Positions 1 to 24,000 of a DNA stretch of 24,000 nucleotides are shown piece after piece (position 1 is the first letter of the stretch; each line of letters begins with the position of its first letter). Source of the stretch: an uncultured Emergencia sp. (GTDB taxonomy: Bacteria > Bacillota > Clostridia > Peptostreptococcales > Anaerovoracaceae). The stretch lies in assembly GCA_965146355.1 (NCBI GenBank), contig CBCTFZ010000002.1, positions 1-24,000 of the forward strand, written 5' to 3'. Made by a program: the position numbers and the translations under genes. Below the pieces are notes generated by a model that worked only from the letters and a program-made list of their open reading frames with translations, did not search any database and had not been told where the DNA came from.

Positions 1-1
1 C

Positions 2-133
2 ATTTGCACGCTTGACTTGTCGGAGCTGGGCCCGCTGGGAGAGCCGCTGCGGGAACTTTACAATTATGGGCGGCAGACGCTGAAGAAAAAGAGCCGTATG
101 GTGCAAGGACAAAGGGAGGAATTCTATGATTAA
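2..133 (+). CDS. 3' end of an upstream gene truncated by the window edge, product unknown
   Basis: The frame is open from position 2 to a TAA at 131-133 (…ELGPLGEPLRELYNYGRQTLKKKSRMVQGQREEFYD*). It overlaps the next start as ATGATTAA, a typical operon junction. It is missing from the ORF track because it has no start codon in the window. Confidence 0.45.
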   Translation: MCTLDLSELGPLGEPLRELYNYGRQTLKKKSRMVQGQREEFYD

Positions 134-413
134 TTTTTATGTCACATATACGCTGAAGGACAGGGCCGCAAGGGAGGGCTTTTATGAAGAGATTAAAGCC
201 TGCGGCGTCATTGAAAAATCTTTGGCCGAGGAGGGTTGCCTCAGATATGCGTATTATTATCCTGCCGACAGGGAGAACCAGATTTTCCTGTGGGAACAGT
301 GGGAAAGCAGACAGGCGCAGCAGCGGCATCAGGAGCAGCCCCACTTTCGGGCCCTGGGCGACATAAAAACCAAATACCGGGCGGAAAGGGAGCTGCTGAT
401 TGAGGAGTGTTAA
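126..413 (+). CDS. Antibiotic-biosynthesis-monooxygenase (ABM) domain protein, putative quinol monooxygenase-like
   Basis: The 95-aa size and pattern (…LRYAYYYPADRENQIFLWEQWESRQAQQRHQEQPHF…) are typical of the ABM/YgiN ferredoxin-like fold. A GGGAGG RBS lies 6-7 nt upstream. Confidence 0.75.
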   Translation: MINFYVTYTLKDRAAREGFYEEIKACGVIEKSLAEEGCLRYAYYYPADRENQIFLWEQWESRQAQQRHQEQPHFRALGDIKTKYRAERELLIEEC

Positions 414-561
414 CAATTTCGTAATAAAAAAGACACCGTAGCAATACCATTTCTTAACAGAACCATCACAATTTATTGCTATACTAAAATTGTCAAAAGG
501 AGATAGGGTTACACGAGATAATTTCTTTTGAACGTTCTTTCTTAATTATTAAATATCGCAG

Positions 562-600
562 CCAAAAGGCTCTGCTGAAAAGCAGAGCCTTTTGGTTTGC
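562..600. terminator. Bidirectional intrinsic terminator
   Basis: A perfect 15-bp stem, ccaaaaggctctgct (562-576) / agcagagccttttgg (581-595), closes a GAAA loop. T-runs follow the GC core on both strands. It sits just downstream of the minus-strand gene ending at 623. Confidence 0.8.
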
Positions 601-622
601 TTGGTTGGATTACCGCAGTCTG

Positions 623-1195
623 TTACGGTCGTATTTTTCCCCAAACAATTTCATTCAAGGATAATTTACCATTGTCTTCGCGGATAATTTTCCAGTTTTT
701 TAGGTCCGATATGGTTTTATCAAATTCGTCCATTTTGAAATCTTCTATTTGATATTCTTTCAGCAAAGCGTTTACTTCCTCTTTTAACTGTGGCGGTATA
801 AGGCCATGTTTATATGAGCTGCATTTGTGAAGCGCATATACGACGATTTCAGAGTTGCGGTTTAAGCTTTTTTTCGTGGCTGCACCGATGCAGAGAGCAG
901 ATAAGAGTGCCAGTTTGAGATACTCAAATTCATTGTCCGGCGAATCTAAAGCGACAACAAAATCGGCAAGTGCTTTCAGGACATTTTTCATGTTGAGCCG
1001 AGCGTTGCCCGCCTTGTAAGAACTGGAATCTTTCCCAAGGAAAATCATATCCCGTTTTGGAGAATCAGGGATAATTTCTAAATAGTTGTCCATTATGATG
1101 TCCGCAGCTGCAGGGTTCAAATTATGGGTCTGGCAATAGTGCTTTAGGCGCTCTCTGATTTTATCATCCATCTGCTTGGCTTCGATTCTATTCAT
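623..1195 (-). CDS. Hypothetical 190-aa protein, partner of the HExxH protein (no family recognised)
   Basis: The ORF is clean, with an AGGAGG RBS (plus-strand cctcct, 1203-1208) upstream. Its ATG overlaps the upstream gene's stop as ATGAATAG. The region is AT-rich. The sequence looks alpha-helical, and the C-terminal ~70 aa (…EFDKTISDLKNWKIIREDNGKLSLNE…) resemble a winged-helix pattern; that is inference only. Confidence 0.75.
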   Translation of the reverse strand: MNRIEAKQMDDKIRERLKHYCQTHNLNPAAADIIMDNYLEIIPDSPKRDMIFLGKDSSSYKAGNARLNMKNVLKALADFVVALDSPDNEFEYLKLALLSALCIGAATKKSLNRNSEIVVYALHKCSSYKHGLIPPQLKEEVNALLKEYQIEDFKMDEFDKTISDLKNWKIIREDNGKLSLNEIVWGKIRP

Positions 1196-2246
1196 CTTTA
1201 ACCTCCTGTTTTTTTTCTCTCTTCGCTCTTTTCTCCGTGCGAATAATTTTATCCAGCTTTCCCCGGTCTTTTTTCAGAATTAATTCTGTGCGGTAGTTGT
1301 CATAAACATCGAGAAACCCGTTGTATAAATCGTTTCCCTCTGCAGTGTTAAAATCATATTTATCGTCGTTAGCAAGAGCAAATAAGTTGCGAATCCTGTC
1401 TTTGGGAAGGGGATGAGTATCGCTGGAAATTCTCTTATCATACAGGACCCTGTCTGTATAGTAAAATAAATCGAAATAATTCATATACATCAGTGGTGCC
1501 AGATAAGTGTATTCTTCTAAAATTCTGTCATCCTTGTCCATGCGGCTTTGGTCGACAATGATTTTTAACACGATGTCATAAGCAATGCTATCTGCGGTAT
1601 ATTCTTCTTTCCGTTTATTGGGGAATGTCCTGCCGCTGTCTTCAAAATATACATGGGCTATTTCGTGGGCTAGATTGAAGGCAACCACTGTCCAGTAACA
1701 TGAAGAGGCCAAATTCATAATCTGCGCATCATCTTTGATAGTCTGCAGTAAGATTTCATTTGACTTTCCGCTTGGGATATCTCCCAGTATACCCACATCA
1801 TTCATGAGAAACAGTAAGTACAGAAAACAATCGCCGTATACATGCGGATTGTCAAATTCCTTGGACCATTTAAATATTACCAGGAAAAAGGCCATCATAG
1901 AATACTCAAATAATTCGTCAACATGGAGAAAACGTTCTATGGATTTATCTACGACGGCATAACTGTTAACAGAATATTGATAGCAGTTGCTCAGTTTTAT
2001 GTCTTCTCCTCTATATCCGTATTCCCTCTCAAAATATGACTTCACGAGCCGGAACATTTGATTCAGATTCAGTTTGCTCATATTCTGCCGAAGCTGTTCC
2101 TCCGTCAGACCTGAAGCCCGGAAGTATTTCAGCATGATATCCATGCCGTATTGTTCATCTTTAACAGATTCTCCTTCAAAGCGTAAGGATTCATATTTGT
2201 CCTGGTTTACAGATAGACGGATTTTAACGTTATGTTTTTTTGACAT
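1188..2246 (-). CDS. HExxH zincin-like metallopeptidase-domain protein (ImmA/IrrE-like motif layout), 352 aa
   Basis: The HEIAH motif is encoded at 1653-1667 (verified by reverse-complementing). It is followed 16-17 residues later by KEEYTADSIAYDIVL, which resembles the HExxH…E-x-x-A-x-x-(F/I)-A signature of COG2856/M78 peptidases. I chose the ATG at 2246 (MSKKHNV…), which has an AAAGGAG RBS 5 nt upstream, over the TTG at 2261 in the ORF track. Confidence 0.75.
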   Translation of the reverse strand: MSKKHNVKIRLSVNQDKYESLRFEGESVKDEQYGMDIMLKYFRASGLTEEQLRQNMSKLNLNQMFRLVKSYFEREYGYRGEDIKLSNCYQYSVNSYAVVDKSIERFLHVDELFEYSMMAFFLVIFKWSKEFDNPHVYGDCFLYLLFLMNDVGILGDIPSGKSNEILLQTIKDDAQIMNLASSCYWTVVAFNLAHEIAHVYFEDSGRTFPNKRKEEYTADSIAYDIVLKIIVDQSRMDKDDRILEEYTYLAPLMYMNYFDLFYYTDRVLYDKRISSDTHPLPKDRIRNLFALANDDKYDFNTAEGNDLYNGFLDVYDNYRTELILKKDRGKLDKIIRTEKRAKREKKQEVKDE

Positions 2247-2267
2247 AGATACTCCTTTCAATGTATT

Positions 2268-2286
2268 TACATTTTACCAAAATGTA
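2268..2286. promoter_or_regulatory. Candidate operator: perfect 8-bp inverted repeat TACATTTT-acc-AAAATGTA over the -10 box
   Basis: The repeat is read directly from the sequence. It overlaps the predicted -10 of the minus-strand operon. A direct repeat of ATGTATTTA (2261-2269 and 2282-2290) flanks it. Confidence 0.4.
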
Positions 2287-2299
2287 TTTATTTTAACAA
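2271..2299 (-). promoter_or_regulatory. Sigma-70/SigA-type promoter of the two-gene islet operon
   Basis: The minus strand reads TTGTTA-17 nt-TGgTAAAAT (-35 at 2299-2294, extended -10 at 2276-2271). This lies about 25 nt upstream of the RBS. Confidence 0.55.
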
Positions 2300-2367
2300 T
2301 ATTTATTTTAAGTATTCTCTGCTTCTGGTCTGACTTGAGCGTCTCAATAGATGTGACAAGTCATTTC

Positions 2368-2396
2368 TTGAAACCCTGGGAAATCCGTGGTAAAAT
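2368..2396 (+). promoter_or_regulatory. Promoter of the CbiT-like gene
   Basis: TTGAAA (2368-2373)-17 nt-TGgTAAAAT (-10 at 2391-2396), about 38 nt upstream of the ATG at 2434. Confidence 0.55.
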
Positions 2397-2433
2397 ATTG
2401 TAAAGAATATAATCCGAAAGGGATGGTTGACTT

Positions 2434-3336
2434 ATGGAAAAACAGCTTTTTACCAACGAAATTATATTATCCTGGCTGCAGTATTTTGCGGACAATACAC
2501 CCATTGATTTGGAACAGATTAAGATGATGGATATTACCAAGAAGAACAAGAATCTGATTCCTACGGTGGAGGCCCATAAAGCAGTGCTTGCTTTTATGGA
2601 GGCAGGAGACCCGGAGATTTTTTACCATATGTGGAATGCGGGTCTGGGAGATTGCGAGGTCTGGTATAACGAAGGGTCAACCCCCGACGGACCGATTAAG
2701 CACGATAAAGTCAGCGATATGATTAACCGGGGCATTAACGAATCTGCAGGCATGTTGGTGGTGAATCCTAATTCCCGAAATACCTATAAGATGGGTATGG
2801 ATAACCTGAATTTCCGTAAGGATTCCGGCAGAGTCGGCAGCGAGATACGGGCTATTCTCTTAAATAAGATGGGAATTGCAAGGGAAGATACAGTCTGCGT
2901 TATCGGCGGAGAGAGTATGGCCATTGAGGCGGCTTTTCAGGCAAGCGAGGGCACTGTTATCGCTGTGGAATACAGCCAGAGAAACAGAGACGCTATGCAG
3001 GACAACATAGCTTACTTTGATTTGAGAAATATGAAGGTTACAGACCACGTGGACGCGGATACTTTCAAGGATTATCCCATTCCGTCTGTGGCATTTATGG
3101 TGGCTTCAGCCAGCATGGAGCAGGAGATTCGCTGCCTGCTGCAGCTGAACCCTATGATGAATCTGGTGATTTATACGCTGGATTTCAGCGTGGCCGGGGC
3201 AATGAGAAGTATCCTGGAGGCAAGCGGTATCAAAGATGCCGAGGTCATTCAGATTTCCGTCTCCAAGCTGAACAGCAAGAATGCCTTTGAGGTGCAGCCT
3301 GCTCCTTGGATTATCACCGGCAAAGCGGAAGCATAG
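2434..3336 (+). CDS. CbiT-like (precorrin-6B methyltransferase fold) protein with an unrecognised ~130-aa N-terminal domain
   Basis: The C-terminal ~165 aa align by eye to CbiT (…EIRAILLNKMGIAREDTVCVIGGESMAIEAA…VIAVEYSQRNRDAMQDNI…VIQISVSKLN…PWIITGK). No cobalamin genes are nearby. Confidence 0.65.
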   Translation: MEKQLFTNEIILSWLQYFADNTPIDLEQIKMMDITKKNKNLIPTVEAHKAVLAFMEAGDPEIFYHMWNAGLGDCEVWYNEGSTPDGPIKHDKVSDMINRGINESAGMLVVNPNSRNTYKMGMDNLNFRKDSGRVGSEIRAILLNKMGIAREDTVCVIGGESMAIEAAFQASEGTVIAVEYSQRNRDAMQDNIAYFDLRNMKVTDHVDADTFKDYPIPSVAFMVASASMEQEIRCLLQLNPMMNLVIYTLDFSVAGAMRSILEASGIKDAEVIQISVSKLNSKNAFEVQPAPWIITGKAEA

Positions 3337-3356
3337 ATATTTGGAACCCATTACAG

Positions 3357-3404
3357 GGGCTGTCAAACAAACCCCGCCGGCCGGCGGCATTTGCTTGACA
3401 GCCC
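3357..3404 (+). terminator. Stem-loop downstream of the CbiT-like gene (terminator-like, no U-tract)
   Basis: A perfect 10-bp stem, gggctgtcaa (3357-3366) / ttgacagccc (3395-3404), encloses the 14-nt palindrome ccgccggccggcgg. No T-run follows, so its role as a terminator is uncertain. Confidence 0.4.
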
Positions 3405-3515
3405 TTGATAGCGTCTCTAAATATAACTGAAATAATTACATTTAGGGAAGGAGTTAGATTGAGTACAGTAACCACCTGCTGGAAAAGCTGGTGGGAGGCC
3501 GCTGGGACCATCAGT

Positions 3516-3543
3516 TTGTAATTGGAGAAAAAGGCAGTATACT
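3516..3543 (+). promoter_or_regulatory. Promoter of the Rrf2 operon
   Basis: TTGTAA (3516-3521)-16 nt-TATACT (3538-3543). This leaves a short 5'UTR containing an AGGAGG RBS. Confidence 0.5.
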
Positions 3544-3545
3544 GC
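3534..3545. promoter_or_regulatory. Perfect 12-bp palindrome GCAGTATACTGC over the -10 box, a candidate Rrf2 autoregulatory operator
   Basis: The palindrome is read directly. It overlaps the predicted -10, 20 nt upstream of the Rrf2 start codon. Confidence 0.4.
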
Positions 3546-3564
3546 GGCAGGAGGATTTTTTAAT

Positions 3565-4023
3565 ATGAGAATTAACACGAGATTCGCCGTGGCGGTACAC
3601 GCACTGGTGTTAATCGCCATTAATGATGACAGCGGATTACCCATAACCTCCCAGCTAATTGCAAAGAGCGTGGGTACCAATCCGGTGGTGATTCGGAGGA
3701 TGCTGTCCCAGCTGAAGCAGGACGGATTCATCCAGGCTCAGGCCGGCTGTCCGGGTTACAGGCTGACGAAAAGTCCCGCAGAAATCACCTTGAAAGAAAT
3801 TTATACAGCCATGCGCACAGAGGGCGAGGAGAGGACCCTGTTTGATGTGCACCCCAGCCCGTTTCAGGGGTGTCCCGTGGGCAGGCACATTCACGAAAGT
3901 CTGGAGGAGCCCCTTTGGCAGGCCCAGATGGCCTTGGAAAACGCCTTGGACCAATACACCCTGCAGGAGGTATCCCGAAACATCTCTTTAAAAATATCAG
4001 AAGAAAAGGAGCAACAGAAATGA
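3565..4023 (+). CDS. Rrf2-family transcriptional regulator
   Basis: The N-terminus MRINTRFAVAVHALVLIA…ITSQLIAKSVGTNPVVIRRMLSQLKQDGFI is the canonical Rrf2 wHTH. Only two Cys are present, not the three-Cys cluster-binding motif of IscR/NsrR. Confidence 0.9.
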   Translation: MRINTRFAVAVHALVLIAINDDSGLPITSQLIAKSVGTNPVVIRRMLSQLKQDGFIQAQAGCPGYRLTKSPAEITLKEIYTAMRTEGEERTLFDVHPSPFQGCPVGRHIHESLEEPLWQAQMALENALDQYTLQEVSRNISLKISEEKEQQK

Positions 4024-4796
4024 AAAAAGTAACCGCAGTATATTTCAGTCCCACAAAAGGGAGCAAACAGTATACGGAGGCAGTGGCCAGAGCTTTGGAC
4101 GAAAGTTTTACCTCCATCGATTTGACTGCCCCTGAAGCCAGAGAAAGAGAGTATACCTTTGGCCCTGAGGACCTGGTTGTCTTCGGCGCGCCTGTTTACG
4201 CCGGAAGACTGCCCCTGCTTTCCCGGGGAATTTACGATGGAATCAAAGGTGACCATACGCCGGCCGTTTTCACTGTTACTTATGGAAACAGAGAGTATGA
4301 CGACGCCCTGCTGGAAACCAGTGATATCTGCCGGGCCAACGGATTTATAGGGGTGGCGGCGGCAGCTTTTTTGGCACAGCATACATATTCGGATAAACTT
4401 GCGGGAGGCAGGCCCGATGAAAAGGATTTGCAGGAGGCGGCCGCCTTCGCTAAAAAAATTGAGGCAGCTCTAATTCAAGGAAGCGGCGGAACACTGCAAA
4501 TTCCGGGAAATCGTCCCTATAAAGAGGCTAAACGCCTGCCGATGCACACTGAAACGGCAGACCGATGCACCGAATGCGGTCTCTGCGCCAGAGTCTGTCC
4601 GGCAGCCGCCATTGAAGACGGAGCCGGAATGGAAGCAAACGGCGACAAATGTATCGGCTGTCTGGCCTGCGTAAAGAACTGTCCCCGCGGCGCCCGCTTT
4701 GTAAAAGACCCGGGCCTTGCGGCAATCAGGGAAAAGCTGGAGCCTAATTTCGCCAATATTCACAAAGAAAACAGTTATTTTCTAAAAACCAAATAA
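4020..4796 (+). CDS. Flavodoxin-like domain fused to a 2x[4Fe-4S] ferredoxin domain
   Basis: The protein starts MKKVTAVYFSPTKGS…, a flavodoxin-like N-terminus. The C-terminus carries CTECGLCARVCP and CIGCLACVKNCP motifs. The ATG at 4020 overlaps the Rrf2 stop (ATGA) and has an AAGGAG RBS at 4005-4010. The ORF-track start at 3870 would overlap Rrf2 by 150 nt, so I rejected it. Confidence 0.85.
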   Translation: MKKVTAVYFSPTKGSKQYTEAVARALDESFTSIDLTAPEAREREYTFGPEDLVVFGAPVYAGRLPLLSRGIYDGIKGDHTPAVFTVTYGNREYDDALLETSDICRANGFIGVAAAAFLAQHTYSDKLAGGRPDEKDLQEAAAFAKKIEAALIQGSGGTLQIPGNRPYKEAKRLPMHTETADRCTECGLCARVCPAAAIEDGAGMEANGDKCIGCLACVKNCPRGARFVKDPGLAAIREKLEPNFANIHKENSYFLKTK

Positions 4797-4863
4797 ATAC
4801 ATTTTTACTGTTGATTTTTTTGCCGGGCGATATAATCTAGTATAGGCGATAGGAGAAAAGACG

Positions 4864-6237
4864 ATGGTAAAAGAAAAGAAACATGAAATAGATATGGTGC
4901 GGGGACCGGTACTGCCGAAGATGATTCGATTTTCCCTGCCCTTGATGCTGACCAGTATTCTGCAGCTCATGTTCAACGCTGCGGACATTATTGTAGTAGG
5001 AAGATTTGCTGGTGAAAATTCTCTGGCGGCAGTAGGCTCAACAACTTCACTGATTACCCTGCTTCTGAATCTGTTTATCGGCCTATCCATAGGCGCCAAT
5101 GTAGCTGTTGCCAGATATTTTGGCGCAAGGCGGCAGGAAGATTTGAAAGAAACAGTACATACAGCGATTTCTCTGAGTATCATCAGCGGTATTTTGCTGA
5201 CGGCTGCAGGTCTCCTGGGCTCCAGACAGATTTTAATCTGGATGCAGACTCCAGGCGAGGTTCTTGAACTGGCGTCCCTGTATTTGAGAATATACTTTCT
5301 GGGTATGACGGGAATGATGGTGTACAACTTCGGCGCCTCCGTGCTGAGAGCAGTGGGAGATACCAAGCGTCCTCTGTACTTTCTCGCCTTTTCCGGCGTA
5401 GTCAACGTAACGCTGAATCTGTTTTTCGTTGTGGGACTCCACATGGATGTGGCCGGTGTCGGTGCTGCCACGGCAATCTCTCAGTGGATTTCCGGCTTTT
5501 TAATTGTGCGGTGCCTGCGGAAAGAAAACAGCGGAATCAGATTGGTTCTGAAAGACCTGCGCCTCCACAGGGATAAACTGATTGGAATTTTTAAGATTGG
5601 AGTTCCGGCAGGGGTGCAGGGGATGATTTTTTCCCTTACCAACGTGCTGATTCAGACAGCTGTCAATTCTTTCGGCGCTGTGGTTGTGGCGGGCAATTCT
5701 GCCTCCGGAAACATAGAAGGCTTCATCTATTTTGCGATGAACGCTTTCTATCAGGCGACCATATCCTTTACCAGCCAGAATGTGGGAGCGAAGAAAATCA
5801 GCCGTATCGATAAGATTCTAACCAGGGGCGAACTTTGCGTCATCGGAGTAGGCCTGGCTATGGGCGTCCTCTTTGTTGTATTCGGAAGGCCCCTTCTGTC
5901 TATTTATTCCACCAGCCAGGCGGTAATCGACGCCGGTATGCAGCGTCTTGTGGTTATCGGTCTGACCTATTTCCTATGCGGAGCCATGGACGTTATGGTG
6001 GGCGCCCTGCGGGGTATGGGGTATTCTGTGATTCCGATGCTGGTCTCTCTGGTAGGAGTGTGCGGTCTGCGTATCCTGTGGCTTGTAACGCTGTTCCGCA
6101 TTCCTCAGTTCCACACCGTAACCATGCTTTTCGTCACCTATCCGGTAACCTGGAGCGTAACCCTTGCGGCCCATATCGTTACCTTTATCATTGTCCGCAA
6201 AAAGCTGCGGGAAAGAGCGGTGGCCCGTCAGCTGTAA
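4864..6237 (+). CDS. MATE-family efflux transporter
   Basis: 457 aa, 12-TM-like, with the N-terminus …GPVLPKMIRFSLPLMLTSILQLMFNAADIIVVGRF… typical of the MATE/NorM/DinF family. An AGGAGA RBS is present. Confidence 0.9.
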   Translation: MVKEKKHEIDMVRGPVLPKMIRFSLPLMLTSILQLMFNAADIIVVGRFAGENSLAAVGSTTSLITLLLNLFIGLSIGANVAVARYFGARRQEDLKETVHTAISLSIISGILLTAAGLLGSRQILIWMQTPGEVLELASLYLRIYFLGMTGMMVYNFGASVLRAVGDTKRPLYFLAFSGVVNVTLNLFFVVGLHMDVAGVGAATAISQWISGFLIVRCLRKENSGIRLVLKDLRLHRDKLIGIFKIGVPAGVQGMIFSLTNVLIQTAVNSFGAVVVAGNSASGNIEGFIYFAMNAFYQATISFTSQNVGAKKISRIDKILTRGELCVIGVGLAMGVLFVVFGRPLLSIYSTSQAVIDAGMQRLVVIGLTYFLCGAMDVMVGALRGMGYSVIPMLVSLVGVCGLRILWLVTLFRIPQFHTVTMLFVTYPVTWSVTLAAHIVTFIIVRKKLRERAVARQL

Positions 6238-6269
6238 AAGGCGGCCGCCTTTAATAGAGAAGAAATGTG

Positions 6270-6311
6270 AATCCTCCGGCGCAGATATGCTTATCTGCCG
6301 GAGGATTTCTG
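6270..6311 (+). terminator. Intrinsic terminator after the MATE gene
   Basis: A long stem, aatcctccggcgcagata / tatctgc-cggaggatt with one bulge, is followed by a weak T-run. A 16-nt perfect palindrome, aaaggcggccgccttt (6237-6252), sits at the stop codon. Confidence 0.55.
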
Positions 6312-6348
6312 TATATGAGAGAACAAAATACATAAAAAATACATTTTC

Positions 6349-6377
6349 TTGTAAATTATGAAAGACTATGATATAAT
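6349..6377 (+). promoter_or_regulatory. Promoter of the symporter gene
   Basis: TTGTAA (6349-6354)-17 nt-TATAAT (6372-6377). Confidence 0.5.
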
Positions 6378-6449
6378 ATAACTCGCTTTTCTGTTTTAAA
6401 GCAAAGCAATGCATATTTGATTTAGATTAGGAAAAAAGGAGAATCAGTG

Positions 6450-7856
6450 ATGGGAAATTTCATAGACTCATTGGTTGCTGTTACAGGAGATATCAGCGAT
6501 TGGCTTTACAGTAACCTGCTGTTTTGGGTGTTAATTGTTGTAGGCATCTTTTTTACTCTGCGCACCGGATTTGTGCAGATTAGACTGTTTCCTGAAGGAA
6601 TCAGAGTTTTGACAGAAAAGAGTCATGACGGAGGGATTTCATCTTTTCAGGCGCTGATGATTGCCACCGCCTCCAGAGTGGGAACCGGCAACATTGCCGG
6701 AATTGCCACAGCCATTGTTTCCGGCGGACCGGGCGCGGTATTCTGGATGTGGATTATGGCTATTATCGGCGGTGCGTCCGCCTTTGTAGAGTCTACTCTG
6801 GCGCAGATTTATAAGCGCAAGGACGGAGAAATCTTTAAGGGAGGCCCTGCCTATTATATAGAGCGGGCCATGAACGCCAGATGGCTTGGTATTATCTTTG
6901 CGATTATGCTGATTCTGACCTTCGCCTTTGGCTTTAACGGACTGCAGGCGTACAACATCGCTTCTTCCCTGGAGCACTACGCAGGGGATAACTATGCTAC
7001 GGCAGCCATGGTTACGGGCGTTGTTCTTGCCGCAATCTCGGCATTTCTGTTTTTCGGCGGCGCACATAAAATCAGCGTGGTATCTTCCGTTATCGTGCCG
7101 GTCATGGCTGCAGTGTACATCCTCATCGGCTTAATTATCACCTTTGCGCATATTGGGGAGATTCCTGCTATTTTCGGCATGATTTTCAGAGAAGCCTTTG
7201 ACTTCGAAGCAATTTTCGGCGGTTTTGCAGGGTCCTGTATGGTATGGGGCGTAAAGAGGGGCCTTTTCAGCAACGAAGCCGGTATGGGTTCCGCTCCTAA
7301 TGCGGCTGCTGCTGCCGATGTAAGCCACCCGGTTAAGCAGGGTCTGGTACAGGTTATCTCTGTTTTCATCGACACCATTATCATCTGCTCTACCACAGTG
7401 TTTATCGTGCTGTGCACGGGCAAATATACGGTAGGCGGTACGCTGGACGGTATTCCTCTCGTACAGGAATCCGTAAAATCCATGTTCGGTGAAGTGGGCG
7501 TAGGGATTATCACAGTATCGGTTGCCCTGTTTGCCTTTACATCCCTCATCGGAAATTATTTCTATGCTGAGTTCAATGTAAAGTTTATCAGCGAAAACAA
7601 GGTCTTCATGACAGTTTTCAGGCTTTTGGCGGTGGTCATGGTATTTATCGGCGCCAATTCAGATCTGAAGCTGGCCTGGAATATGGCCGATATTCTGATG
7701 GGCGGCATGGCCCTTGTAAACATCATCGCTCTGTTCTGCCTGGGAGGCATTGCAGTGAAAGCCATGAACGATTACATCGACCAGAAAAAAGAGGGAAAGA
7801 ATCCTGTGTTCAAGGCTGCCAATATCGGTCTGCATAATACGGATGTCTGGAAATAA
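6450..7856 (+). CDS. Alanine/glycine:cation (Na+) symporter, AGCS family
   Basis: …SSFQALMIATASRVGTGNIAGIATAIVSGGPGAVFWMW… is the AGCS signature region. The protein is about 468 aa and polytopic. The ATG at 6450 lies 8 nt after AGGAG; a GTG at 6447 is an alternative start. Confidence 0.9.
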   Translation: MGNFIDSLVAVTGDISDWLYSNLLFWVLIVVGIFFTLRTGFVQIRLFPEGIRVLTEKSHDGGISSFQALMIATASRVGTGNIAGIATAIVSGGPGAVFWMWIMAIIGGASAFVESTLAQIYKRKDGEIFKGGPAYYIERAMNARWLGIIFAIMLILTFAFGFNGLQAYNIASSLEHYAGDNYATAAMVTGVVLAAISAFLFFGGAHKISVVSSVIVPVMAAVYILIGLIITFAHIGEIPAIFGMIFREAFDFEAIFGGFAGSCMVWGVKRGLFSNEAGMGSAPNAAAAADVSHPVKQGLVQVISVFIDTIIICSTTVFIVLCTGKYTVGGTLDGIPLVQESVKSMFGEVGVGIITVSVALFAFTSLIGNYFYAEFNVKFISENKVFMTVFRLLAVVMVFIGANSDLKLAWNMADILMGGMALVNIIALFCLGGIAVKAMNDYIDQKKEGKNPVFKAANIGLHNTDVWK

Positions 7857-7873
7857 AAGAATTACCGGAAGGG

Positions 7874-7919
7874 GCTACCTGCGTTAACTGTTTTTTCGTT
7901 AACGCAGGTAGCTTTTTTT
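7874..7919 (+). terminator. Intrinsic terminator
   Basis: A perfect 15-bp stem, gctacctgcgttaac (7874-7888) / gttaacgcaggtagc (7898-7912), is followed by T7 (7913-7919). Confidence 0.85.
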
Positions 7920-7977
7920 CTATTTTCTTTCTAAATGGAAAATGAAAGTTAACCTCAATAACCAGAAAACCAAAAAA

Positions 7978-8201
7978 CATGTATAACTCTTTTCCTCGCT
8001 CCAAGGTGACAGTTATACACGTTTTATTATTTTCACTGAACTTATGTATAAATTGCACCAATTGGTGGGCTGTTCTGCCCCTTTCGTGCCCATTTATATG
8101 CAAGTTTACTGCGTCTGCTGTATTCTGATTGGCTTCGAGTTATACATATTTTCATCAAAACCTGGGAGTTATGTATAATTGCGGTGATTTTTTTATACAT
8201 A
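7978..8201. repeat. Array of six copies of the motif yrTGTATAAm in alternating orientation
   Basis: The core TGTATAA occurs at 7980-7986, 8045-8051 and 8172-8178. Its complement TTATACA occurs at 8013-8019, 8140-8146 and 8193-8199. All six were read directly from the sequence. Confidence 0.6.
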
Positions 8202-8255
8202 TATTTGAAATTTACAGGCAAAAAGGTTAACTCCTCACCAACCTTCATTCTTGTC

Positions 8256-8284
8256 TTGCATTGGAACGGCAGGAGGCATATAAT
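8256..8284 (+). promoter_or_regulatory. Promoter of the DMT/isochorismatase operon
   Basis: TTGCAT (8256-8261)-17 nt-TATAAT (8279-8284), about 35 nt upstream of the ATG at 8320. Confidence 0.55.
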
Positions 8285-8319
8285 AGTGCGGGAAGATTTT
8301 TTCAAGAAGAGGCAAAAAT

Positions 8320-9282
8320 ATGGATAAGAAAAAAGGTTACCTTTGTATATTCGTGACAACGATTTTGTTCAGCTCTATGGAAATTGTGCTGAAGCTGTCA
8401 GCCGGAGAGTTTAATCCTGTTCAGATTACCATGGAACGGTTTTTGGTTGGCGGCCTGCTGCTGATTCCCTTTGCAGTATCGGCGCTCCGCAAGCGGAACC
8501 GGAAACTTGCAGCATCTGATTTCAAGTGGTTTGTGCTGCTGGGATTTGTGGGGGTTCTCGCCAGCATGACGTTCTACCAGCTTTCTATTTTACATATAGA
8601 GGCGTCCAGGGTGGCCGTGCTGTTCAGCAGCAACCCTCTCTTTGTGGCCGTCTTTGCGGTTCTTCTGCTGAAAGAACCGATGTACAAACATAAGGCCGCC
8701 GCAATTATAGGAGAACTGCTGGGCGTGGTCTTTATTGTGCAGCCTTGGCAGAAAGGCCTGAACGTCACCGGCGTAGCCATGGCGCTGACTGCAGGACTTC
8801 TTTTCGCACTGTACAGCGTACTTGGGAAAGAAGAAAGCCGGAAACTGGGCGGCGTCACCCTGACCTGCGGCAGCTTTCTCTTTGGAAGCATAGAGATGAT
8901 GGCGCTGGCAGGTCTGAGCCACGTGGATGGAGTTGCAAGCTATTTGCAGGGTCACGGGCTGAGCACCTTTGCCAATATTCCTTTTATAGAGGGCTTCAAC
9001 TGGACCAGCCTGGGGCATTTTCTGTATGTGGCGGTCTTTGTGACCGGTGTGGGATACGCCCTGTACTTCGTGGCGATGGAATATGTATCGGCACAGGAAG
9101 TTTCCATGGTGTTTTTCTTTAAACCGGTGCTGGCATCTGTGGCGGCAGCCGTGATTTTGGGAGACGAAATTCCTCTGCCGATGATGATAGGAATTGGTCT
9201 GATTCTGACCGGGTCCTTTATTTCCATGTACGGAGACCGAAGGCTGGAAGCCGCAGTAACGATAACGGAGGGAAACAGATGA
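8320..9282 (+). CDS. DMT-superfamily (EamA-type) transporter
   Basis: 320 aa, 10-TM-like, with two EamA-like halves (…TILFSSMEIVLKL… and …LFALYSVLGKE…). Confidence 0.85.
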   Translation: MDKKKGYLCIFVTTILFSSMEIVLKLSAGEFNPVQITMERFLVGGLLLIPFAVSALRKRNRKLAASDFKWFVLLGFVGVLASMTFYQLSILHIEASRVAVLFSSNPLFVAVFAVLLLKEPMYKHKAAAIIGELLGVVFIVQPWQKGLNVTGVAMALTAGLLFALYSVLGKEESRKLGGVTLTCGSFLFGSIEMMALAGLSHVDGVASYLQGHGLSTFANIPFIEGFNWTSLGHFLYVAVFVTGVGYALYFVAMEYVSAQEVSMVFFFKPVLASVAAAVILGDEIPLPMMIGIGLILTGSFISMYGDRRLEAAVTITEGNR

Positions 9283-9842
9283 GTATCTTTAATGAAAAAA
9301 CAGCGTTGATTATCATCGACATGCAGAAAGCTTTTGTAGAGCCCGGGGCTGCTCACTGCATTGCGGGAGCTAAGGCTACAGTGCCGGCCTGCGCGGAAAC
9401 CGTCAAAGAAGCCAGAGCTGCAGGCTCGCCGGTTTTCTGGGTAAAACGTCAATATCTGCCTGACGGCAGCGATGTGGAATTTACCAGGAGAGAGGCCTGG
9501 CTGAAGGGCGGCAGAACCATGGCTCCCGGTTCCACCGGCATAAACAGTGAAGAGCTGGCAGAGGGCCTTTCCGCAGAGCCCGGGGACTATCATATCATCA
9601 AACCTCGGTGGAGTGGCTTTTTTCAGACTAAGCTGGATATGATGCTGCGCCGTCTGAAGGTGGATACAGTGGTGCTGATTGGAACCACCACCCCAAACTG
9701 CGTCCGCACCACTTGCTATGACGCAATCGCTTTGGACTACGAGACGGTGATTATTGAGAGGTGCTGTTCTTCTCAGACTGAAGAAATCCAGAAAGCCAAT
9801 ATGCTGGATATGGAGCGCATCGGGGCTAAAATTATCTGGTAA
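9279..9842 (+). CDS. Isochorismatase-family cysteine hydrolase
   Basis: ALIIIDMQKAF (catalytic Asp region) and VVLIGTTTPNCVRTT (nucleophile Cys region) are both present. The start overlaps the upstream stop as ATGA. Confidence 0.88.
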   Translation: MSIFNEKTALIIIDMQKAFVEPGAAHCIAGAKATVPACAETVKEARAAGSPVFWVKRQYLPDGSDVEFTRREAWLKGGRTMAPGSTGINSEELAEGLSAEPGDYHIIKPRWSGFFQTKLDMMLRRLKVDTVVLIGTTTPNCVRTTCYDAIALDYETVIIERCCSSQTEEIQKANMLDMERIGAKIIW

Positions 9843-9867
9843 AAGTGCGGTTTTTTTGTGAAAGCAG

Positions 9868-9896
9868 TTGGCAAAGGGCCCGCAAAGGTGTATAAT
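9868..9896 (+). promoter_or_regulatory. Promoter of the thi operon leader
   Basis: TTGGCA (9868-9873)-17 nt-TATAAT (9891-9896), immediately upstream of the riboswitch. Confidence 0.55.
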
Positions 9897-9907
9897 GTCG
9901 GTAGAAT

Positions 9908-10000
9908 TAGAGCAAGGGGAGCTTGCGGCAGCAGGCTGAGAGTAAGCTAATGCGCTTAGACCCGTAACCTGATTTGGATAATGCCAACGTAGGGAAATAT
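9908..10000 (+). promoter_or_regulatory. TPP (THI-box) riboswitch aptamer
   Basis: The conserved elements are all present: …GGGGAGC…GCUGAGA…ACCCGUAACCUGAUUUGGAUAAUGCCAACGUAGGGAA. The element sits directly upstream of thiM. Confidence 0.92.
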
Positions 10001-10014
10001 GCTGAGAAACAATA

Positions 10015-10061
10015 AGCTGTGTATTTGCTGTATTTGGCAGATACACGGCTTTTATATTTTT
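10015..10061 (+). terminator. Riboswitch expression-platform terminator
   Basis: The stem agctgtgtatttgc (10015-10028) / gcagatacacggct (10037-10050) contains two G-U pairs and is followed by TTTATATTTTT. Confidence 0.75.
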
Positions 10062-10098
10062 GCAGCAGCTTCTACAGAGGAGAAAGGAAGAGAGAAAA

Positions 10099-10920
10099 GT
10101 GTTAAAAAAAATCTTTGACAATCTGAGGGCAAAGGGAGCTCTTGTGCACAACATCACTAACTACGTTACGGTCAACGATGTAGCCAACATTCTGCTGGCT
10201 TGCGGAGGCAGCCCTATCATGTCCGACGATATCGACGACGCGCCGGAAATCACCGCCATCTGCGGCGGACTCAACATCAATATCGGCACGTTGAATCACA
10301 GGACGATTCCGGCCATGTTTGCCGCCGGCAAAAAGGCCAGGGAATTGGGTCACAAAATTCTGCTGGACCCGGTAGGCGCGGGAGCAAGCAAGCTGAGAAC
10401 GGAAACTGCTGTAAAGCTTATGGAGGAAGTAGGCTTTGATGTTATCAGAGGAAACATTTCTGAAATCAAGACCCTGGCAACGGGCAGCGGTACCACCAAA
10501 GGTGTAGACGCCGATGTGGCCGACGCGGTGACGGAGGAATCCCTTGATAAAGCCGTCGCCTTTGCGAAAGCTTTTGCGAAAGAGTCAGGCAGCATTGTGG
10601 CTGTTACCGGCGCCATCGACTTGGTAGCGGATGCAGACACCTGCTATGTGATAAGAAACGGAAGAGCGGAGATGGGGCTGATTACCGGAACCGGCTGCCA
10701 GCTTTCGGGCATGATGACCGCATTTCTGACGGCCAATCCCGGCCATGAGCTTGAGGCTGCCGCAGCCGCTGTATGCGCCATGGGACTTGCGGGAGAGATA
10801 GGCTGGGCCAATATGCAGCCCGGCGATGGAAATTCCACCTACAGGAACAGAATCATCGACGCAATCTACAATATGGACGGAGAACAGCTTGCGGAGGGAG
10901 CCCGCTATGAAATTAGATAA
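10099..10920 (+). CDS. thiM: Hydroxyethylthiazole kinase
   Basis: …VHNITNYVTVNDVANILLACGGSPIMSDD… and …GTGCQLSGMMTAF… are ThiM hallmarks. I chose the GTG at 10099, which follows AAGGAAG. The TTG at 10060 in the ORF track lies inside the terminator U-tract. Confidence 0.9.
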   Translation: MLKKIFDNLRAKGALVHNITNYVTVNDVANILLACGGSPIMSDDIDDAPEITAICGGLNINIGTLNHRTIPAMFAAGKKARELGHKILLDPVGAGASKLRTETAVKLMEEVGFDVIRGNISEIKTLATGSGTTKGVDADVADAVTEESLDKAVAFAKAFAKESGSIVAVTGAIDLVADADTCYVIRNGRAEMGLITGTGCQLSGMMTAFLTANPGHELEAAAAAVCAMGLAGEIGWANMQPGDGNSTYRNRIIDAIYNMDGEQLAEGARYEIR

Positions 10921-11548
10921 AGAAAGGCTGCTGCTTTACGCGGTTACTGACCGGCACTGGCTTGGAGAAGAGACCCTTGGCAGCCAGGTGGAAAAGGCCC
11001 TGCGGGGCGGCGCCACCTTTGTACAGCTGCGGGAAAAGACTTTGGACGAGGAGACTTTTCTTGCGGAAGCAAGAGAGATACAGGCTCTCTGCAGCCGGTA
11101 TGCCGTGCCTTTTGTAATCAACGACAATGTGGGGATTGCGGTGGAAATCGGAGCCGACGGCGTTCACGTGGGACAAAATGACATGGAGGCCGGTGATGTG
11201 CGGGCCGCAATAGGACCGGACAAAATCCTGGGGGTTTCCGTCCAAACCGTGGAGCAGGCCCTTCTGGCCAGGGAAAGAGGAGCAGACTATCTGGGCGTAG
11301 GCGCCGTATTTCCTACAGGTTCTAAGGACGACGCTGTGGAGGTGAACCACGAGACGCTGCAGGCAATCTGTCGGGCTGTTGATATTCCGGTTATCGCCAT
11401 CGGCGGGATTTCCCGGGAAAACGTGGGTGAACTTGCAGGAAACGGGCTTTGCGGAATCGCAGTTATCAGCGCGATTTTCGGCGCCGGTGATATTGAAGCT
11501 GCAACTCGCCAATTAAAAAAGCTGACGAAAGAGATGGTAGAAAAATAA
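10907..11548 (+). CDS. thiE: Thiamine-phosphate synthase
   Basis: MKLDKERLLLYAVTDRHW…ATFVQLREK…GADGVHVGQND…ADYLGVGAVFPT…PVIAIGGI is the classic ThiE pattern. The ATG at 10907 follows GGAGGGA and overlaps the thiM end by 14 nt. Confidence 0.9.
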   Translation: MKLDKERLLLYAVTDRHWLGEETLGSQVEKALRGGATFVQLREKTLDEETFLAEAREIQALCSRYAVPFVINDNVGIAVEIGADGVHVGQNDMEAGDVRAAIGPDKILGVSVQTVEQALLARERGADYLGVGAVFPTGSKDDAVEVNHETLQAICRAVDIPVIAIGGISRENVGELAGNGLCGIAVISAIFGAGDIEAATRQLKKLTKEMVEK

Positions 11549-12204
11549 TGGCAATCAAAGGAGTCATTTTTGATGTGGACGGCGTGCTTCTGGACACCAT
11601 GCACGTCTGGACTGACGCAGGGGCCAGGTATCTGGCCGGACTGGGAAAGGAAGCCGAACCCAGACTGGGAGATAAGCTTTTTACGATGACCGTGGATATG
11701 GGTGCGGTCTATCTGAAAGAGCATTACGGCCTGACGCAGTCTGTGCCGGAAATCACCAGGGGCGTCAACGGCGTGGTGGAGGATTACTATTACCACCATG
11801 CGGATTTCAAACCGGGCGCCAGAGAGCTTTTAGAAGAACTGAAGGCTGCGGGTATTCCTATGACCATTGCCAGTTCCACGGCCCGCCGGTACATTCTGGC
11901 CGCCATGGAAAGGCTTGGCTGCGCCGACTATTTTCAGGCGGTTCTCAGCTGTGTAGAATATGAGACCAGCAAATCGGAGCCGATGATTTTCTTTGAGGCG
12001 ATGAAAGTGATGGGCACAAGTCCCGACGAAACCTGGCTCTTTGAGGACGGCCTGTACTCTGTCAAAACCGCCCGGGCGGCAGGCCTGAAAACCGTAGGCG
12101 TTTACGACGCAGTCAGCTCCCATGAGCAGGAGGAACTGCAGGCCTTGGCGGATATTTACGTGAAGTCTCTGACGGAATTTACATTGACAGAGGGCCAGCT
12201 TTAA
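11548..12204 (+). CDS. HAD-IA family phosphatase, candidate thiamine-monophosphate phosphatase
   Basis: HAD motif I is present (IKGVIFDVDGVLLDT), followed by motifs II-IV. The gene is embedded between thiE and thiD with a TAATG junction. Confidence 0.85.
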   Translation: MAIKGVIFDVDGVLLDTMHVWTDAGARYLAGLGKEAEPRLGDKLFTMTVDMGAVYLKEHYGLTQSVPEITRGVNGVVEDYYYHHADFKPGARELLEELKAAGIPMTIASSTARRYILAAMERLGCADYFQAVLSCVEYETSKSEPMIFFEAMKVMGTSPDETWLFEDGLYSVKTARAAGLKTVGVYDAVSSHEQEELQALADIYVKSLTEFTLTEGQL

Positions 12205-12307
12205 GCCGGCTAAGGCTGAACAAAGTAAGTATAGAATAAGATATTGTAAAGCGGCTGACCGGGGGCACCACTTTCAGTCGCTATAGAAAAGTCAAGTGAG
12301 GTAAAAA

Positions 12308-13123
12308 ATGAAAAAACACACAGCATTGACAATCGCAGGAAGCGATTCCTGCGGAGGCGCCGGCATTCAGGCAGATATTAAGACCATGACCGTCAATGGC
12401 GTATACGCCATGAGCGCGGTCACGGCTCTTACTGCCCAGAACACGACCGGCGTAACAGACATCATGGATGTGACGCCGGAATTTTTGGCGGCACAACTGG
12501 ACGCAATCTTTACGGATATCGTTCCGGAGGCAGTAAAAATCGGCATGGTTTCCTCCAGAGAAATTATCAAAACCATTGCTGCCAAGCTGCGGGAATACGA
12601 CGCGGAGAATATCGTTCTGGACCCTGTTATGGTGGCTACCAGCGGCGCGAAGCTGATTTCCGACGATGCGGTTTCGTCTCTGTGCCGGGAACTGATCCCC
12701 CTGGCAAAGGTCATCACACCAAACCTTCCCGAAGCAGAGGTCCTCTGCGGTCACACCATTGAAACCGCTTCCGATATGGAAAAGGCAGCGGCGGAAATTT
12801 ATGAGAAATATGGCTGCTGCGTGCTGCTGAAAGGCGGACACCAGGTCAACGACGCCAACGATTTGCTCTATGACGGGAAGTCTGCAAGATGGTTCTGCGG
12901 TAAGCGGATTGACAACCCCAATACCCACGGAACCGGCTGCACCCTTTCCAGCGCCATTGCTGCAAATCTGGCCAAAGGCTATGAGCTGGAAGCAGCTGTG
13001 GAGAAGGGGAAAGCGTATATTTCCGGCGCCTTGAGCGCCATGCTGGACCTGGGAAAGGGCAGCGGCCCTATGGACCACGCCTTCTTCATTTCTTCGGAGG
13101 AAGGAGGCTGCGGCGATGAATAA
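12308..13123 (+). CDS. thiD: Hydroxymethylpyrimidine/phosphomethylpyrimidine kinase
   Basis: ALTIAGSDSCGGAGIQADIKT…VLDPVMVATSG…NTHGTGCTLSSAIAA are ThiD hallmarks. Confidence 0.92.
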   Translation: MKKHTALTIAGSDSCGGAGIQADIKTMTVNGVYAMSAVTALTAQNTTGVTDIMDVTPEFLAAQLDAIFTDIVPEAVKIGMVSSREIIKTIAAKLREYDAENIVLDPVMVATSGAKLISDDAVSSLCRELIPLAKVITPNLPEAEVLCGHTIETASDMEKAAAEIYEKYGCCVLLKGGHQVNDANDLLYDGKSARWFCGKRIDNPNTHGTGCTLSSAIAANLAKGYELEAAVEKGKAYISGALSAMLDLGKGSGPMDHAFFISSEEGGCGDE

Positions 13124-14291
13124 CAAGAGAACATCTGTATTTGCAAACAGTTTAATCTGGTTCGGCGCAGGGGTTTCCATTGCGGAAATTCTGACCGGAA
13201 CGTATTTTGCGCCTTTAGGTCTTGCCAAAGGATTGCAGGCCATTTTTATCGGACATGTCATCGGCTGCGTCATGCTGTTTCTGGCCGGTTATATCGGCGC
13301 TCAGTCAAGGCGCAGTGCCATGGAAACGACGAAGATGAGTTTTGGCTTCAGAGGAGGACTGCTCTTTGCCTTCCTCAACGTGCTGCAGCTGGTAGGCTGG
13401 ACCGCCATTATGATTTATGACGGGGCCCTTGCCGCAAACGGTGTTATGGATACCGGGGCATGGGTTTGGTGCATTGTCATCGGCGCGCTGATTATTCTCT
13501 GGATTTTAATTGGTATCACTAATCTGGGAAAAATCAATACAGTAGCTATGGCGGCTCTCTTTGTACTGACGCTGATTTTGTGCAAAGTTATCTTTTTCAG
13601 CGGCAACGGCGTAGTCACGGCAGAGGACGACAGCCTGTCCTTTGGCGCGGCAGTGGAGCTTGCTGTAGCCATGCCGCTGTCCTGGCTTCCTCTGATTAGC
13701 GATTATACCAGAGAAGCAGAAAAGCCTTTGGCCGCAACTTTGGCCAGCACAGTGGTATACGGTCTGGTAAGCTCATGGATGTACATAATCGGTATGGGCG
13801 CAGCTATTTTTACGGGAGAGTACGATATCGCGCAGATTATGGTAAAAGCGGGACTCGGCATTGCTGGACTTTTGATTGTAGTGTTCTCCACGGTAACCAC
13901 TACCTTCCTGGACGCCTGGTCTGCGGGTATTTCCAGCGAATCCATCTTCTCAAAAGCAAACGGCAAATGGATTGCAGTGGGAGTGACCCTGATTGGTACG
14001 GTTTGCGCCATTTTGTTCCCGATGGATGACATTACAGGGTTCCTGTATCTCATCGGTTCCGTATTTGCGCCGATGATTGCCATACTTATCGCTGACTTCT
14101 TCATTTTGAAGAGAGATTCCATGAAGGAAGCCTTTAACTGGGCCAATCTGGCCGTTTGGGCAGTGGGCTTCGTGCTGTATCGGTACTTGATGACCGTAGA
14201 CATTCCGTGCGGTAATACCCTGCCGGATATGCTGGTAACCCTGGTACTGGCAGTAATTGCAGGCAAGGTAATGAAGAAACAGCATAATTAA
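13116..14291 (+). CDS. cytX: NCS1-type permease, putative hydroxymethylpyrimidine transporter CytX
   Basis: 391 aa, 12-TM-like, with a CodB/NCS1-like N-terminus (…SLIWFGAGVSIAEILTG…). It overlaps thiD by 8 nt. CytX-type permeases are known members of THI regulons. Confidence 0.7.
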   Translation: MNNKRTSVFANSLIWFGAGVSIAEILTGTYFAPLGLAKGLQAIFIGHVIGCVMLFLAGYIGAQSRRSAMETTKMSFGFRGGLLFAFLNVLQLVGWTAIMIYDGALAANGVMDTGAWVWCIVIGALIILWILIGITNLGKINTVAMAALFVLTLILCKVIFFSGNGVVTAEDDSLSFGAAVELAVAMPLSWLPLISDYTREAEKPLAATLASTVVYGLVSSWMYIIGMGAAIFTGEYDIAQIMVKAGLGIAGLLIVVFSTVTTTFLDAWSAGISSESIFSKANGKWIAVGVTLIGTVCAILFPMDDITGFLYLIGSVFAPMIAILIADFFILKRDSMKEAFNWANLAVWAVGFVLYRYLMTVDIPCGNTLPDMLVTLVLAVIAGKVMKKQHN

Positions 14292-14352
14292 GAGGCGGTC
14301 AATAGAGTTTGGCTCCCTCACTGCAAAGCGGCAAAAATTAACTTCCGGGGTA

Positions 14353-14380
14353 TTCACAACGGAGTAAAAAGTGTTATAAT
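14353..14380 (+). promoter_or_regulatory. Possible promoter of the MFS gene
   Basis: TTCACA (14353-14358)-16 nt-TGtTATAAT (-10 at 14375-14380). Confidence 0.45.
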
Positions 14381-14397
14381 AACTCTGTATGATTTTA

Positions 14398-14460
14398 CGG
14401 CGGGTCGTCAGTCCGGCTGAGAAAGGGCCGGTTTGCCGGCTTCGCCGCAATTTTTGTGTT
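14398..14460 (+). terminator. GC-rich structured element followed by a U-tract (thi-operon terminator and/or attenuator of the MFS gene)
   Basis: The outer stem is cggcg (14398-14402) / cgccg (14443-14447). Inside it are three mutually complementary CCGGC/GCCGG blocks (14413-17, 14427-31, 14435-40), followed by CAATTTTTGTGTTT. Confidence 0.4.
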
Positions 14461-14473
14461 TCTCGGAGGCATT

Positions 14474-15676
14474 ATGAATAAGTTATTGAATTTTGAATAC
14501 GCATGTATTCAAGGTACGTATTGGATGGTCTACAGCATCGTAAGCAGCTTCGCCTCGGTGTTTTTGCTGAGCCGAAACTATTCCAATACAGAAATCGGCA
14601 TTATCTTAGCGGTGGCCAACGTGGTGGCGGTAATCCTGCAGCCCTTGGCGGCTGATTTGGCAGATAGGTCCAAACGTTTTACTGTCATTGGCCTAAGCCA
14701 GATTATGACGATTATTATGATGGTGATGACCGTAGGGCTTTTCTCGCTGCAGGGAAAGTCTCTGGGATTGGCAGTGATTTTCGTACTGCTCATCGCGTGG
14801 CATACGGCTCTGCAGCCTCTTATCAATTCTCTGAATTTTAAGCTGCAGGAAAGCGGCGTACATATCAACTTCGGCGTCGCCAGGAGTATGGGCTCTCTGG
14901 CTTATTCCATCCTGACGGCCATTCTGGGTACTCTGGTAGAAAACTATGGCGTACAGACCTTACCTGTCAGCGGAGAAATTGTAATGCTGATGCTGCTGTT
15001 CAGCCTGTTTCTGACAAGAAAACAGTACCTGAAAGTTAGAGCGGTCAACGCCGAAAAGGGTCTGATTGAAACAAAGAACAGGGAAGAAGACTCGGAAGAG
15101 ATTACATTGACGGATTTTATCCGCAGAAACAAGGTGTTTTTCGCCATCAACATCGGCGTTGTGGGTGTATATTTCAGCAATTCGGTGCTGAACAACTATA
15201 TGATGCAGATTGTAGCCGATGTAGGAGGCGACAGTGAGGATATGGGAAGGGTTCTGGCCGTAATGGCATTCCTTGAGATTCCGACTATGGTCTGCTTCGA
15301 CGCACTTCGCAAAAGATTTTCATGTCAGCTGATGCTGAAAGTGGCGGCAGTAGGCTTTACTGCAAAGATTTTTATGTGCTATATGGCAACCTCCGTCACC
15401 ATGATTTTTGCGGCTCATCTGCTGCAGCTGGTATCGTTTGCTCTGTTTCTGCCCGCTATGGTTCACTTCATTGACGAAATTATGAGCAAGGGCGAGGCAG
15501 TTAAGGGTCAGGCCCTGTACACGATGATGATAACGGTTACTACTATTTTTTCCAGCCTGGTGGGCGGCGCCATTCTTGATTTCAGCGGGGCTAAGATGCT
15601 GACCCTGGTAGCTACAGTGGCGACGGCAATAGGCGCGGTAATTATCATTGCCACGGTAGATAAGGTGAAAAGATAA
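14474..15676 (+). CDS. MFS transporter, substrate unknown
   Basis: 400 aa, 12-TM-like, with a cytoplasmic loop at mid-protein. The ATG at 14474 lies 5 nt after GGAGG. The GTG at 14456 in the ORF track falls within the U-tract. Confidence 0.8.
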   Translation: MNKLLNFEYACIQGTYWMVYSIVSSFASVFLLSRNYSNTEIGIILAVANVVAVILQPLAADLADRSKRFTVIGLSQIMTIIMMVMTVGLFSLQGKSLGLAVIFVLLIAWHTALQPLINSLNFKLQESGVHINFGVARSMGSLAYSILTAILGTLVENYGVQTLPVSGEIVMLMLLFSLFLTRKQYLKVRAVNAEKGLIETKNREEDSEEITLTDFIRRNKVFFAINIGVVGVYFSNSVLNNYMMQIVADVGGDSEDMGRVLAVMAFLEIPTMVCFDALRKRFSCQLMLKVAAVGFTAKIFMCYMATSVTMIFAAHLLQLVSFALFLPAMVHFIDEIMSKGEAVKGQALYTMMITVTTIFSSLVGGAILDFSGAKMLTLVATVATAIGAVIIIATVDKVKR

Positions 15677-15688
15677 AGAATTGAAATG

Positions 15689-15728
15689 AAAACACGCAAA
15701 TGTTCCGGCGGAACTCTGCGTGTTTTTT
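15689..15728 (+). terminator. Intrinsic terminator
   Basis: The stem aacacgca (15691-15698) / tgcgtgtt (15717-15724) has an inner gttcc-ggc-ggaac helix and is followed by a T-run to 15728. Confidence 0.8.
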
Positions 15729-15847
15729 TGAGGCCTGAGGCAGGAAACAAAATCTCCCATATAATTTCATATTGCCGACACTATAAATTTGTCGAATTTT
15801 GTGGTATGATAAAAAGTAACTTGAAAATCCATAGGAGGCGAAAGCTT

Positions 15848-16453
15848 ATGAATCTGCAGAAAACGGCAGAAGCTTTGGAGGCAAAAGGGTATGGGGTTTC
15901 CGTATTTAGGACGGCAGAAGAGGCTGCAGGCTACCTGAATCGTGAAATCGACGGAACCACCGTGGGTATTGGCGGCTCCGTGACCTTGGACCAGATGGGC
16001 GTATATGAATCCCTGTCCGCACACAATCAGGTTTACTGGCACTGGCGGCCGGAGGAAGGCACCGAGGCCGAAGGACTGCGCAGGCAGGCTGCCGGCGCGG
16101 ACATCTATCTGACCTCTGTTAACGGACTCAGCGAAACCGGAGAGATGGTAAACATAGACGGTTCCGGAAATCGTCTGGCGTCTACCCTTTACGGACATAA
16201 GAAGGTATACTTCGTGATAGGCTCCAACAAAATTGAGCCGGATTTGACCGAGACTATTTACAGGGTCCGCAATGTGGCGTCGCCGAAAAATGCGCAGCGT
16301 TTAGGTTGTAAGACGCCCTGTGCTGCCACAGGGGACCGGTGCTACGACTGCAGAAGCGATGAGCGTATTTGCAGAGCCATGGTGATTCATTTTGAGAAAA
16401 TGCTCTCCTGTGACATGGAGGTAGTCCTGGTAGAAGAAAGTTTGGGGTACTGA
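15848..16453 (+). CDS. LUD-domain (YkgG/LutC-like, DUF162) protein
   Basis: MNLQKTAEALEAKGYGVSVFRTAEEAAGYL…VGIGGSVTL…SVNGLSETGEMVNIDGSGNR… is the LUD-domain pattern. The ATG at 15848 lies 9 nt after AGGAGG. I rejected the ORF-track start at 15686 because it begins inside the terminator. Confidence 0.78.
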   Translation: MNLQKTAEALEAKGYGVSVFRTAEEAAGYLNREIDGTTVGIGGSVTLDQMGVYESLSAHNQVYWHWRPEEGTEAEGLRRQAAGADIYLTSVNGLSETGEMVNIDGSGNRLASTLYGHKKVYFVIGSNKIEPDLTETIYRVRNVASPKNAQRLGCKTPCAATGDRCYDCRSDERICRAMVIHFEKMLSCDMEVVLVEESLGY

Positions 16454-16454
16454 T

Positions 16455-16943
16455 ATGAAGCTGAACATTAGAAAAGCGCAGAAAGAGGACCTTGAGAGAA
16501 TTGCAGCTATCGAAGAGCAGTGTTTTCCTCCGGAGGAGGCCGCCGACATGGAAAAATACCGGTGGCGCCTTGCAAACTATCCCGATTACTTTATCGTGGG
16601 GGAAACGGAGAAAGAGATAGCAGCCGTAATCTGCATGATTCCTATGGCTGCGCAGGTCATTACTGACGAGATTTTTGAAATGGAGAAAGTGCCGGCAGGC
16701 GCCACTGCGGCGGTGCTGACCGTAATGACCGGAAAGAACTACAGGCGGCAGGGTCTGGCGGAGCAGATGCTGACTGCGGCGATAGATGTCTGCAGAAGCC
16801 TTTCTATGAAATTCATGGCCCTTACCTGTAAAGAACACCTGATTCATTATTACGCCAAGTTCGGTTTTGAGAAGCTTGGCGTATCCCAGTCGGTTCACGG
16901 CGGGGCAGTCTGGTATGACATGGTGAAGCAGTTAGATGAATAG
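16455..16943 (+). CDS. GNAT-family N-acetyltransferase
   Basis: 162 aa. It starts …IRKAQKEDLERIAAIEEQCFP… and carries the acetyl-CoA motif …YRRQGLAEQML…. Its start lies 1 nt after the upstream stop. Confidence 0.85.
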   Translation: MKLNIRKAQKEDLERIAAIEEQCFPPEEAADMEKYRWRLANYPDYFIVGETEKEIAAVICMIPMAAQVITDEIFEMEKVPAGATAAVLTVMTGKNYRRQGLAEQMLTAAIDVCRSLSMKFMALTCKEHLIHYYAKFGFEKLGVSQSVHGGAVWYDMVKQLDE

Positions 16944-16972
16944 AATTTAAAATAAAAAGAAAGGAAAGATTT

Positions 16973-17938
16973 ATGAAGACAAAACAGACCATCGGACTGA
17001 TTGTTGCGGTAGTCCTGTTTATCGTTACCGGTGTTGCCAGTGTGATAACCAACACCGTTTCCGAAAGCATTTTTGACAAAGTGACAGAAGAGGTTCTCTC
17101 CGAAGGGGTAACCTTTGCGCCGCCTTCGGGGGATTATATCGCGGTTGTGGATATTGTGGGAACCATACAGCAGCAGTCCGGCGACACATTGTACAGCTCT
17201 GAGGAATACAGACATACCACTACCATGAGCTACATAGACAGTCTGATAAACGATGATAACAATCAGGGAATGCTGCTTTATGTGGATTCACCAGGAGGCA
17301 CCGTGTATGAGTCCCAGGAAATGTACGATAAAATCATGGAATACAAGAAGGCTACCGGTCGGCCGGTATATGCGTATATGGCCCATTACGGCGCTTCCGG
17401 CGCTTACATGATTTCCATGGCGGCCGATGAGATTTATGCCAATCAAAATGCCGTAACCGGTTCCATCGGCGTCATTATGAGCGGGTATGATTTGAGCGGG
17501 CTTTATAAAAAGCTGGGAATCGAAAACATCAACATTACCAGCGGAGCCAATAAGGCTACCACTTTCAGCGACGAGCAGATGGAAATTTATCAGAAGCAGG
17601 TCGATGAATATTATGAGGTATTTGTCTCTATTGTAGCTGAGGGAAGAAACATGTCTGTCAAAGAGGTGAAGAAACTGGCAGACGGCAGAACTTATACGGC
17701 CAAGCAGGCTGTGGAAAACGGTCTGATAGACAAGACCGCCTCCTACGAGGACGCCAAAGAAATGATTGGAAGAGCTATCGGAACTGACAGCTATTATGAG
17801 CTGAAGAGCAGCACAAGCTTATGGAGCTCTTTCTTTTCAAAGGTGGAGAGTATTGTACCTAAATCCGACAGCCAGATACTGAAGGAAACCGCTGAAGAAT
17901 TTGAAAGCGGGGTGTTTATGTATTATGCGCAGTTATAA
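16973..17938 (+). CDS. sppA: Signal peptide peptidase SppA (36K type)
   Basis: It has an N-terminal TM segment, then …LLYVDSPGGTVYES…GASGAYMISMAADEIYANQNAVTGSIGV… of the S49 peptidase family. Confidence 0.9.
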   Translation: MKTKQTIGLIVAVVLFIVTGVASVITNTVSESIFDKVTEEVLSEGVTFAPPSGDYIAVVDIVGTIQQQSGDTLYSSEEYRHTTTMSYIDSLINDDNNQGMLLYVDSPGGTVYESQEMYDKIMEYKKATGRPVYAYMAHYGASGAYMISMAADEIYANQNAVTGSIGVIMSGYDLSGLYKKLGIENINITSGANKATTFSDEQMEIYQKQVDEYYEVFVSIVAEGRNMSVKEVKKLADGRTYTAKQAVENGLIDKTASYEDAKEMIGRAIGTDSYYELKSSTSLWSSFFSKVESIVPKSDSQILKETAEEFESGVFMYYAQL

Positions 17939-18677
17939 TTGGGCAGAGGGCAGCACCGCCGAAGTCGGGGCTGTTTCGGACATTCAGGTTTACGCAGGAT
18001 TTTGGGCCAGAACTGCCGCCTACGTTATCGACGGGTTTATCGTCTTCGCAGGGCAGCTGGTATTTCGCTTTCTGCTGTTTCTGACTTTTGGACTTTTCTG
18101 GAATAATAATCCGCTGGATGGGTCTTTTCTCTTTCAGTATTCCTTTAAGGACGCTTTGCTTTACGGAGTCGGCGCAATCTACTTTGTGTTGTGTACTTAT
18201 TATGCAGGGGCGACTCTGGGGAAAAAGGCCATGAATCTGAAGGTAGTAAGCAGGGATGGAGAACGGCTTACATTCCTCAATGTACTTTACAGAGAAACCG
18301 TGGGCAGGTTTTTATCCGCATTTGTTCTATGCATCGGATATATTCTGGTGGGAGTCACCAACGAAAAGACAGGTCTGCACGATATTCTCTGCGATACCAG
18401 AGTTGTTTATGCAAAGAAAATCCCCACCTACATCAACGGAGATATCAACAAGCGGTATAAGCGGTACGAGCAGCCTCAGCGCACAGGCGGTGAGCAAGCC
18501 GGCCCATGGAAGACCATAGACAAAAAGCAGGAAGAACCGGAGCCGCCGGTGCCGCCGGTACCTCCGGTACCGTCAGACGACAAATCCGGCGAGAAGCCGC
18601 GGCCCTATTACAGACAGCCTGACGACATCTATGACAGGTATAGACATGTGGACCCGAAGAAGAATGAAAAAGAATGA
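17925..18677 (+). CDS. RDD-family membrane protein with a proline-rich C-terminal tail
   Basis: …YAGFWARTAAYVIDGFIV… and …GLHDILCDTRVV… are RDD-domain hallmarks. The start is uncertain: either the ATG at 17925 or the TTG at 17901. Both overlap the sppA end. Confidence 0.8.
   Translation: MRSYNWAEGSTAEVGAVSDIQVYAGFWARTAAYVIDGFIVFAGQLVFRFLLFLTFGLFWNNNPLDGSFLFQYSFKDALLYGVGAIYFVLCTYYAGATLGKKAMNLKVVSRDGERLTFLNVLYRETVGRFLSAFVLCIGYILVGVTNEKTGLHDILCDTRVVYAKKIPTYINGDINKRYKRYEQPQRTGGEQAGPWKTIDKKQEEPEPPVPPVPPVPSDDKSGEKPRPYYRQPDDIYDRYRHVDPKKNEKE
18543..18572 (+). repeat. In-frame 9-nt tandem repeat (CCGCCGGTN x3), encoding PPVPPVPPVP
   Basis: Read directly: ccgccggtg / ccgccggta / cctccggta / ccg. Confidence 0.8.
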
Positions 18678-18688
18678 TGAAGCCGAAG

Positions 18689-18720
18689 ACTCCGTCTGCT
18701 CAGCAGGCGGAGTTCTTAAT
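18689..18720. terminator. Hairpin after the RDD gene, with a weak U-tract
   Basis: The stem actccgtctgc (18689-18699) / gcaggcggagt (18703-18713) has one G-U pair and a 3-nt loop, followed by TCTTAAT. Confidence 0.45.
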
Positions 18721-18819
18721 ATGGGCCGCCGGGCCTGCACTTTCTTCCCCTGCCTCGGAGTGTTCTGCAGTTTTACCGGCACCTTGCCGTCCAGGCTTTT
18801 CCCACGGCGTTAGTTTCAT
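18700..18819 (-). CDS. Possible 39-aa small protein (MKLTPWEKPGRQGAGKTAEHSEAGEESAGPAAHIKNSAC)
   Basis: A GGGAGG RBS lies 4 nt upstream of the ATG at 18819 on the minus strand. The ORF ends with a TGA inside the hairpin. This stretch is GC-rich, unlike the other intergenic regions in the window. The ORF is too short for the ORF track. Confidence 0.25.
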   Translation of the reverse strand: MKLTPWEKPGRQGAGKTAEHSEAGEESAGPAAHIKNSAC

Positions 18820-18926
18820 TTTGCCTCCCTTTAAATCTTAAAAATTCTTAATTCATATAAGTTTTACTATATTTTTTGCCGGAAAAGAGCTAAAATAAAG
18901 AAGGGGAAAGGGAGAAAGGATAATTT

Positions 18927-19625
18927 ATGGAATCATACAAGATTTTAATCGTCGATGACGACCCCAATATCAGAGAGGTCTTATCTGTGCTTTTGGGAAG
19001 CGAAGGATATTCGGTGCAGCAGGCGGAGAACGGAGAGACCGCTCTGGAAATTGTAAACGGAGGCCGCCCGCTGGATTTAGTAATTTTGGATATTATGATG
19101 CCTGGCCTTTCCGGTGTGGAGGTTTGTACCAAAATCAGAGAGACTTCATCGGTGCCGGTGCTGTTTCTGACAGCCAAGTCCCAAGACCAGGACAAGATTG
19201 AAGCCTATAACCAGGGTGGAGACGATTATCTGGTAAAACCTTTTTCACAGACAGAACTTCTGATGAAGGTGAAATCCCTGCTGCGCAGGTATAAGGAATA
19301 CTATGACAAGTTTCCTCCTAAAGTTGCGGAAACCATCGGCGGCAATATCGCCATCGACAGCAAGACCAGAACCGCTCTGAAAAACGGTAAGAAAATTTCT
19401 CTAACCGATAAGGAATACGATATTTTGCGGTACTTTATGGAACACCGCGGTGAAATTGTAGAGAATAAAGACCTTTACGAAGGCGTCTGGGGGGAGAAAT
19501 ACCTGCCCTCCGCCGGCAATACAATTATGGTTCACGTGCTGAACTTGAGAAAGAAACTAGAAGAAGATGTGAACAAGCCGAAGATTATTAAAACTGTTTG
19601 GGGAAAGGGGTATAAGGTTGAGTAA
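18927..19625 (+). CDS. OmpR-family response regulator
   Basis: The receiver domain is present (ILIVDDD…DLVILDIMMPGLSG…LTAKS) with a winged-helix trans_reg_C domain (…IKTVWGKGYKV). Confidence 0.92.
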   Translation: MESYKILIVDDDPNIREVLSVLLGSEGYSVQQAENGETALEIVNGGRPLDLVILDIMMPGLSGVEVCTKIRETSSVPVLFLTAKSQDQDKIEAYNQGGDDYLVKPFSQTELLMKVKSLLRRYKEYYDKFPPKVAETIGGNIAIDSKTRTALKNGKKISLTDKEYDILRYFMEHRGEIVENKDLYEGVWGEKYLPSAGNTIMVHVLNLRKKLEEDVNKPKIIKTVWGKGYKVE

Positions 19626-21108
19626 ACGCAAGAAGTTTGTTCCCCTGAGTTTCAAGATGACGGCCGCCATTGTGGCCGGCATCTTTTTGGCTGTCTGCAC
19701 CTATGTTGCCTGCCTGTGGCTGACCGATTATGTTACCAGGGTCAGCTTTACCAGTGAAGAGGCTGTGAAGAAAAATGTCGGGGAGGCCTATGAGAGCCTC
19801 CAGAAGTTCATTGACCGCCGAGATGTGAAGGCCACCGATTCGGACAAGCTGAAAAAGTGGGTAGAAGAGTACGAGGATGTATATCTGTATATCTGGGATA
19901 ACAATAATACGTATATCTTTGAGGCCGGATGGTATGCGACCGGCGCTGAGGCAGATTCTCCCGACGAGGATTTGACCTTGGGCGTGAATCTGCAGATAGA
20001 GGACAACAGCGGGCGCATTGACAGGTCTGCTTTTACCGAGGACGTTCAGAATCGAATTGTAAAGTTCGCGGACAGAGAATATTATGTCTTTATCGATGTA
20101 TATAAACAGGTGCACTGGCAGCAGGGTATGAGCATTGCGTCCATTATCCTCAGCTTTTTTGTGCTGTTGACGGTTCTGCTGGTGTATCACAACCATGTGG
20201 TGAAACGGATTATGGCTCTGGCCGCCGATGTAGGCAGGGTAAAGGACGGCGATTTGGAGTACAGTATTGAAGGTACCAGAAATGACGAAATCGGACTGCT
20301 GGCTGACAGCGTCGATGAAATGAGAGACTCCATTCTGGAAAAGCACCGCAGCGAAAAGGAGGCATGGGAAGCCAACAATCAGCTCATTACATCCATGTCC
20401 CACGATATCAGAACGCCTCTGACTTCCATGATTGGCTACCTGGATATTATAGAAGGAAAGAAATACGAAAGTCAGGCTGACCTGGACCGGTACATATCTT
20501 CCTGCAGGGAGAAGGCTTTTCAGCTGAAAGACTTATCTGACAAGCTGTTTCAGTATTTCCTGGTCTTCGGCAAAAAAGAGTCGGATCAGGAGCTGGAACT
20601 TATGGACGCCAACATCCTGTTTCAGCAGCTGCTGCAGGAACACTGTGCGGAAATTATCAGCTATGGATATAAGGTGGAATTTTATTTCAATATTCCGGAA
20701 GTTACCGTGCAGGTTGAAATCTCCAGTTTGCAGCGACTTTTTGACAATATCTTTTCAAACATTATGAAGTATGCGGATAAGCGAGAGGTGGTCTGCATTT
20801 ACGCGGAGGCGGAAAACGGGCAGATTAAGATTCTGGCTATCAACGGTATGCCGGAGGAGGCCAAGAAGGTGGAAAGCACCAGAATCGGCCTTCTGACCTG
20901 CGAAAAAATCTGCAGCGACTTGGGCGGAGAGTTTTCCTACGATGAACAGGACAGAATGTTTACCGTTAGAATTTTACTGCCAATAAAAGAAACGGAGGCA
21001 GAAGAAGAGCCTTCTTCGGAGAGCCCTGAGAAGGGGGAGGAGACGGCAGAATCCCATGGGCTGCAGTCAGAGGAAAGTGAAACAACCGATGAAGAATCGG
21101 TAAAGTAA
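19618..21108 (+). CDS. Sensor histidine kinase (2 TM, HAMP, HisKA, HATPase_c) with an acidic C-terminal tail
   Basis: The H-box is SMSHDIRTPLTSMIGYLDI. A HAMP-like segment precedes it, and an N-box/G-box region follows. The TTG start at 19618 overlaps the response-regulator stop by 8 nt; an ATG at 19657 is an alternative. Confidence 0.88.
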   Translation: MSKRKKFVPLSFKMTAAIVAGIFLAVCTYVACLWLTDYVTRVSFTSEEAVKKNVGEAYESLQKFIDRRDVKATDSDKLKKWVEEYEDVYLYIWDNNNTYIFEAGWYATGAEADSPDEDLTLGVNLQIEDNSGRIDRSAFTEDVQNRIVKFADREYYVFIDVYKQVHWQQGMSIASIILSFFVLLTVLLVYHNHVVKRIMALAADVGRVKDGDLEYSIEGTRNDEIGLLADSVDEMRDSILEKHRSEKEAWEANNQLITSMSHDIRTPLTSMIGYLDIIEGKKYESQADLDRYISSCREKAFQLKDLSDKLFQYFLVFGKKESDQELELMDANILFQQLLQEHCAEIISYGYKVEFYFNIPEVTVQVEISSLQRLFDNIFSNIMKYADKREVVCIYAEAENGQIKILAINGMPEEAKKVESTRIGLLTCEKICSDLGGEFSYDEQDRMFTVRILLPIKETEAEEEPSSESPEKGEETAESHGLQSEESETTDEESVK

Positions 21109-21120
21109 ATAAGTTTAACC

Positions 21121-21170
21121 AAAAGAGACGCGTCTTCCTCTCTCGAGCAAAGAACGCGTCTCGGTTTTTT
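21121..21170. terminator. Bidirectional terminator between convergent genes
   Basis: The stem gagacgcgt (21125-21133) / acgcgtctc (21154-21162) is flanked by AAAA upstream and GGTTTTTT downstream. Confidence 0.7.
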
Positions 21171-21217
21171 ATAGCGTAGGAAATATCGACTGCTTGATTC
21201 CGTTCTGCACACTTTTC

Positions 21218-22393
21218 TTATACCTGATTTACGTAGTTTTTATCGAAGTTTATGATGACAAAATAGTTTTCGTTTTCAGCCTTTATGGCCTGATTGAAGG
21301 CTTCGTAGATTTCTTTGGAAGACATTTTGCAGCCGGGATTTATTACCACGTCGAAGATGATATTGGTATGGGTAGGGCCGGTTACTGCCCGCAGGTCATG
21401 TATGTTGGACACGCCCTCAAGTTGTGACAGAACCTGACTTGTAATTTCAGCCATTCGAGAGACTATCGGGTCGTCGACTTTAATCGGGTCCATGTGGGCC
21501 GTCAACATCAGGCGAAACTTCTGGGAAATCTGTCTTTCGATGTTATCCACCATGTCATGGCTTTCCATCAAATCCCCGTTGGCGTCTACTTCAATGTGGA
21601 TAGAGGCGAAAATCTTTCCCGGTCCGTAATTGTGTACGACCAAGTCGTGGATGCCGAGAACGCCGTCAAAGGACATGACGTTTTGGGCGATGGCTTCTAC
21701 CAGCTCGGGGTCAGGGGCTTCTCCCAGCAGAGGACTGACTGTCTCTTTGATTAGTCCGATGCCTGACCAGATAATAAAGAGCGCTACGAGGACTCCCATA
21801 TAGCCGTCAATCTGCAAACCGCTGAATCTGCCCACGATGATGCTGCAAAGGACTGCAGCTGTGGCGATAACGTCGTTTCTGCTGTCCGCGCCGGTGGCGG
21901 CCAGGGCTACGGAGTTGATTTTCTTACCGACTTTGATATTGAACAGAGCCTGCCATATTTTCAGCAGGATTGCAAGCACTAAAACGATGACCACGGACCA
22001 GCTGAATTCCAGGGGGGAAGGATGAAGAATCTTATCCACGGAAGACTTTGCCAGTTCTACTCCGACCACTACGATTAGTACGGAAACTATCATGCCGGTG
22101 ATGTACTCGATTCTGGCGTGGCCGTAGGGATGCTCTTCGTCCTCCGGCATGGAAGCCAGCTTGAATCCGGCCAGGGTAATTATCGAAGAAGACGCGTCGG
22201 CCAGGTTGTTGATACCGTCGGCAATAATGGCGATGCTGCCGGAAAAAATACCAGTCAGAAGCTTGGCGATACAGAGTATGGCGTTGGAGACGATGCCTAC
22301 GGCGCCGGCCAGTTTTCCATAGCTTTCTCTGACCTGAGGGTCTTTCGTATTTTCAAAGTTTTTAATGAAGGTTTTACAAAGGAAATCCGTCAT
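21218..22393 (-). CDS. Cation diffusion facilitator (CDF) family metal efflux transporter
   Basis: …SGSIAIIADGINNLADASSSIITL…HPYGHARIEY… is the CDF signature. Six TM segments are followed by a C-terminal cytoplasmic domain. Confidence 0.9.
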   Translation of the reverse strand: MTDFLCKTFIKNFENTKDPQVRESYGKLAGAVGIVSNAILCIAKLLTGIFSGSIAIIADGINNLADASSSIITLAGFKLASMPEDEEHPYGHARIEYITGMIVSVLIVVVGVELAKSSVDKILHPSPLEFSWSVVIVLVLAILLKIWQALFNIKVGKKINSVALAATGADSRNDVIATAAVLCSIIVGRFSGLQIDGYMGVLVALFIIWSGIGLIKETVSPLLGEAPDPELVEAIAQNVMSFDGVLGIHDLVVHNYGPGKIFASIHIEVDANGDLMESHDMVDNIERQISQKFRLMLTAHMDPIKVDDPIVSRMAEITSQVLSQLEGVSNIHDLRAVTGPTHTNIIFDVVINPGCKMSSKEIYEAFNQAIKAENENYFVIINFDKNYVNQV

Positions 22394-22394
22394 C

Positions 22395-22655
22395 TTATTG
22401 TTCCTCTTCCTGGGCCATGGCGGCTTCTACAGCTTTTACCAGCTGGTCCGGACAGGAGGTGGACTTGAAGCCGCATTTGATGCCGGAAAGCTTTTCTTTC
22501 AGCTGGTCTACGGACATGCCGGAAACCAGCGCGCTGATACCCTGCAGATTTCCGTTGCAGCCGCCGTGGAAAACTGCGTCTTTCAGCACGCCGTCTTCAA
22601 TTTCCACATCGATGTAGCTGGAACAGGTGCCCTGGGTCTTATATCTGTATAACAT
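22395..22655 (-). CDS. TIGR03905-type four-Cys TSCPD-domain protein
   Basis: 86 aa: MLYRYKTQGTCSS…FHGGCNGNLQGI…IKCGFKSTSCPDQL, with four conserved Cys. Its stop lies 1 nt before the CDF start (TAAgATG). Confidence 0.85.
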   Translation of the reverse strand: MLYRYKTQGTCSSYIDVEIEDGVLKDAVFHGGCNGNLQGISALVSGMSVDQLKEKLSGIKCGFKSTSCPDQLVKAVEAAMAQEEEQ

Positions 22656-22700
22656 GTTTTCAAATCTCCTTTCTGAATTGTGTTTTTCTCAAATACCAAC

Positions 22701-22729
22701 AGTATAACATAAAAGGCAGAAAATATGAA
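22701..22729 (-). promoter_or_regulatory. Possible promoter of the TSCPD-CDF operon
   Basis: The minus strand reads TTCATA-17 nt-TGtTATACT (-35 at 22729-22724, -10 at 22706-22701). Confidence 0.45.
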
Positions 22730-22739
22730 TAAAAAATAA

Positions 22740-22769
22740 TTGAACAGAAGCCTTTCAGCGTTGTATAAT
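22740..22769 (+). promoter_or_regulatory. Possible promoter of the TIM-barrel gene
   Basis: TTGAAC (22740-22745)-18 nt-TATAAT (22764-22769). Confidence 0.45.
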
Positions 22770-22823
22770 AGAAAAGGAATTCAGAAATATTTGGGATAGT
22801 TTTAGATTTGAGAGGAGGTTATT

Positions 22824-23561
22824 ATGGGAGACAAAGAAATTCCAAGAATCAGCGGTACGCTGAGAGCAAAGTATTTACAAGTGCCGGAGGTTATCTGGCA
22901 GGCTAAAGGTATTGTAATCATGGGGCGCCGGCTGAAGTCCGTGCTTTTTTCAACGGACATTGCAATCATCAGAAACTGCAACGCAGATGGTATTTTGGCG
23001 GTATATCCTTTTACGCCGCAGCAGATTATTTCCGACGCAATTATCAACGCCTCTTCTGTGCCGGTGCTTGCCGGCATCGGCGGCGGAACGACCCAGGGAA
23101 CGCGGGCCGCACTGATGGCCAAAGACGCTGAAGCCCAGGGAGCCTACGGCGTTGTTGTAAACGCTCCTATGACCAATGATAACATCAAGTTAATCGATAA
23201 GATAATCGATATTCCAATCATTGCCACCGTAGTCAGCGATAAGACAGACATTGACGCCCGCATCAGAGCGGGAGTGGATATCCTCAATGTTTCCGCCGCG
23301 GCAAAGACGCCGGAGCTTGTACGCCATATCAGGGCGGATTTTCCGAAGGTGCCTATTATTGCTACAGGCGGGCCGACGGACGATACTATTTTGGAGACTA
23401 TAAGGGCGGGGGCCAACACCATCAGCTATACGCCGCCTACTTCAGCGGAAATCTTTGCCGAAATGATGATTCGTTATCGCGAAATGGCAGAGGAAAAGCC
23501 GGAGGAACACAAGCGTCCTGAAGGGGACCAGGACCTCTTTGAATTGCTGCAGCTGATGTAG
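22824..23561 (+). CDS. Predicted TIM-barrel (phosphate-binding barrel-like) protein of unknown function
   Basis: An alternating beta/alpha pattern ends in …PIIATGGPTDDTILETIRAGAN…, reminiscent of the phosphate-binding loop of ThiE/NanE-type barrels. I recognise no specific family. A GAGGAGG RBS is present. Confidence 0.65.
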   Translation: MGDKEIPRISGTLRAKYLQVPEVIWQAKGIVIMGRRLKSVLFSTDIAIIRNCNADGILAVYPFTPQQIISDAIINASSVPVLAGIGGGTTQGTRAALMAKDAEAQGAYGVVVNAPMTNDNIKLIDKIIDIPIIATVVSDKTDIDARIRAGVDILNVSAAAKTPELVRHIRADFPKVPIIATGGPTDDTILETIRAGANTISYTPPTSAEIFAEMMIRYREMAEEKPEEHKRPEGDQDLFELLQLM

Positions 23562-23612
23562 ATTAGATTCATCCTGTGGGATTTGGGAACAAAGCGGCAA
23601 CGGAACTTTTCG

Positions 23613-23665
23613 GGCTGCGGCGCCGACGGATTGGATATAAATCCGGCGGCGCAGGCAGCCTTTTT
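23613..23665 (+). terminator. Intrinsic terminator
   Basis: A long GC-rich imperfect hairpin, ggctgcggcgccg…cggcggcgcaggcagcc, is followed by TTTTT (23661-23665). Confidence 0.75.
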
Positions 23666-23750
23666 GATGAGGCACCCCTTCTTAAGGAACATCCTAGGCG
23701 GAAACGGTTGGGCTGGAAAAAAGAAGAACCAAAAATAATGAAAAAACTTG

Positions 23751-23779
23751 TTGACATTCACCTGCAAGAGTGGTATTAT
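23751..23779 (+). promoter_or_regulatory. Strong promoter of the tRNA gene
   Basis: Consensus TTGACA (23751-23756)-17 nt-TGgTATTAT (-10 at 23774-23779), with an A-rich UP-like tract upstream. Confidence 0.65.
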
Positions 23780-23815
23780 ATCAAATGTGCCAATGAGCAC
23801 AGAACTTAATAATGT

Positions 23816-23891
23816 GCATCCTTAGCTCAGCTGGCAGAGCACCTGACTCTTAATCAGGGTGTCCAGGGTTCGAACCCCTGAGGGTGTACCA
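23816..23891 (+). tRNA. tRNA-Lys (anticodon CUU)
   Basis: I folded the cloverleaf by hand. The acceptor stem is gcatcct/agggtgt (two G-U pairs). The D arm is gctc…gagc. The anticodon stem is cctga/tcagg with loop ctCTTaa. The T arm is caggg-ttcgaac-ccctg. CCA is encoded. Length is 76 nt. Confidence 0.93.
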
Positions 23892-23901
23892 ATAACAAAA
23901 A

Positions 23902-23929
23902 ACGATATCCATTTGGGTATCGTTTTTTC
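23902..23929 (+). terminator. Intrinsic terminator after the tRNA
   Basis: The stem acgatatcc / gggtatcgt has an ATTT loop and is followed by T6. Confidence 0.8.
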
Positions 23930-24000
23930 GTCGTTTGAAACCTTGGGAAGGGGATTGACCGTGAAATGAGCCGGTCTGGTGGATTTTTCTCTGCAGAACT

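Follow-up and report, generated by a model that had tools for sequence, protein, structure and literature searches.

A two-gene islet of low G+C content

Positions 414-2433 of the 24-kb window, by which we mean the whole stretch of DNA analysed, form an AT-rich islet that carries two minus-strand open reading frames. As an earlier note on this DNA had claimed, these encode a 352-aa protein with an HExxH motif, referred to here as the zincin, and a 190-aa protein, referred to as the partner (Table 1). A composition count gave a G+C fraction of 0.383 for the islet and 0.491 for the remaining window. GC and GC3 were 0.388 and 0.436 for the zincin gene and 0.403 and 0.445 for the partner gene, compared with means of 0.504 +/- 0.025 and 0.585 +/- 0.035 for the 22 other genes of the window, placing the two genes at z = -4.0 to -4.6 in both measures and making them the lowest in the window. 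The foreign composition proposed earlier was thus confirmed by the computed profile, with one correction: the islet is AT-rich as stated, whereas the figure of 45-70% G+C given for the flanks was too high, the flank genes having 45-54%. In L008, L031 and L048 the pair is AT-rich too and its flanks are GC-richer.

Table 1. Features of the islet in window coordinates, with domains and motifs of the two proteins in residue numbers
Feature	Position	Strand	Description
Spacer, ABM stop to terminator	414..561	.	mobile-element junction at ~535, used in another strain (L013)
Terminator hairpin	562..595	.	15-bp stem, 4-nt loop, A/U runs at stem ends
Partner gene, 190 aa	623..1195	-	ORF; unannotated family
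Partner domains	residues 1-105; 108-185		N-terminal alpha/beta (conserved SxKxGN); C-terminal winged helix (structure model)
Translational-coupling junction	1188..1207	-	AGGAGG RBS 1202-1207, partner ATG 1193-1195, zincin TAG 1188-1190
Zincin gene, 352 aa	1188..2246	-	ORF and sequence; gluzincin-type metallopeptidase, predicted soluble
Zincin motifs	residues 194-198; 214-219; 278-285		HEIAH; EEYTAD; HPLPKDRI
Tandem direct repeat	2260..2308	-	~20 bp, 2.5 copies (TRF); overlaps promoter
Promoter-like site	2271..2299	-	-35 TTGTTA 2294-2299, 17-nt spacer, extended -10 TGnTAAAAT 2271-2279

The stop codon of the zincin gene and the start codon of the partner gene overlap in ATGAATAG (1188-1195), and an AGGAGG lies 6 nt ahead of the partner ATG; both the overlap and the ribosome-binding site had been noted before and were confirmed. 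Gene calls in other lineages also place the two genes tightly together, either overlapping by 4 to 35 nt or separated by 3 nt. The zincin start was assigned to the ATG at 2246. The ORF listing alone extends to a TTG at 2261, and this start is disfavoured because the codon overlaps the RBS AAAGGAG (2252-2258) and because database gene calls give a protein of 352 aa.

A consensus scan found a candidate promoter with 9/12 consensus matches plus an extended -10 TG, at a position that fits the AAAGGAG and the ATG; promoter-like sites in the region numbered 11, against 6.9 +/- 2.6 in shuffles. The promoter that had been called near-consensus is therefore present as a candidate, and by its sequence it is a decent match that falls short of near-consensus. 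The inverted repeat reported over the -10 box, TACATTTT-ggt-AAAATGTA (2268-2286), exists as well, but its significance did not hold up: an equal inverted repeat occurred in 7.5% of spacer shuffles, the repeat sits at the junction between tandem-repeat copies, and no inverted repeat, palindrome or other repeat is conserved upstream of the zincin gene in seven other lineages. A conserved operator, sought upstream of the zincin in those seven lineages, was dropped, and conservation lends no support to the autoregulation proposed earlier. At the other end of the islet, the hairpin common to the partner gene and the ABM operon that converges on it folds at -31.6 kcal/mol (z = -6.8; fold and inverted-repeat scan). 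Of the bidirectional terminator described before, the strong hairpin is clear, and action in both directions is plausible from the U-runs inside the stem ends.

Metabolic and transport genes flank the pair in the window. No integrase or transposase was called within +/-10 kb on same-species contigs, in agreement with the earlier note. PADLOC models gave zero matches to the 22 other window genes and revealed no other defence genes within the 24-kb window, while Rfam, tRNA and tandem-repeat scans of the islet detected no RNA component. Most same-species contigs examined carry the pair intact. In one strain (L013), window-like sequence ends at ~535 and is followed by a prophage lysis module (PBECR3 protein, holin, amidase). 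Given that this junction lies outside the terminator and that in the window the cassette occurs with no such prophage, we rejected the cassette as part of that prophage. In a sister species (L038), whose CbiT-like ortholog is 88% identical, the slot between the ABM and CbiT-like genes holds an NYN-domain gene instead of the pair, with AbiEi beside it. The islet is predicted to be a horizontally acquired insert.

A zincin with a Lit-like core and its winged-helix partner

The zincin homolog search returned at least 195 matches, and across 49 homologs the HExxH (H194-E195-I-A-H198), E214/E215 and H278 showed no variation. In the AlphaFold model of the zincin (pLDDT 87, pTM 0.88), residues 83-109 form a three-strand sheet, 174-203 the active-site helix and 211-233 a Glu helix. 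Foldseek against PDB and BFVD detected no significant whole-protein match; the best structural match was a phage 'Peptidase M48' (probability 0.99, TM 0.46). Sequence-profile searches of PDB with the zincin family and with the partner family yielded nothing for either. No transmembrane segment was found in the zincin, the maximum 19-residue Kyte-Doolittle hydropathy being 1.47. The protein is predicted to be a soluble zinc endopeptidase with a Lit-type catalytic core.

The likeness to Lit, the Peptidase_U49 protein of the E. coli e14 prophage, lies in the motifs. Both proteins carry HExxH, EExxAD exactly 20 residues further on and HPx5RI, starting at positions 160, 180 and 232 in Lit and at 194, 214 and 278 in the zincin, and 47 of the 49 zincin homologs have all three. 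The most consistent match to the family was the PADLOC Lit model, with 45/49 members detected and a best value of 6e-6. Against the window zincin, the NCBIfam Lit model PRK09672 gave 5.8e-6 and 25.7 bits, below its cut-off of 274 bits, and Pfam U49 (PF10463) scored 13.1, below its cut-off of 23.9. Precomputed tables assign PF10463 to most homologs, in many cases with a weak or faint mark, and an hhalign comparison of the zincin family with E. coli Lit gave a probability of 17% over 51 columns. The likeness is thus sub-threshold and covers only a core of some 50-125 residues; Lit has no counterpart to about 170 residues at the N-terminus of the zincin and 65 at its C-terminus. Within these bounds, Lit appears to be the closest known relative of the zincin catalytic core.

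The two genes also share a setting: both are dispensable and accessory, and both are found close to a recombinase in mobile or defence DNA, lit adjoining intE in e14. The proteins differ in that Lit acts as a single protein, whereas the zincin has an obligate partner. Lit is among the oldest known abortive-infection proteins, and its single-protein paradigm is 40 years old. Few of its relatives have been studied, and we know of none that needs a partner; our literature search for two-gene systems of the Peptidase U49 or Lit-like kind turned up no match. Lit is associated with the membrane, and in the presence of the T4 Gol peptide it cleaves EF-Tu (PMC13228613 and references therein). The zincin, in contrast, has no TM-like segment, and a Lit-like membrane location was dropped on this ground.

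M48 gluzincins and minigluzincins (HtpX/Ste24-like cores) have the same motif order as the zincin, HExxH ... E ... HPxxxxR(I). Pfam M48 reached 19.0 bits with the zincin, against a cut-off of 20.3 bits, over the region from the Glu helix to the HP motif, and only 2/49 family members matched at E < 0.01. Unlike M48 proteins, the zincin lacks transmembrane helices, occurs in mobile and defence contexts and has a dedicated partner.

The partner family comprises 215 representative clusters, nearly all of 183-195 aa. Its structure model (pLDDT 85) gave only local, generic winged-helix matches in Foldseek; no consistent Pfam, PADLOC or PDB match was obtained, and enzymatic, pore-forming or transmembrane features were sought and not found. 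The N-terminal domain is novel, and its SxKxGN segment is conserved, exposed and of lower model confidence. The earlier note could assign the partner to no family: the family is indeed unannotated, but the protein is not domain-less, as it has an acidic C-terminal winged-helix domain. That the usual XRE-HTH partner is missing was confirmed, with no HTH_3-type match in 63 partners. The family as a whole is acidic (median pI 5.1), the winged-helix domain has a charge of -3 and its putative recognition helix -1. Partners diverge ~1.6x faster than zincins, and this rapid divergence suggests a role in specificity or sensing.

Searches of PADLOC-DB v2.0.0 found no one system whose component models match both proteins; the zincin had only weak Lit and U41 matches and the partner none that was consistent. 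As PADLOC, Pfam and NCBIfam assign the pair to no known system, the suggestion of a new system or variant stands.

Pairing, natural variants and genomic context

Combining tblastn with gene calls, we found the partner gene directly after the zincin gene in 12/12 other lineages with enough sequence. The two are fused in six clusters (P0102, P0103 and P0134, and the divergent P0261, P0266 and P0311). From this distribution, zincin and partner appear to be an obligate pair. A conserved third gene was considered and set aside, the immediate neighbours differing in every lineage. Searches of the plasmid collection and of IMG/VR yielded no match, and the phage collection gave one, 29% identical, on a faecal contig that is unverified and has no partner.

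Several natural strains carry damaged copies. L017 has a 23-bp deletion within the zincin gene. In L026 a 10-bp deletion frameshifts the partner and leaves the zincin intact, and in L021 and L023, which come from two different samples, the partner is lost or replaced after ~24 codons while the zincin is intact and does not differ from the L022 zincin. These inactivating deletions indicate that the pair is probably dispensable.

Outside the window species the pair is patchily distributed, in unrelated contexts that are rich in defence genes. One neighbourhood holds SIR2-STALD, TIR, an SMC-type ATPase, RHS and an integrase, another AbiH, Macro and a SIR2-STAND protein, and a third a KAP NTPase, AAA_15/21 with RloB and TIR with DUF4365; SduA_C accompanies the pair on a conjugative element. 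PADLOC models confirmed MkoB, AbiEi/AbiEii and PDC-S11. Overall, the neighbours include AbiE, Mokosh, SIR2, TIR, AbiH, Shedu-type and PARIS/Septu-type genes, and in a pooled PADLOC scan at 1e-5, 108 neighbours matched 282 models, compared with zero among the window's other 22 genes. The pair often adjoins tyrosine recombinases and lies on conjugative elements and at one prophage edge. In gut Lachnospiraceae, defence islands, conjugative elements and prophage edges carry it as mobile cargo. Given that in other gut bacteria it travels in defence islands and mobile elements, the two proteins probably make up a defence module not described before, a role argued here through guilt by association. 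The compositionally foreign protease-plus-partner cassette put forward earlier as a candidate uncharacterised conflict module is accordingly supported by all the tests made: by its composition, by the different gene in the sister species' slot, by the constant pairing and repeated fusion, by these contexts and by the failure of PADLOC, Pfam and NCBIfam to place it in a known system.

A candidate defence module and its alternatives

The reading that we prefer, in which we place about even confidence, is that the islet is a horizontally acquired, self-contained operon that most likely serves in anti-phage defence as a mobile module of abortive-infection type. More tentatively, and with somewhat less than even confidence, we propose an undescribed two-component anti-phage system, mobile and common in human-gut Lachnospiraceae, in which a winged-helix sensor licenses cleavage by a Lit-like zincin. 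In the preferred reading, zincin and partner would form a complex with the partner as its regulatory or sensing subunit, a role suggested by the fusions, the tight coupling and the ~1.6x faster divergence of the partner. The protease would stay latent until a phage-derived cue is sensed and, once activated, would cut a protein of the host or of the phage on which phage growth depends, in the way that Lit cuts EF-Tu. Counting against this reading are the sub-threshold likeness to Lit, limited to the core, the fact that Lit needs no partner, and the lack of further defence genes in the 24-kb window.

A protease/repressor switch of the ImmA-ImmR, IrrE-DdrO or CapP-CapH type, a paradigm documented for immune operons (PMC13228613), would likewise agree with the M78-type similarity, the winged-helix partner and the association with mobile DNA. 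Here the zincin would cleave its partner, a winged-helix DNA-binding repressor, upon a stress or phage signal, and nearby mobile elements or defence genes would be de-repressed. ImmA, IrrE and CapP (M78) with ImmR, DdrO and CapH have the same zincin-plus-small-protein two-gene layout on mobile or immune loci; M78 matched the zincin homologs weakly (27/49 at E < 0.01, best 1.6e-5), the pair often lies by tyrosine recombinases, on conjugative elements or at a prophage edge, and the promoter repeats of the window are a possible operator. However, every M78 score fell below the gathering threshold, the window zincin reaching 16.4 bits against 22, and the capP model matched only 1/49 family members. 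Whereas ImmR, DdrO and CapH are XRE-type HTH proteins, the partner has a winged-helix fold, itself of the helix-turn-helix class, and the pair, unlike ImmA/CapP systems, has neither an XRE-type HTH nor a GAF domain. The partner is acidic throughout its family, including the winged helix and its putative recognition helix, conservation of a palindrome or repeat ahead of the zincin gene was not seen in seven other lineages, and the gene order, protease and then partner, is the reverse of that in ImmA/CapP systems. Moreover, the neighbours differ by lineage and the window offers nothing obvious to regulate. Weighing these points, we consider such a switch unlikely. Because the M78 likeness is comparably weak to the Lit likeness, the 'ImmA-type' label in the earlier note gives only part of the picture: the weak M78 similarity is there, and Lit is the closest known relative of the core.

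Still less probable in our judgement is a type II toxin-antitoxin or addiction module, whose toxic zincin would be neutralised by the partner and which would stabilise the mobile elements it resides on. Features in line with such a module are the compact layout of two translationally coupled genes on mobile DNA, their occasional fusion and the AbiE-type TA systems nearby. The natural variants, however, speak indirectly against the TA-like nature suggested earlier, since a constitutively toxic zincin should not outlive the loss of its antitoxin, yet it is intact where the partner is lost after ~24 codons (L021, L023) or frameshifted (L026). In addition, the putative antitoxin is large, is encoded by the downstream gene and comes without a conserved operator.

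We give similarly little credence to a protease-activated effector module, in which the zincin would sense or activate and the partner would be a latent effector freed by site-specific cleavage. This possibility is drawn by analogy with the protease-effector modules, in which a trypsin-like or caspase-like protease is encoded with an MBL, alpha/beta-hydrolase, Pepco or EACC1 protein (Evans et al. 2025, PMC12642450). Effector release by cleavage has been shown for such Ser/Cys-protease modules, and modules of a protease and a small protein of this kind are widespread in defence (PMC12642450). They share with the pair a protease gene adjoining a small uncharacterised protein, defence contexts and occasional fusions (PMC12642450), and the exposed, conserved SxKxGN segment of the partner, with its lower model confidence, would suit this reading. 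Against it, nothing in the partner suggests an enzyme, a pore or a transmembrane protein; it is unrelated to the four effector families of that study (PMC12642450), with no Pfam match to them. The zincin belongs to another class than the Ser and Cys proteases, and metalloproteases go unmentioned in the paper (PMC12642450). Finally, a housekeeping or stress protease of the ordinary kind, with an accessory subunit and no part in genetic conflict, is very improbable: the metabolic and transport flanks and the intact pair in most same-species contigs examined agree with it, but the foreign composition, the absence of the pair from the sister species' slot, the patchy distribution in unrelated defence-rich contexts and the inactivating deletions in natural strains do not.

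If the proposed sensor-protease system is real, it would extend the single-protein Lit paradigm to an architecture in which sensor and protease are separable. The fused and split versions and the natural partner-loss and protease-loss variants can serve as ready-made genetic controls. Defence is poorly charted in gut Firmicutes, and if the pair does defend against phage, it would add a metalloprotease-based two-component system to their defence repertoire, contribute the partner as a new protein family and offer a tractable case for studying zincin latency and the target of its cleavage.

Organization, composition and locus of the gene pair

Both minus-strand ORFs described in the earlier note, a gene for an HExxH protein (zincin) and a gene for its partner, were present as claimed. 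Stop and start codons overlap at their junction (ATGAATAG), and AGGAGG precedes the partner ATG by 6 nt. The deviating composition reported there was borne out by computed values: G+C was 0.383 in positions 414-2433 versus 0.491 in the remaining window, and compared with the 22 other window genes (GC 0.504 ± 0.025, GC3 0.585 ± 0.035; gene calls cross-checked with database annotation) zincin (GC 0.388, GC3 0.436) and partner (GC 0.403, GC3 0.445) were the two lowest in both measures (z = -4.0 to -4.6). The expected 3' terminator was found as a hairpin. A promoter-like site was also located where the note saw a near-consensus promoter; it matches 9 of 12 consensus positions and has an extended -10, but promoter-like matches around it were only in modest excess over chance. 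The inverted repeat over its -10 exists, but is weak evidence because 7.5% of spacer shuffles equalled it and because it falls at the junction within a ~20-bp tandem direct repeat; seven other lineages had no counterpart of it in front of the zincin. The tandem repeat comprises ~2.5 copies of the unit TTG(T/G)TAAAAT..AAATACATT across the zincin promoter, with a TTG and a TAAAAT in every copy. An operator, a doubled promoter and a plain duplication are its candidate explanations, and other lineages did not show it.

Positions of the gene pair, its signals and other features in the window
Feature	Position	Strand	Description
Partner gene	623-1195	minus	190 aa
Zincin gene	1188-2246	minus	352 aa, counted from ATG 2246; AAAGGAG in front of it at 2252-2258
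Terminator hairpin	562-595		15-bp stem; -31.6 kcal/mol, z = -6.8
Putative promoter	2299-2271		TTGTTA-17-TGnTAAAAT; consensus 9/12 plus extended -10
Inverted repeat	2268-2286		spans the -10
Tandem repeat	2260-2308		~20-bp unit
CbiT-like gene	2434-3336		divergently transcribed; 300 aa; weak CbiT-type methyltransferase match at residues 136-284 (NCBIfam 8e-8, far under cut-off)
Hairpin, probably a terminator	7874-7914		strong, 15-bp arms; in 0.37-G+C non-coding gap after Na/Ala symporter gene
tRNA-Lys CTT and hairpin, the latter probably a terminator	23816-23930		tRNA at 23816-23891, sole tRNA of the window; strong hairpin with 11-bp arms directly after it

The pair lies between an ABM gene and the CbiT-like gene. 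Comparison of this slot in related genomes, a check named in the earlier note, showed that the position of the cassette is constant within the window's own species, whereas a sister species (CbiT-like ortholog 88% identical) keeps the ABM ... CbiT-like layout with a NYN-domain gene in the slot and AbiEi alongside, which identifies the locus as a small defence spot of variable content. In the sister species (L038:3254-5921) the slot gene is AT-rich and encodes 461 aa (NYN domain, Pfam 3e-5), and the AbiEi gene (PADLOC 2e-65) is upstream of ABM, where an ABC-transporter operon otherwise stands. In one strain of the window's species (L013:1-4190) a prophage is joined at about window position 535, within the spacer 414-561, and the ABM-partner spacer therefore contains a phage attachment or recombination site. 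The lysis end of this prophage (1495-aa PBECR3 protein, holin, Amidase_2) takes the place of the ABM side, and the junction is ~30 bp outside the terminator hairpin. The CbiT-like gene adjoins a CbiK/NEAT/ABC-transporter/ABM operon (seen in contig L001), which suggests a tie to haem or corrinoid metabolism; the N-terminal ~135 residues of its product matched no family.

A Lit-like zincin and its partner family

A word-index search showed that the zincin family is large (at least 195 matches), and relatives with a source name were all annotated 'hypothetical protein', from Lachnospiraceae or Eubacterium. Profile-library matches were local, sub-threshold and confined to the surroundings of the active site: PADLOC Lit (6e-6), NCBIfam Lit (5.8e-6; 25.7 bits, cut-off 274 bits), and Pfam M48 (1.4e-3), M78 (8e-3) and U49 (0.078), the zincin staying below the curated thresholds of Lit/U49, M78 and M48 alike. 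The PADLOC Lit model matched 45 of 49 zincin homologs, the M78 model 27 and capP one, while hhalign of the family with Lit of the E. coli e14 prophage covered 51 columns at 17% probability. Direct inspection revealed all three Lit-type motifs in 47 of the 49 homologs: HExxH (HEISH at 160 in Lit, HEIAH at 194 in the window zincin), EExxAD (EEREAD at 180, EEYTAD at 214) and HPx5RI (HPAAYERI at 232, HPLPKDRI at 278), the first two spaced by exactly 20 residues in both proteins. M48-like gluzincins have the same motif order, and the catalytic design of the zincin is clearly common to Lit/U49, M78 and M48. In its AlphaFold model (pLDDT 87, pTM 0.88) a three-strand sheet, an active-site helix and a glutamate helix are present, as expected, inside a larger helical protein with no TM-like segment and no whole-protein structural neighbour in PDB or BFVD. 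A distant relative of 316 aa (29% identical; motifs HELYH, ELRAD and HPTPKERQ) is encoded on an unverified 'Bacteriophage sp.' contig (L053, MT836637.1; 2583-8204) with no partner homolog beside it; a 157-aa ORF overlaps its start and ORFs of 328, 588 and 530 aa come next, the last two resembling, by eye, an OLD/ABC-type ATPase and a UvrD-type helicase (Gabija-like).

The partner belongs to a family of its own (215 representative clusters at E <= 1e-3, with lengths of 183-195 aa in nearly every case) with no consistent match in Pfam, PADLOC or PDB. In its model (pLDDT 85) the N-terminal part is an alpha/beta domain, in which an SxKxGN segment is conserved, and the C-terminal part is a winged helix, which matched the WH domains of ORC1, H1, MotA and cullin locally only. 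Family members are acidic, with a median pI of 5.1 and a net charge of -7 (-3 for the WH domain). By tblastn and gene calls, the partner directly follows the zincin in 12/12 other lineages with enough sequence, at junctions ranging from a 3-nt gap to overlaps of 4 to 35 nt, and in six protein clusters the two are fused in frame, either within the close family (P0102, with 28 contigs, P0103, P0134) or divergent (P0261, P0266, P0311). Identity in matched pairs was 48-68% for zincin and 29-47% for partner. Fusion P0102 (L027-L030) is surrounded by agr-like quorum-sensing genes (AgrB, HATPase_c_5 kinase, LytTR regulator) and radical-SAM/bacteriocin genes, with no classical defence genes and with small ORFs of 33 and 261 aa always next.

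Defence and mobile neighbourhoods

Elsewhere the pair was found among RHS, SMC-type ATPase, SIR2-STALD, TIR and integrase genes (L018); Macro, AbiH and SIR2-STAND (L021-23); KAP NTPase, AAA_15/21 with RloB, and TIR with DUF4365 (L024-26); PDC-S11 (8e-120) at the edge of a prophage-like replication module (L031-32); MkoB (1e-46), MutS_V ATPase, integrase and E1/E2-like genes (L033-35); AbiEi (3e-72) and AbiEii (L036); and in a conjugative element (L048-50) with a Shedu-type SduA_C gene nearby in L048. When 108 neighbouring proteins were scanned together, 282 PADLOC models were matched at E <= 1e-5, AriA, AbiLi, ThsB, NsnB, GajA and PtuA among them, while the 22 other genes of the window, scanned in the same way, gave no match. 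Sequenced phages, plasmids and IMG/VR contigs are essentially devoid of the family.

Tyrosine recombinases of ~305 aa (L018:14552-15475, L021:8929-9840, L024:8530-9450) form a single family (mutual identity 45-61%). They lie next to the pair, or within a few genes of it, in three defence islands that otherwise differ, and may be the sign of a defence hot spot in Lachnospiraceae that is associated with recombinases; the L033 recombinase is unrelated (~20% identical). A 4.65-kb segment (L025:3669-8316, L026:2352-6999; 99.9% identity) has opposite orientations in two samples. It contains an 818-aa ORF along with two ATP-grasp-type genes, has inverted repeats of ~24 bp (18 bp perfect) at its borders and ends ~215 bp from a tyrosine recombinase gene adjoining the pair; its appearance is that of an invertible element, driven by a recombinase, within a defence island.

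Function of the pair

The foreign conflict-module candidate of the earlier note is backed by composition, variable slot, obligate pairing and defence and mobile contexts, and the pair probably serves in conflict or defence. Chief among the rival readings is a protease-repressor switch like that of ImmA/CapP (PMC13228613), as the M78-type similarity of the zincin and the winged helix of the partner would suggest, but the partner is acidic, a conserved operator is lacking, capP, XRE and GAF features are absent and the neighbours are ever-changing. A protease-activated effector logic (PMC12642450) is possible, though the partner has no effector-like features. Natural variants bear on the TA-like option of the earlier note: L017 has an intact partner but a zincin with a 23-bp microhomology deletion, L026 has the reverse, an intact zincin next to a partner with a 10-bp repeat-slippage deletion, and in L021 and L023, from two different samples, the partner is replaced after ~24 codons while the zincin is identical to that of L022, where the partner is present. 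Zincin and partner are therefore each dispensable and the zincin persists without its partner, which counts against a classical toxin-antitoxin relationship and fits a protease that is inert absent partner or trigger.

No library searched assigned the pair to a known system, in agreement with the earlier idea of a new variant or new system, and literature searches turned up no account that pairs a Lit-like zincin with a partner dedicated to it. The evidence fits best with a mobile anti-phage module made of two proteins, a Lit-like zincin that would act as latent effector and a fast-evolving partner that would be the subunit for its regulation or for sensing. Catalytic motifs, obligate pairing with fusions, foreign composition, variable slot, defence and mobile contexts and dispensability are its observed elements; complex formation, zincin latency, a phage trigger and a substrate are those we infer, and we give the full mechanism an even chance at best. 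We rate the pair as a probable zincin-based defence of the abortive-infection type.
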